64,000 bases of DNA from assembly GCA_963721805.1 (NCBI GenBank), contig CAVRJY010000002.1:192001-256000 (forward strand), written 5' to 3'. Every line of letters begins with the position of its first letter. Within the stretch, counting starts at the first letter, position 1. Below are positions 1-64,000 of this stretch, one piece after another. The notes under the pieces are model-generated. The model saw only the letters and a program-made list of their open reading frames with translations, made no database searches and had not been told where the DNA came from. A program made the translations under genes and the position numbers. The DNA comes from Nitrospirota bacterium (GTDB taxonomy: Bacteria; Nitrospirota; Thermodesulfovibrionia; Thermodesulfovibrionales; JdFR-86).

Positions 1-1
1 C

Positions 2-1798
2 TTCCTCGCGGTGGTCGGGCTGCTGACCGTATACGTCTCGATCTATTCGATGGGCTACGTGCGCGAGTTCCTCTCGCGCCGCAGGGTGACGCGGCTCGTC
101 GTGTTCTACTGCATGTTCGTGCTGGGCATGATGCTCGTGGTGCTTGCCGACGACGCCCTGTTTTTCCTGATCGCATGGGAGACGATGGCCGCGTCCTCGT
201 ATTTCCTCGTGATATTCGAAGACGAGCGCGCCGAGAACCGCCGCGCCGCGTTCCTCTATATGGTGATGGCCCACGTCGGCGCGGTGACGATCATGCTCGC
301 CTTCGGCGTGCTTGCGGGCCAGTCGGCCGGGTTTGAGGACTTCAGGGGATACACGTTCGACGCGATGAGGCAGGCGCAGTTCTCCCCCGGCTGGGCCTCG
401 GCCGCATTTTTGCTGGCGTTCGTCGGCTTCGGGGCAAAGGCCGGGGTCCTGCCGCTGCACGTATGGCTGCCCGAGGCCCATCCCGTAGCGCCATCGAACG
501 TCTCGGCGCTCATGAGCGGCGTGATGCTCAAGACCGCGATCTACGGGATCGTCCGCGTCACGTTCGACCTGATCCACATCTTCCCCTGGTGGTGGGGCGC
601 GGTGGTGCTCGCCGTGGGGCTCGTAAGCACCGTGATGGGCGTGCTATACGCCCTGATGCAGCACGACTTAAAACGCCTGCTTGCGTACCACTCGGTCGAG
701 AACATCGGGATCATACTCATAGGCGTCGGGCTCTCGATGATATTCACCTCGTTTAACCTGCCACGCATGGCCGCGCTCGCGATGCTCGCGGCGCTGTTTC
801 ACACGATCAACCACGCGATGTTCAAGGGCCTGCTGTTCATGGGCGCGGGCTCGGTGCTGCACGCCACGCACGAGCGCGACATGGACGAGATGGGCGGCCT
901 GATACACCGCATGCCCTGGACCGCGGCGCTGTTTCTGGTAGGCTGCATATCGATCTCGGCGCTGCCGCCCTTTAACGGGTTCGTCTCTGAGTGGCTCACG
1001 TTTCAGGCGTTCCTGCTCTCGCCCATGATACCCAACAGCATCATCAAGCTCCTGCTGCCGATGGGCGCCGCGCTCCTCGCGCTCGCCGCCGCGCTTGCGG
1101 CCGCGTGCTTCGTCAAGGCCTTCGGGGTCACGTTCCTCGGCCACTGGCGCGGCCACCGCGACATTGCCACGATACACGAGGCCGACTGGTTCATGCGCGG
1201 CGGCATGGCGCTCGCGGCCCTGACCTGCCTGGCCCTCGGCGTGCTGCCGACGTTCTTCGTCTCATGGGCCGGCGCGATCACCCAGCAGATCGTGGGCGCG
1301 AACATCGCCGCTTCGTCCTCCTCATGGGGCTGGGTCTGGCTTACGCCCATAGCGCCCGAGCGCGCCTCATACTCCGGCTTCTACGTCTTCGCCGGCTGCA
1401 TACTGGTCTTCTCTTTGGTGTATATAGTGCTGCACGTCAAGCCCGGCCGGGTCCAGCGCGTCGATATCTGGGACTGCGGGTTTAAGAAGCTGACCCCGAG
1501 GATGCAGTATACCTCGACCGCATTCGCGATGCCGATCAGGAGGATATTCGGTTTTCTCTTCATGATAAAAGAGACATGGCGCCTCAAGCCCCAGACCGCC
1601 AACGCGGCCTTCCCGCGCAGGATCAATTACGCCCTGCGGGTGCGCGACCGCCTGTGGTTCTGGCTTTACGCGCCGGTGATCGAGTCCTCCAAATGGATCT
1701 CGCGCAAGGTCGGCCTGCTGCAGCAGGGCCGCATCCAGACCTACCTGATCTACTCGTTCCTGACCATCATCGTGCTGTTCTGGATAAAATCGCTATGA
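2..1798 (+). CDS. hyfB: Hydrogenase-4 component B / EhrA, NuoL/MrpA-like antiporter subunit (5'-partial)
   Basis: Hydrophobic ORF with KAGVLPLHVWLPEAHPVAPS, LKRLLAYHSVEN and LPPFNGFVSEW motifs; frame is open from the window edge. Confidence 0.9.
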   Translation, partial: FLAVVGLLTVYVSIYSMGYVREFLSRRRVTRLVVFYCMFVLGMMLVVLADDALFFLIAWETMAASSYFLVIFEDERAENRRAAFLYMVMAHVGAVTIMLAFGVLAGQSAGFEDFRGYTFDAMRQAQFSPGWASAAFLLAFVGFGAKAGVLPLHVWLPEAHPVAPSNVSALMSGVMLKTAIYGIVRVTFDLIHIFPWWWGAVVLAVGLVSTVMGVLYALMQHDLKRLLAYHSVENIGIILIGVGLSMIFTSFNLPRMAALAMLAALFHTINHAMFKGLLFMGAGSVLHATHERDMDEMGGLIHRMPWTAALFLVGCISISALPPFNGFVSEWLTFQAFLLSPMIPNSIIKLLLPMGAALLALAAALAAACFVKAFGVTFLGHWRGHRDIATIHEADWFMRGGMALAALTCLALGVLPTFFVSWAGAITQQIVGANIAASSSSWGWVWLTPIAPERASYSGFYVFAGCILVFSLVYIVLHVKPGRVQRVDIWDCGFKKLTPRMQYTSTAFAMPIRRIFGFLFMIKETWRLKPQTANAAFPRRINYALRVRDRLWFWLYAPVIESSKWISRKVGLLQQGRIQTYLIYSFLTIIVLFWIKSL

Positions 1799-2739
1799 CG
1801 ATGAAGGCGGTGCTGATGCAGGTCTTGCAGATCGCGGTGCTCATGGGGCTCTCGCCCGCGCTGGTCGGCTGGGTCAGGACGCTCAAGTGCTGGACGCAGG
1901 GCCGGAGCACTCCGGGGATATTGCAGCCCTACCGCGACCTGAGGAAGCTCTTCGCCAAGGACGTCGTGATCGCGCACAACGCCTCGTGGATATTCAGGAG
2001 CATGCCGTATCTCGTGTTCGGCACCGCGATACTCGCCGGCGGCGTCGTGCCGATGCTCTCGCTGGACCTGCCGTTCGCGCTCGCGGCCGACGCGATAGTG
2101 CTGGTCGGGCTCTTCGCGTTCGCGAGGTTCTTCACCGCCCTGGCGGGGATGGACATAGGCACCGCGTTTGGGGGCATGGGCTCGAGCCGCGAGATGATGG
2201 TCGCCTCGCTCGCGGAGCCCGCGACGCTGATGGTCATCTTCACGGTATCGCTGATATGCGGCTCGACCTCGTTTGTGAAGATCGCGGAGGTCGTCACCAC
2301 GCTGGGGCTCGGCTTCAAGCCCTCGTTGGTCTTCACGTTCATCGCGTTCGTGATCATAGTGCTTGCCGAAAACGGCCGCGTGCCGGTCGACAACCCCGCG
2401 ACCCACCTGGAACTCACGATGCTCCACGAGGCGATGATCCTCGAGTACTCCGGCCGCCACCTCGCGCTGATAGAGTGGGCGATGATGATGAAGCTGTTTT
2501 TGTACCTCTCGGTCGGAAATGTCCTGTTCTTTCCGGTGGGCATCGCGCTCTCGGACGACCCGGCGGCGCTCGCTATCGCCGCGGGGTGGCTTATCGGGAA
2601 GCTCGCGTTTTCAAGCTTCGTGATCGTGATGATCGAGACCGTGCTGGCGAAGATGCGGCTTTTCCGCGTTACCGAGTTTCTGAGCGGCGCATTCCTGATC
2701 GCGACGCTCGGGATGCTCTCGCACTTCATACTGGAATGA
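1795..2739 (+). CDS. hyfC: Hydrogenase-4 component C / NuoH-like membrane subunit
   Basis: QPYRDLRKLF, FGGMGSSRE and ENGRVPVDNPATHLELTMLHEAMILEYSG motifs; ATGA overlap with the hyfB stop. Confidence 0.9.
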   Translation: MTMKAVLMQVLQIAVLMGLSPALVGWVRTLKCWTQGRSTPGILQPYRDLRKLFAKDVVIAHNASWIFRSMPYLVFGTAILAGGVVPMLSLDLPFALAADAIVLVGLFAFARFFTALAGMDIGTAFGGMGSSREMMVASLAEPATLMVIFTVSLICGSTSFVKIAEVVTTLGLGFKPSLVFTFIAFVIIVLAENGRVPVDNPATHLELTMLHEAMILEYSGRHLALIEWAMMMKLFLYLSVGNVLFFPVGIALSDDPAALAIAAGWLIGKLAFSSFVIVMIETVLAKMRLFRVTEFLSGAFLIATLGMLSHFILE

Positions 2740-2746
2740 GGGCTCA

Positions 2747-3412
2747 ATGGACATAACCACGCTTGGCGAGATAAACGGTTTTCTGGCGGCCTTCGTGCTG
2801 CTGACCGCGTTTGGGATGCTCGCGCAAAAGCGCATCAATACGCTCATATCGCTTTTTGCGTGGCAGGGGCTTTTCCTCTCGGTCAACACCGCGATAGTGG
2901 GGTTCGTCGCGAGCCAGCACCACCTCTATATCTCCTCGGTGCTCACGCTCTCGATGAAGGTGTTTCTGCTGCCGTACATCCTGCACCGCCTGATCGCGAA
3001 GCTCAAGATCAAAAAAGAGGTCGAGTCGCTCGTGAACATCCCGATGACGATGCTGATCGGCATCGCGCTCGTGGTGCTCTCTTATTACCTCACCGCCCCG
3101 ATCATCGCGCTCTCGACCGTGGTGACGCGCTCCACGCTCGCCGTGGCGCTCGCGACGGTCATGATCGGGCTTCTCATCATGATCACGCGCAAGCACGCGG
3201 TCTCGCAGGTCATAGGGTTTCTCGCTCTGGAGAACGGGCTTTTCTTCGCGGCGACGAGCGCGACGTACGGCATGCCGCTCGTCGTGGAGCTCGGCGTGGC
3301 GCTCGACGTCCTGATCGCCGCGTTCGTCTTCGGGATATTCTTTTTCCATATCAACACTACGTTTGACAGCCTTGACGTGGAGCAGATGGCGAAGCTCAAA
3401 GAGGAAATGTGA
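2747..3412 (+). CDS. hyfE: Hydrogenase-4 component E membrane subunit
   Basis: QVIGFLALENGLF and GMPLVVELGVALDVL motifs; operon position. Confidence 0.88.
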   Translation: MDITTLGEINGFLAAFVLLTAFGMLAQKRINTLISLFAWQGLFLSVNTAIVGFVASQHHLYISSVLTLSMKVFLLPYILHRLIAKLKIKKEVESLVNIPMTMLIGIALVVLSYYLTAPIIALSTVVTRSTLAVALATVMIGLLIMITRKHAVSQVIGFLALENGLFFAATSATYGMPLVVELGVALDVLIAAFVFGIFFFHINTTFDSLDVEQMAKLKEEM

Positions 3413-4857
3413 TACTTCAGGTAATGCTCGGGGTGCCGTTCCTTGCGGCCATAGCGCTGGCCTTCATAGGCGACCGCAAATACGCCCCGGAGGTCAACAT
3501 AGGCTGCTCGGCCATATCGCTGGTCGTCTCGGTCATGATCGCTGTCCGCGTCTGGGACACCGGCCCTTTCATGAGCGAGGGGAAGTTTTTCTTTATCGAC
3601 CCCTTCAACGTGTACCTGGCGGTCCTGACCGCGTTCGTCTCGATGACGACCGCGATGTTCAGCCGCCGCTACATGCGGCGCGAGCGCGAGCACGGGCGCG
3701 TCGGCCACGTGGGCATGAGGTTCTACCACGCGATGTTCCAGCTCTTCATATTCGCGATGCTCCTGTGCCTGCTCACCAACAACATAGGCGTGCTCTGGAT
3801 AGCCATGGAGCTTGCCACGCTCTCAACCGTGCTGCTGGTCTCGCTCTACCGCACGCCCACCGCTATAGAGGCCGCGTGGAAGTATTTCATCCTCTGCGGC
3901 GTGGGCATAGCGCAGGCCCTGTTCGGGACGGTGCTGCTGTACTTCGCGGCCGAGAAGGTCCTGGGGGAGGGCGGCGACGCCCTGCTGTGGACGAACCTCT
4001 ATGCCGCGAGCGACAAGCTCGAGCCGACGATCCTCTCGCTCGCGTTCGTCTTCCTGATGGTCGGCTACGGGACGAAGGTCGGACTGGTGCCGCTGCATAA
4101 CTGGCTCCCCGACGCGCACAGCGAGGGCCCCACGCCCGTATCTGCCGTACTCTCTGGGCTCCTACTTAATGTCGCGCTCTACGCCCTCGTGCGCTGCAAG
4201 GTGCTCGTCGACGGCGCGACGCACTCCCACCAGGCCGGATACATAATGATGGGCTTCGGGATGCTGTCGATACTCGTGGCGGCATTTTCTTTGTTAAGGC
4301 AGAAGGATATAAAACGGCTGTTTTCGTATTCCTCGATCGAGCACATGGGGCTTGCGACGTTCGCCTTCGGGCTCGGAGGCAAGATCGCGACGTTCGGCGC
4401 GCTGCTGCACATGCTCATGCACAGCCTCGCCAAGTCCTCGATATTCTTCACCGTAGGGCATGCCTCGCAGATGCACTGGACCCAGCGGATCGACCGCATA
4501 CGCGGCCTCATACGCGGCAACCCGCTCGTGGGCTGGGGGCTGATCCTGGGGGTGATGGCGATCGTCGGGATGCCCCCGTTTGGGGTGTTCACGAGCGAGT
4601 TTCTGATCATCACGGCCACGATGAAGGACGCCCCGTACATGACGCCCTTTCTTTTATTGGGATTGGGGGTGGCGTTCGCCTCGCTGGTCGGAAAGGCGCA
4701 GGGCATGGTCGCCGGAGAGGTGCCGGAGTACCAAAAACCGCTCAAGGCCGCGCACGTGCCTGTGATCCTGCACATGGCTCTGGTGCTGCTGATAGGGCTG
4801 AAGATGCCGGACTTCCTTAACAAGTGGTTCGAGCTTGCGGCGGGGCTGCTGAAATGA
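3409..4857 (+). CDS. hyfF: Hydrogenase-4 component F, NuoM/N-like antiporter subunit
   Basis: EAAWKYFILCG, GTKVGLVPLHNWLPDAHSEGPTPVSA and KRLFSYSSIEH motifs; GTGA overlap with hyfE. Confidence 0.9.
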   Translation: MILQVMLGVPFLAAIALAFIGDRKYAPEVNIGCSAISLVVSVMIAVRVWDTGPFMSEGKFFFIDPFNVYLAVLTAFVSMTTAMFSRRYMRREREHGRVGHVGMRFYHAMFQLFIFAMLLCLLTNNIGVLWIAMELATLSTVLLVSLYRTPTAIEAAWKYFILCGVGIAQALFGTVLLYFAAEKVLGEGGDALLWTNLYAASDKLEPTILSLAFVFLMVGYGTKVGLVPLHNWLPDAHSEGPTPVSAVLSGLLLNVALYALVRCKVLVDGATHSHQAGYIMMGFGMLSILVAAFSLLRQKDIKRLFSYSSIEHMGLATFAFGLGGKIATFGALLHMLMHSLAKSSIFFTVGHASQMHWTQRIDRIRGLIRGNPLVGWGLILGVMAIVGMPPFGVFTSEFLIITATMKDAPYMTPFLLLGLGVAFASLVGKAQGMVAGEVPEYQKPLKAAHVPVILHMALVLLIGLKMPDFLNKWFELAAGLLK

Positions 4858-6429
4858 TCCAGCTCGCCAAGGCCATAGCGTTCAAGCTCGGGCGCGACGT
4901 CGAGTTCGACAACACTCTAAACCCGTCAAGCGTGGCGTATTGCTCGGTGCCGCTGGGGAGGTTCCCTGATGCGGCATACGAGATGAAGAAGGCCAACGCG
5001 CTTCTGGCCGGGGAGTGGGCGTCGGACGAGACGCCGTTCGGACGCGGTTTCGGCGTATACGCATGCTTTAGGTGGGGCGGCGAGTACCTGATCGTCCGTT
5101 GCTGATATCCCGAAGGGCGAGCGGACATTCCCTAGCATCACCGGGAGTTTTATCGCGGCTTACCGCTTCGAGCGCCAGATACACAGCCTGATGGGCCTGA
5201 TGCCGCTTGGACACCCGGACCTGAGGCCGTGGATAAAGTTCGAGGACTGGCCTGCCACCGCATGGCCGCTCAGGAAGGGCTTTGACGCTAAAACGAAAAT
5301 GCCGCGCGTCGAGGGCGAATACGCCTGGGCGCGCGCCGAAGGCGCCGGGGTGTACGAGATCCCTGTGGGGCCAGTGCATGCCGGGATAATCGAGCCCGGG
5401 CACTTCAGGTTCCAGGCCGTCGGAGAGACGATCTTAAATTTGGAAGAACGCCTGGGCTACGTGCACAAGGGGATCGAGAAAAGGTTCGAGTCGATGGGCT
5501 GGGCCGAGGGCGTGGCGCTTGCCGCGCGCGTCTCGGGCGATACGACCGTGGCGCACTCGACCGCGTATTCGATGGCCGTCGAGGCGCTCTGCGGATGCGG
5601 GGTGCCGGAGCGCGCGATGTGGCTTCGGGCGCTGATGCTCGAGCGCGAGCGCATAGCCAACCACCTGGGCGACATAGGCGCGATCTGCAACGACGTCGCG
5701 TTCGCGTTCGCGCTCTACCAGCTATCGATGCTCAGGGAGCTTGTGCTCAGGACAAACATGCGCCTCTTCGGCCACCGCTTCATGATGGACCGCGTCGTGC
5801 CCGGAGGCGTGACCACTGACCTGCCGGCCGACGGGGGCCGCGTGATAATGGAAGAACTCGAAGGGGTCTCGAAGGACTTCGAGCGTGTCGTCGCGGTTAT
5901 AGACGAAAACTCCTCGCTCGACGACCGCCTCAGGGATGCCGGGCTCCTGAGCGCCGAGCGTGCGCGCGAGCTCTCGCTCGTGGGCATCGCGGCGCGCGCA
6001 AGCGGGCTTAACGTCGATTGCCGCGTGTTCGCGCCCTACACTCCATATGACAAGGCCGATGTCCAGGTGCCGGTGCACGTAAGCGGGGACGTGCACGCGC
6101 GGGTCTGGGTGCGGATCTACGAGATACGTGAGTCCATGCGCATCATACGCTTCATACTCGATAACATGCCCTCAGGGCAGATACGCTCCGAAGGGCTTGC
6201 AGTCCCCGCGCCGGATACCTCGGGGTTCGCGGCGGTCGAGGGATGGCGCGGCGAGATCATCTACTGGGTGCAGGCCGGGCCGAACGGAGAGCCCAACCGC
6301 GTGATGCCCCGCGACCCCTCGAGCCTGAACTGGATCGCGCTGGAGCAGTGCGTACCCGGCAACATCGTCCCGGACTTCCCGGTCTGCAACAAGAGCTTCA
6401 ACCAATCCTACTCGGGGCATGACTTATGA
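4854..6429 (+). CDS. hyfG: HyfG/HycE-like (NuoC+NuoD fused, EhrL) large subunit; one-base frameshift near 5100
   Basis: Frame from 4854 ends at 5105; the next frame continues from 5101 (ADIPKGERTFPSIT..ERQIHSLMG..HPDLRPW, GPVHAGIIEPGHFRF, EGWRGE) to 6429; NiFe CxxC motifs absent. Confidence 0.85.
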
Positions 6430-6938
6430 TCAGGATATTCAGACAGATACTGCGCACCGGGATAGTGACCGAGCCGCTAGCCGAAGACGGGGGCGAGCTC
6501 ATCGAGGTGTGCACCGAGCTCGAGGCCGGGATCAAGAAGGTCTTCCGCGGCAGCCTCACGATCAGGGAGGTCGACGCCGGGTCCTGTAACGGCTGCGAAC
6601 TCGAGATCCATGCGGTGAACAATTCGTTCTACAACTGCGAGCGCTACGGCGTGCACTTCACCGCCTCGCCGCGCTTCGCTGACATGCTGCTCGTCACAGG
6701 CCCGGTCACAAGGAACATGGAGATCGCGCTTAAGCGCACGTACGACTCCACTCCCACGCCGAGGCTCGTCGTCGCTACGGGCGACTGCGGCTGCAACGGC
6801 GGCGTCTTCGGAGAGAGCTACGCCTCGCTCGGCGCGGTGAGCAACGTCATTCCCGTCGACGTCCTGGTCCCCGGCTGCCCGCCCACGCCGACCGCGATAC
6901 TCAAGGGCATCCTCGCGGCCGTAAACACCCGGCGCTGA
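6426..6938 (+). CDS. hyfI: HyfI/NuoB-like Fe-S small subunit (EhrS)
   Basis: DAGSCNGCELE, SPRFADMLLVTG, GDCGCNGG and PGCPPTP motifs. Confidence 0.9.
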   Translation: MIRIFRQILRTGIVTEPLAEDGGELIEVCTELEAGIKKVFRGSLTIREVDAGSCNGCELEIHAVNNSFYNCERYGVHFTASPRFADMLLVTGPVTRNMEIALKRTYDSTPTPRLVVATGDCGCNGGVFGESYASLGAVSNVIPVDVLVPGCPPTPTAILKGILAAVNTRR

Positions 6939-6946
6939 GCCCCGGA

Positions 6947-8164
6947 TTGGGGGCCAAGCTCCATTACGGATGGGTCGTCGCGGCCGCGGGCTCGCTTGCG
7001 GTCTTCGCTTGCCTCGGCCTCGGCAGGTTCGCCCTCGGGATGCTGCTGCCCTCCATGTCAGGCCCGCTCGGGCTCAGCTACTCCCAGATGGGCTTCATCG
7101 GCACCGCTAACTTCGCAGGCTACCTCCTCTCGGTCGGCATCGCCGGCAATCTGTCAATGCGCTTCGGCGCGCGAAGGCTGATCTCGGCCTCGCTCGTGCT
7201 AGTCGGCATATCGATGCTGCTGGTCAGCCGCTCTGACGGGTTCGTACAGATCATGCTCCTTTATTTCATCACCGGAGTTGGCAGCGGCGGGGCCAACATC
7301 CCGATGCTCGGCCTCGTCTCGGCCTGGTTTTCGCGCGCCAGGCGGGGCAGGGCCGCGGGGTTCATCGTGATCGGCAGCGGATTTGCGATCATCGCCACCG
7401 GCCCGCTCATACCGTTCATCAACTCACAGCCCTCCCTCGGCGGCTGGCGCACGAGCTGGATGGTGCTCGGCCTCGCGGTCCTCGTATCGGCCGCGATATG
7501 CTATGCGCTGCTCAGAGACAGCCCGGCCGAGCTGGGGCTCGAACCCGCCGGGGCCGGGCTCTCGCCTCCACGAGTGATGCCCGCCGGCAATGCCGTGGAG
7601 CCCCTTCACCGCCTGGGGATCATCTACCACCTCGGCGCGGTCTACTTCCTGTTCGGGTACACCTATGTGATATACGCCACGTTCGTCGTGACCTCGCTCG
7701 TGAAAGAGCGCGGATACACCGAGGCCGCCGCCGGCCGCCTCTGGTCGCTGGTCGGCCTCGTGAGCTTGCTATCGGGGCCGCTCTTCGGCGCTCTCTCGGA
7801 CCACATTGGCAGGCGCATGGGCCTCGCCCTGGTCTTCGTGCTTCAGGCCGCGTCCTATGCGCTGATGGCCACCGGGCTTCCGGGGCTGCCGCTGTATCTC
7901 TCGATATCGTGCTACGGTATAGCCATGTGGAGCATACCCTCGATCATGGCCGCCGCGGTCGGCGACTACGTCGGCGCGATGCGCGCGCCGCAGGCCTTCG
8001 GGCTGATTACGGCGTTCTTCGCCGCCGGGCAGATATCCGGGCCCGCGATAGCCGGGATGGTCGCCGAGGCCTCGGGAGGGTTCTCCTCCAGCTTCGCGAT
8101 GGCCGCTGTCATGGCAACGCTCGCGATCGCGCTGTCGCTCGCGCTCAGGAGGCCGGCTCACTGA
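6947..8164 (+). CDS. MFS transporter (YbfB/YjiJ-like)
   Basis: About 12 TM segments; GLGRFALGMLLP and GALSDHIGRR motifs; TTG start. Confidence 0.85.
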   Translation: MGAKLHYGWVVAAAGSLAVFACLGLGRFALGMLLPSMSGPLGLSYSQMGFIGTANFAGYLLSVGIAGNLSMRFGARRLISASLVLVGISMLLVSRSDGFVQIMLLYFITGVGSGGANIPMLGLVSAWFSRARRGRAAGFIVIGSGFAIIATGPLIPFINSQPSLGGWRTSWMVLGLAVLVSAAICYALLRDSPAELGLEPAGAGLSPPRVMPAGNAVEPLHRLGIIYHLGAVYFLFGYTYVIYATFVVTSLVKERGYTEAAAGRLWSLVGLVSLLSGPLFGALSDHIGRRMGLALVFVLQAASYALMATGLPGLPLYLSISCYGIAMWSIPSIMAAAVGDYVGAMRAPQAFGLITAFFAAGQISGPAIAGMVAEASGGFSSSFAMAAVMATLAIALSLALRRPAH

Positions 8165-8508
8165 TGACCCGCCACCGACGCCCCCGCCCGGCCGAGCCCC
8201 CGGTGCCCGATGAGCGGCGCATGACCGTGCGGCGCGAGATCACGGAGCTGCTCGGGCGCGGCGCGTTCACCACGCGGCAGATCTCGCTTGAGCTCCGCGT
8301 GCCGGAGCGCGAGGTCGAGGACCACCTGCTGCACATACGCCGCACGCTCGGCCACGGCCGCGCGCGGTTTGAGGTCACGCCTTCGGAGTGCGAGGACTGC
8401 GGGTTCGTATTTACGAAGCGCGAGCGCCTCTCGATGCCGGGCCGCTGCCCTTCCTGCGGCGGGACGCGCATCACCGGGCCTGCGTTTAGCATCCGCGCAA
8501 TCGAATAA
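8164..8508 (+). CDS. Predicted transcriptional regulator, HTH fused to Zn-ribbon (COG3357-like)
   Basis: ATG overlaps the MFS stop; EREVEDHLLHI helix followed by CEDCGFVF and CPSC. Confidence 0.8.
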   Translation: MTRHRRPRPAEPPVPDERRMTVRREITELLGRGAFTTRQISLELRVPEREVEDHLLHIRRTLGHGRARFEVTPSECEDCGFVFTKRERLSMPGRCPSCGGTRITGPAFSIRAIE

Positions 8509-8546
8509 TATCTATACGTTTTATCCATAAACGTTTATAATAGGCG

Positions 8547-10454
8547 ATGCCATTAAACAGACGCTCCGATTGCCGTTTTGAGGTCAGGCACATCGGGCTC
8601 CCGCAGGAATGGGAGATCGTGGAGTTGTCGCGCGCGGGTGCGCTGATCGTAAACCGCGCGGCTGAGTTCGCCGAGCCCCCCGAGCCGTTTGCAGTGCAGA
8701 TAGGCCCGCTTGTGCTGCAGGCCCGCCCGATATGGGTCAGGGGCGCCGAGATGGGCGTGGCCTTCACCCCCGGCATCGAGGACGTCAAGGTCCCGAGGAT
8801 CTTCGCCTTGCGGCCGCACGACGAGAGCTTCCCCGCCATGATACAGATACCGGCCGACGAGTTCTCGAAGTACAGCGCCGAGGACACGATCTGCACGCTC
8901 GTAAACTTCATGGTCGAACTCGACAGCCCCTCTACGGACATCAACAAGCTCAAGAGCTTCATCGAGCAGATCGGCGAGCTGGGCTCCGGCGATGACGCCG
9001 CCGCTGCCGAGCCGCCACAGGCCGAACCGCCGGAGGGCAAGCCAAAGCCCCTGCCGCCGAGTTCGAGGCTGCTCAAGCAGGTGCTGATGGACAAGGCCTG
9101 CGAGGGCGGCCGCTGCGAGGGCGTAAACGAGGTCAACATAGATTTCGCGATCTCCCTCCTTGGGCTCGAGCAGCTGAAGTCCGTCACGCGCGGCTTCGCG
9201 CAGAAGAAGCTCGCGCAGGTCAGCTCCTCGATGAAGAGCTTTAAAAGCTACAGCGCGTACACGACGCTCAAGACCGTGCTCTTTAACCGCATCTCGCAGC
9301 TCTTCGGCTACCAGGACCCGGATGGCGAGGGGGCCTCGATACTCCAGTTCGAGACCGCCGGGATCGAGGCCCTGATCAACCGTTCCAGCGGCGTACTCGA
9401 TGCCTACTACACCTCGGCCACGCGCGTCTACAGCAACATGTCGCGCCGGTACGAGCGCGCCCTGTTCGGCAAGGACCTCATCGAGGTCAACCGGCACTTC
9501 TTCGATAACCTCGGCGAGTTCGACGCGATGTACGGCGGGTACGTCATGGCCCACCAGGCCCTGAACATGCAATACCTGCCATCGCCCGAGCTGAAGATCA
9601 CGATCAACAAGGACGCTCTTAATTTCTCGCTCGTCGCTCACATGACCTTCCTGGGCCTGAAGTTCGCTATGGACCGCGACCGCGTCTCGGGGCTCATCCT
9701 GATACAGAAGCTCATGGGCCGCGGCCTGAACTCCACCAAGGCCGGCGACTTCGTCAACGACTGCGTGAGCGAGGCCAACAAGGTGCTCGACGACTTCGGG
9801 ATGAAGGGCAAGATAGGCGTGGCCTCACCCCCGCCGAAGTCCTCGATAGTGCTCAAGTACCTCCCGGAGACCCCGAGGTACAAGCACATTATAGACACCT
9901 TCCGGAACTTCGAGCAGTCGCAGAGCCGGCGGCTCGCGCTCCGGTACGAGGACTCCTCATACGCGCACTTCATTCTCAGGCGGCTCATAAACGACCCCGA
10001 CTGCCTGCTGAGCCGCCGCGCGAGCTGCGTGGTGCCCTGCGCCAACCTCTCGGAGCGGCCGCTGTACCTCGACGACTTCTCGAACTTCGACCTGCTGATA
10101 TTCAAGGACATCGACCGCCTGCCATCAAACCACGTGCGCGACTTCATCAGGATATGGAACTCCTTCGAGGGCTCGATAGTCGTGACGTTCGACAAGTTCA
10201 GCTTCATCGACTACACGCTCAGGCCGCTCTATACGATCCTCAAGGACAACGTGGTGGACTTCCCCTCGTATTTCGCCGAGGACGAGACTTACAGGCGCAT
10301 GGTCGGGCACACGCTTGAGTGTCTCGTACCGTATCTGGGCGGGAAGGCCCCGGAGTATGCGGCGCCAGATAATGGCCAGGGGCTGTTTCTTGACCGGGTA
10401 TATACGATGGACTATATCTTCTCGCGCACGTTCCTCACGAAAGAGATTATCTAG
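8547..10454 (+). CDS. Multidomain protein: PilZ-like N-terminus, HDOD-like middle, degenerate AAA-like C-terminus
   Basis: RRSDCR and ELSRAG PilZ-like motifs; IDFAISLLGLEQLK HDOD-like motif; LLIFKDIDRL Walker-B-like segment; host-like codon usage. Confidence 0.6.
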   Translation: MPLNRRSDCRFEVRHIGLPQEWEIVELSRAGALIVNRAAEFAEPPEPFAVQIGPLVLQARPIWVRGAEMGVAFTPGIEDVKVPRIFALRPHDESFPAMIQIPADEFSKYSAEDTICTLVNFMVELDSPSTDINKLKSFIEQIGELGSGDDAAAAEPPQAEPPEGKPKPLPPSSRLLKQVLMDKACEGGRCEGVNEVNIDFAISLLGLEQLKSVTRGFAQKKLAQVSSSMKSFKSYSAYTTLKTVLFNRISQLFGYQDPDGEGASILQFETAGIEALINRSSGVLDAYYTSATRVYSNMSRRYERALFGKDLIEVNRHFFDNLGEFDAMYGGYVMAHQALNMQYLPSPELKITINKDALNFSLVAHMTFLGLKFAMDRDRVSGLILIQKLMGRGLNSTKAGDFVNDCVSEANKVLDDFGMKGKIGVASPPPKSSIVLKYLPETPRYKHIIDTFRNFEQSQSRRLALRYEDSSYAHFILRRLINDPDCLLSRRASCVVPCANLSERPLYLDDFSNFDLLIFKDIDRLPSNHVRDFIRIWNSFEGSIVVTFDKFSFIDYTLRPLYTILKDNVVDFPSYFAEDETYRRMVGHTLECLVPYLGGKAPEYAAPDNGQGLFLDRVYTMDYIFSRTFLTKEII

Positions 10455-10477
10455 GCCGCTTCCGAGCGTCTTTCTTC

Positions 10478-10652
10478 AAAGCGCTCCAAATCGCTTGATA
10501 CTGCGTTGGGCATTCAAAGACTCGCCCTCTATGTACGTCCCAGTACACCATCGGGCGGTCTTCTCGCCCTGCCTTGTCTGAAGACGATTTGGGCGCGCTT
10601 TCGGGGGGCACGGACGAAGGACGCCCCCCGCGCCCCACGAGGTCAAAGGCAT
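10478..10652. repeat. Palindromic dispersed repeat, family 1 copy A (about 124-bp core plus GC hairpin)
   Basis: Near-identical reverse complement of 18659-18832; ends AAAGCGCTCCAAATCG / CGATTTGGGCGCGCTTT. Confidence 0.9.
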
Positions 10653-11054
10653 GTTCTGATGTCCGCGCTTAGGTATAGTTACGCATTCCGCGCGCATGCG
10701 CGCGCGTTTTTGCAGTTTTTGTTCGGATGCTGGGCGTAAAAACGCGGCTAACTTCCTGAAAAACCTCATTAGTTTGTCAGCCCAATGTTCGGATGTTCGG
10801 ATAAAAACCGCGCTTTTTGGCCCATTATCCGAACAAGCTATCCGGCCTCCCGCTGCCTCTGTCCAGCCCGTTAAACATGACGCTATCATGCTCATGCCAC
10901 CACTATACACCAAAGAATGCCAAACTTTGGTTTATATATAAACCTAAGTTGATAGGAAAAATTAGGGGCCATGCGTTTTCTACTAACTTACGATTAACTA
11001 TAGTTAGTTATTTATGCTAACATGCAAATAGTTTTAATTATTGGAGGGTAATAA

Positions 11055-12191
11055 ATGAGCAAGACTGTTTTTATATTAGGTGCGGGCTTTTCGGCTCCGG
11101 CAGGTATTCCGGTGCAGGACAAAATAATGACTGCTGTTCCACAATCCGTGCGTGATAGGAAATATTTTAATCATGTCACCAAATATTATTCTGATATTTT
11201 CAGGATTGAAAAAATCACAGATTATGGGAAGATTCCGCTTGAAGATATATTTACATTTTTTGATCGCGCTATTGCAAATGGGGAAGATACTAATGCTTTT
11301 TCCTATCGCGACACAATACAGATTCAAAGAGCCTTTAGAAAGACAATCGCTATGGTTATCTACAATAGCATGCGCTTATTTGTTGAAGATGAATCAAAAG
11401 GCGATATTAGAAATGCATACAGCGATTTTTTTAGTGAAGTGGTAGCGAAAAGGATTGAAAACAATGCAAATGACTATGACCCGCTAGCTATATTAAGTAC
11501 AAACTGGGACACATTGCCTGAATATTTCATCCAACTGATAGAAAAGAAGTTAAAAAGGAAAATAATGTTTGACTATTGTTGTTATGATTATGACTATTTC
11601 GAGAGGAAGGAGAAACATACACCATCAATTCATCTGAAGGCTAAAGGTTTTTATAATATTAAAATACATAAATTGCATGGCTCTCTGAACTGGAGCTATT
11701 GCTCTAATTGCGGAAGGTTGTGGCTGAAGCTTCGCAGTAAGTTCCCTCCTGTATTCTTCGAGAAACAGGCAAACAATTGTCATAATTGTGAAAACGTGCG
11801 GTTACGTCGGTTATTAATAATGCCGACGATGCTTAAAGATATAAATAACACCCATCTAAAAATGGTTTGGCATAATGCCCTGATGGATCTTCAAGAAGCA
11901 GAGAGAATATTTTTCATCGGTTATTCCTTTCCTCTTGCTGATTTTGAATTCAGGTATATGCTTGCCAAAGCTATCGCAGGTGGAAAACGAAAAAAAGTTC
12001 GTGCAATATTATATCCGCCAGATAAGGCTCAAGGTCATTTTCTGAGACTGGGTGATTATAAGAAAGCGCTCATGATAAGGGATGATACAGCAGAGCGATA
12101 TTGTAACTTTTTTGGTGGGCATGATTTTCAGTGTAAATATATGGATGTAATAGATGTTATGAAAAAACCTGATATTATCTGGGATTGGTGA
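11055..12191 (+). CDS. SIR2-like (sirtuin-fold) protein with CxxC..CxxC Zn ribbon; candidate defence NADase
   Basis: FILGAGFS, STNWD, KLHGSLNW, CSNC..CHNC and FIGYSFP motifs; GGAGG RBS; much more AT-rich than its flanks. Confidence 0.85.
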   Translation: MSKTVFILGAGFSAPAGIPVQDKIMTAVPQSVRDRKYFNHVTKYYSDIFRIEKITDYGKIPLEDIFTFFDRAIANGEDTNAFSYRDTIQIQRAFRKTIAMVIYNSMRLFVEDESKGDIRNAYSDFFSEVVAKRIENNANDYDPLAILSTNWDTLPEYFIQLIEKKLKRKIMFDYCCYDYDYFERKEKHTPSIHLKAKGFYNIKIHKLHGSLNWSYCSNCGRLWLKLRSKFPPVFFEKQANNCHNCENVRLRRLLIMPTMLKDINNTHLKMVWHNALMDLQEAERIFFIGYSFPLADFEFRYMLAKAIAGGKRKKVRAILYPPDKAQGHFLRLGDYKKALMIRDDTAERYCNFFGGHDFQCKYMDVIDVMKKPDIIWDW

Positions 12192-12216
12192 TAAGAATCG
12201 TGGAGTTTAAGCTCGA

Positions 12217-13236
12217 CTAAAACAAGCTCTGCGGTATCTTGATGCCGAGATGTTCGTACGCCCCGCGCGTTGCCATGCGGCCGCGTGGCGTGCGTTCTAT
12301 CATCCCTACCTGAAGCAGAAACGGCTCGCAGACGTCTTCCAAGGTATCGCGCTCCTCGCTCAGGGATGCGGCCAAGGTCTCAATACCGACCGGCCCGCCG
12401 CCGAACTTCTCGATCATGCATCTTAAGAACTGCCGGTCGAGGTCGTCGAGTCCCAAGTGGTCGATCTCGAGCGACTTAAGCGAGCTTTGTGCCATCTTTA
12501 TGTCGATGGACCCGTCGCCGAGCACCTCGGCGAAGTCGCGTACGCGCCTCAGGAGCCGGTTTGCTATGCGCGGCGTGCCGCGCGACCGGCCTGCTATCTC
12601 AAGCGCCGCGTCCGGCGTAATCTTCGTTCCCAGTATCGCGGCCGATCTGATTACGACCCGCTTCAGTTCCTCCGGAGAGTAGAACTCAAGGCGGCTTACC
12701 ACCCCGAAGCGCGCACGCAACGGAGAGGTCATCAGGCCCGTTCTGGTCGTCGCGCCGATCAATGTAAACCTCGGAAGGTTGAGCTTGAGGCTCCGGGCGT
12801 TCGGCCCTTGGCCTATGATGATATCTAGCTGGTAGTCCTCCATCGCGGGGTAGAGCACCTCCTCGACGACGCGCGAGAGGCGGTGTATCTCGTCGATGAA
12901 CAGGATGTCGAACTCCTGCAAGTTCGTGAGTATCGCGGCAAGGTCGCCCTGCCGCTCGATCACCGGGCCGGAGGTCGACCGGATGTTGACGTTGAGTTCC
13001 GAGGCTATGATGTGCGCGAGCGTGGTCTTCCCCAGGCCCGGAGGGCCATAGAAAAGGACGTGGTCTAGCGCCTCTTTGCGCTTCGCCGCGGCCTGCAGGA
13101 ATACGCGCAAGTTTTCCTTGAGCTTGCCCTGCCCTACGAACTCCTCGAAGCTCCGGGGCCGGAGGCTGAGTTCCAGCGCCGAGTCCTCGCCCTTAAGCTC
13201 GGGGGCTACGGGGCTGTCGTCTTCGCGCCTAGCCAA
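12217..13236 (-). CDS. ruvB: Holliday junction branch migration helicase RuvB
   Basis: [29 protein letters not shown] and [14 protein letters not shown] motifs. Confidence 0.97.
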
Positions 13237-13822
13237 GCTGCGACCCGCCGGTGAGGTGCTTGAGGGTTTCCTTAATCAGCGCCTCAACCGTATCCTCGGC
13301 GCGGCCGCGCACGGCCTCGAGGGCCTCGATAGCCTCGGCCTTCTTATACCCGAGGTTAACGAGCGCGGAGAGGGCGTCCTCGTATGCGCTGCCGTATTGG
13401 GTCGGGCTTGCTGACTCATCCGTCGGGAGCTTGCCCTTCATCTCAAGCACGATGCGCTGGGCGGTCTTCTTCCCCAGGCCCGGCACCTTGGCGAGCGCCG
13501 CGGCGTCCCCGGCCTCTACGGTGCGGACGAAGGCCTCGACCGACATAGATGAGATCACGTTCATCGCGACCTTCGGGCCGATGCCGGATATCGCGGTGAG
13601 GGCCAGGAACATGCGCTTCTGTTCCTCGTCTACGAAGCCGAAGAGCTGTAGCGCGTCCTCGCGCACGTGGGTGTGGATGAACAGGAAGACCTCGCGGCCC
13701 TCGGGGGGGAGCGAGGCGAGCGTCCCGGTAGGTACGGTGACCAGATATCCGACGCCGCCGGCCTCGACGAGCACGCCCTGCGGGGACTTGTGCGTAAGCC
13801 TTCCCCGCAGAGAGCCGATCAC
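13229..13822 (-). CDS. ruvA: Holliday junction DNA-binding protein RuvA
   Basis: [32 protein letters not shown] and ALVNLGY motifs. Confidence 0.96.
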
Positions 13823-14415
13823 TGAGCGGCCACCGCCTTGTTGAATGAATCCCGCTGCATGTGGCAGAGGCAGAGCGCGAGCGCGTCGGCGCTGTCGGCC
13901 GAGAGCTCGCCCTTATAGTTCAGGAGCTTCTTGACCATCTCGGCGACCTGTTCCTTCTCGGCCCTGCCGTTTCCGGTGACCGCCTTCTTGACCTCGACCG
14001 CGGTGTACTCCGCGATCTTGAGCCCGGCGATCGAGGCGGTGACCAGTATCGCGCCGCGCGCGTGGCCAAGCCCCAGCGCCGCCCTCACGTTATGCGAGAA
14101 GAAGATCTTCTCTATCGCTGCCTCGGTTGGGCGGTACTGCTCGATCACGGACTCGAGTTCCGTGTGCAGCTCGGCCAGCCGTTCGTGCAGAGGCTTCTTG
14201 CCCGCCGTGAGGTCGATCCTGCCCGAGGCCACGTACGTCCCGTTGCCGTCGACGATCCCATACCCGCAGTACCGCGTGCCGGGGTCTATCCCGATGATTC
14301 TGCGGGGGCCGGAGGCCATGCTTCGCGGCCTAGCGGCAGGGGCCGCAGCGGCTGCCTCTGTCTTTTCCTCAGGCTTTTCCTGAGGCTTCTTTGAAAACAT
14401 GTCAAATATGCCCAT
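13819..14415 (-). CDS. ruvC: Crossover junction endodeoxyribonuclease RuvC with N-terminal extension
   Basis: IIGIDPG, AAIE, LGHARGA, VKKAVTGNGRAEKEQV and DSADALA motifs. Confidence 0.95.
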   Translation of the reverse strand: MGIFDMFSKKPQEKPEEKTEAAAAAPAARPRSMASGPRRIIGIDPGTRYCGYGIVDGNGTYVASGRIDLTAGKKPLHERLAELHTELESVIEQYRPTEAAIEKIFFSHNVRAALGLGHARGAILVTASIAGLKIAEYTAVEVKKAVTGNGRAEKEQVAEMVKKLLNYKGELSADSADALALCLCHMQRDSFNKAVAAQ

Positions 14416-14449
14416 AGTGTGAAATTATACCTCAGGGGGGCGGGATTTT

Positions 14450-16078
14450 TCAGTCGGAGCGCTTCGGGCCTAAGATGGAGATGCCCTCGAGGCTGCGCTT
14501 ATCTGCGGGGTCCATCCTGAGGGCCCTCTCGAAATACCCGCGCGCGCGCGCCGGATACCCCAGTTCGAGGAAGACATGCCCGCTCTCGGCCAGGTACTGC
14601 GGGTTCTGGGGGTCGAGGCTCAGCGCTTTGCGGTACTCGGCCTCGGCCTCCTTGAGCCTGCCTGCCTTGTGGTGGAGCTGCCCCAGCGCGAAGTGGAACT
14701 GGTGGACCCCGGGGCTGAAATCTATCGCCTCGTTAAACGCGCGCGCCGCCTCATCGAGGCGTCCGCGGCGGAACGCCTCCCTGCCTTCATCGAATTTCCT
14801 GTTGGCCTTAGAGGCCGGGTCGTGCATGGCCGCGACGCCGGCGAGGCCCTCGCGGTCATATACGCCCCGCAGCGCGTCGTCGTTAAGCGTGTTGTAGGCC
14901 GACGTGATGAATGCGAATATCTCGTTGAGCTTCTCCCTGACGTGCTCGTCCAGCGAGACGTGGCGGTCCGGGTGGAACTCCACGACCTTCGCGTAGAATG
15001 CCCTCTTTATATCGGCCTTCGAGGCGCCCTTGTTGAGGCCCAGCACGCCGTAATAGCCGAGCTCGCGGAGGTTGGAGTGCAGCGCGAGCGCCCGGTCCGC
15101 GAACTCGTCCTCTCCGCCGCCCTCCCGCGGATAATCTATCAGCCCGATGAGCGAGGCCGCATGCAGGACCTTGATCACGCGCTGCTCATCGGCCGGGTGC
15201 GCGGCGAGTATCTCTGCCGCGCTCGAGCGGCCGTTGCAGGCGGTCAGCACCTCGCGAGCCTCCTCCGGGATGCAATTGCAATCCGCCCCCGTAAGCGCGG
15301 GCACGCCGGATGCCTCAGGCCGCATGGATTCTATCTGGCCGGGATCCGTGATGCTCATGACTCCTACGAAGATCAGCTCCGGGGTCGGGATGCCGATCGG
15401 GTTTAACCGGGCCGGGCGCTGAGAGTCCTCGACGAGCACGAACTGCCCCTCCCGGAGCTGGAAGAAGCCGCATATGACCGCCCGTGCGCTCTCGCCGACG
15501 GCCTCGATCACGTCCTCCCGCCTGATGCCTCCCGCCGAGGAAAATATTTCTATAGGCGGCTGCCCGGTGAGCTTCTCGACAGCGGCGGCCTGCCCCATCT
15601 GGGCGGCTGTGATGAGCCCCCGGTTGGCGAGCATCGCCGCCGGCGACTCCCAGGCGCCGTTGGACGTGGCCGCTGTGACCTTCCCCTCGCTCAGGTAGAT
15701 CTTCCTCTGGAGCTTGCCGCTCGTGACATAGAGTATGCCGCTTCGGCCGCTGCGGTGCAGGCCCGCCAGGATGTCGGGGGCCGCGAAGTCGCGCAGCTGG
15801 CCGCTCAGCTGCCCGGTCCTGTCGAGGCCGAGCCGCAGCGCGCCTCCGCGCGCCTTGCGCTTCCATACCACGCGGCCGCTGCAGCGGATGCCCAGCTCCG
15901 CTGACGTGACGCTGACCCTCTCGCCGACCTCCACGCCCGGCGCGCCGCCGTCCAGCTCTGCGCAAAAACCGCCCAGGGAATAATCCACTATCTCGGCCGC
16001 ATGGCGTTCGCCCGCGATCTCGAGTTCTGTAAGGACCTTTCTATTTCTGCGCGTGAAATTTCTCCGGTCGCCGCTCAT
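14450..16078 (-). CDS. PilZ + DUF4388-like + DnaJ (J-domain) + TPR protein
   Basis: RRNFTR and DYSLGG; SGILYV..IYLSEG; YYGVLGL..FHPDR; C-terminal TPR repeats; ATG 6 nt after a TATAAT. Confidence 0.8.
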   Translation of the reverse strand: MSGDRRNFTRRNRKVLTELEIAGERHAAEIVDYSLGGFCAELDGGAPGVEVGERVSVTSAELGIRCSGRVVWKRKARGGALRLGLDRTGQLSGQLRDFAAPDILAGLHRSGRSGILYVTSGKLQRKIYLSEGKVTAATSNGAWESPAAMLANRGLITAAQMGQAAAVEKLTGQPPIEIFSSAGGIRREDVIEAVGESARAVICGFFQLREGQFVLVEDSQRPARLNPIGIPTPELIFVGVMSITDPGQIESMRPEASGVPALTGADCNCIPEEAREVLTACNGRSSAAEILAAHPADEQRVIKVLHAASLIGLIDYPREGGGEDEFADRALALHSNLRELGYYGVLGLNKGASKADIKRAFYAKVVEFHPDRHVSLDEHVREKLNEIFAFITSAYNTLNDDALRGVYDREGLAGVAAMHDPASKANRKFDEGREAFRRGRLDEAARAFNEAIDFSPGVHQFHFALGQLHHKAGRLKEAEAEYRKALSLDPQNPQYLAESGHVFLELGYPARARGYFERALRMDPADKRSLEGISILGPKRSD

Positions 16079-16159
16079 CGCGATATTATACCCCACCGCC
16101 GCGTGAGGATGAAGCCCATAAAACGGCCCGGCAGTAGGCGAGCCCGGCAAAAATTGGCC

Positions 16160-16189
16160 TTGACAAAACCAAGGACGGTCGTTTAGTGT
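16160..16189 (+). promoter_or_regulatory. Sigma70-type promoter of hup
   Basis: TTGACA (16160) - 18 nt - TAGTGT. Confidence 0.6.
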
Positions 16190-16248
16190 ATTTCTAACTT
16201 AATTCTGCTTGCATCCAACCAAAGCTATACGGAAAGGAGGGGGATAAC

Positions 16249-16521
16249 ATGACAAAGGCTGATTTGATCGAGAAGGTCGCAACGGGCACGGGTCTCAGCA
16301 AGGCCGACGCCGGAAGGGCGCTGGATTCCGCCATCGATGCGGTCAAGGCATCTTTAAAGAAAGGCCAGAAGGTCACGCTGGTAGGTTTCGGCACTTTCTC
16401 GGTATCCAAGAGAAAGGCGCGCAAGGGCCGCAACCCGAGAACCGGCGAAGAGATAAAGATTGCCGCCACGAAGACACCCAAGTTCACCGCGGGTAAGGTT
16501 CTCAAAGACGCGATAAAGTAA
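16249..16521 (+). CDS. hup: DNA-binding protein HU
   Basis: [16 protein letters not shown] and [10 protein letters not shown] motifs; AGGAGG RBS. Confidence 0.97.
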
Positions 16522-16544
16522 CTGGGTCTTGGCGAAGGAAATTT

Positions 16545-16582
16545 AACGGGGCGGGGAGGGTTCATCTCCCGGCCCCGTTTTC
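16545..16582 (+). terminator. Probable intrinsic terminator after hup
   Basis: AACGGGGCGGGGAG..CTCCCGGCCCCGTT stem followed by Ts. Confidence 0.65.
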
Positions 16583-16786
16583 ATTCTATCACTCGAAGCC
16601 TGCCGGATAATCTCTGAAGCAAGTTTTGATTTTCCCTGCCCGCCGGCGTTCAAGGAGGCTGTTGCATGCCGTACTGGTGACGATAGTCGCCATGAGGGTT
16701 TACGCACTTTTCTTGGTGACTTCTTTTGTGCGAGCAAAAGAAGTTACTGCTGGGCGCGGGGGCGCAGAGCATCCCGCATCAATCCC

Positions 16787-17995
16787 CTAAAAAACGCTGA
16801 CCTTTCCGTATTCGCCGTCGAAGCCCGCTTCAAGGCTCACCTCGCCGCCCCTCATGCGCCCGATGCCCCCTGCGATCTCGGGGCAGCACGCTGACGCTAT
16901 CTCATCCAGGGGTGCATCAAGAAGGATATGAAACTCGCTGCCCAGCGCCCCAAGCATGTCCATGTATGCGTTCCTGACCCCCTTGGTGTTCACGCCGCGC
17001 CCCATATGCTCGGCGATGATCTCCTCAAGCGGCACTATGTACCTAAATCCGTCGGGCTTCGGCTCCTCGCGGTCGGCCAGCAGTTCCACGCGGTGCAGCA
17101 CGCCCATAGTCAGCCGCCTGCCGCATACGGTGCAGATGCCCTTGAGCGGGATCGTCTCTCTGGGCGTGAGGCTCACGCCGCACTTGCGGTGGCCGTCGTT
17201 GTGGTACTTCCCCTCCTCGGGGAAGAACTCTATCGTGCCGCGGTATCCCTCGCGCGTGCGCAGGGCGCGGATGAACTCGGGGTACGAGCGTCCGCAATCG
17301 AACAGCGTCGCCTCGCGACCGAGCTTCGCCGGGGAGTGCGCATCGGAGTTCGAGACGAGCGTGATCCTGTCGAGCCCGGAGAGCCTGCGGTTCATCGAGG
17401 GGTCCGAGGAAAGCCCGGTCTCTATCGCGTGGATATGGGGCGCGAGGTCCCCGTAGCACTCCTCGAGCGAGTCAAACCCGGAGACCGCCCCGAATACCGA
17501 GAAGTGCGGGGTCCAGGCATGGGCCGGTATGACCTCGATCTCCGGTGATACATCGAGGCATATCTCAAGGAGCCGCCTGGCGTCGAGACCGAGGATCGGA
17601 CGGCCGTCGGAATGTATGTTGCCGATGGCCGCGAGCCTCTTGTTAAGCTTGTGGGCCTCCCTGAAGCCGGGCGCCAGAAGCAGCGAGTGGACCTTGCGGG
17701 TGCGGCCGCCCTTTGAGTATATCGAGCTTATCTCGGCCGTGAGGATGAAGCGCACCTCCGCGCGGCAGCGCTCCGGGACGTCCGCCGTCTCCAGCGGCGG
17801 CTTGAGCTTATATAGCCCCTCCCCGGCCGGCGTGAGCTTTTCCTTGAGCTCCGCGATCCATCCGGGGTGGGTGAAGTCGCCGGTGCCGATGACCTCAATG
17901 CCCTTAAGCTGCGCCCAACGCCATATCGCCTCGGGCCGCATCTCCGGGCTCGTCGCGCGCGAGTATCTGGAATGCACGTGCAGGTCCGCTATCAT
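16787..17995 (-). CDS. Endonuclease Q family protein (PHP domain with Zn finger)
   Basis: [52 protein letters not shown] and GFDGEYG motifs. Confidence 0.88.
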
Positions 17996-18074
17996 CAGCC
18001 ATTATAGCCGATACGGGCCGCCGCGCTCCTCTATGGTAAAATATTACGTTCGCTATTTAAGGGGGCATGTCAAT

Positions 18075-18659
18075 ATGGAAGATCTCAAGGAAAAGGGCAG
18101 GGCGCTGATGGAGGGCTCGGTGAACAGCCTCCTGGGCGTGCTCGAGCGCGAACGGTACGCCGAGATGCTCGGCGAGGCCGCCTCGGCGATAGCCGGGTGT
18201 TTCAAGGCTGGCGGCAAGCTCCTGATATTCGGCAACGGCGGCTCGGCGGCCGACGCCCAGCACATCGCGGCCGAGTTCGTAGGGCGGTTCAAGCTCGAGC
18301 GCCCCGGCCTGCCTGCCATCGCGCTTACGGCCAACACCTCGGTGCTCACCGCATGGAGCAACGACTACGAGTTCGAGACCGTGTTTTCGCGCCAGGTACA
18401 GGCGCTCGGCATCAAGGGCGACGTGGCGTGGGGGATCTCGACGAGCGGCAACTCCCCGAACGTCGTCGCGGCGCTTAGGAAGGCGCGCGAGCTTGGGCTG
18501 GTAACGGTCGGCCTGAGCGGAAACGGCGGGGGCAGGATGGCATCTCTCTGCGACATAAACCTCACCGTGGCCACCAAGGACACGCCGCGCATACAGGAGG
18601 CCCACCTCGTGGGCTACCACATCATCTGCAAGCTTGTAGAGGACGCTTTATACGGTTAA
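18075..18659 (+). CDS. gmhA: D-sedoheptulose 7-phosphate isomerase
   Basis: [21 protein letters not shown] and RIQEAH motifs. Confidence 0.95.
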
Positions 18660-18832
18660 TGCCATTGACCGCGTGGGGCGCGGGGGGCGTCCGCTTTTCG
18701 TGCCCCCCGAAAGCGCGCCCAAATCGTCTTCAGACAAGGCAGGGCGAGAAGACCGCCCGATGGTGTACTGAGACGTACATAGAGGGCGAGTCTTTGAAGC
18801 CCAACGCAGTATCAAGCGATTTGGAGCGCTTT
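18659..18832. repeat. Palindromic dispersed repeat, family 1 copy B
   Basis: Reverse complement of copy A; core 18710-18832; lies between convergent gmhA and the epimerase gene. Confidence 0.9.
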
Positions 18833-18843
18833 CCACCCATCCC

Positions 18844-19815
18844 CTAATCCAGAACCGTCGATGTCCATTCGCGGTTTGCTATATACCACCTGACGGTCTC
18901 TTCCAACCCGGTGTCGAGGTCGGTCTTTGGCTCCCATCCGAGGATAGCGCGCGCCTTTGTGATGTCGGCCATCGTCTCGGTCATGTCGGCCTTGTGGAAG
19001 GGTCTGTTCTCGATCGTGGCCTTCTTGCCTAAGAGCCGCTCGACGGTGCTTATCAGATAAGATAATGGCTGCGGGTCCTTGCCGCCTCCGAGGTTGATGA
19101 CCTCATACCCAAGCGGCTTGAGCGCCAGCAGCGTGCCCGAGGCGATGTCGTCTATGTAGGTGAAGTCCCTCGTCTGCGAGCCGTCGCCGAGGACCGTAAG
19201 CGGCACCCCGTTGTCGATCCACTTTATGAAACGAAATATGCTCATGTCAGGCCTGCCGGCCGGGCCGTATACCGTGAAGTACCTCAGCACCGATATGTCG
19301 AGCCCGTGAAGATAGTGGTAAGTGTAGGCCATCGCCTCGGCCGCCTTCTTCGTGGCAGCGTAGGGCGAGATCGGGGTGTTTACGGGCAGGTCTTCCTTAA
19401 ACGGCACCGGCTGCCCGGCATAGAGCGAAGAGGTCGAGGCCAGGACCATTTTCTTTACGCCGTGGCGCTTCATCATCTCAAGCAGGTTTAGCGTGCCCGT
19501 CGCGTTCGTGTTCATATAGACGAACGGGTTTTCGATGCTGTAGCGCACCCCGGCGCGCGCCGCGAGGTTGATGACTGCATCGAATTTATGCTCCCTGAAG
19601 ATGCGCTCCATCGTGTCGAGGTGTTCGATGTCCCCGCGCTCAAACGTGAAGGCCGGATTGCCCCTGAGCGCCCCGGCGCGGTGGTCCTTGACCCGCACGT
19701 CGTAATAGTCGTTCATGTTGTCTATGCCCACGACGCGGTCTCCGGATTGCAGCAGCATCTCTGACGTGCGCGCGCCGATGAACCCCGCGGCCCCTGTAAC
19801 CAGTATCGTCCTCAT
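18844..19815 (-). CDS. NAD-dependent epimerase/dehydratase (UDP-glucuronate 4-epimerase-like)
   Basis: TGAAGFIG, LAARAGVRYS, YAATK and FTVYGPAGRPDM motifs. Confidence 0.92.
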   Translation of the reverse strand: MRTILVTGAAGFIGARTSEMLLQSGDRVVGIDNMNDYYDVRVKDHRAGALRGNPAFTFERGDIEHLDTMERIFREHKFDAVINLAARAGVRYSIENPFVYMNTNATGTLNLLEMMKRHGVKKMVLASTSSLYAGQPVPFKEDLPVNTPISPYAATKKAAEAMAYTYHYLHGLDISVLRYFTVYGPAGRPDMSIFRFIKWIDNGVPLTVLGDGSQTRDFTYIDDIASGTLLALKPLGYEVINLGGGKDPQPLSYLISTVERLLGKKATIENRPFHKADMTETMADITKARAILGWEPKTDLDTGLEETVRWYIANREWTSTVLD

Positions 19816-19914
19816 AAGTCCTCCTGTATGATCCGTATATTATAGCACCGCCGGCGCTCGATGGGCCTCCGGGTTGATTTTTCGGGCCCCGATCTGTTGA
19901 AATTCCGGGATATC

Positions 19915-20784
19915 ATGAAATTCAGGTACGAGACAAAAGACCGGATAATCTTCTATGCCGGTTACTTCTTCTACAAGGTCTTCCTCAACTGGTTCGAGGT
20001 CCGGCGGCCGAAGCTCAAGATGTTCCTCTATGAGCTTATGTATTCCGCGAGGAAGGTCTTTGACTACGAAGCCCTCCTGCCCTCACCGTTTGGCGACGAC
20101 ACCGTAGTGACCCGCTTCGGGACGTTTAAGATAAGGCCCCGCACCGTGGACATGTCAAACGTCTCCCCAGCGTTCGAGCGGAGGGACGTAAACTACATGC
20201 TCCGGCTGCTCGGCGCGCTCAGGGCCGAAAACCGCCGCGTGATGTTCCTCGATATCGGGGCCGACATAGGGACGTTCGCTGTAACGGTCGGCAATAGCCT
20301 TAAGGGCTACCGGGGGCTGCGCGTCCATGCGTTTGAGCCCTCGCCAACGAGCTTCAAGATACTGACCGAGAACATCCGCATCAACGGGCTCGAGGCCACC
20401 TCTGCACTCCATAATTTCGCGCTATTTAGCAAGGACGGCGTCGAGATGGAGTTTCAGTTCAACCCCGTGGCGCCGGGCTCAAGCGGCCTTATGCTTCAGG
20501 GCGCGGACGCGGACAAGACCAAAGTCCTCGCGCGGACGCTCGATGCGGTCTTGGGCGCCGAGGCCGCCGGATTCGACGCGATAGTGTTTAAGATCGACGT
20601 CGAGGGCGTCGAGGCCGACGTCCTGGACGGGGCTCGCGGCATACTCGCATCCGGGCGGGACATATATCTGATGGTCGAGGACTTCATCGAGCCCTCGATA
20701 GTGCGGTACCTGGAGGCGCGGGGCGCGCGGTTCCTCTGCAAGCTGACGCCGTACAACAGCTGGTGGCACATCCGCGGGGCGTAA
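19915..20784 (+). CDS. FkbM family methyltransferase
   Basis: FLDIGADIG, AFEP and KIDVEG motifs; start could also be 19861. Confidence 0.85.
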   Translation: MKFRYETKDRIIFYAGYFFYKVFLNWFEVRRPKLKMFLYELMYSARKVFDYEALLPSPFGDDTVVTRFGTFKIRPRTVDMSNVSPAFERRDVNYMLRLLGALRAENRRVMFLDIGADIGTFAVTVGNSLKGYRGLRVHAFEPSPTSFKILTENIRINGLEATSALHNFALFSKDGVEMEFQFNPVAPGSSGLMLQGADADKTKVLARTLDAVLGAEAAGFDAIVFKIDVEGVEADVLDGARGILASGRDIYLMVEDFIEPSIVRYLEARGARFLCKLTPYNSWWHIRGA

Positions 20785-20803
20785 GGGCCGGAGCCCGCGC
20801 GGC

Positions 20804-21022
20804 CTACCTGGATTCCCTGTATACCTCTATCGCGATCTCCGGGCAGACCTCGGCGCACAGCGCGCAGCCGCTGCACTTCTCCGGCGAGACGGACGTCAGG
20901 AAATAAAACCCGGCCTTGTTAAATACGCCGCCGAGGGCGAGCACCCCCGAAGGGCAGGCCTTGATGCAGTGTCCGCAGCCCTTGCACAGCTCCCAGTTTA
21001 TCAATACTGTCCCTTTATTCAT
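20804..21022 (-). CDS. 2x[4Fe-4S] ferredoxin (2-oxoacid:ferredoxin oxidoreductase delta-subunit-like)
   Basis: CKGCGHCIKACP and CSGCALCAEVCP; ATGA overlap with the recN stop. Confidence 0.88.
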   Translation of the reverse strand: MNKGTVLINWELCKGCGHCIKACPSGVLALGGVFNKAGFYFLTSVSPEKCSGCALCAEVCPEIAIEVYRESR

Positions 21023-22653
21023 TTGATTATCTCCCTTGCGTGCGACAGCGATGCCGAGGTGACCGCGCCGCCGAGCATGCGAGCTATCTCCTCCTCGCGT
21101 GCGCGGCCCCGCAGCTCGCTCACCGTGACCGAGACCGAGCCGCCCGCCGGGGTCTTCTCGATCCTGTAATGCGCGTCCGCGACCGAGGCTATCTGTGCGA
21201 GGTGCGTGATGCATATCACCTGGTGCGTCGAGGCGAGTTCCCTCAGGCGTTCGGCCACGCTGACCGCCGTAGCTCCGCCGATGCCGGCGTCCACCTCGTC
21301 GAAGACGAGCACCGGGACCTCCGATGCGGCCCTGAGCACGCATTTCAGCGCCAGCATGATGCGCGAGAGCTCTCCGCCCGAGGCCACGCGCGCAAGCGGT
21401 TTTAGCGGCTCGCCCTGGTTGGCCGAGAAATACAGCTCGACCGCGTCCATCCCGCGCGGCGTGGGTGCGGCCTCGCCGATGCGCACCGCGAACCTCGCGC
21501 GCTCCAGCGCAAGCCCCGCCAGTATCGGCTGGATGGCCGTTTCGATCTTCGCGGCGGCCGCCTTCCTGCCCTCCGTGAGTTTGGCGGCGGCAGTCTTTAC
21601 CGCTGTCTCAGCGCGGGCGAGTTCCCCCTCGAGCGCGGCCGCGCTCTCCGAGGCGTGCTCGAGCATCTGTAGCTCCGAGTTTGCCTCCTCCATGTATTTA
21701 AGGACGTCCTCGATCGAGTCTCCGTATTTTTTCTTCAGGCCGCGTATCGCGTCGCGCCGGGCCTCGACCGTCTCGAGCCTTGAGGGGTCAGGCTGGTAGC
21801 GCTCCTTAAGCGAGCGAAGCTCCTGTGCGGCGTCCTCGATCAGGGGCAGCGCCTCCTCGATGGCCTTTCTGATATTCTCGGCAGACGTATCCAGGGCGGC
21901 GATCTCACGGAGCAAAACGGCCGCTGCCGCTACGCGCTCTATGGCCGAGCCGTCAGAGGAGTACAGCCCCTCGTATGCGGCCTCGGCCCGCTCCCTGAGC
22001 TTCTCCGTGTTCGCGAGGATCGCGCGCTCCTCGTCGAGCTCGCGGTCCTCGCCGGGGATGGGCGAGACCGCCGAGATCTCGTCTGCCTGAAACTTGAGCA
22101 GGTCGACCCTCCGCTCCCGCTCGCGCACGTCCTCCCTTAGCGCATCGATCCGCTTCCTGATCGCCTGCACCTCGGCGTATGCCGCGCTGAACGCGTTGCG
22201 CTCGGCATCCAGGCCGCCATATGTGTCGATAATCTGAAGCTGCGTCTCTGGCTCCAGGAGGCTCTGGTGCTCGTGCTGGCTGTGGAAGTCCACGAGGGTC
22301 GAGCCCAGCGCCGAGAGCGACTGCACAGTGACGAGCGAGCCGTTTACGTACGCGCGCGACTTGCCGCCCGCGCTCAATATCCGGCGTATGATGATCCCCT
22401 CGCTGCTATCGATGCCCATGTCCTTGAGCATGGGGTGTCCGGCGATCTCGAACGAGGCCTCCACGGCCGCCTCGTCCCGGCCGGACTTGATCATCTCTGA
22501 GCTGGCCCTCTCGCCAAGCGCGAGGCCGAGCGAGCCGGCGATGATAGACTTCCCGGCCCCGGTCTCTCCGGTAAGCGCGGTGAGGCCCGGCCCGAAGCGA
22601 AGCGCGAGGGCGTCGATTATCGCGAAGTTCCTGACGCGCAGTTCCCTGAGCAT
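21019..22653 (-). CDS. recN: DNA repair protein RecN
   Basis: TGETGAGKS, ASGGELSRIML, FDEVDAGIGG and ITHLAQ motifs. Confidence 0.96.
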   Translation of the reverse strand: MLRELRVRNFAIIDALALRFGPGLTALTGETGAGKSIIAGSLGLALGERASSEMIKSGRDEAAVEASFEIAGHPMLKDMGIDSSEGIIIRRILSAGGKSRAYVNGSLVTVQSLSALGSTLVDFHSQHEHQSLLEPETQLQIIDTYGGLDAERNAFSAAYAEVQAIRKRIDALREDVRERERRVDLLKFQADEISAVSPIPGEDRELDEERAILANTEKLRERAEAAYEGLYSSDGSAIERVAAAAVLLREIAALDTSAENIRKAIEEALPLIEDAAQELRSLKERYQPDPSRLETVEARRDAIRGLKKKYGDSIEDVLKYMEEANSELQMLEHASESAAALEGELARAETAVKTAAAKLTEGRKAAAAKIETAIQPILAGLALERARFAVRIGEAAPTPRGMDAVELYFSANQGEPLKPLARVASGGELSRIMLALKCVLRAASEVPVLVFDEVDAGIGGATAVSVAERLRELASTHQVICITHLAQIASVADAHYRIEKTPAGGSVSVTVSELRGRAREEEIARMLGGAVTSASLSHAREIIK

Positions 22654-22656
22654 GCG

Positions 22657-23139
22657 CTATCGCCGGTTAAAGAGCGGGTAGAGTTTGTCGTACGTGGCGA
22701 GCAGGTGCTCGGGGATAACGCGGACCTCGTCCTGCACCGCCATGAAGCTCGAATCCCCGACCCAGCGCGGCACGACGTGCATGTGCAGGTGCTCGCGTAT
22801 CCCCGCCCCCGCGGCCTGCCCGATATTGATCCCGACGTTGAAGCCCTCGGGCCTCAGGGCCTCCTTCAGGATGTCCACCGAGAGCGTCGTCAGCGTCATC
22901 ATCTCGGTCAGGACCTCGACCGGCAGCCCCTCGAAGCTCGATGTGTGGAAGTACGGGACCACCATCAGGTGCCCGCCCGTGTATGGGAAGCGGTTCATGA
23001 TGACGAAGCAGCGCTCGGCGCGGTACAGGATCACGTTGTCGCGGTCCTTATCCTCCTTGGGCAGGTCGCAGAATATGCAGCCGGGGCCCTTCTTGCCGAG
23101 GATGTACTCGATGCGCCACGGGGCCCAGATCGTCTTCAC
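22657..23139 (-). CDS. HIT family hydrolase (Ap4A phosphorylase-like)
   Basis: WAPWR, CIFC, NRFPYTGGH and HLHMHVVPRW motifs; GTG start overlapping the udg stop. Confidence 0.9.
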   Translation of the reverse strand: MKTIWAPWRIEYILGKKGPGCIFCDLPKEDKDRDNVILYRAERCFVIMNRFPYTGGHLMVVPYFHTSSFEGLPVEVLTEMMTLTTLSVDILKEALRPEGFNVGINIGQAAGAGIREHLHMHVVPRWVGDSSFMAVQDEVRVIPEHLLATYDKLYPLFNRR

Positions 23140-23900
23140 TTCGGCGACCTCCCCATCAGGCTCAGGACCTTCAGGGCGTCCTCCCAGACCCGCGCTTTTT
23201 CCTTGGGGTTTCTTAGCAGGTACGCCGGGTGGAACGTCGGCATAAGCGGTATGCCCTCGAAGTGCTGGAGCGTGCCGCGGAGCCTGCTGATCGGCGTGTT
23301 CGTATTTAGCAGCGCATGTGAGGCCACGCCCCCCAGGGCCATGATCACGGCAGGGGAGATGATGCGCGCCTGCTCGGTGATGAACTGGATGCACGAGGCG
23401 ACCTCGTCGCCCTCCGGCGCGCGGTTTCCGGGCGGGCGGCACTTCACTATGTTGCCGATGTATACCTCTTCGCGCTTAAAACCCATCTTGTCTATCAGCT
23501 TTGAAAGGAGCTGCCCGGCCTCACCGACAAAAGGCCGTCCCTGCTCGTCCTCGTCGCGACCCGGGCCCTCGCCGATGAACATCAGGCGCGCGTTCGGGTC
23601 GCCCTCGCCAAATACGATATTCGTGCGCCCGGCCGCCAGCCGGCAGCGGTGGCAGTCCCCGAGCTTATGGCTGAGTTCCTCAAGCGCGATGGCCTTGGCC
23701 TTAGGGACGTGCCTGCGGTCGGTTTTCATGACGAGCGTCGAGGCCGGGGCCGCGCCCTGAGCCGCAGCGGCTGGCGCGGCTGGCGCCATCGAGGCCATGA
23801 GCCTCAGTCCGTCCATGTCAACGGGCATGCGCTCGATGCCGAGGGCGTCGTAGAACTCAAGCAGCCTTTTAGCCGCGGCCCGGGGCTGAGTGTGTGGCAT
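23136..23900 (-). CDS. Uracil-DNA glycosylase, family 4
   Basis: CHRCRL, GEGPG, PFVG, KCRPPGNR and FHPAYLLR motifs. Confidence 0.93.
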   Translation of the reverse strand: MPHTQPRAAAKRLLEFYDALGIERMPVDMDGLRLMASMAPAAPAAAAQGAAPASTLVMKTDRRHVPKAKAIALEELSHKLGDCHRCRLAAGRTNIVFGEGDPNARLMFIGEGPGRDEDEQGRPFVGEAGQLLSKLIDKMGFKREEVYIGNIVKCRPPGNRAPEGDEVASCIQFITEQARIISPAVIMALGGVASHALLNTNTPISRLRGTLQHFEGIPLMPTFHPAYLLRNPKEKARVWEDALKVLSLMGRSPK

Positions 23901-24751
23901 TACCTGCCCCCCCAGCGCAGCTTCTCTCTGAGCACGTGGAAGTAGTCCCTGCCGGTCGGCATGAGGAGCCTGGTGACGTGCAGGGACTTGCGCACCGTGA
24001 CCGTGTCGTTTTTCATAAGCGGGAGCCCGCGCTGGCCGTCGAGCGTGAGCACGACGTCATCGGAGGCCGCGCTTAAGGTGATCGCGACCTCCGCGTCCTC
24101 CGAAAGCACGATAGGCCTGTTCGTGAGCGTGTGCGGGCATATCGGGGTGAGCACTGTGGCGCGGGTTGCGGGGTACAGGATCGGCCCCCCGGCCGAGAGC
24201 GTATACCCGGTCGATCCGGTCGGGGTCGCGACGATCAGGCCGTCGGCCTTGTACACGGTGACGAAGCTCCCGTCCACCGCGCACCGCAGGTCGATCATGC
24301 GCGCCAGAGCGCCCTTGTTTATCACCACGTCGTTAAGCACGGTGGAGGAATCGATCACGCTGCCGTCTCTGGTGAGCGCCGCATCGAGCATCATGCGCTC
24401 CTCGAGCGTGCATTCGCCGGAGAGGACGCGGCCCATGCAATCGCGCAGCTCGTCGCGGCCAAACTCGGTGATGAACCCCAGCCCGCCGAGGTTGACGCCC
24501 AGCAGCGGCGTGCCGCGCAGCGCGGCGATCCTCGCCCCGCGCAGCATCGTCCCGTCTCCCCCAAGGACGACTATCACGTCCGCGCCTGTGGCGATATCCT
24601 CATCCGGCACGCCGGTGCGCCCGGCCAGAGGTGCGGCCTCGAGCTCGATCAGTACGCGGGCCCCGCGGCCCTCGACCCACGGGAGGAACCCCCCGAGGAT
24701 CCCGGCGAGTTCCGGGTGTCCGCGCTTGCATATGATCCCGACGGTCTTCAT
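23900..24751 (-). CDS. nadK: NAD kinase
   Basis: LGGDGT, LND and DGLIVATPTGSTGY motifs. Confidence 0.95.
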   Translation of the reverse strand: MKTVGIICKRGHPELAGILGGFLPWVEGRGARVLIELEAAPLAGRTGVPDEDIATGADVIVVLGGDGTMLRGARIAALRGTPLLGVNLGGLGFITEFGRDELRDCMGRVLSGECTLEERMMLDAALTRDGSVIDSSTVLNDVVINKGALARMIDLRCAVDGSFVTVYKADGLIVATPTGSTGYTLSAGGPILYPATRATVLTPICPHTLTNRPIVLSEDAEVAITLSAASDDVVLTLDGQRGLPLMKNDTVTVRKSLHVTRLLMPTGRDYFHVLREKLRWGGR

Positions 24752-24841
24752 GTTAAGGCTATTATAATCAATTTTCCCGGTGGCCGGTTGGTGGCTGACA
24801 GGCCCCGCCCTTTATGGGGGCGCCTGTTCACTTTGCCACGG

Positions 24842-25909
24842 TCATTCGACGGCTTCCGGCAACTGTATTGCGACCACCGCGCCGTCGCGGTTGCTGAACT
24901 TCACGATGCCGCCAAGCTCCGCGACCAGCCCGAGTATCACCGTCATGCCCAGCGTGCCCGCGCCCTCGGGGTCGAACCCGTCCGGGAACCCCCCGCCGTT
25001 GTCGCTGATGTCGAGCCTGATCGAGTCTTTCTCCTGCGGCCTGCGGAGCCTTACGCCGATCCTGAGCGGGCCGCCGCCGGCGACGATGGCGTACTTTATC
25101 GAATTGGTGAGTACCTCGTTGACGAGCAGGCCGAGCTTGATCGTCCTGTCCACCGGCAGCACGACGCTGTCGCACTCGGTCGTGATCCTGATCGGCCTGG
25201 CGGACTGGAACGTCCTGACTATGTCAGTCGCGAGGTCGGTGATATACCCGTCGACGTTGACCTCGCTGATGCTGGCCGAACGGTACAGCCGCTCGTGGAT
25301 CATGAGCATGGACTTCATCCTGCCCTGAATCTCCAGCAGGTCGGCCTTCGTCTCCGGGCTCGAGGAAGCGGACGATTGCAGGTTGATGAGGCTGTGCAGG
25401 ATCGCGAGGTTGTTCTTCACGCGGTGGTAGACCTCGCGCACGAGCAGGTCCTTCTGCTTGAGGGCCTCCTCGAGCCGCCCGATCAGGGCCTCGCGCTCGA
25501 CGGTCCGCCTCTGGAGCTCCCGCTCCAGCGCGACCGCGCTTGAGCACCGCGCGATTGCCGAGCGCAACTTCTCGACGTCTATCGGCTTAATGATGTACTG
25601 GTCTATCCCGATCTCTATGGCGTCGAGCATGAACCCCGTGTCGTCGTACGCGGTCGTCACGATGGCTTTGACTTCGGCGTCCACGGCCCTGATGGCCCTC
25701 ATCATCGCGATCCCGTTTAAGACCGGCATGTTGAGGTCCGTGACCACGATGTCGGGCCTGTGCATCTTCCAGGCCTCCAGACCCTCGGCCCCGTTGCCGG
25801 CCACGTGGACCTCCCGCACCATCCTCTTGAGTATCTCCGAGACGTCCTCGCGCGAGATGCCCTCATCCTCGACATATAAAACTGAAACGTCCATTTTCGG
25901 ATCGTGCAC
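24842..25909 (-). CDS. Receiver domain fused to HisKA_2/HWE-type histidine kinase
   Basis: VLYVEDE, TDLNMP, KP; REVYHRVKNNL (H-box residue pattern), NEVLTNSIKYA and DNGGG motifs. Confidence 0.88.
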   Translation of the reverse strand: MHDPKMDVSVLYVEDEGISREDVSEILKRMVREVHVAGNGAEGLEAWKMHRPDIVVTDLNMPVLNGIAMMRAIRAVDAEVKAIVTTAYDDTGFMLDAIEIGIDQYIIKPIDVEKLRSAIARCSSAVALERELQRRTVEREALIGRLEEALKQKDLLVREVYHRVKNNLAILHSLINLQSSASSSPETKADLLEIQGRMKSMLMIHERLYRSASISEVNVDGYITDLATDIVRTFQSARPIRITTECDSVVLPVDRTIKLGLLVNEVLTNSIKYAIVAGGGPLRIGVRLRRPQEKDSIRLDISDNGGGFPDGFDPEGAGTLGMTVILGLVAELGGIVKFSNRDGAVVAIQLPEAVE

Positions 25910-26006
25910 CCGGCACCTCTATCGCTAATTGACTGAGCTTGAGCCTCCAGACATCGCTGGCAGCCGCCTGAGCAATGGCTTCAAATTTTAATTACCACCT
26001 TACCTC

Positions 26007-26035
26007 ATGGTACAGTGGATATATGCTACTGTCAA
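26007..26035 (-). promoter_or_regulatory. Sigma70 promoter of the REC-kinase gene
   Basis: Minus strand TTGACA - 17 nt - TACCAT. Confidence 0.65.
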
Positions 26036-26131
26036 GGAGTATATATGCCTATTTAACTGTTGCGGTAGATATACGGATAAGTTAAACTCAAGCCAGCTTT
26101 TTATGCCTATATCCCGGCGTCAGGAGGGGCG

Positions 26132-27118
26132 ATGTCCAAGCCTAAGCTCGCGATGTACTGGGCCGCCTCGTGCGGCGGCTGCGAGATAGCGCTCGTAAAC
26201 ATCAACGAGAAGTTGCTCGAGGCCGACGCGGCGCTGGATTTCATGTTCTGCCCCTGCCTGCTGGACACCAAGAAAAAAGACATCGAGGCGCTGCCGGACG
26301 GCGATATAGCGATCACGTTTTTTAACGGCGCGATACGCACCGGGGAGAACGCCGGGATGGCCCGCCTGCTGCGCCGCAAATCAAAGACGCTGGTCGCCTT
26401 CGGATCATGCGCTACCGAGGGCTGCATACCCGGGCTCGCAAATTTCTCGACGCGCAGCGAACAGCTCAGGGCGATTTACCAGGGCGGCCCCTCGCTCGAC
26501 AACCCCAAGGGGACCATCCCTTCCGAGAGCACCGATGTGGCCGAGGGCACGCTTACCATCCCGGCATACCTCGACCGCGTCTCGACGCTCGCGCAGACGG
26601 TCGATGTCGACTACTTCCTCCCCGGCTGCCCGCCCGAGCCGCACCAGATATGGGCCGTGGTAGAGCATGTGATATCCGGCAGGCCGCTGCCGGTCAAGGG
26701 CAGCGTGCTGGGCGCGGGCAGATCTTCCGTATGCGAGGGCTGCGCCCGCACCAAGGCCGACAAGAAGGTCAAGAGGTTCTATCGCAACTACGAAATAATC
26801 CCCGACCTCGAGCGCTGCCTGCTCGAGCAGGGGATCGTATGCATGGGCATCGCCACGCGCGACGGCTGCGGCGCGCTATGCCCCAACGTCAATATGCCGT
26901 GCATCGGCTGCTACGGCCCCCCGGAGGGCTGCGAGGACCAGGGCGCCCGGATGATCGGAGCGCTTGGGGCGATGGTCGATATCGGGGATACGAAGAGTGT
27001 CTCGGAGGACGAGATATCGCGGCGCATCTCGGCCGCGTTCGAGAGCGTGCCGGACTGGGCCGGGATGCTCTACAAGTTCAGCCTGCCGGGCTCGACGCTC
27101 GGCGGGAGGCGCGTATGA
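26132..27118 (+). CDS. mvhG: Group 3c [NiFe]-hydrogenase small subunit (F420-non-reducing)
   Basis: ASCGGC, FGSCA, PGCPP, CEGC, CLLEQGIVCMG and CGALCP..PCIGCYG motifs. Confidence 0.9.
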   Translation: MSKPKLAMYWAASCGGCEIALVNINEKLLEADAALDFMFCPCLLDTKKKDIEALPDGDIAITFFNGAIRTGENAGMARLLRRKSKTLVAFGSCATEGCIPGLANFSTRSEQLRAIYQGGPSLDNPKGTIPSESTDVAEGTLTIPAYLDRVSTLAQTVDVDYFLPGCPPEPHQIWAVVEHVISGRPLPVKGSVLGAGRSSVCEGCARTKADKKVKRFYRNYEIIPDLERCLLEQGIVCMGIATRDGCGALCPNVNMPCIGCYGPPEGCEDQGARMIGALGAMVDIGDTKSVSEDEISRRISAAFESVPDWAGMLYKFSLPGSTLGGRRV

Positions 27119-28596
27119 AGCGCATCTCGATAGACCCGATCACGCGGCTTGAGGGCCACGGCAAGATCGAGATCTTCCTCGACGAGCAGGGCGACGTGGC
27201 GAATACGTACTTCCAGATACCCGAGCTTCGCGGGTTCGAGCGTTTCTGCGTCGGGCGCATGGCTGAGGAGATGCCGGTCATCACGAACCGCATCTGCGGC
27301 GTATGCCCCGAGGCCCACCACATGGCCGCGTCCAAGGCATTAGACGAGCTGTTCGGCGCCGAGCCGCCTTCGGCCGCGAAGAAGCTCCGCGAGCTTCTCT
27401 ATATGGCATTCTTCGTAACCGACCACACGACGCACTTCTATGCCCTCGGAGGGCCGGACTTCATAGTTGGCCCCGACGCGCCGCCATCGGAGCGCAACAT
27501 CCTGGGCGTGATTCGCAAGGTCGGGCTGGGTATTGGCAGGATGGTCATCGAGTGCCGGGCGCGCAACCACGACGTGATCAAGGCGATCGGGGGCCGCGGC
27601 GTGCACCCGACCGGCGGCCTGCCCGGCGGCTGGAGCAGGCCGATCAACGAAGACGAGCGAGCGACCATCGAGGCGGCGGCCCATAAGAACATCGAGTTTG
27701 CGCAGTTCACGCTTAAGGCATTCGATACGCTCGTGCTCAAAAACCCGTCCTACCTCGACCTCGTGCTGTCGGACGTATACCTGCACCGCACCTATTCCAT
27801 GGGCCTCGTGGACGCCGATAACCGCGTGAACTTCTATGACGGGATGGTGCGCGTCGTCGACCCCGATGGGCGGGAGGCGTTTAAGTACCACCCGCGCGAT
27901 TATGCCGAGTACATAGCCGAGCGCGTCGAGCCCTGGAGCTACCTGAAGTTCCCGTATCTCAAGAAAATAGGCTGGAAGGGCCTTACGGACGGCCCCGATA
28001 GCGGCATATATACCGCCACTCCATTGTCGAGGTTAAACGTCTCGGACTCGATGGCCACGCCTCTGGCGCAGGCCGAGTTCGAGCGGATGTACGAGACCCT
28101 CGGCAGCAAGAGGGTAAACGACCGGTATCAGCCGGTGCACCACAGGCTGGTCACGCACTGGGCGAGGCTCGTGGAGCTGCTGTACGCCTCCGAGCGCATG
28201 CTGGAGCTCGCGACAGACCCCGAGATCACCTCACCTGATGTGCGCACGATACCGACCGGTAAGATCGTTGGCAAGGGGATCGGGTGCGTGGAGGCCCCGC
28301 GCGGCACTCTCACGCATCACTATGAGTCCGACGGCCGGGGCGTGCTTACGCGCGTCAACCTGATCGTCGGGACGACCAATAACTACGCGCCGATCAGCAT
28401 GTCTATCAAGCGCGCGGCCGAAAAGCTGATACAAAAAGGCAAGGTCGATGACGCGCTGCTTAACCAGGTCGAGATGGCCTTCAGGCTCTACGACCCGTGC
28501 CTCTCGTGCGCGACGCATTCGCTGCCCGGCGCGATGCCGCTTGAGATCACGATCCGCGACCACGATGGCAACCCGATAAGGAGCATAAGGCGATGA
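27115..28596 (+). CDS. mvhA: Group 3c [NiFe]-hydrogenase large subunit
   Basis: TRLEGHG, L1 RICGVCPEAH, EAPRG, L2 DPCLSCATH plus C-terminal extension. Confidence 0.93.
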   Translation: MKRISIDPITRLEGHGKIEIFLDEQGDVANTYFQIPELRGFERFCVGRMAEEMPVITNRICGVCPEAHHMAASKALDELFGAEPPSAAKKLRELLYMAFFVTDHTTHFYALGGPDFIVGPDAPPSERNILGVIRKVGLGIGRMVIECRARNHDVIKAIGGRGVHPTGGLPGGWSRPINEDERATIEAAAHKNIEFAQFTLKAFDTLVLKNPSYLDLVLSDVYLHRTYSMGLVDADNRVNFYDGMVRVVDPDGREAFKYHPRDYAEYIAERVEPWSYLKFPYLKKIGWKGLTDGPDSGIYTATPLSRLNVSDSMATPLAQAEFERMYETLGSKRVNDRYQPVHHRLVTHWARLVELLYASERMLELATDPEITSPDVRTIPTGKIVGKGIGCVEAPRGTLTHHYESDGRGVLTRVNLIVGTTNNYAPISMSIKRAAEKLIQKGKVDDALLNQVEMAFRLYDPCLSCATHSLPGAMPLEITIRDHDGNPIRSIRR

Positions 28597-29060
28597 GCGC
28601 CCGCACCGTGGTCATAGGGCTTGGCAACGTGATACTTTCTGACGACGGCGTCGGCATCCACGCCGCACGCCTGATACGAGAGCGCGCACCTGAGGGCGTG
28701 GACGTGGCGGAGGTGCATGCCGGAGGGCTCAGGCTCCTCGACGCGATGCTCGGATACGACCGCGCGTTGATCATAGACGCGATGCAGGGCGGCCTTGCGC
28801 CCGGCACGGTCCGCCGCTTCTCTGCCTCGGACGTTGCCGCCACGCGCAACATGACGAGCACGCATGACACGAGCCTCGGCGTGGCCTTACGGATGGCCTC
28901 GATGCTCGGGTTGAACGTCCCCGCGGACATAACCATATGGGGCATCGAGGCCCGCGATGCCGAGACATTCAGCGAGGAGCTTACGGCAGAGGTGCGCTCG
29001 GCGATGGATACGGTGGTTGGCGAGGTCATGGGCGCTATATGCGCGGGGGCTGCGATATGA
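28593..29060 (+). CDS. Hydrogenase maturation protease
   Basis: GLGNVILSDDGVG, IIDA and STHD motifs. Confidence 0.92.
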   Translation: MSARTVVIGLGNVILSDDGVGIHAARLIRERAPEGVDVAEVHAGGLRLLDAMLGYDRALIIDAMQGGLAPGTVRRFSASDVAATRNMTSTHDTSLGVALRMASMLGLNVPADITIWGIEARDAETFSEELTAEVRSAMDTVVGEVMGAICAGAAI

Positions 29061-31012
29061 AAAAGGCGGTCTACCTCTGCAGGTGCGGCACGAACATTGC
29101 CGGGAAGATCGACGCCGATCAGGTCGCGGCAGGGATCGGCACTGACGCGGCGTATGTAAAGACAGTCGATTTCCTCTGCTCCGAAGACGGCAGGGAGTTT
29201 CTTGAGGCCGACCTCCGCGCCGAGGCACCGGAGCGTGTCGTGATCGCCGCATGCTCCCCCCGCGACCACGAAAAGACCTTCATGCGCGTCCTGAAGGCGG
29301 CCGGGATCAACCCATACCTCATGCAGATGGTGAACGTCCGCGAGCAGGTCGCGTGGGTCACCGAAGACCCCGCCGAAGCGACCGCGAAGGCCGTAAGGTG
29401 CATCCGCGCGGCGCTTAAGCGCGTAGAGTTGCAGGAGCCGCTCGAAGAGGGCTACATAGGCATGAACACCGCCGCGCTGATCGTGGGCGCCGGGCCGGCC
29501 GGGCTGCGCGCCGCGCTTGCGCTGGCCGAGGCCGGCCGCAAGGTCACGCTCGTCGAGAAGTCCCCGTTCATGGGCGGGATGCCGGTGCTCTTTGAGGAGG
29601 TGGCCCCGAACATGGAGTGCGGCCCCTGCATGCTAGAGCCCCTGATGGACGAGGTCCTGCACGGTGAGCACGCCGCGAACATAGAGCTCCTGACCCTCAG
29701 CGAGGTTAGCGGCGCAGTTGGTTTTTATGGCAACTTCACGGTCAAGATCCATCAAGCCGCGCGCCGCATAGACATGCAAAAATGCATCGGCTGCGCCGAG
29801 TGCGCGGCCGCATGCCCCGCATCCGCCCCGAACCCGTATAACTGCAACCTTAACGACCGCAAGGCGATAGACTTCCCATTCCCCGGCGCGCTGCCTAACG
29901 CGCCCGCCATCGACTGGCCGCTCTGCCTGCGCTCGCGGGGCGGGGACTGCAAGCTCTGTATCGAGGCATGCCCTGTCGAGGGCGCTATAGACTTCGGGGA
30001 CGAGGGCGCTGAGATCGAGCGCAAGGCCGGAGCGGTGCTGCTTGCGGTCGGCGCGTCGCTGTTTGACTGCGCGAGCATACCCGGCCTGGGATACGGCTCG
30101 GTGCCGGGCGTGATCACGAGCCTTGAGTTCGAGCGTATGATGGCCTCAAACGGCTCGAGCTCCGGAGCGCTCACGATGCCCTCGGGCGAGCCTCCGAAGT
30201 CCATCGCGATCATCCACTGCGTCGGGAGCCTCGATGAGAAGCGCCGCCGCTACTGTTCCGGCATATGCTGCGAGACCGCGTTTAAGTTTAACCATATGAT
30301 CGCGGCCAGGCTGCCCGGCGCGAAGGTCTATCACCTCTATAAGGAGCTTTCGATAGCGGGCAAGGAGGGGTTCTCGCTCTACCAAGACGCGCTGCATAGC
30401 CCCGATGCGAGCTTCATCCGCTATGGAGGCATCGAGGACATAGCGGTCGTTCCCCGGGGGCCGGGCCAGAGGCTCGCGTACATCAACGCCTCGCAATCTC
30501 ACGGTTCGCTCGATACCGATATGATAATCCTCTGCCCGGCGGTCGTGCCGTCCGAGGGCTCGCGCAGGCTGGGCGAGCTGTTCGATCTTTCGCCCGACCG
30601 CGAGGGGTTCTACGAGGAACTCCACGGCAGGCTCGATTCATCCAAAAGCAAGATCAAGGGCGTGTTCATCGCAGGGGCATGCCAGTCGCCGATGGACATC
30701 GCAGGGGCGATGAACCAGGGCATGGCGGCGGCAGGGTACATGCTCTCGGGGCTCGTCGAGGGACGAAAGCTGGAGGTCCAGCCAGCCACCGCCTCGGTGG
30801 ATGCCGAACGCTGCTCGGGATGCAGGGTATGCGTCCCGGTATGCCCATACAAGGCGATATCGTTCGACGAGCAGGAGAAGCGCGCCGAGGTAAACGCGGT
30901 GCTCTGCCAGGGCTGCGGCACCTGTGTCGCGGCCTGTCCGATAGGCGCGATCAAGGCCAGCCACTTCACCGCCGCCGAGATAATGGCCGAGATAAAGGGG
31001 GCGCTCGGATGA
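29057..31012 (+). CDS. hdrA: Heterodisulfide reductase subunit A (flavin-based electron-bifurcating)
   Basis: CRCGTNI, CSPR, NVREQVAW, GAGPAG, SLEFER, HCVGS..YCSGICC, GACQSP and ferredoxin motifs. Confidence 0.92.
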   Translation: MKKAVYLCRCGTNIAGKIDADQVAAGIGTDAAYVKTVDFLCSEDGREFLEADLRAEAPERVVIAACSPRDHEKTFMRVLKAAGINPYLMQMVNVREQVAWVTEDPAEATAKAVRCIRAALKRVELQEPLEEGYIGMNTAALIVGAGPAGLRAALALAEAGRKVTLVEKSPFMGGMPVLFEEVAPNMECGPCMLEPLMDEVLHGEHAANIELLTLSEVSGAVGFYGNFTVKIHQAARRIDMQKCIGCAECAAACPASAPNPYNCNLNDRKAIDFPFPGALPNAPAIDWPLCLRSRGGDCKLCIEACPVEGAIDFGDEGAEIERKAGAVLLAVGASLFDCASIPGLGYGSVPGVITSLEFERMMASNGSSSGALTMPSGEPPKSIAIIHCVGSLDEKRRRYCSGICCETAFKFNHMIAARLPGAKVYHLYKELSIAGKEGFSLYQDALHSPDASFIRYGGIEDIAVVPRGPGQRLAYINASQSHGSLDTDMIILCPAVVPSEGSRRLGELFDLSPDREGFYEELHGRLDSSKSKIKGVFIAGACQSPMDIAGAMNQGMAAAGYMLSGLVEGRKLEVQPATASVDAERCSGCRVCVPVCPYKAISFDEQEKRAEVNAVLCQGCGTCVAACPIGAIKASHFTAAEIMAEIKGALG

Positions 31013-31054
31013 GCGGCAAGGTCTTGAAATAATGGGCAAGGTGTTTAAATAATG
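31009..31054 (+). repeat. 20-bp tandem duplication encoding two coupled mini-ORFs (MSGKVLK, MGKVFK)
   Basis: GGCAAGGTCTTGAAATAATG (31015-31034) and GGCAAGGTGTTTAAATAATG (31035-31054). Confidence 0.75.
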
Positions 31055-31453
31055 GGATACGAGCCGCGCATAATCGGGTTCCTCTGCAACTGGTGCTCAT
31101 ACGCCGGGGCGGACAAGGCAGGCTCGAGCCAGACGCCCTATCCGCCGAACGTAAGCGTCGTGCGCGTGATGTGCTCCGGCCGCGTCGAGCCGCAGTTCGT
31201 GATGAGCGCGTTTAAGGAGGGGGCAGACGGAGTTATAATACTTGCATGTCATCCCGGAGACTGTCATTATAAGGAGGGCAACTACCGTGCGGCCGGGCGC
31301 TTCGAACTCCTGCGCCGCGTGCTCGGGCAGATGGGCATACCGGAGGCCCGCGTGAGGATGGATTACGTCTCGGCCGGCGAGGGCGAGAAGTTCACCCGGC
31401 TGATAACCGGCATGGTCGACGATCTGAGGGCCCTCGGGCCCTGGATTGCATAG
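31052..31453 (+). CDS. mvhD: Hydrogenase [2Fe-2S] delta subunit MvhD/FlpD
   Basis: FLCNWCSYAGAD, MCSGRV and CHPGDCHY motifs. Confidence 0.94.
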   Translation: MGYEPRIIGFLCNWCSYAGADKAGSSQTPYPPNVSVVRVMCSGRVEPQFVMSAFKEGADGVIILACHPGDCHYKEGNYRAAGRFELLRRVLGQMGIPEARVRMDYVSAGEGEKFTRLITGMVDDLRALGPWIA

Positions 31454-31482
31454 ATACAAACTCGAAAGGGGGACTGATTTTT

Positions 31483-31707
31483 ATGGCGGTAAAAACCTTG
31501 GACCTCAAGGGCTTGAAGTGCCCGCAGCCGACGCTGAAGATGACCGTTGCGATAAATGCGATGGCCAAGGGGGACCTCCTCGAGGTCGAGGCCGACTGCC
31601 CGACATTCGAGGCCGATCTCAAGGGCTGGGCGCAGAGGACCAAGAAGGCCATCCTCTGGATAAAGGACGCGCCGGAGGGCGGCAAGCGCTGTCAGATCCA
31701 GATCTAG
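31483..31707 (+). CDS. tusA: TusA/SirA family sulfur carrier
   Basis: LDLKGLKCPQP motif, plus ADCP. Confidence 0.85.
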   Translation: MAVKTLDLKGLKCPQPTLKMTVAINAMAKGDLLEVEADCPTFEADLKGWAQRTKKAILWIKDAPEGGKRCQIQI

Positions 31708-31780
31708 GGGGTGCCACGGGCACCCTTCACTATTCGAGGTGCATATCGCACCTCTCATCCAGGGGACTCCGTCCCCCCCC
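31706..31780 (+). repeat. Structured repeat family 2, copy after tusA (three hairpins)
   Basis: GGGTGCC/GGCACCC, CTATTC, GAGGTGC/GCACCTC, TCA, GGGGAC/GTCCCC. Confidence 0.6.
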
Positions 31781-31811
31781 AGTAATTACAGAAAGTTAAA
31801 TCGCGGCAAAG

Positions 31812-31836
31812 AAAAGGGGCCTATCGGCCCCTTTTT
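31812..31836. terminator. Bidirectional intrinsic terminator
   Basis: AAAAGGGGCC-TATC-GGCCCCTTTTT between convergent genes. Confidence 0.8.
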
Positions 31837-31888
31837 AAGTGAGCGGTGGTTTTTCACCGCGAATATTTGCCGGGGGGCGCCGCCCCCT
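31837..31888 (-). repeat. Structured repeat family 2, copy overlapping the methyltransferase 3' end
   Basis: AAGTGAGCG..GCGAATATTTGCCGGGGGGCGCCGCCCCCT, nearly identical to 60748-60798. Confidence 0.7.
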
Positions 31889-32642
31889 TCCTGCCGAACG
31901 CGAAGAGCCTGCTGAACCCGAACTCGATGCCTCGCACGGTGCGGTTGTCTTCGTAGCGCATCGCCACAGCGTACTTGAAATACTCGGCCTCCCACTCGGT
32001 GAGCCTCGCCAGATATGGGCGCAGTCCGGCCGATTCCCACCAAGCTATCACAGAGCCTGTGTTCGGGAACCAGTAGACGTAATCCCGGCGCGCAACGTCG
32101 AGCGCGCTGAATCCAGCGTCGCTTAAGACCGTGCGGTACTCCTCTGTATCGGGGAAGTACCAAGGGGGCTCGAAGCCCTCGAACCGGCCCTCGTACCCGA
32201 GTTCGCGTATCGCCTCGCCAGTGTATCTGAGGAACGTCGGGCAGAACTCGCTCGCCGGGAACTGCAGCGCTATCCTCCCGCCGGGCCGGAGCGCCATGTG
32301 CATCCGCCTTGCCGCCTCCCGGGGCTGCTTCACCCACTGCAGCGCGGAGTTTGAGTATATGACGTCGAACTCCTGGTCAAAGCCCATCTCCTGCACCGCC
32401 GTCCGCACGAACGAGAGGTTGGGGGCCTCCTTCAGCCCCGCGCGGCCTATCATCTCGGCCGACGGGTCTATACCGATCACTCGGCCGGCCCTGCCCGCGA
32501 TATGAAGCGTGATCTCCCCCGTGCCGCAGCCGATATCGAGCACCTCGTCGGCAGGCCCGATCCCGGCCTCGTCCGCCAGTGTGTAGCCCACGGTCTTTTG
32601 CGGCCCCATCGTGCTTTCGTACAGCCTGGCGTCCCATCTCAT
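31854..32642 (-). CDS. Class I SAM-dependent methyltransferase (trans-aconitate methyltransferase-like)
   Basis: WDARLY, VLDIGCGTG, GIDPSAEMI, FDVIYSNSALQWV and LRPGG motifs; AGGAGG RBS before ATG 32642. Confidence 0.88.
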   Translation of the reverse strand: MRWDARLYESTMGPQKTVGYTLADEAGIGPADEVLDIGCGTGEITLHIAGRAGRVIGIDPSAEMIGRAGLKEAPNLSFVRTAVQEMGFDQEFDVIYSNSALQWVKQPREAARRMHMALRPGGRIALQFPASEFCPTFLRYTGEAIRELGYEGRFEGFEPPWYFPDTEEYRTVLSDAGFSALDVARRDYVYWFPNTGSVIAWWESAGLRPYLARLTEWEAEYFKYAVAMRYEDNRTVRGIEFGFSRLFAFGRKGAAPPGKYSR

Positions 32643-32662
32643 CTCTGCACCTCCTTGGAAAT

Positions 32663-32827
32663 AAAAAAAGCCCCGGTGATTGTCTCTCACCGCGGCCTTT
32701 GCGTGATGTTTATGTGGTTTGCCGTTTAGCTGATAATCTGCCTCACGACGGCCGCGGACGAGCACCCTGCGACTATAAGTCGCGTGCGTTTGGTTGCTGC
32801 GCCATGGACCGTGATAATTCGCATCAT
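32663..32827 (-). promoter_or_regulatory. Putative transcription attenuator leader: 33-aa leader ORF (32827-32726), antiterminator and terminator
   Basis: Terminator GCCGCGGTGA..TCACCGGGGC-T7 just before the RBS; CCGCGGCC in the leader is complementary to the 5' arm; TTGACA (32862) promoter upstream. Confidence 0.6.
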
Positions 32828-33047
32828 CCCTAAAAATACACCTTCCCGGCATGGGCTGTCAATCTGCCTGTATCGGCCTTACTTTTTAGTAACCAGCTGA
32901 TTAATAAGTATTATATATTTTTAGGGTATCTCCTCGGCAAAATTCACAATTTATTCATTAAATTTTCTTATTTGCTTATTCAGCTAATAAATCAACGTGT
33001 TACGTTTTTTTGAGCCGCTTATAGTCAATGAATACCGAAACTATATC

Positions 33048-33076
33048 TTGACTAAGGCTTCAAAATATGTTAAATT
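33048..33076 (+). promoter_or_regulatory. Sigma70 promoter of the thi operon
   Basis: TTGACT - 17 nt - TAAATT with extended TG. Confidence 0.6.
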
Positions 33077-33080
33077 TGAT

Positions 33081-33178
33081 TTTGCCCTGGAGAAGGCCTT
33101 AAGCGGTCTGGGATATCCGGGGGGTAGAGGAAAGACCCTGAGTACCTGAACCGGGAGGGAATCCGGGGGAGGGAAGGG
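33081..33178 (+). ncRNA. TPP riboswitch (variant)
   Basis: P3 AGGCC/GGTCT, CTGGGA (consensus CTGAGA), ACCTGAACCGG..CCGG-GGGAGGGA; directly upstream of thiS. Confidence 0.75.
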
Positions 33179-33225
33179 AACTGGGGCCGTATCCTTGATG
33201 CGAGGGGATGCGGTTTTTTATTGCC

Positions 33226-33423
33226 ATGAAGCTGATTATTAACGGACAGGATATGGATACGCCGGCCCTGACGGTCGGCGGGCTGCTGGCCGAGCTGGGG
33301 TTAACGCGCGAGCGCATCGCGGTCGAGGTCAACCTCGGCATAGTCCCCAAGAAGGACTACGACTCCCGCGCGCTCAGCGACGGCGACCGCGTCGAGGTCG
33401 TGAACTTCGTGGGCGGCGGATAG
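33226..33423 (+). CDS. thiS: Sulfur carrier protein ThiS
   Basis: IAVEVNLGIV and GDRVEVVNFVGGG C-terminus. Confidence 0.95.
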   Translation: MKLIINGQDMDTPALTVGGLLAELGLTRERIAVEVNLGIVPKKDYDSRALSDGDRVEVVNFVGGG

Positions 33424-33460
33424 AGGCAAGAGATAAAGGCTCATACAAAAGAAAAGAGAC

Positions 33461-34234
33461 ATGCAAGATAAACTGGTCATAAAGGGCGTGGAGTTCAGCT
33501 CCCGCCTCTGGGTCGGCACCGGGAAGTTCAAGGACTTCGACGAGACCGTACGCGCTATCGAGGCCTCGGGCTCCGACGTCGTGACGGTATCGGTGCGCCG
33601 CGTCAACATCACGGACCGCAAGAGCGAGAACCTGCTCGATTATATCGACCCCAAGAAATACAAGATACTCCCGAACACCGCCGGGTGCTACACGGTCGAG
33701 GACGCCCTGCGCTACGCGAGGCTCGGCCGCGAGGCCGGGGTCTCGGACATGATAAAGATAGAGGTCATCGGGGACGAGCGCACGCTCTTCCCTGACGTGA
33801 TCGGGCTTCTCAAGGCGACCGAGATACTCGCGAAGGAGGGCTTTTTCGTGCTTCCTTATACCACGGACGACCCGATAATGTGCCAGCGCCTGATGGACGC
33901 CGGTGCGGCCGCGGTTATGCCCCTTGGCGCTCCGATAGGCTCCGGGCTAGGCATCCGCAACCCTTATAACATCAAGATCATACTCGAGACCGTCAAGGCC
34001 CCCGTCATAGTCGACGCCGGGGTCGGCACAGCCTCGGACGCCGCTCTGGCGATGGAGCTCGGGTGCGACGCGGTCCTGATAAATTCTGGAATAGCCGGGG
34101 CCAAAGACCCCGTTATGATGGCTGACGCCATGAAACACGCTGTGATCGCCGGGAGATTCGCTTACAGGGCCGGAAGGATACCGAAGAAGCTTTACGCGAC
34201 GGCCAGCAGTCCATTAGAAGGGATGTTGATATGA
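33461..34234 (+). CDS. thiG: Thiazole synthase
   Basis: [28 protein letters not shown] and VDAGVG motifs. Confidence 0.97.
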
Positions 34235-34899
34235 TAGCAACGGGAAACGAGACTTCACCGAAGAGGGCGACCGTGTACGAACCGATAGCCTTGGACTTTA
34301 ACCTTTACCTGATCACCGACCGCACGCGCACCGAGGGCAGGCCTATAATGTCAGTCGTCGAGGACGCGCTCAAAGGCGGGGTGCGCGCGGTGCAGCTGCG
34401 CGAGAAGGACCTCGGCACGCGCCAGCTCCTGCGCCTCGCGTACGAGATGCGCGAGATCACGCTTAAGTACGACGCGCGGCTCTTCATCAACGACCGCGTG
34501 GACATCGCGATAGCGATCGAGGCCGACGGCGTCCACCTGGGCCAAAAGAGCATCCCGCCGTACGCGGCGCGGAGGCTGTCGAGGAACCTCATCATCGGCG
34601 TATCGACGCACAACCTCGCCGAGGCCCTGCGCGCCGAGGCCGACGGCGCGGACTTCATCACCCTGGGGCCGGTCTTTCAGACCAAGAGCAAGTCTAATGC
34701 CGAACCCCTGGGGCTCGGGATCATGCAGGCCGCTAAGTCGCAGCTCAGCATACCGGTCTTCGCCCTGGGCGGGATAAGGCTGGATAACGCCAAGGAGGTC
34801 ATGGACTCCGGAGTGGACGGCGTCGCTATCGTAAGCGGCATCCTCGGCGTCAAGGACGTGCGTTCGACCTCAGGCAAGCTCGTCAGGCTCCTTACATGA
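34231..34899 (+). CDS. thiE: Thiamine-phosphate synthase
   Basis: LYLITDR, VQLREK, INDRVD, GVHLGQ, STH and ALGGI motifs. Confidence 0.93.
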
Positions 34900-36197
34900 C
34901 CCGCATAGAGGCGGCCAAAAAAGGCATACTGACCGACGAGGTCAGGACGGCCGCCAGCCGCGAGGGCCTCGCCCCGGAGCGCCTCTCAGAGGACATCGCG
35001 CTGGGGCTGAGCGTCATCGCCCGCAACGCCAACCGCTCGATCCCTCCGCTTGGGATCGGACGGGGCATGACCACCAAGATCAACGCCAACATCGGCACCT
35101 CAAGAGACCGCATCTCGTTTGACGAGGAGAAGGAAAAGCTCCGCGTCCTGGTCGAGCTCGGCTGCGACGCGGTGATGGAGCTCTCTACCGGAGGGCCGAT
35201 ACGCGAGTTTAGGCAATACGTGATCGACAACGCCCCGATACCGCTCGGCACCGTGCCGGTCTACGAGGCCGCGATACGCTCGGTCGAGCGCAACGGCAGG
35301 ATGTCGGCGATGACCGCCGAGGACATGATTAACATGGTCGAGGAGCACGGGGCGCAGGGCGTGGATTTCGTCACCGTCCACTCCGGCCTCACGATGAAGG
35401 CCGTAGAGCGCCTCAAGAGCCAGGGCCGCATCATGGACATCGTAAGCCGCGGCGGCTCGTTCCTGCTTGAGTGGATGGTAATGAATGGGAAGGAAAACCC
35501 GTTTTACGAACACTTCGACCGGCTGCTCGATATCGCGGCCCGTTATGATATGACGTTAAGCCTCGGCGACGCCCTGCGGCCCGGATGCATACAGGACGCA
35601 ACGGACCGCGCCCAGATCGAGGAGTTAGTCACGCTTGGCGAGCTTCGCGACCGCGCGCTTGAGAGAAACGTGCAGGTGATCATCGAGGGCCCCGGCCACG
35701 TGCAGCTCAACCAGGTCGAACTCAACATCAAGCTCCAGAAGGCCCTGTGCGGCGGCGCTCCGTTTTATGTCCTTGGACCGCTCGTGACCGACTGCGGCAT
35801 GGGCTATGACCATATCACCGGCGCCATAGGCGGCGCGATAGCCGGCGCGGCAGGTGCGGACTTCCTTTGCTATGTTACGCCCGCCGAGCACATCAAGCTC
35901 CCCGACGTCGAGGCCGTGCGCGACGGCGTCGTGGCTTCGAAGATCGCGGCCCACGCGGCCGATATCGCAAAGGGCATCCCCTCGGCCATGGAGCGCGATA
36001 AAAAGATGGCCCGCGCGCGCAAGGCTTTGGACTGGGAGGGCCAGATCAACCTGAGCTTCAACCCCGAGCGCGTGCGCAGCTGGCGCGCCTCGGTCCCGCT
36101 TCACGACTCGGAGGTATGCAGCATGTGCGGCGAGTTCTGCGCTATGCGCACCGTAGAGCGCGCCCTGGGCAAAGACAAGAAACCCTCGCCCAAATAG
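34896..36197 (+). CDS. thiC: Phosphomethylpyrimidine synthase
   Basis: KINANIGTS, VSRGGS, EGPGH, CYVTPAEH and CSMCGEFC motifs. Confidence 0.97.
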   Translation: MTRIEAAKKGILTDEVRTAASREGLAPERLSEDIALGLSVIARNANRSIPPLGIGRGMTTKINANIGTSRDRISFDEEKEKLRVLVELGCDAVMELSTGGPIREFRQYVIDNAPIPLGTVPVYEAAIRSVERNGRMSAMTAEDMINMVEEHGAQGVDFVTVHSGLTMKAVERLKSQGRIMDIVSRGGSFLLEWMVMNGKENPFYEHFDRLLDIAARYDMTLSLGDALRPGCIQDATDRAQIEELVTLGELRDRALERNVQVIIEGPGHVQLNQVELNIKLQKALCGGAPFYVLGPLVTDCGMGYDHITGAIGGAIAGAAGADFLCYVTPAEHIKLPDVEAVRDGVVASKIAAHAADIAKGIPSAMERDKKMARARKALDWEGQINLSFNPERVRSWRASVPLHDSEVCSMCGEFCAMRTVERALGKDKKPSPK

Positions 36198-36206
36198 CAC
36201 CGTGCC

Positions 36207-36506
36207 ATGTACCGCGCTATTATCATAGCCGCCTCTATCACTATCCTCCTCGCAGCCTGTGGACGCCCCAATGGCGCTGTCCTGTTCAAGACCGTCGGCT
36301 GCACCAAGTGCCATGTACTAAACGGCATCGGCATCGGCAGGATCGACCTTTCGCACGAGGCCGATACGAGGACGCGCGGATGGGTGCGCGATCAGATCAC
36401 CTACCCCAAGAGCCACCGTGAGGATACGGGCATGCCGAGCTTTGCGTTCCTGAGCAGCTCCGAGATCAACGCCCTCGCGGATTATGTGATAAAAGGCGGT
36501 AAGTAA
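36207..36506 (+). CDS. Small monoheme cytochrome c, probable lipoprotein
   Basis: LAAC lipobox, GCTKCH, MPSF and LSSSEINALADYV. Confidence 0.85.
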   Translation: MYRAIIIAASITILLAACGRPNGAVLFKTVGCTKCHVLNGIGIGRIDLSHEADTRTRGWVRDQITYPKSHREDTGMPSFAFLSSSEINALADYVIKGGK

Positions 36507-36582
36507 GGGGCTGAGCCCCCAGTCGGCTATTCGGGGCGCTAATACGCCCCTCACTTATGAGCTGGGTCCCTGCCCCGCTCAT
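36507..36582 (+). repeat. Structured repeat family 2, copy after cytochrome c
   Basis: GGGGC/GCCCC, CTATTC, GGGGCG/CGCCCC, TCACTTAT..CCCTGCCCCGCTCA shared with the reverse complement of 60733-60798. Confidence 0.7.
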
Positions 36583-36587
36583 GAATA

Positions 36588-37793
36588 TTAATACACCGTC
36601 CATTTGCGGCTTTCCTTCCGAAGCAACACGATATGCTTCTCTGTTATCGCGGCCTTGATCAGGCTCCCTATGAACCCCAGAAACGTGAGCTTTCCCTTGC
36701 CAGGCATCGCGAGCCATCCGACGGCTAGGTGCTTGCCCAGGCTTATGACCTCCCCGAGCACCCTCGGCTTGTAAGGCTTCCTCTTGCCGCCTGTGGCGTC
36801 CGCATGGATGTTGAATGCGACTACCCGGCCCTGCTGCAGGGCGAACTGCGCGGCCGCCGCCACGGGCGCACCGGTCGAGGGGTCTACCGCAAGGGCGCTG
36901 TCTCCGATTACGTATACGCCCGGCATGCCCTCGGCCATCAGGTAGCGGTTCACGATCACCCGCCCGAGCGGGCCTGTCTTGAAACCGCTCCCGGTTACGA
37001 GGTCCGGTATGCGGATCCCCCCGGTCCATATTACCGTGCGGGCACGAAGCGTCTTGCCATTTGATAGCTTGACCTCTTCCGCTGTCACAGACTCGATCCG
37101 CGCCCCGGTGATCGCCTGCACTCCCTTCGTCGCGAGCCTCTCCTGTATGCGGTGCGCGAGCCGCTCCTTCATCTGGGGTATCAGGTAGGCCGCGCCCTCG
37201 ACGATTATGACCTCGCTAAGGGAGCGGAGCGCATCGTCATGGCCGAGGCATACGTCGAGGTGCTCGACGAGCTCGGCCGCGAACTCCACGCCCGAGAGCC
37301 CCCCGCCCCCGATCACGAACCGCAGCATCTCGCGCCGCCTCTCAGGGTCAGGCTCCGAGCGCGCATCGCGGCAGAGGCCGGTGATGTGGGCGTGTATGTC
37401 CTGCGCGTCATCGAGGCTCTGAAGCGGGAACCCGTAGCGTTCTAATCCCGGTATGCCGTAGAAGTTCGTCTGGCTCCCGAGCGCGACGACGAGGTACTCA
37501 AAGTTGAGCGGCCCCTCCGTTGTCACGATCCGGCGCGACGCGGGTTCTATTGCGACGAGCTCTGTGCAGAGAAACTCGATACCGAGCCCGCTTATCAGGC
37601 GCTTTATGGGGATGCTCACCCGCTCCTCGCGCACCGCGGCCTCGTGCAGCTGGGTCTTGAGCGTGTGGAAGTGGTTTCGGTCGATCAGGTGGACACGGAA
37701 CTCCGGCCTCTTTCGGAACAGCCGTGCGAGCCTGAGCGCGGCCGTTATCCCGCCGTACCCCGCCCCTGCCACGACGATGTTCCCGCCCTGCAT
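36588..37793 (-). CDS. ndh: Type II NADH dehydrogenase / FAD-dependent pyridine nucleotide oxidoreductase
   Basis: GAGYGG, VVALGS, GGGLSGVEFAAEL, IWTGG, VIGD and AQFALQQG motifs. Confidence 0.85.
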   Translation of the reverse strand: MQGGNIVVAGAGYGGITAALRLARLFRKRPEFRVHLIDRNHFHTLKTQLHEAAVREERVSIPIKRLISGLGIEFLCTELVAIEPASRRIVTTEGPLNFEYLVVALGSQTNFYGIPGLERYGFPLQSLDDAQDIHAHITGLCRDARSEPDPERRREMLRFVIGGGGLSGVEFAAELVEHLDVCLGHDDALRSLSEVIIVEGAAYLIPQMKERLAHRIQERLATKGVQAITGARIESVTAEEVKLSNGKTLRARTVIWTGGIRIPDLVTGSGFKTGPLGRVIVNRYLMAEGMPGVYVIGDSALAVDPSTGAPVAAAAQFALQQGRVVAFNIHADATGGKRKPYKPRVLGEVISLGKHLAVGWLAMPGKGKLTFLGFIGSLIKAAITEKHIVLLRKESRKWTVY

Positions 37794-37891
37794 CGCGACC
37801 ACCCCCCTTACAAAGATTCTAGCATGCAACAAAGGCGGCGCGGTTTTTATTATAATAGGTTCTAATACGGCATGGGACAGGTAATAACGCA

Positions 37892-39064
37892 ATGAGGCTT
37901 AGGTTCATGACAGCTGGGGAATCGCACGGGCCGGCCCTCACCGGGATAATCGAGGGCATACCCTCGGGGCTTGAGCTCGCCTCTGAGTACATCAACCAGC
38001 GCCTGCGCGAGCGCCAGCGCGGATACGGCCGCGGCGGCCGCATGAAGATAGAGTCCGATGCGGCGGACGTCACCTCCGGCATACGCTGGGGCCGGACCCT
38101 CGGCGGGCCGATCACGCTCGTCGTGGAAAACCGCGACTGGCCGAACTGGCGCGAGGGCATGAGCCCGGACGCGGCCCACGCGGGCTCGATAAAGCCGGTC
38201 ACCGCGCCGCGCCCCGGCCACGCGGATCTTTCCGGCGCGCTTAAATACAACCACCACGACGTCCGGAACATACTCGAGCGCTCAAGCGCGCGCGAGACAA
38301 CGATGCGCGTCGCCCTCGGCGCGGTCGCGCAGCGGTTCCTCGAGGAGTTCGGTATCACGACCGGATGCTTCGTCACCCGCATAGGTGACGTCACGTCAGA
38401 CCACTTCCGCGACGCTTCAGCGCTCGGGCTGCGGTCGATGAAGGAGCGTGCGAACGCCTCCGAGGTCCGCTGCCCCGACGAGCAGGCCTCGGCCGGGATG
38501 ATCGAGGCGATAGACCGGGCCTCGGCCGACGGCGATTCGCTAGGCGGAGAGTTCGAGGTATTCGTGCTGGGCGCTCCGATAGGGCTTGGCAGCCACGTGC
38601 AATGGGACCGCAAGCTCGACGGCCGCCTCGCGCAGGCGGTCATGTCCGTGCAGGCCATAAAGGCCGTCGAGATCGGCATGGGGTTTGAGGCTGCAAGCCT
38701 ACCTGGCTCCTCCGTGATGGACGTAATCGAGGGCGACGCTCCGCCCTGGACTCGTGCCTCAAACAACGCCGGTGGGATCGAGGGCGGCATGACCAACGGT
38801 ATGCCGATCGTGGTGCGCGCGGCGATGAAGCCGATCCCCACGCAGCGCAGAGCAATGATGACCGTGGATATACTCTCTCGCCATCCGGTCGAGGCCGCGT
38901 ACGAGCGCTCGGACGTATGCGCCGTGCCGGCCGCGGCTATCATCGCCGAGGCGATGGTCAGCCTCACCGTGGCCGACGCGATGCTTGAGAAGTTCGGCGG
39001 CGACAGCATGCAGGAGTGCTCGCGCAACTTCGAGTCCTACATCGAGGCGCTCCGGAATTTTTGA
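37892..39064 (+). CDS. aroC: Chorismate synthase
   Basis: TAGESHG, RPGHAD, ERSSARET and AMKPIPT motifs. Confidence 0.97.
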   Translation: MRLRFMTAGESHGPALTGIIEGIPSGLELASEYINQRLRERQRGYGRGGRMKIESDAADVTSGIRWGRTLGGPITLVVENRDWPNWREGMSPDAAHAGSIKPVTAPRPGHADLSGALKYNHHDVRNILERSSARETTMRVALGAVAQRFLEEFGITTGCFVTRIGDVTSDHFRDASALGLRSMKERANASEVRCPDEQASAGMIEAIDRASADGDSLGGEFEVFVLGAPIGLGSHVQWDRKLDGRLAQAVMSVQAIKAVEIGMGFEAASLPGSSVMDVIEGDAPPWTRASNNAGGIEGGMTNGMPIVVRAAMKPIPTQRRAMMTVDILSRHPVEAAYERSDVCAVPAAAIIAEAMVSLTVADAMLEKFGGDSMQECSRNFESYIEALRNF

Positions 39065-39579
39065 TGAGGAACATTATTCTTACGGGCTTCATGGGCACCG
39101 GGAAGTCCGCTGTGGCCGCTGAACTTAGCCGCCTGACCGGGATGAAGCTCATCGACATAGACCACGAGATCGAGTCAGCCGAGGGCATGAGCATCGCGGA
39201 TATCTTCGAGCAAAAGGGCGAGCCCCGCTTCCGCGATATAGAGTCTGAGGCGATCAGGCGCATAGCGGGCGCGGCGCGCGGCGCGGTGATCTCCACCGGC
39301 GGCGGCGCGGTGATGAGGGACGAGAACCTCGACGTGCTGAGGCAGGGCGAGGGCGTGATCGTATGCTTAATGGCAAGCCCCGAGACCGTCTACCGGCGCA
39401 CCTGCAAGAGCACGCACCGCCCGCTGCTGCAATCGCCCGATCCGAGGGCTAAGATAGAAGGGCTGCTCGAGCTCCGCATGCCAAGATACGAGCTTGCGGA
39501 CGAGATCGTCCATACCGACAATCTCACGCCCCGCGAGGTGGCCGATGAAATTCTCAGGAGGATCAAGTGGACACATTGA
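39064..39579 (+). CDS. aroK: Shikimate kinase
   Basis: GFMGTGKS, GEPRFR, STGGG and RPLL motifs. Confidence 0.95.
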   Translation: MRNIILTGFMGTGKSAVAAELSRLTGMKLIDIDHEIESAEGMSIADIFEQKGEPRFRDIESEAIRRIAGAARGAVISTGGGAVMRDENLDVLRQGEGVIVCLMASPETVYRRTCKSTHRPLLQSPDPRAKIEGLLELRMPRYELADEIVHTDNLTPREVADEILRRIKWTH

Positions 39580-40643
39580 GGGTAGAGCTGGGCGAGCGCA
39601 GCTATGACATCCATATCGGCGCCGGCGTGATCGGCGAGCTCGGTGGCGCGGTGAAGGCCATGGGCGCGGGCACCAAGGTTACGGTCGTGAGCTCCTATGC
39701 GATATTCCCGCTTTACGGCGGCCGGGTGATGGACTCGCTGCGCGAGGCCGGGCTGTTTCCCACAAGCATCCTCGTGCCGGACGGCGAGGAGACGAAGTCC
39801 ATGCACTGGGCCGAGTACCTGCTGACCGAGATGCTGAAGCTCAAGCTCGACCGCCGAAGCGTGGTCGTGGCATTGGGCGGCGGCGTGATCGGGGACCTGA
39901 CCGGCTTTGTCGCCTCGCTTTACATGAGGGGGATACGGTTCGTGCAGGTGCCGACCACGCTGCTTTCGCAGGTCGACAGCTCGGTCGGCGGCAAAACCGG
40001 CGTAAACCACCCGCTCGGCAAGAACCTCATAGGCGCGTTCTGGCAGCCCTCGCTCGTGCTGGCGGACACCGAGACCTTAAGCTCTCTGCCCCGGCGCGAG
40101 TTCGTCTCGGGCATGGGCGAGGTCATCAAATACGGCATCATACGCGACCGCGAGTTCTTCGAGAGCCTGCGCGCCCGGCATGACAGCATCATGGAACTTC
40201 AGCCCGATGCCCTTGCCGCGATCATCAGGCGCTCGTGCGAGATCAAGGCCGAGGTCGTCGGCGCGGACGAGCGCGAAAGCGGCCTGCGCGCGATACTGAA
40301 CTTCGGCCACACGATAGGCCATGCGATAGAGAACGCGACGGGCTACGGCCGCTACCTGCACGGCGAGGCCGTCTCGATAGGGATGGCCGCGGAATCGAGG
40401 CTGGCCGCGGCAGTGGGGATTATGCCCGCTTCGGACTCAGGCGAGGTTACGGAACTCGCGGCCCTCTACGGGCTCCCCTCCGAGGTGCCGCCTGAGCTCG
40501 ACAGGAACCGGATGCTCTCCGCGATGGAGATAGATAAAAAGACCCTGCAGGGCCGGATACGGTTCGTGCTCCCGACGCGCATAGGCGAGGTCCGGCTGAA
40601 CGTCACCGTGGGGCGCGACGACATCCTCAAGGCGATCGGCTAG
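39567..40643 (+). CDS. aroB: 3-dehydroquinate synthase
   Basis: GGGVIGDL, PTTLLSQVDSSVGGKT, LNFGHTIGHAIE and HGEAV motifs. Confidence 0.97.
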   Translation: MDTLRVELGERSYDIHIGAGVIGELGGAVKAMGAGTKVTVVSSYAIFPLYGGRVMDSLREAGLFPTSILVPDGEETKSMHWAEYLLTEMLKLKLDRRSVVVALGGGVIGDLTGFVASLYMRGIRFVQVPTTLLSQVDSSVGGKTGVNHPLGKNLIGAFWQPSLVLADTETLSSLPRREFVSGMGEVIKYGIIRDREFFESLRARHDSIMELQPDALAAIIRRSCEIKAEVVGADERESGLRAILNFGHTIGHAIENATGYGRYLHGEAVSIGMAAESRLAAAVGIMPASDSGEVTELAALYGLPSEVPPELDRNRMLSAMEIDKKTLQGRIRFVLPTRIGEVRLNVTVGRDDILKAIG

Positions 40644-40683
40644 GTAAGTTTTTCATTGTGTTTTCCGGTGTGAAGTGTTAGTC

Positions 40684-40710
40684 TAACGCGGTCGGTTGTT
40701 TGACCGATAG
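40684..40710 (+). promoter_or_regulatory. Possible sigma28 (FliA) promoter for the chemoreceptor gene
   Basis: TAAC-N15-ACCGATAG versus consensus TAAA-N15-GCCGATAA. Confidence 0.45.
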
Positions 40711-40856
40711 CGATGTCGGGGGAGGCATCGTGATGGGGGGAATCGTGACAGAATATTCGCTGCCGCCACAACGCACCAAGACCATCCACGTCCCTTCCGG
40801 TTTCTTATGCATTGGTATTTGATCGCGGCCATGCCGCGTCTTTATCCGGGGGGGAT

Positions 40857-42458
40857 ATGAAGTTAAATGATCTGTCAATCAATAAGAAGATAGCGATCCC
40901 CATACTCGGCGTGATCGCGCTCGGGATCCTCGTCACCAGCTTCGTGACCTCGATGGCGACCAGGAAGATCGTGCTTGACGACGTGAGAAATACGACCCTG
41001 CCAGCATACAGGGATACGGTATTAAACGCGCTGACCACGTTGATGGTTACCGGATGCATGAAAGACGGCAAGCGGCCGTTCCTCGATCAGATGTCTCATA
41101 TCGCCGAGGTGAAGGTCCTGCGCTCCGAGGCGCTCGACAAGGACTTCGGCAAGGCGCGCCCCGAGGATTACCCGCAGAGCGATATCGAGAGGGAGGTCCT
41201 CGCGACCGGCGCGGAGAAGACCATAACGGACGGAGACCACCTGAGGGGCTATTTCCCCTACGTCGCGAAGTCCGACTCGATGGGGAAGGACTGCCTCAGT
41301 TGCCATAAGGTGCCGGAGGGCACGGCCCTCGGGGTCATAAGCATAGACGTACCGCTTTCGGCTTCGTTTACTGCGATAAGGAACCAGCAATACCTTTACT
41401 TCGGGCTCGGGCTGCTGGGCATAGCGGCAATATCCGTGCTCGTGCTGCTTATCACCGGCCGCACGCTAAAACCCCTGGGCCTGGCGGTCGAGAAGATCGA
41501 CCTCCTCTCGGCCGGGGACCTGCGCGTCGAGATAGAGGCGTCCTCCAAAGACGAGATCGGCGTGCTCGCGCACAGCATGAACAGGATGATCGGGTCCTAT
41601 AACGGCATGATCACGAGCATCATGTCGGCCGTGGGGGATGTCGTCGCGGCCGTCGACATCATGCGCTCGAGGGCGGAGCAGACCTCCGAGGGGGCCAGAA
41701 ACCAGTCAGGGCAGGCGCACCAGATAGCGGCCGCGTCCGAGGAGATGCACCAGACCATAGTCGACATAGCCAGGAACGCGACCACGGCCTCTGAGTCCTC
41801 GGCCGATGCGATGGAGATTGCCGAGAGCGGCAAGCAGATCACTGACATAGCGGTCGAGACGATTCAGGAGGTCAATTCGGCCTCGACCGAGCTGGCGACG
41901 ATGGTCAGGACGCTCGACGGCAGGGTGCTTGAGATCGGGAGCATCCTGACCCTGATCAGGGACGTGGCCGACCAGACTAACCTGCTTGCGCTCAATGCAG
42001 CGATCGAGGCGGCGCGCGCCGGGGAGCAGGGCAGGGGGTTCGCGGTCGTGGCGGACGAGGTCAGGAAGCTAGCCGAAAAGACGTTGAAGGCGACCGCCGA
42101 GGTCTCGGATAAGATTTCGAGAGTCCAGCAGGATTCGGTCGAGACGATGGCGGCGATGGAAAAATCCACCAAGGGCGTGACAAAGGCGACCGGCCACATC
42201 CAGAACCTCAACAACGTCCTGCAGGCCATCGTGGAGTCGATCCAGAAGGTCAGTGACGAGATAACCCAGATCGCGGCCGCGGTCGATCAGCAGTCGCAGG
42301 CTTCCGAGGAGGTCACGGCCAACATAGAGCGCTCATCCCTTATATCAAAGGACATGGAGGGGATGTCCGACGACGTGCTGCGTGAGGTCAACAGCCTAGT
42401 GCAGATCGCCGAGGAGCTGCGCAACTGCACCGCAGGGTTCAAGACTAAGGGCGGCTAG
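40857..42458 (+). CDS. Methyl-accepting chemotaxis protein with periplasmic c-type heme sensor and HAMP domain
   Basis: Two TM segments, CLSCH between them, DEIGVLA, and [34 protein letters not shown]. Confidence 0.92.
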
Positions 42459-42630
42459 CTAGTGCCTGGATGGCCACGGCCGACGAGGCTTGCAGCGGCC
42501 TCATTCTAGCCCCCTGTGCGCCTATTTTAAATATATCTATAGTTACGATGACATATTGATTTCTCTGTGCTGAATTGTTATCCTAAAGATTGAAATTTAG
42601 GCTGCCTATGGCTGTGCAGGGGAGGATTTC

Positions 42631-43956
42631 ATGTTCGGAAAGCGCAAAAAGGAACAGATGCGAGCGCTCGTAGACCGGATCGGCGAGAGGAACTGCATAG
42701 TGGACGACATCGCCAGCAACGGCGACGGTACGGCTTCGGCGCTCCGCTCTGCGATAAACGGCATAGGGTCCGCCCTGGACGACATCCTCTATAACACGAA
42801 CTCCGCGGTGGCCGAGGCCACGAAGCTTGACGCCGAGATCAGCAAGATCAAGCTGATGACCAAGAAGCAGAAGATGCAGACCGAGCGCATAGCCACGTCC
42901 TCGGAGGAGATGTCGCAGACCATAATAGATATATCGCGGAACTCATCGACCGCGTCCGAGGAGGCCAGAAACGCGGTTTCCATTGTAGAGCAGAGCCGCG
43001 CCAAGATGGAGCGCACGACCGAGCGCATAAGCTCCGTCATCACCTCGACCGAGGCGCTCAAGGCCTCTATCGAGAACCTCACGAAGCGCACCCAGGAGGT
43101 CGAGGAGGTCATCAGCTTCATCAAGGACGTCGCAGACCAGACGAACCTCCTGGCGCTTAACGCCGCCATCGAGGCCGCGCGCGCCGGTGAGCAGGGCAGG
43201 GGGTTCGCGGTCGTGGCCGACGAGGTCAGGAAGCTCGCCGAGCGCACGACCAAGGCCACGGACGACATAGGCAGGACCCTCAACCGCATAAAGGACGAGA
43301 CCGCGGTGACGAACACCTCGATGAAGGCCTCTATGGTCGAGGTCGAGGCCTCGCGCCACGAGATCGACGCTTTGAGGGTATCCTTCGGAGAGGTCATCGA
43401 CCATGTGCAGCTCACGCACGACAACATCACCAAGATCGCGACCGCGGTCGAGGAGCAGTCGGCGGCCACCGAGGAGGTGGCCCAGAGCGTCGAGGACACC
43501 CTGAAGATGGCGGTCGAGATCGACCGCGACGCCGATACCCTGATGAAGATAACCGACACGGTGCACGCAAACGCCAACGCGGCCGCGCAGGCTATAGAGC
43601 AGTTCAAGTTCGAGCCCGGCCGCAACTCCCTGATGGAGCGCGTGAAGGCCGACCACAGGCTATGGGTCAAGAGGCTCTACAGGATGTACCACGGGCTTGA
43701 GAAGATCGACAAGGTCGGTGGCCACCGCGAGTGCCGCCTTGGCAAGTGGTACTACAGCGAGGCCTCGCAGGCGGTGCAGCACATGCCTGCCTTCAGGGAA
43801 CTCGAACGCCCCCACGAGCAGCTCCATACGATGGCGCAGCAGTGCGTGGACATGTACAACCGCGGCCAGCGCGACCAGTGCCTCCAGAACATCGCTGAGA
43901 TCGAGCGCATCTCCAACGAGGTAGTCGCGAGGCTAGACGCCTTAAAGCACGGTTAA
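42631..43956 (+). CDS. Soluble chemoreceptor with C-terminal CZB zinc-binding domain
   Basis: No TM segment; MCP signalling motif; [16 protein letters not shown] and HEQLH. Confidence 0.9.
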
Positions 43957-43994
43957 GGCAGGCTGCGCGCGCTATCCGTGGCTTTGCCGGTAAA

Positions 43995-46900
43995 TTAAAC
44001 GGGCCGGTCCGGCCCCAGCTTGGACCCCTTCCAGATCATGTAGATCGCCGGGTAGATCACGAGTTCCAGTATAGTGGAGGTCACAACGCCCCCGACCATC
44101 GGGGCCGCGATGCGCTTCATCACGTCAGCCCCCGCGCCGTGGCTGAACATGATCGGCACCAGGCCTGCCAGTATCACGCTTACGGTCATCACCTTGGGCC
44201 TGATCCTCTTTACCGCGCCGCTCATTATCGCTTCCTTCAGGTCCTCGCGGTGGCGCATCATGCCGCGCCGCACCGCATCATCGTATGCCATGTCCAGATA
44301 GAGCAGCATCACGACGCCGGTCTCGGCGTCGAGCCCCGCGAGCGCGATCAGCCCGACCGCGACCGCTATGCTCATGTTATACCCGAGCCAGTACAGCAGC
44401 CAGAACGAGCCCACGAGCGAAAACGGGACCGCCAGAAGGACGATGAAGGTCTTGGTCATGGACTTCGTGTTCAGGAATATCAGGACGAAGATGATAAAGG
44501 CCGTAAGCGGTATCACCAGCTTCAGCCGCTCGTAGGTCTTGACCATATACTCGTACTCGCCGCTCCACTCGATGCGGTAGCCCTCCGGGATCTTGAGCCC
44601 GGCGAGCCTGGCCTTTGCCTCCTCCACGTACCCGCCGATGTCCCGGCCGCCCATGTCGATATAGACGTAAGAGGTGATCAGCCCCTCCTCGCTCTTGATT
44701 ACGGTCGGGCCCCTGACGACCCTGATGTCCGCCAGTTCGACGAGCGGCACTTGGAGGACCTCTCCGGGCTCGGCAGGGAGCCCGTTATTCGTCGTGACGC
44801 CAGAACCGCTCATCGCTCCGCTGCCGGAGGAGCCAGCACGTGGCTGCATCACGGGGACGAGCACGCGCTTCAGGGCCTCGACCCGGTCGCGCAGCTCGCG
44901 CGCGTACATCAGGTGCACGCTGTAGCGCTCGCGGCCCTCTATCGTGGTAGTCAGGTTCGATCCGCCTATGGCGGTCTCGATGACGTTGTTTACGTCATCG
45001 ACCTGCAGGCCATAGCGCGCTGCTGCCTCGCGCTTTACCACGAAGTCCAGGAAATACCCGGTCGTCAGCCGCTCGGCATAGACGCTCCGAGTCCCCCGGA
45101 TGCCCTGCAGGCGCTTCTCTAAATCAAGCCCGATCTTCTCGAGCTCCCCGATGTCCGGGCCCAGCACCTTGATGCCCACGGGCGTGCGTATGCCCGTGGC
45201 GAGCATGTCGATGCGCGCCTTGATCGGCATAGTGAAAGAGTTGCTGACGCCCGGTATGCTCACCGCGTCGTTAAGCTGGTTTTTTATGTCCTCCACGGTG
45301 ATGCCGGGCCGCCACATGGACTCGGGCTTGAGGTTGATGACCGTTTCGAACATCTCCATCGGAGCTGGGTCGGTCGCGGTCTCGGCGCGCCCGGCCTTCC
45401 CGAATACCTGGCTGACCTCCGGGACCGTCATCAGCAGGCGGTCCTGCACCTGCAGCAGCCGGTCGACGGTCTGGATCGAGGGACCGGGCACGGTGATGGG
45501 CATGTAAAAGAGCGAGCCCTCATAGAGCGGGGGCATGAACTCCGATCCGAGCTTCATGTAAGGGTACGCGGTCGCGGCCAGCACGACGAGCGCGGCTATT
45601 ATTATGAGGTACCGGAACCTCAGCGCGAATGATGCTATAGGGTTATAGACCGTCCTCAGGAGCTTGCTTATCGGATTTCGGTCTTCGTGCACGATCTTGC
45701 CGCGCACGAATATGGTCATAAGCACGGGTGTGAGCGTAATCGCCAAAAACGAGGCGAACAGCATGGCGAAGGTCTTGGTGAAGGCCAGGGGCTTAAACAG
45801 CCTCCCGGCCTGCGACTGGAGCGTGAAGACCGGCAGGAACCCGACCGTTATCACGAGCATCGAAAAAAACAGCGACGGCCCTACCTCCTTGGCCGCCTCT
45901 ACTATAACGTCCGTGCGGCTTCCCGGCCGTCCCTTCTCGTCCCATTCCTCTAATTTCTTGTGTGCGTTCTCGACCATTATGATCGAGGCGTCCACCATCG
46001 CGCCTATCGCTATCGCTATGCCGCTTAAGCTCATGATGTTCGTCGTGAGGCCCAGATAATACATGCAGATAAACGATATGATGATCGCGACCGGGAGCGT
46101 TACGATCACGACGAGCGCGCTTGGGAGGTGAAACAGGAACACGAGGCAGACAGCGCTTACGGCGAGCGTGAGCTTGATGATCTCGTCTCTGAGCGTGTCG
46201 ATCGATCTATGGATTAGGTCGGAGCGGTCGTAGGTGACGACGAGGTGCACGCCCTTGGGCAGGCTCGGCTGGACGTCGGTGCGTATCCGCTCCTTCACGC
46301 GGTCGATCACGTTCAGGACGTTCTCCCCAAACCTTACGACCACTATCCCGCCCACGACCTCGCCCTTGCCGTCGAGCTCCGCGATGCCCCGCCGGATCTC
46401 GGGGCCGAGCTTTACCTGCGCGACGTCGCCCACGTATACGGGCGTGCCCTGGCCGTTCGTCCTGACCGGGATCTCCGAGATATCGGATTCCTTCTTGATG
46501 TACCCCCGGCCTCGCACCATGTATTCCACGCCCGACATCTCGAGCACCCGGCCCTCGACGTCGGCGTTGCTCTTCTTGATCGCCTCCATCACCTCGGGCA
46601 GGGTCACGCCGAACGCGGCCAGCTTGTTGGGGTCGACGAGCACCTGGTACTGTTTTACGAAACCCCCGATGCTCGCTACCTGCGAGACGCCCGGGACGCT
46701 CTCCAACGTGAGCTTGACGTAATAGTCCTGCATCGAGCGCAGCTGGGCGAGGTTGTACTGTCCGCTGTCGTCTTGTAGCGCATAGCTGAAGCCCCAGCCG
46801 AGGCTCGTCGCGTCCGGCCCGAGGACTGGATTGGCGCCCGGCGGGAGCTTGCTCCGGACCGCTTGCAGGTATTCGAGCACGCGGCTGCGGCCCCAGTAGA

Positions 46901-47207
46901 TGTCCGTGCCCTCGTCGAATATCACATAGACGAACGAGCTGCCGAGGAAGGAGAACCCGCGCACGACCTGCACGTGCGGGGCCGCAAGCAGGGTGGAGCT
47001 GATGGGGTAGGTGATCTGGTCTTCGACGAGGTCCGGGCTCTTGCCGGCCCAGTCGGTATAGATGATGACCTGCGAGTCGCTAAGGTCTGGGATCGCGTCC
47101 AGGGGGGTGCGCTTTAAGGCCCATATCCCCCATATGCAGAGCGAGGCCACGAACAGAAACACGAGGAATTTGTTTCGGGCGCTCAGCTCGATTATTTTTC
47201 CGATCAC
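43995..47207 (-). CDS. cusA: CusA/CzcA family heavy-metal RND permease
   Basis: LDAIPDLSD, GAMVDA, GSEFMPPL, EMFET, DMLATG and AAPMVGG motifs. Confidence 0.93.
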   Translation of the reverse strand: MIGKIIELSARNKFLVFLFVASLCIWGIWALKRTPLDAIPDLSDSQVIIYTDWAGKSPDLVEDQITYPISSTLLAAPHVQVVRGFSFLGSSFVYVIFDEGTDIYWGRSRVLEYLQAVRSKLPPGANPVLGPDATSLGWGFSYALQDDSGQYNLAQLRSMQDYYVKLTLESVPGVSQVASIGGFVKQYQVLVDPNKLAAFGVTLPEVMEAIKKSNADVEGRVLEMSGVEYMVRGRGYIKKESDISEIPVRTNGQGTPVYVGDVAQVKLGPEIRRGIAELDGKGEVVGGIVVVRFGENVLNVIDRVKERIRTDVQPSLPKGVHLVVTYDRSDLIHRSIDTLRDEIIKLTLAVSAVCLVFLFHLPSALVVIVTLPVAIIISFICMYYLGLTTNIMSLSGIAIAIGAMVDASIIMVENAHKKLEEWDEKGRPGSRTDVIVEAAKEVGPSLFFSMLVITVGFLPVFTLQSQAGRLFKPLAFTKTFAMLFASFLAITLTPVLMTIFVRGKIVHEDRNPISKLLRTVYNPIASFALRFRYLIIIAALVVLAATAYPYMKLGSEFMPPLYEGSLFYMPITVPGPSIQTVDRLLQVQDRLLMTVPEVSQVFGKAGRAETATDPAPMEMFETVINLKPESMWRPGITVEDIKNQLNDAVSIPGVSNSFTMPIKARIDMLATGIRTPVGIKVLGPDIGELEKIGLDLEKRLQGIRGTRSVYAERLTTGYFLDFVVKREAAARYGLQVDDVNNVIETAIGGSNLTTTIEGRERYSVHLMYARELRDRVEALKRVLVPVMQPRAGSSGSGAMSGSGVTTNNGLPAEPGEVLQVPLVELADIRVVRGPTVIKSEEGLITSYVYIDMGGRDIGGYVEEAKARLAGLKIPEGYRIEWSGEYEYMVKTYERLKLVIPLTAFIIFVLIFLNTKSMTKTFIVLLAVPFSLVGSFWLLYWLGYNMSIAVAVGLIALAGLDAETGVVMLLYLDMAYDDAVRRGMMRHREDLKEAIMSGAVKRIRPKVMTVSVILAGLVPIMFSHGAGADVMKRIAAPMVGGVVTSTILELVIYPAIYMIWKGSKLGPDRPV

Positions 47208-47226
47208 GGTGCGGTTGCTCTGCTTC

Positions 47227-48366
47227 CTACTTCTCTACGCCACGGAGCTTTGCCTCGGAGTCTATGAGGAACGCCCCGGCTGCCGCGACGGGCTCGCCTT
47301 CGGTCAGGCCGTTGATGATCTCGACCCTGTCGCCGGCCTCAATGCCAGTCGTGACCTCGCGCGGTTCGAACTGCCCCTCGCCCTTATCCACGAACACGAC
47401 GTTCCTCACCCCGGTATCTATCACCGCGTCGGAGGGCACAGAGAGACGCGGCCCGAGCGGGACGCGGATCTCTACGTTGGCGTACATCTCGGGCCTGAGG
47501 TCCCCGCGGGGGTTCGGGAGCACGAGCCGCACCTTGGCGGTCCTCGTCTGGGTCGAGAGCACCGGGTAGATGAAGTCCACCTTCGAGTGGAAGACCCGGC
47601 CGGGATAGGAGGTCAGCGTGAGTTCCGCTGGCATGCCGGGCCGTATGTTCGCAAGCTCGAACTCATATACGTCGGCCAGCGCCCAGAGGGTCGAGAGCTC
47701 GGCCACGTCCACTATCTTCTCGCCGGGCATCACGCGCGAGCCCTGCACCGCAGCGCGCGCAACGACCACGCCGCTTACCGGGCTGTAGACCGAAAACGTG
47801 CGCTGTGGCGTGCGTTCTTTCGTCAGGCGGTCGATGTCCGCCTCCGAGATGTCCCAAAGCGCGAGCCTCTGGCGCGCGGCCTCGACCATGCGGCCCGCGT
47901 CGGCCTTCATCGGCTCGTCGTTTTTAGATGAGGCCTCGTCGGCCCACTTGAGCGCCGAGAGGTATTCGCGTTCGGTGGCTATGAGTTCGGGGCTGTAGAG
48001 GTCGGCCACGCGGCCGCCCTTCCTGATGTACATCCCGGTGGTGTTGGCGTACAGCCGGTCGAGCCATCCCTCGACCTTGGTCGTGACTGTCGCCAGCCGG
48101 GTCTCGTCGTAGTCAAGGCGGCCCACGGTGCGTATCGTGTGGGTGAAGTCGGCCTTCGTCGCGTTAACGATCTTCACGCCCATAAGCTGCTGCTTTTCGA
48201 CCGGTATATCGACCTCTTCGGGCGCTGCCTCCTCGGCGGCGGCCGGGGCATTGGCTGCCGGAGCCTGTGCGGCCTGCTGCTGCTTTTTATAATGCATATA
48301 ATAATAAGACCCCGCTATCGCGGCTGCTATCAGAATTACAAGTGCTATCAATGCCGGTCGCTTCAT
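47227..48366 (-). CDS. cusB: RND periplasmic adaptor (CusB-like)
   Basis: N-terminal TM, YSPELI, LRPEMY and FLIDSE motifs. Confidence 0.88.
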   Translation of the reverse strand: MKRPALIALVILIAAAIAGSYYYMHYKKQQQAAQAPAANAPAAAEEAAPEEVDIPVEKQQLMGVKIVNATKADFTHTIRTVGRLDYDETRLATVTTKVEGWLDRLYANTTGMYIRKGGRVADLYSPELIATEREYLSALKWADEASSKNDEPMKADAGRMVEAARQRLALWDISEADIDRLTKERTPQRTFSVYSPVSGVVVARAAVQGSRVMPGEKIVDVAELSTLWALADVYEFELANIRPGMPAELTLTSYPGRVFHSKVDFIYPVLSTQTRTAKVRLVLPNPRGDLRPEMYANVEIRVPLGPRLSVPSDAVIDTGVRNVVFVDKGEGQFEPREVTTGIEAGDRVEIINGLTEGEPVAAAGAFLIDSEAKLRGVEK

Positions 48367-49655
48367 TTCCCCTCCCCCGCGCCATGCTGCTCCATGCCGG
48401 TCATCCCGGCCGAGGCCTCAAGCCTGATCGCGGCCTTCTGGCGCGCGGCGTACTGCTCCCAGTATTGCAGTTCCGATTCCGCCACGCCCCGAAGCGCGTT
48501 GATCGTCTCGGAGGCAGAGCCCTTCCCCGAGGCATAGGCCTCAAGCGCGGAGTCGAAGCTTTGCCGGGCCCTGGGTATAAGCGAATCTTTGTAAAGCGAC
48601 ATCAGCGTATCGGCGGAGCGGGCCATGACGACGTTTTCGCGGATCGTCGAGGCGAGCATCTGGCGGGTGTCCTCAAGCTCAGCCCTCGCGCCTTCGGTCG
48701 AGGCGAGCGCCTCGTCCACGGCCGGGTTGAGCTTGCTTCCGTAGTAAACGGGCAGGTTGACCGTGCTGGTGAGCCTCCACATGTTGTTTAAAGGCTCGCC
48801 CCTGAAGGAGTACCTTGCGTCGAGCGTGATGTCCGGGTAGTAGTCCCGCTTGGCCGAGCGCACCCGGGCCTCGGCCGCGTGGACCATAGCCTCGCGCTCC
48901 CTGACCATCGGAGAGTGCGAGAGGTGCTCGGATATGTACTGGCCCGGATCGGCAGCGAGCTTCGCCATCGGGGGCTCGGCCGGATCGCCCTCGACCTCGG
49001 GTATGGATGAGCCCCGCCCGAGTGCCTGTACGAGCATCGCGCGCGCGGTGCCGGCCTGCTCGCGGAGCATGGCCTCGCGCTCCTTGATCACGTACTTTTC
49101 CTTTTGGGCCATCAGCGGCTCAAGCTGCATGCCCGATCCGGCGGAGTATCTGGCGAGCGCCGCGTCCTCGACGCGGCCGAACAGCTCCTCGAGCTCCGTG
49201 ACGGCCTCAAGCCCGCGCTCCGCGCTGTAAAGGTCGATATAAAGCTCGCGGACTCGCTCCGCGGCCTTCACGCGGGCTTCATTGGCCGCCGCTAGCGAGG
49301 CCTCGGCCTCGGCCTCGGCCGTGTCTTCCTTAAGCCCGAGCTTGCCGGGCCACGGGAACGTCTGCGTCAGGCCGACCATGGCCTGCGTGTCGGGGCTCTT
49401 GCCCCAGTTGTCCTTGCCGTTTTGCTCGTCCTGATACGCGGTCATGAGCATCGGGTCCGGGCGGACCGAGGACTGCGGCACCCTGCGCCCCGCGGCCCGT
49501 GCGCGCGCATCGGCCGCTAGCACCGCAGGGCTGTTGTGTACGGCCTCCTCTATGAGAGGGGCGAGTTCAAGCCCGGCGGCTGATGCCTCCGGGCTTGAAA
49601 GGAGTGACAGCGCGGCCGCGAGAGCGGCCGCGCATATGGCCATCCTACTGCGCAT
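48363..49655 (-). CDS. TolC-family outer-membrane efflux protein (CusC-like)
   Basis: Signal peptide; PDPML, QTFPWPGKL and YYPD; position in the cus operon; start may be 49643. Confidence 0.85.
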   Translation of the reverse strand: MRSRMAICAAALAAALSLLSSPEASAAGLELAPLIEEAVHNSPAVLAADARARAAGRRVPQSSVRPDPMLMTAYQDEQNGKDNWGKSPDTQAMVGLTQTFPWPGKLGLKEDTAEAEAEASLAAANEARVKAAERVRELYIDLYSAERGLEAVTELEELFGRVEDAALARYSAGSGMQLEPLMAQKEKYVIKEREAMLREQAGTARAMLVQALGRGSSIPEVEGDPAEPPMAKLAADPGQYISEHLSHSPMVREREAMVHAAEARVRSAKRDYYPDITLDARYSFRGEPLNNMWRLTSTVNLPVYYGSKLNPAVDEALASTEGARAELEDTRQMLASTIRENVVMARSADTLMSLYKDSLIPRARQSFDSALEAYASGKGSASETINALRGVAESELQYWEQYAARQKAAIRLEASAGMTGMEQHGAGEGK

Positions 49656-50037
49656 CGAGCGTGAATTTCACCGAGTATGTCTTGCCGCCGGTGGTTATCT
49701 TCGCCTTGGCGCCCCACGAGCCGGCCATCGAGACGTTCAGCACTCCGCTGTAGCCGTTGCCCTTCTGCGTTAGCACGGTCTTGTAGTTCATCGCCGGCAT
49801 GCCGGACATCGCGGGCATCCCGTACTCGACGACGACCGTAGCATCCTTGACGAACTTGCCCATCTTGTCCGCGATCTCGACGGTTACCGTGTTTTCGCCG
49901 ACCACGGGCGGGTTTTTGTCGAGCCTCACGACCACGGTGTTGCTCCCGGCGGCCTTCTTGACCTCGAAGTCCTTTGCATAGGCCATGCCGGCCCATAGCG
50001 CGATTACCATCGTTAAGGCCAGAGTCTTTTTAAGCAT
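49645..50037 (-). CDS. FixH/YtkA-like periplasmic Met-rich protein
   Basis: Signal peptide, MPAMSGMPAM and SMAGSW; first gene of the cus operon. Confidence 0.8.
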   Translation of the reverse strand: MLKKTLALTMVIALWAGMAYAKDFEVKKAAGSNTVVVRLDKNPPVVGENTVTVEIADKMGKFVKDATVVVEYGMPAMSGMPAMNYKTVLTQKGNGYSGVLNVSMAGSWGAKAKITTGGKTYSVKFTLDAQ

Positions 50038-50266
50038 TGTCTGCGTCCTCCTTGCGATAGATTATTACACATTATGGCGGCCGTCAACACGCCATATTTA
50101 AATTATAAATAAGCGGGTGCGAATAGTCTATGAAAGAGTAGTGAATTAATTGTGAATTAGCATTCGTGCTATGCTCATGCTCAGCGATGCCCGCGGTTGT
50201 CCCTGGGCTTGACAGCCTGGGCGTCTCGTTAGATGATTGTGGCTATAACGCAGGCATGGAGGGCAG

Positions 50267-52963
50267 ATGGAACGCGAGGTATTTACGGACTTGGTGCTCA
50301 GAGACGGCCGGAGCATACGCGTCAGGCCGATCACGACCGACGACGGCAAGCGGATCGAGGAGCTTTTCTACAGGCTGAGCCCCCGTACGAGGTACTTCAG
50401 GTTTCAGTATACCAAGACCACGATCAGCGCCGAGGAGGTCTACCACTTCACGCACGTCTCGCCACCCGAGAACATGGCATTTGCGGCGACGATGCGCGAC
50501 ACCGGCGAGGAGCGCATAGTGGCGGTCGGGCGATGGTACCGGACTTCCGACCCCGCGAAGGCCGAGGTGAGCTTCGTGGTCGAGGACGGCGTGCAGGTCA
50601 GGGGGCTCGGCACAGCCCTGCTCGAGCGGCTGGCCGAGGCCGCTATAAAATACCGCATCATGACGTTCGTGGCCGCCGTTATCGTCGAAAACGCGCGGAT
50701 GCTCGATGTCTTTGAGGAGAGCGGGTTTACGACCACGAGGAGATTCGACGACGGGGTCTATTACCTGACGATCAACCTCGGCGAGAAGCGCGCGTTCGAC
50801 GTCAAGAGCGCGCAGCGCGAACACGTCGCGCGCTCGGCCGGGGTGCGCATGCTGCTATATCCCGACACGGTGGCCGTGATTGGCGCCTCCCACAAGCACG
50901 ATACCGTGGGCGGGGCGGTATTCAGAAACGTCCTGCAGAGCGACTTTGCGGGTACCGTCTTTCCTGTAAACCCGACGGCGCGCTCCATAGGGGCGGTGCA
51001 TGCGTATGCGAGCGTGCTCGAGATCCCGGTTGCTGTCGACCTGGCCGTGATCGTCGTACCGGCGCGCGCGGTGCCGGACGTGGTAGAGCAGTGCGGCAAA
51101 AAGGGCGTCAAGGGCATCGTGATAATCTCGGCCGGGTTTGGCGAGGCCGGGGCCGAGGGCAAGGCCCTGCAAGACCGCGTAAATGAACTTGTCGTGGGCT
51201 ACGGCATGCGCCTGATCGGGCCGAACTGCCTGGGCGTGCTGAACTTCGACCCGGCCTGCATGCTCAACGCGACGTTCTCCCCGATAGCGCCGCCGGCCGG
51301 CAAGCTGAGCATATCCACGCAAAGCGGCGCGCTGGGATTAGCGCTCATCGACTACGCCAAGAGCCTGAACCTTGGGCTCTCGCACTTTATAAGCATCGGA
51401 AACCGCGTGGACATATCGAGCACCGACCTGCTGGAGTTCTGGGAGGACGACGACAAGACGAACGTGATCCTGCTCTATGAGGAGGCCTTCGGAGACCCGC
51501 GCAAGTTCGCGCGGATCGCGCGCCGCGTCTCGCGCAAAAAGCCTATCGTAGCTGTAAAGTCCGGCCGCTCCGAGGTCGGGGCCAGGGCCGCGTCGTCCCA
51601 TACCGGGGCGCTGGCGGCCTCGGACGTCGCGGTGGACGCGATGTTCCGCGAGGCCGGCGTCATCAGGGTCAACACGATCAGCGAGATGTTCAACGTAGCC
51701 CGCTCATTCGCCGAGCAGCCGATGCCGCGCGGAAACCGCATAGGCATACTCACGAACGCCGGAGGCCCCGGGGTGCTCACGGCCGACGCGTGCGAGGGCT
51801 GGGGCCTCATCGTGCCCCCCCTGGCCGAACCGACCATGGCCGCGATGCGGGAGTTTCTGCCGCCATCGGCCTCGGTCCGAAACCCGGTGGACGCAATAGC
51901 CTCGGCCACTCCGGAGTCATACAGGCGGTGCCTGACGCTGATGCTCGCGGACCCCAACATCGACGCGGTGGTAGTGATCTACATCCCTCCGCTCGTTACG
52001 CACCCTGACGACATAGCCTCGTGCATCGCCGAGGCGCTCACCGGGTATGACGGCGATAAGCCGGTGCTTACGAGCTTCATGACGCTCCAAAAGGGGATCT
52101 CCGACATCATGGTCGAAGGTGGCCGGCGCGTGCCGATGTTCACCTTCCCCGAAGACGCGGTTACCGCGCTTGGGCGCGCGTGGCAGTACCAGCAGTACAA
52201 GACCCGGGATGAGGGCAGCGTGCCCGAGTTTCCGGGGATCGCCAAAGACCTCGCGCGAGAGGAGGCGCTTGGCGGCCTGACGCTCTCGGACAAGCCGGTC
52301 TGGCTCATGCCGGAGGCCGCGATGAAACTGCTTGGGGCTTACGGCATTTCGTCCCCGAAGGTCGAGGCCGCACAGAGCGCGGACGATGCGGCGCTCGCGG
52401 CAGGGCGCATTGGCTATCCGGTCGCGCTCAAGCTGCGCTCGGCTACGATCACGCACAAGACGGACGTCAAGGGCGTGGCGCTTAACCTCAAGGACGAGGC
52501 AGAGGTGCGCGCGGCATACGCGGCGATAGAGGATGCCCTGCGGCAGCGGGGGATGATCGAGGGGATGCAGGGCGTGCTGGTGCAGCGGATGCTGGGCGGC
52601 GACGGCGGCACCGAGATCATCCTGGGCATGGCGGCCGATCCGCTGTTCGGGCCGCTGGTAATGCTCGGCCTCGGTGGCATACACGTCGAGCTCCTGAAGG
52701 ACGTCGCGTTTTCGATCCCGCCGCTTCGCGACCTCGACCCCGAGCGGATGCTAAAGCAGCTTAAGACCTATCCGCTTCTAACGGGATGGCGCGGAAGGAA
52801 GCCCGCTGACGTCGCGGCGCTAAAAGACGTGCTCCTGCGGTTTTCGACCCTGATAGAGGACCTGCCCGAGATCGACCAGATTGAGATCAACCCTCTGGTG
52901 GTGCTCGATGAGGGCATGGGCTGCTCTGCGCTCGATTGCAGGATAAGCGTCAGGCAGGTCTAG
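50267..52963 (+). CDS. GNAT fused to NDP-forming acyl-CoA synthetase (protein lysine acetyltransferase Pat-like)
   Basis: N-terminal GNAT (RGLGTALL); VAVIGAS, GPNCLG, QSGAL, HTGAL, NAGGPG and NPVD; C-terminal ATP-grasp. Confidence 0.9.
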   Translation: MEREVFTDLVLRDGRSIRVRPITTDDGKRIEELFYRLSPRTRYFRFQYTKTTISAEEVYHFTHVSPPENMAFAATMRDTGEERIVAVGRWYRTSDPAKAEVSFVVEDGVQVRGLGTALLERLAEAAIKYRIMTFVAAVIVENARMLDVFEESGFTTTRRFDDGVYYLTINLGEKRAFDVKSAQREHVARSAGVRMLLYPDTVAVIGASHKHDTVGGAVFRNVLQSDFAGTVFPVNPTARSIGAVHAYASVLEIPVAVDLAVIVVPARAVPDVVEQCGKKGVKGIVIISAGFGEAGAEGKALQDRVNELVVGYGMRLIGPNCLGVLNFDPACMLNATFSPIAPPAGKLSISTQSGALGLALIDYAKSLNLGLSHFISIGNRVDISSTDLLEFWEDDDKTNVILLYEEAFGDPRKFARIARRVSRKKPIVAVKSGRSEVGARAASSHTGALAASDVAVDAMFREAGVIRVNTISEMFNVARSFAEQPMPRGNRIGILTNAGGPGVLTADACEGWGLIVPPLAEPTMAAMREFLPPSASVRNPVDAIASATPESYRRCLTLMLADPNIDAVVVIYIPPLVTHPDDIASCIAEALTGYDGDKPVLTSFMTLQKGISDIMVEGGRRVPMFTFPEDAVTALGRAWQYQQYKTRDEGSVPEFPGIAKDLAREEALGGLTLSDKPVWLMPEAAMKLLGAYGISSPKVEAAQSADDAALAAGRIGYPVALKLRSATITHKTDVKGVALNLKDEAEVRAAYAAIEDALRQRGMIEGMQGVLVQRMLGGDGGTEIILGMAADPLFGPLVMLGLGGIHVELLKDVAFSIPPLRDLDPERMLKQLKTYPLLTGWRGRKPADVAALKDVLLRFSTLIEDLPEIDQIEINPLVVLDEGMGCSALDCRISVRQV

Positions 52964-52995
52964 CGGCAGCTATTAAACGACGGGCCTTGAAGCCC

Positions 52996-53030
52996 CCCAA
53001 GGAATTCGAGTGAAACGAGAATTCCTTGGG
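52996..53030. repeat. Palindromic hairpin between convergent genes
   Basis: CCCAAGGAATTC-GAGTGAAACGA-GAATTCCTTGGG, 12-bp perfect stem. Confidence 0.6.
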
Positions 53031-53032
53031 CT

Positions 53033-53863
53033 CTATTTCGCGGCCCTGAAGTGCAGGGTATTCGGGACGTAGTAGAGCCCGGTATAGCCAAGGTGCATCC
53101 GCAGCCACGGGATATAGATGTGGCTGCTCGGGCCGCCGTCCATCGCGAGGGCCGAGACCGCGCCCGCCGCGACCATAAGGTCTCCCATCTCGTGGAGCGT
53201 GGCCCCGTTTGAGTCCTCGTCATCGCCGAAGACCCCCGCCACCAGCACGTCGCCGGTGTTCGTGAGCCCTATGGCCACGCGGTCCGAGAGGTGCGTGTCG
53301 TCGACAGGCATGTCGTTTAGCCCTCCCATCACGACCATCGGCTTGGACTGTACGGCATCGGCGGGAGCGGTCTCGGGCTTATAGTCCGCCGCGCGCACGA
53401 TCCTTATCCCGGCCGAGTCCTCAAACAGCATCCCGCCCGAGGACCACTTGACCTGCCTCGATGCGCGCCGCCCGCTGTCGACCAGAAGCCCGAGCGGGAT
53501 CAGGTGGCCGTTCGTGTCATACCCGAAGAACCCGCCGCTGATCACGAGCAGGTCGGCCCGCGAGGCCGCGTCCGTGTATATGCCTTTTTTCTCCCCGCTA
53601 GCGCGCCGGTCGCGCGCCTTAAAGACGAGCCCCGATTTCGAGAGCCGCGCTATCACGACCGTGATCTCGCGGCCTAGGGCTTCTCTGTAGATCCTGACCT
53701 CGCCCTCGACGCCGAACGAGGCCGGCACGCGGTATGTTGACGAGGGCGCGGATGAGGGGAGTTCGGGGAACGAGGATGCCGATGCTGCCGCGGTGAAGAT
53801 CAGCAGCAGGACCGCCGCGGCTAACGGCGCGCGCGCAGCCACTATATGCCCGGGGCCGCGCAC
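53033..53863 (-). CDS. Phosphodiester glycosidase (NAGPA-like) exported protein
   Basis: ISGGFF, PLGLLV, RVAIG and ALAMDGGPSS motifs; signal peptide. Confidence 0.78.
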   Translation of the reverse strand: MRGPGHIVAARAPLAAAVLLLIFTAAASASSFPELPSSAPSSTYRVPASFGVEGEVRIYREALGREITVVIARLSKSGLVFKARDRRASGEKKGIYTDAASRADLLVISGGFFGYDTNGHLIPLGLLVDSGRRASRQVKWSSGGMLFEDSAGIRIVRAADYKPETAPADAVQSKPMVVMGGLNDMPVDDTHLSDRVAIGLTNTGDVLVAGVFGDDEDSNGATLHEMGDLMVAAGAVSALAMDGGPSSHIYIPWLRMHLGYTGLYYVPNTLHFRAAK

Positions 53864-53873
53864 CTCGTCGGCC

Positions 53874-55598
53874 TCAGCGGATGTACGCCTCTGTGACGTA
53901 GCGCCGCATCATGCGGTGGGTGTTGAAGTAGTATGCGTTTTTCCCTATCGCGTTTTGCATCATCCTGATCCACATGTGGCGCTCGTTGTAGTACGTCGGG
54001 ATGATCTTGTGCTCGAGCTTTCTGTAGAGGTCGTCGGCGTCCACGTCGTCGTTGGCCTCGACGAGCGAGGTCTCGGTCGCGGCCGGGCCGATCGCCCAGC
54101 CCGTGTAGTCTTCGATATGGCCCTCGATCCACCAGCCGTCGAGCACGCTGAAGTTCATCACCCCGTTGTGCGCGGCCTTCATCCCCGAGGTGCCGGAGGC
54201 CTCGCGCGGCCTCATCGGCGTATTGAGCCATACGTCCACGCCCGATACCAGGTCGAGCGCGAGCCGCATGTCGTAGCCCGGCAGGTAAACGAGCTTCACC
54301 CTGCCGCCGAGCTTCCGCATGGCATCGAATATGCCGTGGATCATCTCCTTGCCGGGGATGTCCTTGGGGTGGGCCTTGCCAGCGAAGATAAGCTGGAGCT
54401 TTCCCTCGCCTATGCGCGCGAGGCGCTCGATGTCCTTAAACAGCAGGTACCCGCGTTTGTATGCCGTGGCGCGCCGCGCGAACCCGAACGTCAGCACCTT
54501 GCAGTCCATGCCGGCGCCGGTCTGGGCGTTTACCATGTCTATGAGCCTGCACTTGGCCTCCATGTGCGCGTCCCAGAGCTCGTCGTCCGGCACGCGGCTG
54601 ACGCGCACGAAGAGCTCCGGCTCGTTGGCCCAGCCGGGCAGGTATTTGTCATAGAGGCGGCGCATGCTCTCGCAGGTCCATGTGTATGAGTGCACGCCGT
54701 TGGTGATCGCCGAGATCTCATATCCGGGGAAGAGGCTCAGGGAGACCTCGGCGTGCTTTTTGGCCACGCCGTTTACGTATTCGCTGAGGTTCAGGCCGAG
54801 GATCGTCATGTTAAGGCCGTGCTCGCCCCCGAGGCGGCGGAGGACCTGCTCGGGCAGGATCGGCCCCAGGACCTGCGTTACCAGATCTTGCGGGAAGGAG
54901 TCGTGGCCGGCCGCGACAGGCGTGTGGGTTGTGAAGACGCAGAGGTCCCTCACGCGCCTGACGTCCCAGACCAGATTTTCGTCCCAGACCTCCTCGATGT
55001 CGCGCTTGAACTCGCGCAGGAGCTCGACCGTAAGCAGGCTGGCGTGGCCCTCGTTCATGTGGTATTTCTTGATCTCGAAGTCCAGCTCACGGAGCAGCCG
55101 CACGCCGCCTATGCCGAGCACGGCCTCCTGCCTGAGCCTGTAGCGCGCGTCGCCGCCATACAGGACGCGGGTGATCGTGCGGTCCTCCGGGGTGTTGGAC
55201 TCGATGTCCGTATCCAGAAGCAGGATCGGTATCTTGCCGCCGGTGACGCTCTGCTGGACGTACAGCCATGCCTGCACAGCGACCTCGCGGCCCTCCAGCG
55301 ATACGTACACCTTGTGCGGCAGCAAGGTCATGAAGTGGTAGGGGTCCCATGGGGCGGCCTGCTCGCTCTGCACCCCGTCGGGGGAGATCGTCTGGTTGAA
55401 GTACCCGTCCTTGCAGATCAGCGTGAGGGCGACCATCGGGAGCTTCAGGTCCGCGGCCGAGCGGAGCGTGTCTCCGGCCAGAACGCCCAGGCCGCCGCTA
55501 TAGGTGTGGATATCGTTGTGTATGCCTATCTCCATCGAGAAATAGGCGATCTTGGGCTCCTTGGTGAAATCCGAAAGCTCCGGGATATTGCTATTCAT
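53874..55598 (-). CDS. glgP: Alpha-glucan phosphorylase (short form)
   Basis: AYFSME, YSGGLGVLAGD, HMNEGH, FARRATAYKR and EASGTSGMKA motifs. Confidence 0.92.
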   Translation of the reverse strand: MNSNIPELSDFTKEPKIAYFSMEIGIHNDIHTYSGGLGVLAGDTLRSAADLKLPMVALTLICKDGYFNQTISPDGVQSEQAAPWDPYHFMTLLPHKVYVSLEGREVAVQAWLYVQQSVTGGKIPILLLDTDIESNTPEDRTITRVLYGGDARYRLRQEAVLGIGGVRLLRELDFEIKKYHMNEGHASLLTVELLREFKRDIEEVWDENLVWDVRRVRDLCVFTTHTPVAAGHDSFPQDLVTQVLGPILPEQVLRRLGGEHGLNMTILGLNLSEYVNGVAKKHAEVSLSLFPGYEISAITNGVHSYTWTCESMRRLYDKYLPGWANEPELFVRVSRVPDDELWDAHMEAKCRLIDMVNAQTGAGMDCKVLTFGFARRATAYKRGYLLFKDIERLARIGEGKLQLIFAGKAHPKDIPGKEMIHGIFDAMRKLGGRVKLVYLPGYDMRLALDLVSGVDVWLNTPMRPREASGTSGMKAAHNGVMNFSVLDGWWIEGHIEDYTGWAIGPAATETSLVEANDDVDADDLYRKLEHKIIPTYYNERHMWIRMMQNAIGKNAYYFNTHRMMRRYVTEAYIR

Positions 55599-55664
55599 AT
55601 TGTCTATTCTATCAAACGCACAGCCGGGTTACAAGGCAGAGGTCTCGGGCATGAACAAGCGCCA

Positions 55665-55692
55665 TTGACAAAGCTGCATAAGGTGATATAAT
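55665..55692 (+). promoter_or_regulatory. Consensus sigma70 promoter
   Basis: TTGACA - 16 nt - TATAAT with extended TG. Confidence 0.7.
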
Positions 55693-55723
55693 TATCACAA
55701 CCTGGCTAATGGAAGGAGCTCAC

Positions 55724-56152
55724 ATGGCTAAGACGACCAAGACCGAAGCGAAGGGTGCGGTGAAGCAGCCAGCTGCAAAGAGGACCACTGCCAAAAAAGT
55801 AACCGGGAAGAGGGCCGCCGCGCCTAAAAAGGCCGCCGCACCCAAGAAGGGCATAAAGAAGCAGTATCTCAAGTCCGACGGGCTGTGCAAGGTGACGTTC
55901 TGCCTCCCGGCCGAGGCAGTAGAGGGCGCCGAGCGAGTGGCCATCGTCGGGGACTTCAACGAATGGGACGAAACGGCCCACCGGATGGAGAGGCTGGATA
56001 ACGGCGACTACAGCATCACGATGCTGCTCGTCCCGGAGCGCGAGTACCGGTTTAAATACCTGATCGACGACGACCGCTGGGAGAACGACTGGGCCGCCGA
56101 CCGTTACGATCCCAACATCCACGACGGGGAAGACTCGGTAGTCATACTTTAG
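55724..56152 (+). CDS. CBM48/isoamylase early-set glycogen-binding protein with Lys/Ala-rich N-terminal tail
   Basis: CKVTF, VGDFNEW, YRFKYLID and WENDWAAD motifs; AAGGAG RBS. Confidence 0.85.
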   Translation: MAKTTKTEAKGAVKQPAAKRTTAKKVTGKRAAAPKKAAAPKKGIKKQYLKSDGLCKVTFCLPAEAVEGAERVAIVGDFNEWDETAHRMERLDNGDYSITMLLVPEREYRFKYLIDDDRWENDWAADRYDPNIHDGEDSVVIL

Positions 56153-56165
56153 CCGGGCCCGCGCG

Positions 56166-56696
56166 ATGACCGCCCCCCGGGAGACAGGCGAGCTCCTATT
56201 TCTCGGGGACTCGCTCATCGAGTACTTCGACTGGGCGGAACGCTTCCCGCACCGCAGGGTCCGCAACCTCGGGGTCTCGGGCGAGCCGGTCGAGGGGCTG
56301 CTAGAGCGCATCGACGTCGTGACAAGCGAATACCCCGAGGCCGCCGCCTTCATAATGACCGGTATCAACGATATCGCGATGGATCAAAGCGGCTTCATCG
56401 GCGAGTACCGCAAGATAATCCTAAAGCTTCGCGAGGCGTACCCGGCCGGTCTCCGCATCCATATCCACACGCTCCTGCCCACGCTCCTCCACTGGATCGA
56501 CCCCGCTGAGATCAGGCGCGTAAACTCCCTGATAGCGAAGCTGTCGGAGGAGACCGGCGTTCGGCTCATCGATATGCACGACCTGTTTTTGGAGCGCGGG
56601 CTGCATGATCTGCTCGCCGCGGACGGCATACACCTCAGCGGCCGGGGCTATGAGCTCTGGGCCTCGGTGCTCGAGCCGGTCATAGCCGAACTTTAG
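56166..56696 (+). CDS. GDSL/SGNH hydrolase
   Basis: FLGDSL, NLGVSG, GIND and DGIHL motifs. Confidence 0.9.
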
Positions 56697-56750
56697 GGGG
56701 ATCATCCTGCCGCAACCCGACTTTGCCCGGTTTTGTTATACTATTTGATC

Positions 56751-56956
56751 ATGAAACAGGGACCGCAAGAACCGATCGTCCCGCTCGAGGGGCTGCTCTG
56801 CCCTGTATGCGGCAAGGAGCTCGACAAGGCGGCCAAGACCGACGAGGGCTACCTATGCCATGGCTGCGGCGAGACGATCCCCGAGAACTTGGCCATAAAC
56901 CCATTCTTCGGCTGCTCGGTCGGGCTGACGAGCAACAAGAGCCGGGAGATGAGGCG

Positions 56957-56960
<4 letters not shown>
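56751..56960 (+). CDS. Small Zn-ribbon protein
   Basis: CPVCG and CHGCG; its stop overlaps the trpB ATG; TATACT 8 nt upstream. Confidence 0.6.
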
Positions 56961-58128
<1,168 letters not shown>

Positions 58129-58132
<4 letters not shown>

Positions 58133-58902
58133 GCAGGATAAAAAAGACATTCGCCACCCTCAAGCGCCAGGGCGGCAAGGCCTTCATCCCATACGTGATG
58201 GCCGGGGACCCTACGCTAGAGCGCACGGCGGAACTGGTGCGCATGCTCGAAGGCTGCGGTGCGGACATCATAGAGCTCGGAGTGCCGTTTAGCGACCCTC
58301 TGGCCGACGGCCCTGTGATCCAGCGCGCTGCCGAGCGTGCGCTCGCCGCGGGAACGAGGCTCAGGCATGTAGTCACGCTCGTGCGCGAACTGAGGCTTAC
58401 CACCCAGATCCCGATAGTGCTGATGACCTACTATAACCCGATATTCAAATACGGCGAGGCGAGGTTCGCGGCCGAGGCTTCGGCCGCGGGGGTGGACGGG
58501 CTCATCATACCCGACCTGCCTCCGCACGAGGCGAAGAACCTGATCGCTCTTTGCCGCCGTTCCGGGATAGATAACATATTTCTGACCGCTCCGACCTCAA
58601 CCCCGGAGCGCAGGAAGATCGTAGCCCGCGCCTCGAGCGGATTTATATATTACGTTTCGATAACCGGGATCACGGGCGCGGGCCTCGCGATGGACACCTC
58701 GATAGCCGAGTCCGTGCAGGGGATCGCCAGAGAGAGCGGGGGCAAGCCGGTCGCCGTAGGCTTCGGCGTCTCGACCCCCGAGGAGGCATCGGCGGTGGCC
58801 GCGTTCGCTGACGGCGTGATCGTCGGAAGCGCGATCGTGCGCCGGGCGGGCGAGCCGGGCCTGCGGGAGTTTGTCACCACACTCAGGGCGGCGATCCGCT
58901 GA
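58129..58902 (+). CDS. trpA: Tryptophan synthase alpha chain
   Basis: [26 protein letters not shown] and VIVGSA motifs. Confidence 0.97.
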
Positions 58903-58915
58903 ACATGGAGACACC

Positions 58916-59680
58916 ATGAGGCTCAAGGTGCTTGGCGCATCCGGGGCCGAGTTTCCGGGGTTTTATCCCCCCGCGTTTCTCATCGACGATGAGATATTGC
59001 TGGACGCCGGGACGATCGGCGCTGTGCTCAGCGAGGACGCGCAGTGGAAGCTGCGTCATATCCTGCTTACGCACTCACACCTCGACCACATACGCGGCAT
59101 CCCGTTTCTGGCTGATAACATAGTGCTCATGAACAAGAAGCATTCAGTCACCATTATGGGCATCAAGCCGACACTCGATACGCTCAAAGACAGCCTCTTT
59201 AACAACACCGTCTGGCCGGATTTCACCGCGATCCCCAACGCCAAGAGCCCGGTGCTGAAGCTCAAGCAGATAACCGCCGGCCGGGTGTTTAAGATTAACG
59301 GGTACAGGATCACCGCTTATCCGGTCGCGCACTCGGTGCCGGCCATTGGCTACATTGTCGAAAACGCGGGGGGCCACAGGCTGCTGTATACCGGCGACAC
59401 AGGCCCCACCGAGGCGATCTGGCGCGCCGCATCCAAACACGTAAACGCTGCGATCATCGAGGTCTCGATGCCCAACTCGATGCGCGATATGGCCAAGTTG
59501 ACGGGGCACCTGACCTCCGCGCTGCTGAAAGAAGAGCTCGCGAAGATCGGGGACATCCCGGACATGATACTCATAACCCACCCGAAACCCCAGTACATGA
59601 TGACGATCGCGCGCGAGCTCAAGGCCCTCAAGCGGGGCAACATCAGCATGCTCAGAAGCGGCGACGTCTTCGACTTTTAG
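58916..59680 (+). CDS. Class II 3',5'-cyclic nucleotide phosphodiesterase (MBL fold)
   Basis: LLDAG, THSHLDHI, FNNTVWPDF, YTGDTG and GHLT motifs. Confidence 0.85.
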   Translation: MRLKVLGASGAEFPGFYPPAFLIDDEILLDAGTIGAVLSEDAQWKLRHILLTHSHLDHIRGIPFLADNIVLMNKKHSVTIMGIKPTLDTLKDSLFNNTVWPDFTAIPNAKSPVLKLKQITAGRVFKINGYRITAYPVAHSVPAIGYIVENAGGHRLLYTGDTGPTEAIWRAASKHVNAAIIEVSMPNSMRDMAKLTGHLTSALLKEELAKIGDIPDMILITHPKPQYMMTIARELKALKRGNISMLRSGDVFDF

Positions 59681-59700
59681 GCAGGCGGAGAGAGAAAACA

Positions 59701-60558
<858 letters not shown>

Positions 60559-60683
60559 AAAGTCGCGCTAAATTGGCTGATACGTTGTCGCGGCTTCGGA
60601 AATCCGTCCTCCAGAGTACATCCCAGTACACTTGCGGACGTCTTCCTCGCCGCTCCTAGTCTGAGCCTAATTTATCGCACTTT
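60559..60683. repeat. Palindromic dispersed repeat, family 1 copy C (diverged)
   Basis: Same length and stem layout as copies A and B, with central GTAC-N6-GTAC and compensatory changes. Confidence 0.7.
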
Positions 60684-60732
60684 GATGTGGCTCTTGCATA
60701 GTCGTGCGAGCGGTCAACGGCATTGATTTGAG

Positions 60733-60798
60733 TGAGCGGGGCAGGGGCCCCGTGAATAAGTGAGCGATGCGAATATTTGCCAGGGGGCGCTGCCCCCT
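60733..60798 (-). repeat. Structured repeat family 2, copy after the small ORF
   Basis: TGAGCGGGGCAGGG..ATAAGTGAGCGATGCGAATATTTGCCAGGGGGCGCTGCCCCCT. Confidence 0.7.
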
Positions 60799-60976
60799 AT
60801 TCGATGTGGAAGGTCGCGACCTCTTTCATGCCGGGCAGGTATTCGCCGACCGGGACGAGTTTCTTGTTCTGGTTCACGCAGTCTATGATGATCGTCCAGA
60901 GCTGGTTGAGTTCGGTCTTTTCCCTCTCGGTCTCAGGCGTGAAGTGTATCAGCGTCCCCTCGAGTTCGATCTTCAT
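60797..60976 (-). CDS. Small hypothetical protein (59 aa)
   Basis: MKIELEGTLIHFTPETEREKTELNQLWTIIIDCVNQNKKLVPVGEYLPGMKEVATFHIE; GGAGG RBS; host-like codon usage; missing from the ORF track, which lists nothing under 60 aa. Confidence 0.75.
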   Translation of the reverse strand: MKIELEGTLIHFTPETEREKTELNQLWTIIIDCVNQNKKLVPVGEYLPGMKEVATFHIE

Positions 60977-61087
60977 TCAGGGCCTCCTGTCGGGATGAGC
61001 TTCTGAATTAGGTTATATCATCAAACAGGGAAGGATTCAAGGGAGACGGAATGGCCGGGCGCGCGGGTGCGGCAGGGGAGCTCGTGG

Positions 61088-62468
61088 CTAGTCGACCTCT
61101 TCTTCGGACGAGAGGTAGTGCTCCTCGCTCATCGCGTTTCGGAACGTTGTGCAGTAGCCGAGGTATGTCAGCTTGACCAGGCCGGTCGGGCCGTTTCTCT
61201 GTTTGGCCACGATGACCTCGGCCTTGTTTTTTATTTCCTCGTTGTCCCGGTCGTAGACAGCGGGCCTGTAGAGGAACAGGATTACGTCGGCGTCCTGCTC
61301 GATGGCTCCGGACTCGCGCAGGTCGGCGAGCGTCGGGTGTTTGTCCTTGGACGGGCGGGTCTCGACCGAGCGGTTAAGCTGGCTCAGGGCCATCACCGGG
61401 ACGTCGAGTTCCTTTGCGAGGGCCTTCAGAGAGCGCGAGATCTCGGATATCTCCTGGTTGCGGTTCTCTGAGCGCTCCCTGCCGCGCATGAGCTGCAGGT
61501 AGTCGACCACGAGCAGGCTCAGGCCGTGCTCTTTCTTGAACCTCCGGGCCTTGGCGCGCATCTCGAGCACGCTCAGGGCCGAGGTGTCGTCGATGTATAT
61601 CTTGCTGTCGATTAGGCGGGCGGCCGCTGCGGTGAGCTTGCCCCAGTCGTCGCGCTGGTTGATAAAGCCCTTCCTGACCTTGTTGGAGTCCATCATGGCC
61701 TCCGAGCAAAGGAGCCGCAAGGCGAGCTGGTGCTTTGACATCTCAAGGCTGAATACCGCGACCGGCTCCTTGCGCGTCATGCCGACGTACTGCGCGATGT
61801 TGAGCGCGAAGGCGGTCTTGCCCATCGAGGGCCGTCCCCCGATCACGACCAAGTCGCCGCGCTGGAACCCCGACGTCATATCGTCGAGGTCCGTGAAGCC
61901 CTGACGGCACGCCGGTGATCGTCTCTTTCTTTTCGTACAGCTCCTCGATCATCTTGAAGCTGTCGTTTACGATCTCGCGCAGGTGCGAGAAGTCGCTCTT
62001 TATGTGGCGCTCCGAGATCTCGAAGATCGATTTCTCGGCATAGTCCATAAGCTCCTTGGCCTCGTGCGCGTCCTCGTAGACCTTCGCGGCGATGTCCGTG
62101 CCGGTGCGCAGCAGGGCGCGCAGCAGGGCCTTCTCGCCGACGATCTCGGCGTGGTAGCGGACGTTGGCAGCGGTGGCGATCTGGTTGGCGAGCGTGGCCA
62201 GGTACATAGGGCCGCCGACCGCCTCGAGTTCGCCCTTGGTGCTGAGGTGGTTTTTGACCGTGACGAGGTCTATCGGCTCGGAGCGGTCGAAGAGGTCGAG
62301 CATCGAGGCGTAGATCTTGCGGTGGGCCTCGCGGTAGAAGTCATTTGCCGTGAGCGCCTCGATGCACTTGAGGATGGCGTTGTTCTCTATGAGAATGGCC
62401 CCGAGGACGGATTGCTCCGCCTCGAGGCTCTGTGGCGGAAGTTTCTCTGATAAGACGTCGAGTGCCAC
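61088..62468 (-). CDS. dnaB: Replicative DNA helicase DnaB; one-base frameshift near 61900
   Basis: [20 protein letters not shown] in one frame, then [24 protein letters not shown] and [13 protein letters not shown] in the next. Confidence 0.93.
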
Positions 62469-62471
62469 GGC

Positions 62472-62918
62472 CTACTGCTCCGCAACCACCTCTACGGGGA
62501 GGCTGGCAGTGACCTCGTGGCCGAGCTTGACCTCGACGCTGTAGCTCCCGAGGCGCTTGATCGGGTCCGCGATCACGATTTTCTTGCGGTCGATCTCGAT
62601 GCCGAGTTCCTTAAGCTTGCCGGCGATGTCCATGCTCGTGACAGAGCCGAAGAGCTTGTCCTCTTCGCCGGCCTTGGCGCTTATCGTGACCTTGAGCGTA
62701 GCCAGGCGCTCGGCCACGGTGGCGGCTGCGGCCTTGAGCTTCTTTGAGCGGTCCTGGATGACGCGGCGCTCGTGCTCGACCGCGCGCATGTTCTTGGTAT
62801 CGGCCTGCACCGCGAGCTTCTTGGGGAACAGGAAGTTCCTCGCGTAGCCGTCAGCCACGGTCACTATGTCGCCCATCTTGCCGAGGCTCTCGATATCGTC
62901 ACGCAATATAACCTTCAT
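62472..62918 (-). CDS. rplI: 50S ribosomal protein L9
   Basis: MKVIL, GYARNFLFP and KLFGSVT motifs. Confidence 0.97.
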   Translation of the reverse strand: MKVILRDDIESLGKMGDIVTVADGYARNFLFPKKLAVQADTKNMRAVEHERRVIQDRSKKLKAAAATVAERLATLKVTISAKAGEEDKLFGSVTSMDIAGKLKELGIEIDRKKIVIADPIKRLGSYSVEVKLGHEVTASLPVEVVAEQ

Positions 62919-63107
62919 CGTTTTGTGTCTCCTTCTTAAAGAATATTACCGGTCCTGAGGAATGTATAGTATATTATCCCGAACTGCATATAATCAACCC
63001 CGCAGGGCTGCGGCCCGGCGGATGGCGTTGGCAATCTATGTCGGCTTCGGCCGCTTCCCCCCGGAAAACCTTGCTTTTTCCGCGTCCTGAGGGGTATGTT
63101 AGTAACC

Positions 63108-64000
63108 ATGGAGCAACTGAACCTTGAGCTTGGCCATGAATTCCGGGCTCTAAGCGCCGACGAGCACCGCAGGCTGCTTCTGAGGGACATCGAGCACAAG
63201 GCGCTGTCCACGCTCAAACTCGGGTTCAAGGGCAAGGTCCTCGACGTGCTCGACGATCCGAACTCCACCTCGACCGATATCGAGGCCCTGAAGACCCAGA
63301 TCGACCGCGAGGTCCTCGGGCGGCTGTTCGATATGTCCAACTCGCTCTATTTCGGCAATCTCAGGGTCGGGGAGACCGCGTCGTTTCTGGATATCGTGAT
63401 GCGCCTCGGCATGAAGCAGACGAGGACGCTCATACTCGCTCTCTCGCTGTTTTCGGTGACCAAGGACCGGGAACTGAGGGTATACGCCGCGCGGGCCTTC
63501 GCCACGCTGATGCTGGCCCGGATGTTCGCGACAGAGGCCGGGTACCGCAAAGACGTGCAGGAGAGGCTGGAGCTCGGGGGCCTGATGTTCGAGATCGGCA
63601 AGGTCGTGATGTTCGTATACAAGAAGTACCACGCCCGGTTCCACCTGAAGGACGAGTTCATAGACGCACACCACCACGAGATCGGCGTCAAGGTGATCGA
63701 GAAGTTCAACATGCCCGGGTTCCTGAAGGGGATAATCTCGGAGCGCCGCCTTGCGTTCGACGAGGAATCCTACGGGGTCGCGGGCATCGTTTATCTGATG
63801 AACTGCGCCGTGGACGACACGTTCAAACGATACGGGAAGTTCGTGGTCTCGGCCCCGCCCTCCGGGGTCGAGAAGCTCGGCCCGGCAGGCTGCGCCGCGA
63901 TACTTCGCGAGCAGTTTGCGGCGCTCGGCATCGGGGACCTGATCGAGGTGCTCGAACCGGGCAGGCGCCCCAGGTCCAGCACAGTTGATACGCGCAGCGC
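63108..64000 (+). CDS. HDOD domain protein (3'-partial)
   Basis: Open frame from ATG 63108 to the window end: SNSLYFG, IVMRLG, GLMFEIGK and HHEIG. Confidence 0.8.
   Translation, partial: MEQLNLELGHEFRALSADEHRRLLLRDIEHKALSTLKLGFKGKVLDVLDDPNSTSTDIEALKTQIDREVLGRLFDMSNSLYFGNLRVGETASFLDIVMRLGMKQTRTLILALSLFSVTKDRELRVYAARAFATLMLARMFATEAGYRKDVQERLELGGLMFEIGKVVMFVYKKYHARFHLKDEFIDAHHHEIGVKVIEKFNMPGFLKGIISERRLAFDEESYGVAGIVYLMNCAVDDTFKRYGKFVVSAPPSGVEKLGPAGCAAILREQFAALGIGDLIEVLEPGRRPRSSTVDTRS

Follow-up and report, generated by a model that had tools for sequence, protein, structure and literature searches.

Does a lone sirtuin-like gene, lying on an AT-rich islet between GC-rich genes of a Nitrospirota genome, encode a complete anti-phage defence, or does it need a partner, or has it another task altogether? 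NAD+-depleting SIR2 enzymes are a recurrent weapon in bacterial immunity, and SIR2-fold NADases are the effectors of the Thoeris, DSR, Sir2-HerA and short-pAgo systems, usually with a partner or a sensor domain. To our knowledge, all characterised NAD+-depleting SIR2 enzymes rely on such a fused sensor or partner (SLOG, HerA, pAgo, STAND or a C-terminal repeat domain). A previous examination of the 64-kb stretch of DNA analysed here, called the window below, had been based on the letters alone (the sequence-only reading) and had proposed a horizontally acquired, partner-less, single-gene defence module.

Features of the locus are collected in Table 1. The ORF of 378 aa with GAGFS, TNWD, LHGS and GYSF motifs, a CxxC..CxxC insert and an end 25 nt from the convergent ruvB stop was recovered exactly as described beforehand, the gap spanning 12192-12216. 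The motifs read LGAGFS (residues 8-13), STNWD (148-152), KLHGS (206-210) and IGYSF (288-292), and the cysteine pairs are C216-x2-C219 and C242-x2-C245. GC content drops from 0.55-0.68 to 0.30-0.45 over positions ~10,900-12,200, and is back to 0.58-0.62 at 12,200. For the islet it amounts to 0.358, compared to a genome mean of 0.603 (sd 0.053, n=8508 windows of 1.3 kb), and only 46 of the 8508 genome windows have a GC of 0.378 or less. The abrupt step reported for this AT-rich block is therefore real, but the left ~125 nt of the block (10883-11008) are a repeat module of the genome itself and not foreign DNA.

Table 1. Features of the locus in window coordinates, and the basis of each assignment.
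Feature	Position	Strand	Basis
Copy of a ~180-nt abundant structured repeat, the most frequent module	10470..10652 (approximate limits)	.	Hundreds of blastn matches, 85-98% identity, across the genome
GC hairpin plus T run resembling a terminator, in the interval from the upstream ORF to the SIR2 gene	10689..10706	+	Consensus match only
Four ATCCGAACA iterons in the AT-richer module of the repeat	10720..10835	three -, one +	No further match in the 64-kb window (4 found, 0.38 expected by chance)
End module ("D") of the dispersed composite repeat, next to the cargo gene	10883..11008	+	30 copies in the genome
GGAGG, Shine-Dalgarno-like, 7 nt ahead of the ATG	11043..11047	+	Direct sequence reading
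Gene for the stand-alone SIR2-fold protein, 378 aa	11055..12191, stop codon included	+	ORF with ATG start; Pfam and PADLOC matches; AlphaFold2
Codons of N150-W151-D152, sirtuin NAD ribose-contacting Asn/Asp	11502..11510	+	Family conservation; aligned with the TNYD motif of SIR2-HerA Sir2
Codon of H208, catalytic His of KLHGS	11676..11678	+	Conservation; aligned with KLHGS of 8j4u and 8w9l and with ELHG of a relative's CobB-like protein
Putative four-Cys zinc module (C216, C219, C242, C245)	11700..11789	+	Family conservation; register with Sir2-Af2 (1ma3) and a relative's (G005) canonical sirtuin
25-nt spacer between convergent stop codons; sharp GC step	12192..12216	.	ORF list, sequence, GC profile
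ruvB, native right-hand boundary	12217..13236	-	Pfam RuvB_N, E 2.8e-81

The gene stands between an orphan ORF of 635 aa and the convergent ruvB, and searches of these neighbours with Pfam, PADLOC and NCBIfam confirmed that no HerA, TIR or pAgo gene adjoins it. No classical defence island surrounds it in this genome, the immediate neighbours being non-defence genes. The 635-aa ORF has no Pfam, PADLOC or NCBIfam match, reaches an atlas score of only 0.77, and was absent from 10 of 10 relatives. It was considered as a co-transferred partner and rejected, since it has the native GC content and is separated from the SIR2 gene by a hairpin and 600 nt of repeats; the hairpin, being terminator-like, suggests that the SIR2 gene forms its own transcription unit. 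A promoter scan yielded 6 candidates where 5.1 are expected by chance. No tRNA gene was found in the window, and no Rfam family matched within 10300-12400. Inverted repeats (I1, I2 and I9) are present in the iteron region. A 26-nt similarity between positions 10832-10857 and the end of ruvB was dismissed as fortuitous (best local alignment score 19, against 17.9 +/- 2.2 for 300 shuffles).

The SIR2 gene is of foreign origin and was acquired horizontally, as had been supposed. In addition to its GC content, a full-length homolog of the protein was found in 0 of 10 genomes of the same family, and the tree of its protein family cuts across phyla. All 10 relatives have ruvB itself, and the 5 whose loci were extended keep the ruvC-ruvA-ruvB order. 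An empty site could not be demonstrated, as genera differ in the DNA that follows the ruvB stop.

We then asked what the protein is. Its scores with Pfam models fall under the cut-offs, narrowly for SIR2_2 (PF13289; 23.4 bits, E 6.9e-5, gathering cut-off 24.5 bits) and also for SIR2 (PF02146; 19.8 bits, E 8e-4, cut-off 24). SIR2_2 gave no match at E<=0.001 in a six-frame search of the genome, and several homologs bear a precomputed PF13289 label. Fourteen PADLOC SIR2 models matched at E<=0.1 (best 6.9e-11). The SIR2 models concerned are generic and match only in part, that of Aga_SIR2 being best over residues 3-41 only, and no curated defence model names the family. The AlphaFold2 model is of high quality (pLDDT 93.4, pTM 0.91). 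With VIA-align, 21 PDB chains were aligned at Z>=8, and the top 21 matches shown were all sirtuins, led by PsSIR2 (8w9l, Z 21.0), 8yhx_G (19.7) and the E. coli Nezha Sir2 (8j4u, 17.5), with Sir2-Af1 (14.7), ThsA (14.4) and KomC (14.3) next. The best Foldseek matches were all Sir2 proteins of SIR2-HerA systems (E ~4e-10). The structural alignment covers residues 1-377 of 378, and the whole protein is predicted to be a sirtuin fold of the SIR2 superfamily. Its catalytic Asn, Asp and His are intact, and the motifs are not there by chance.

A first possibility is that this protein is a modifying enzyme, acting on proteins or small molecules as a lysine deacylase or an ADP-ribosyltransferase in regulation or housekeeping, and that it might replace a missing CobB-type sirtuin. 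The zinc module is the hallmark of deacylating sirtuins. In the protein studied here the four cysteines, putative metal ligands, stand in the exact register of the canonical enzymes: as in Sir2-Af2 (1ma3) and in the CobB-like protein of one relative (G005), a first CxxC comes 8 residues after the catalytic His and a second one ~20 residues later. According to the available portions of two papers, this module is needed for deacetylation and missing from defence sirtuins (PMC12700824, PMC11472057). Moreover, no canonical sirtuin (PF02146) was detected in this genome, which is 94% complete, and 6 of 10 relatives have one, so that a replacement role is conceivable. The 4 other relatives are also devoid of a canonical sirtuin, however, and the absence therefore needs no replacement. 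The sequence-only reading had named clustering with housekeeping CobB deacylases and synteny across the lineage among the observations that would speak against it, and neither was found: the CobB equivalog and subfamily models of NCBIfam (NF001753, NF001752, NF040867 and NF010736) score 13.3-22.5 bits, far below their cut-offs of 221-395, and the gene, an extreme GC outlier absent from all 10 relatives, is not syntenic in the lineage. Differences with canonical sirtuins (CobB, Sir2-Af1/Af2, Sir2Tm, Hst2) extend to the sequence and the fold. The protein is ~120 residues longer, owing to a helical insert and a C-terminal region, and the likeness of the Rossmann core (Z 12-14.7) is lower, by ~6 Z units, than that with the nearest defence Sir2 folds. 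It has no FGE or FGQ tripeptide anywhere, the segment after the second CxxC reading LLIMPTMLKD where the relative's canonical sirtuin has ATVSFGQAMP (a comparison of sequences only), and the canonical GIPxFR reads GIPVQD, without the Arg. Altogether we consider a modifying sirtuin unlikely.

The closest known proteins are instead the Sir2 subunits of SIR2-HerA (Nezha) systems (8w9l, 8j4u, 8sub), with Z 17.5-21.0 over 285-304 residues. They share with our protein a similar size (360-415 aa), the GAGxS, TN(W/Y)D and KLHGSxNW motifs, and a bilobed architecture in which a helical small domain is inserted past the first strand-helix unit, but sequence identity is just 12-18%. N150, D152 and H208 align with N163, D165 and H212, given as the catalytic residues of PsSIR2 in the accessible part of PMC11472057. 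Among PDB sequences, the family profile reaches only SIR2-HerA Sir2 at E<0.01. The Cys4 module follows KLHGSxNW directly in the family, whereas 8j4u and 8w9l have no cysteines there. The SIR2-HerA system has an adjacent HerA-type ATPase, whereas none is adjacent here, nor is a convincing one present elsewhere in the genome.

Could the gene then be an orphaned or decaying part of a multi-gene system, either inert alone or served by a partner located elsewhere? Some homologs do have company. In 16 loci, a conserved set of three genes lies directly beside the family member, forming a four-gene operon (c1-c3-c2-SIR2) whose c2 protein matches unnamed atlas clusters only; a third gene is not mentioned in the consulted part of the paper on Sir2-HerA typing. 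In 8 loci a second SIR2_2 gene is found within four genes, in 7 of them together with a HerA-type ATPase. The closest solved relatives are dependent on HerA for their activity, as far as the available text of PMC11472057 tells, and some clade-A copies are damaged, among them L014, which is split, and L149, a fragment adjoining a transposase. On the other hand, the clade of the window protein (20 rows, SH-aLRT 98) contains no member of the operon or HerA-adjacent groups. Searching this genome by tblastn with all partner clusters yielded nothing but three P-loop matches of marginal significance (E 3e-5 to 7e-4), each outside the window; HerA proteins from homolog loci gave nothing below E 3e-5, and a PF01935 scan gave only weak P-loop matches, also outside the window (at most 29.6 bits, with a model that rings in 14 of 14 control genomes as well). 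The ORF is undamaged and retains all conserved residues, and a word-index search found a full-length homolog at 80% identity elsewhere. Finally, our protein has nothing equivalent to the first 25-35 residues of the three HerA-system chains, in which the structural alignment begins only at residues 26-36; this segment may hold the alpha1 helix, which is reported to contact HerA (PMC11472057, seen in part). An orphaned component is, in our opinion, quite improbable. Outside one distant clade, no neighbour family is conserved beside family members, and the partners of that clade are absent from the genome. Longer fused relatives of 663-2000 aa were also searched for and none was found, which is weak evidence. 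The protein may thus be called partner-less, as had been predicted.

Other immune sirtuins of the SIR2_2 or "SIRim" type are more distant in fold (ThsA Z 14.4, KomC 14.3, Avs5 12.0-12.5, FAM118B 10.9). KomC of the Kongming system shares LGAGFSxPxxLP and FIGYSF motifs with our protein. ThsA is fused to SLOG and has the TIR protein ThsB as a neighbour, while no SLOG or TIR match was found in our protein and its neighbours, and DSR1/DSR2, Avs5 and SPARSA have a large fused or paired sensor. The protein of 378 aa is entirely sirtuin fold, with no SLOG, STAND, pAgo-APAZ or long C-terminal sensor, and the gene has no TIR, KomA/B or pAgo neighbour as in Thoeris, Kongming and pAgo systems. For several of ThsA, KomC, Avs5, DSR1/2 and FAM118B, the accessible parts of the sources describe activation by assembly into oligomers or filaments; a prediction of a two-copy complex of our protein scored 0.31 (mark 0.42) and gave no answer either way. 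The zinc module, which immune SIR2_2 sirtuins are said to lack in the portions of the literature available, is a further difference. AbiH of Lactococcus (PF14253) is a single-gene abortive-infection protein of ~350 aa. Its likeness to our protein is weak, at a C-terminal (I/L)G(Y/H)S..D motif; PF14253 gave no match at E<=0.1, and hhalign, uninformative against single sequences, returned a probability of 1.5% with an AbiH-family protein from another genome (G161).

The family to which the protein belongs is large, previously uncharacterised and scattered over phyla, and a literature search found no description of it. A word-index search gave 397 matches, and an exhaustive HMMER search of clusters at the 50% identity level gave 3686 at E<=1e-3 and 136 at E<=1e-30, the best 150 representatives all being 550 aa or shorter. 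Conservation of the catalytic residues is nearly complete in 193 sequences (N150 193/193, D152 192/193, H208 193/193). All four Cys are kept in 178 of the 193 and none in 13, and P257 and K261, in the segment after the zinc module, are invariant. The gene has a GC below that of its flanks in 63 of 73 family loci.

The neighbourhoods of homologs were surveyed as had been recommended, and defence genes were indeed enriched. Of 145 genes adjacent to family members, 23 had PADLOC matches (E<=1e-25), distributed over 20 of 77 loci; of 90 distant genes, more than 5 kb and at least 5 genes off the family member, 5 had one (Fisher p 0.022, a modest result, obtained with a crude ORF caller, non-independent loci and distal genes that are possibly shorter). 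The genes on either side of the closest genomic homolog (L007, 49% identity) encode SoFic, a type I-like methyltransferase, and NERD and STAND proteins; another (L112, 47%) adjoins DndB and an IS integrase, and a third (L045) is embedded within a type I R-M operon. Gabija, AbiU, ZorA, PDC-S14/S21/S25 and SIR2-HerA were also met. Three clade-A loci (L008, L010 and L031) had no informative match among their neighbours. Eight loci of Odoribacteraceae and Porphyromonadaceae are syntenic, next to the housekeeping genes PALP, BrkB and LptF/G, and show no GC deficit, which is a point in favour of the modifying sirtuin discussed above. Homologs were absent from phage records (tblastn), which is neutral evidence, and plasmid records contained 5 weak matches at 23-26% identity. 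As the family is usually found among bacterial antiviral genes, the SIR2 gene is probably a one-gene phage defence.

The left flank of the gene tells how it is carried. The SIR2 gene came into this genome as cargo on one end of an abundant dispersed composite repeat. For the 30 copies of the "D" end, the mean GC over the 1.2 kb beyond it is 0.504, against 0.629 on the other side, and 13 of the 30 abut low-GC cargo. Twenty cargo ORFs of this genome were scanned, 11 of which match Pfam and 4 PADLOC. Other cargo looks defence-like, including a KAP NTPase (PDC-S20), an HD-CE+TPR giant, a HEPN protein and an MNT-HepT pair. The presence of this toxin-antitoxin pair at the same slots, together with the mobile or exchangeable DNA on which the family is met (P4-like satellites, transposase neighbours and, here, the repeat-linked slot), raises the alternative of another sort of conflict gene, namely a toxic NADase for addiction to an element, or a weapon aimed at plasmids or satellites rather than lytic phages. 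We give it a slim chance: no antitoxin-like small ORF is conserved beside family members, none lies in the 46 nt between repeat and start or in the 25 nt past the stop, and the annotated neighbours of homologs are mostly anti-phage systems.

Taken with the fold, these results lead us to favour, with a probability slightly below 0.6, a horizontally acquired, self-contained, NAD-consuming anti-phage effector, most likely acting as a single-gene abortive-infection protein. In this reading the NADase activity, the autoinhibition, the trigger and the protection against phages are inferences, and the mechanism might be as follows. In the uninfected cell, the helical small domain (~residues 21-135) would hold the NAD pocket shut, autoinhibition having been shown for PsSIR2. 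A phage-derived cue would open it, either sensed directly in the small domain, the zinc module or both, or acting via self-assembly, whereupon Asn150, Asp152 and His208 may cleave NAD+ by hydrolysis or ADP-ribosyl transfer. Depletion of NAD+, or modification of an essential target, would then stop phage replication.

A bolder proposal, which we hold to be conceivable but rather unlikely, is that the family represents a missing link from immune NADase sirtuins to the deacylating sirtuins that depend on zinc: a HerA-type defence Sir2 core that has kept or regained the Cys4 module, so that one protein would be sensor and effector at once, its zinc module reading the phage cue. The proposal also includes an undescribed gene-capture arrangement, in which an abundant structured repeat and an iteron-bearing module would collect low-GC, defence-type cargo on one end.

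Whatever the mechanism, the SIR2 locus is an independent case of the repeat-linked "cargo slots" of this genome. The family contradicts, as a generalisation, the statement in the available portions of PMC12700824 and PMC11472057 that defence sirtuins lack a zinc finger, and it offers a handle on the relation between deacylating sirtuins and immune NADases. With more than 130 clusters at 50% identity, in many phyla and in E. coli satellites, it consists of small members with no conserved partner. If it protects against phages, it would provide a minimal model of a sirtuin that senses infection alone. Of 5426 complete E. coli genomes, 13 have a family member. In both of those inspected it is the last gene of a P4-like satellite, annotated as a "hypothetical protein" and located past the primase gene, and the question is therefore directly testable in a laboratory strain.

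The stand-alone SIR2 gene on an islet of low GC, convergent with ruvB, as noted in the sequence-only reading, was borne out by the ORF, its motifs and the GC profile. The SIR2 ORF is preceded by GGAGG 7 nt before its ATG, and its stop is separated from that of ruvB by a 25-nt gap. The protein carries LGAGFS (residues 8-13), STNWD (148-152), KLHGS (206-210) and IGYSF (288-292), together with the cysteine pairs C216xxC219 and C242xxC245. GC is 0.30-0.45 from ~10,900 to ~12,200 and goes back to ~0.6 exactly at the ruvB stop. In 1.3-kb windows, the islet has a GC of 0.358 against a genome mean of 0.603 (sd 0.053), and just 46 of the 8508 windows of the whole genome are as low or at most 0.02 above it.

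Curated libraries recognised the protein weakly. Of the profiles that had been suggested for checking the defence assignment, PADLOC gave partial matches to 14 generic SIR2 and 2 Aga_SIR2 models (best E 6.9e-11), but Pfam SIR2_2 stayed under its cut-off (23.4 bits for 24.5), as did Pfam SIR2 (19.8 for 24); NCBIfam CobB models scored 13-22 bits, far under their cut-offs of 221-395. The AlphaFold2 model, built from a 30-sequence alignment, was confident (pLDDT 93.4, pTM 0.91). In an exhaustive structural comparison, the top matches were Sir2 subunits of the SIR2-HerA (Nezha) defence system: PsSIR2 (8w9l, Z 21.0), 8yhx_G (19.7) and the E. coli subunit 8j4u (17.5). Sir2-Af1 (14.7), ThsA (14.4), KomC (14.3), SIRT6/7, Avs5, SirTM and FAM118B (10.9) followed by a clear margin. 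Foldseek likewise placed SIR2-HerA Sir2 chains nearest, and among PDB entries the family profile picked up (E<0.01) only two sequences, both SIR2-HerA Sir2. In the available part of PMC11472057, N163, D165 and H212 are given as catalytic in PsSIR2; they align with N150, D152 and H208. KomC shares the motifs LGAGFSxPxxLP and FIGYSF with this zinc-ribbon SIR2 family. We consider that the protein is most likely an anti-phage effector that consumes NAD, acts on its own and was acquired horizontally, with a probability of slightly under 0.6; the defence interpretation of the sequence-only reading is plausible. By analogy with PsSIR2 and ThsA, such an effector would be held autoinhibited until triggered.

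The family differs from the two solved SIR2-HerA Sir2 sequences by a zinc module: directly after KLHGSxNW come CxxC, ~22 residues and CxxC, at a position where those two are cysteine-free. In contrast, the His and four Cys are in register with those of Sir2-Af2 (1ma3; HMMER alignment) and likewise of the canonical 256-aa sirtuin of a relative, G005 (hhalign). All four cysteines are kept in 178 of 193 family sequences, with 13 having none and 2 an intermediate number, and this nearly all-or-none retention is what a metal-binding tetrad would predict. The 13 sequences that have lost the four cysteines together are those of loci L010 and L031 and 11 database proteins (e.g. P0022, P0037-P0039, P0046), and they offer a natural experiment on the purpose of the module; those placed in the tree form one group. 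The canonical substrate loop is absent from the protein, which reads IMPTM where the G005 sirtuin has VSFGQ; P257 and K261, in this region, are invariant in the family. Defence (SIR2_2) sirtuins are said to be without the zinc module, and the module is tied to deacetylation, in the available parts of PMC12700824 and PMC11472057. Since the family has both a defence core and the module, we conclude that it is a mosaic: its core and the motifs at both its N- and C-terminus are of the defence type, whereas its zinc module is canonical.

The module also bears on another reading, in which the protein is a deacylase or other protein-modifying sirtuin. Its retention, and the lack of any PF02146 sirtuin in the 94% complete genome carrying the window, when a typical one (~260 aa) occurs in 6 of 10 relatives, keep this role alive. 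However, the other four relatives lack a canonical sirtuin as well, so that its absence here calls for no replacement.

A word-index search returned 397 relatives, mostly of 340-450 aa and labelled 'hypothetical' or 'SIR2 family' at their source. With exhaustive HMMER searching, the number of clusters was 3686 at E<=1e-3, falling to 975 at E<=1e-10 and to 136 at E<=1e-30; none of the top 150 exceeded 550 aa, and relatives of 663-2000 aa were not found, which is weak evidence. The nearest relative is 80% identical and lies on a 1.3-kb contig, and the next closest reach at most 52%. As to whether close relatives share the gene, a full-length homolog was absent from all 10 genomes compared within its taxonomic family, one genome of the same order had a 39% match, and no lineage-wide synteny was seen. 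In a quick maximum-likelihood tree (97 rows, SH-aLRT support only), the protein falls within a supported 20-row clade, whose members include some from Nitrospirota, Planctomycetota and Spirochaetota, with Geomonas, Longimicrobiaceae and Angelobacter also among the source names; elsewhere, Enterobacter and Pseudomonas members are nested among Bacteroidota. Gene GC was below flank GC in 63 of 73 loci (median difference -0.046), the present gene being the extreme (-0.255).

Neighbourhoods were compared at 80 genome loci with ORFs from a purpose-written greedy caller, leaving out L009 and L071 (SIR2 ORF not recovered) and L078 (no complete neighbour). PADLOC matches at E<=1e-25 were found for 23 of 145 immediately adjacent genes, across 20 of 77 loci, compared to 5 of 90 distant genes of the same loci (>5 kb and >=5 genes off). 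The defence enrichment foreseen around homologs was detected (Fisher p 0.022, odds ratio 3.2), but is only indicative, because the loci are interrelated and distal ORFs may be shorter. The adjacent matches were type I, IIG and III R-M components, HerA, SIR2, AbiU, ZorA, SngC, NERD-UvrD, HNH, a 1-TM effector, and PDC-S14, -S21, -S25, -S60 and -M34. In the clade of the window's protein, L007 (49% identity) is surrounded by SoFic (E 6e-118), radical-SAM, type I-like methyltransferase, NERD and STAND-like genes, L112 (47%) adjoins DndB, a class-V aminotransferase, an HTH protein, a small ion-channel-like protein and an IS integrase, and L045 sits between hsdS and hsdR; the neighbours of L008, L010 and L031 had no informative match. 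Two further members of this clade are decayed copies: one is reduced to its C-terminal part (58% identity) and adjoins a DDE transposase, and the other is split into 229- and 156-aa ORFs between secA and nfeD. Counting against the defence reading, eight Odoribacteraceae/Porphyromonadaceae loci show synteny with PALP, BrkB, START-like and LptF/G genes and no GC deficit, and the gene looks vertically kept there, not freshly mobile.

Sixteen loci form a distant branch (26-37% identity) in Bacillota, Planctomycetota, Nitrospirota and Bacteroides, where the gene is the last of a conserved four-gene operon encoding proteins of ~200, 147 and ~450 aa, then a zinc-ribbon SIR2 of 400-450 aa. The three partners had no Pfam match, one weakly touching PDC-M19A, and in some cases an AlwI-type restriction enzyme or a serine recombinase adjoins the operon. 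The operon is a candidate uncharacterised multi-gene system, none of whose partners is present in the clade of the window's protein. In the remaining loci no type of neighbour is widespread, even at E<=1e-3; a second SIR2_2-type gene, at 8 loci, is the most frequent. A complete SIR2-HerA pair lies <=4 genes from a family member at 7-8 loci (L023, L024, L026, L040, L044, L055, L075, L086), and at L012 and L013 the member is directly beside a second, Aga_SIR2-like gene; two different sirtuins are side by side at those loci.

No partner for the SIR2 gene was found in its own genome: tblastn of every recurrent homolog-locus partner gave three marginal P-loop matches only, all outside the window, in agreement with the earlier description of the gene as partner-less. 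A partnerless, HerA-type defence sirtuin bearing a zinc module is a variant for which we found no published description, nor was one found for the zinc-ribbon family, many subscription papers and supplements lying outside the search. The upstream orphan ORF, of native GC and with an atlas score of only 0.77, had no Pfam, PADLOC or NCBIfam match and is absent from the 10 same-family genomes. It is separated from the SIR2 gene by a terminator-like hairpin and 600 nt, and this whole spacer is a composite dispersed repeat.

The end module of the repeat has 30 copies in the genome. Mean GC over the 1.2 kb beyond it is 0.504, against 0.629 on the opposite side, and falls below 0.48 at 13 of the 30 copies (0 of 30 opposite). 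Of 20 cargo ORFs scanned from the 13 low-GC islets, 11 matched Pfam, nine did not, and 4 matched PADLOC (E<=1e-5). Given this low-GC cargo with conflict-type matches, we conclude that the SIR2 gene is outside any classical defence island, in one of the repeat-linked cargo slots, which often hold conflict genes. The remaining lowest-GC 1.3-kb windows (0.33-0.36) are grouped at a few sites; at the one inspected, C1:511 kb, three small cargo ORFs gave no Pfam or PADLOC match. On the ruvB side of the SIR2 gene, three relatives carry a conserved gene pair just past ruvB, convergent on it in two of them and with small ORFs intervening in the third. The pair had no tblastn match at E<=1e-15 in the present genome, which argues that the DNA past ruvB was replaced in this lineage.

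Positions of the features discussed (plain numbers, window; C, contigs of the genome carrying it; L, loci of homologs or of relatives' ruvB)
Feature	Position	Strand	Remarks
SIR2 ORF	11055-12191	+	ATG start, 378 aa
ruvB	12217-13236	-	Pfam RuvB_N, E 2.8e-81
Upstream orphan ORF	8547-10454	+	635 aa
Composite repeat (spacer)	10455-11054		~600 nt
Repeat unit			~180 nt, hundreds of places in the genome
Iteron module			four ATCCGAACA iterons, sole four matches in window (0.38 expected)
End module	10883-11008		125 nt
Other repeat copies (examples)	C1:124641-125162, C1:480082-480438, C4:189362-189940, C5:87222-87673
Other lowest-GC sites	C1:1452-1453 kb, C1:511 kb, C1:739 kb, C6:3.5-4.2 kb, C2:3-11 kb, C1:1312 kb, C4:308 kb
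Cargo, KAP NTPase	C1:1009945-1011255		PDC-S20/PifA-like, E 3e-59
Cargo, HD-CE+TPR protein	C4:190227-193679		1150 aa
Cargo, Cthe_2314-type HEPN protein	C5:48842-49666
Cargo, HATPase_c+DUF4325 protein	C1:1252596-1253582
Cargo, MNT-HepT pair	C1:1056468-1057248		PDC-S09
Cargo, DUF5677	C1:855022-855786
Cargo, radical-SAM enzyme, sulfotransferase, histidine kinase
Gene pair past ruvB in relatives	L107:7295-9384, L110:7148-9243, L108:1726-4113		~268 + 429 aa
Four-gene operon	L066:5244-8969; also L011, L016, L038, L047, L060, L067, L070, L072, L073, L076, L081-L085
Odoribacteraceae/Porphyromonadaceae loci	L039, L048, L050, L054, L057, L059, L061, L062
Decayed copy, fragment	L149:1466-1819
Decayed copy, split	L014:8001-9218
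E. coli members	L105 (NZ_CP024889.1), L106 (NZ_CP070914.1), locus positions 12007-13104

A family member was also found in 13 of 5426 complete E. coli genomes, where it is annotated 'hypothetical'; its accession was not mentioned in the literature searched. In both records inspected it stands last in a P4-like satellite at tRNA-Thr, right after the primase gene, and the int-psu hotspot of the same satellites holds DRT3 or a SIR2+ATPase pair. The available part of Rousset et al. (PMC9122126) lists SIR2 genes that are uncharacterised at the int-psu hotspot and contains no description of the post-primase position. We conclude that the post-primase site is a second cargo position on the satellite, distinct from that hotspot.
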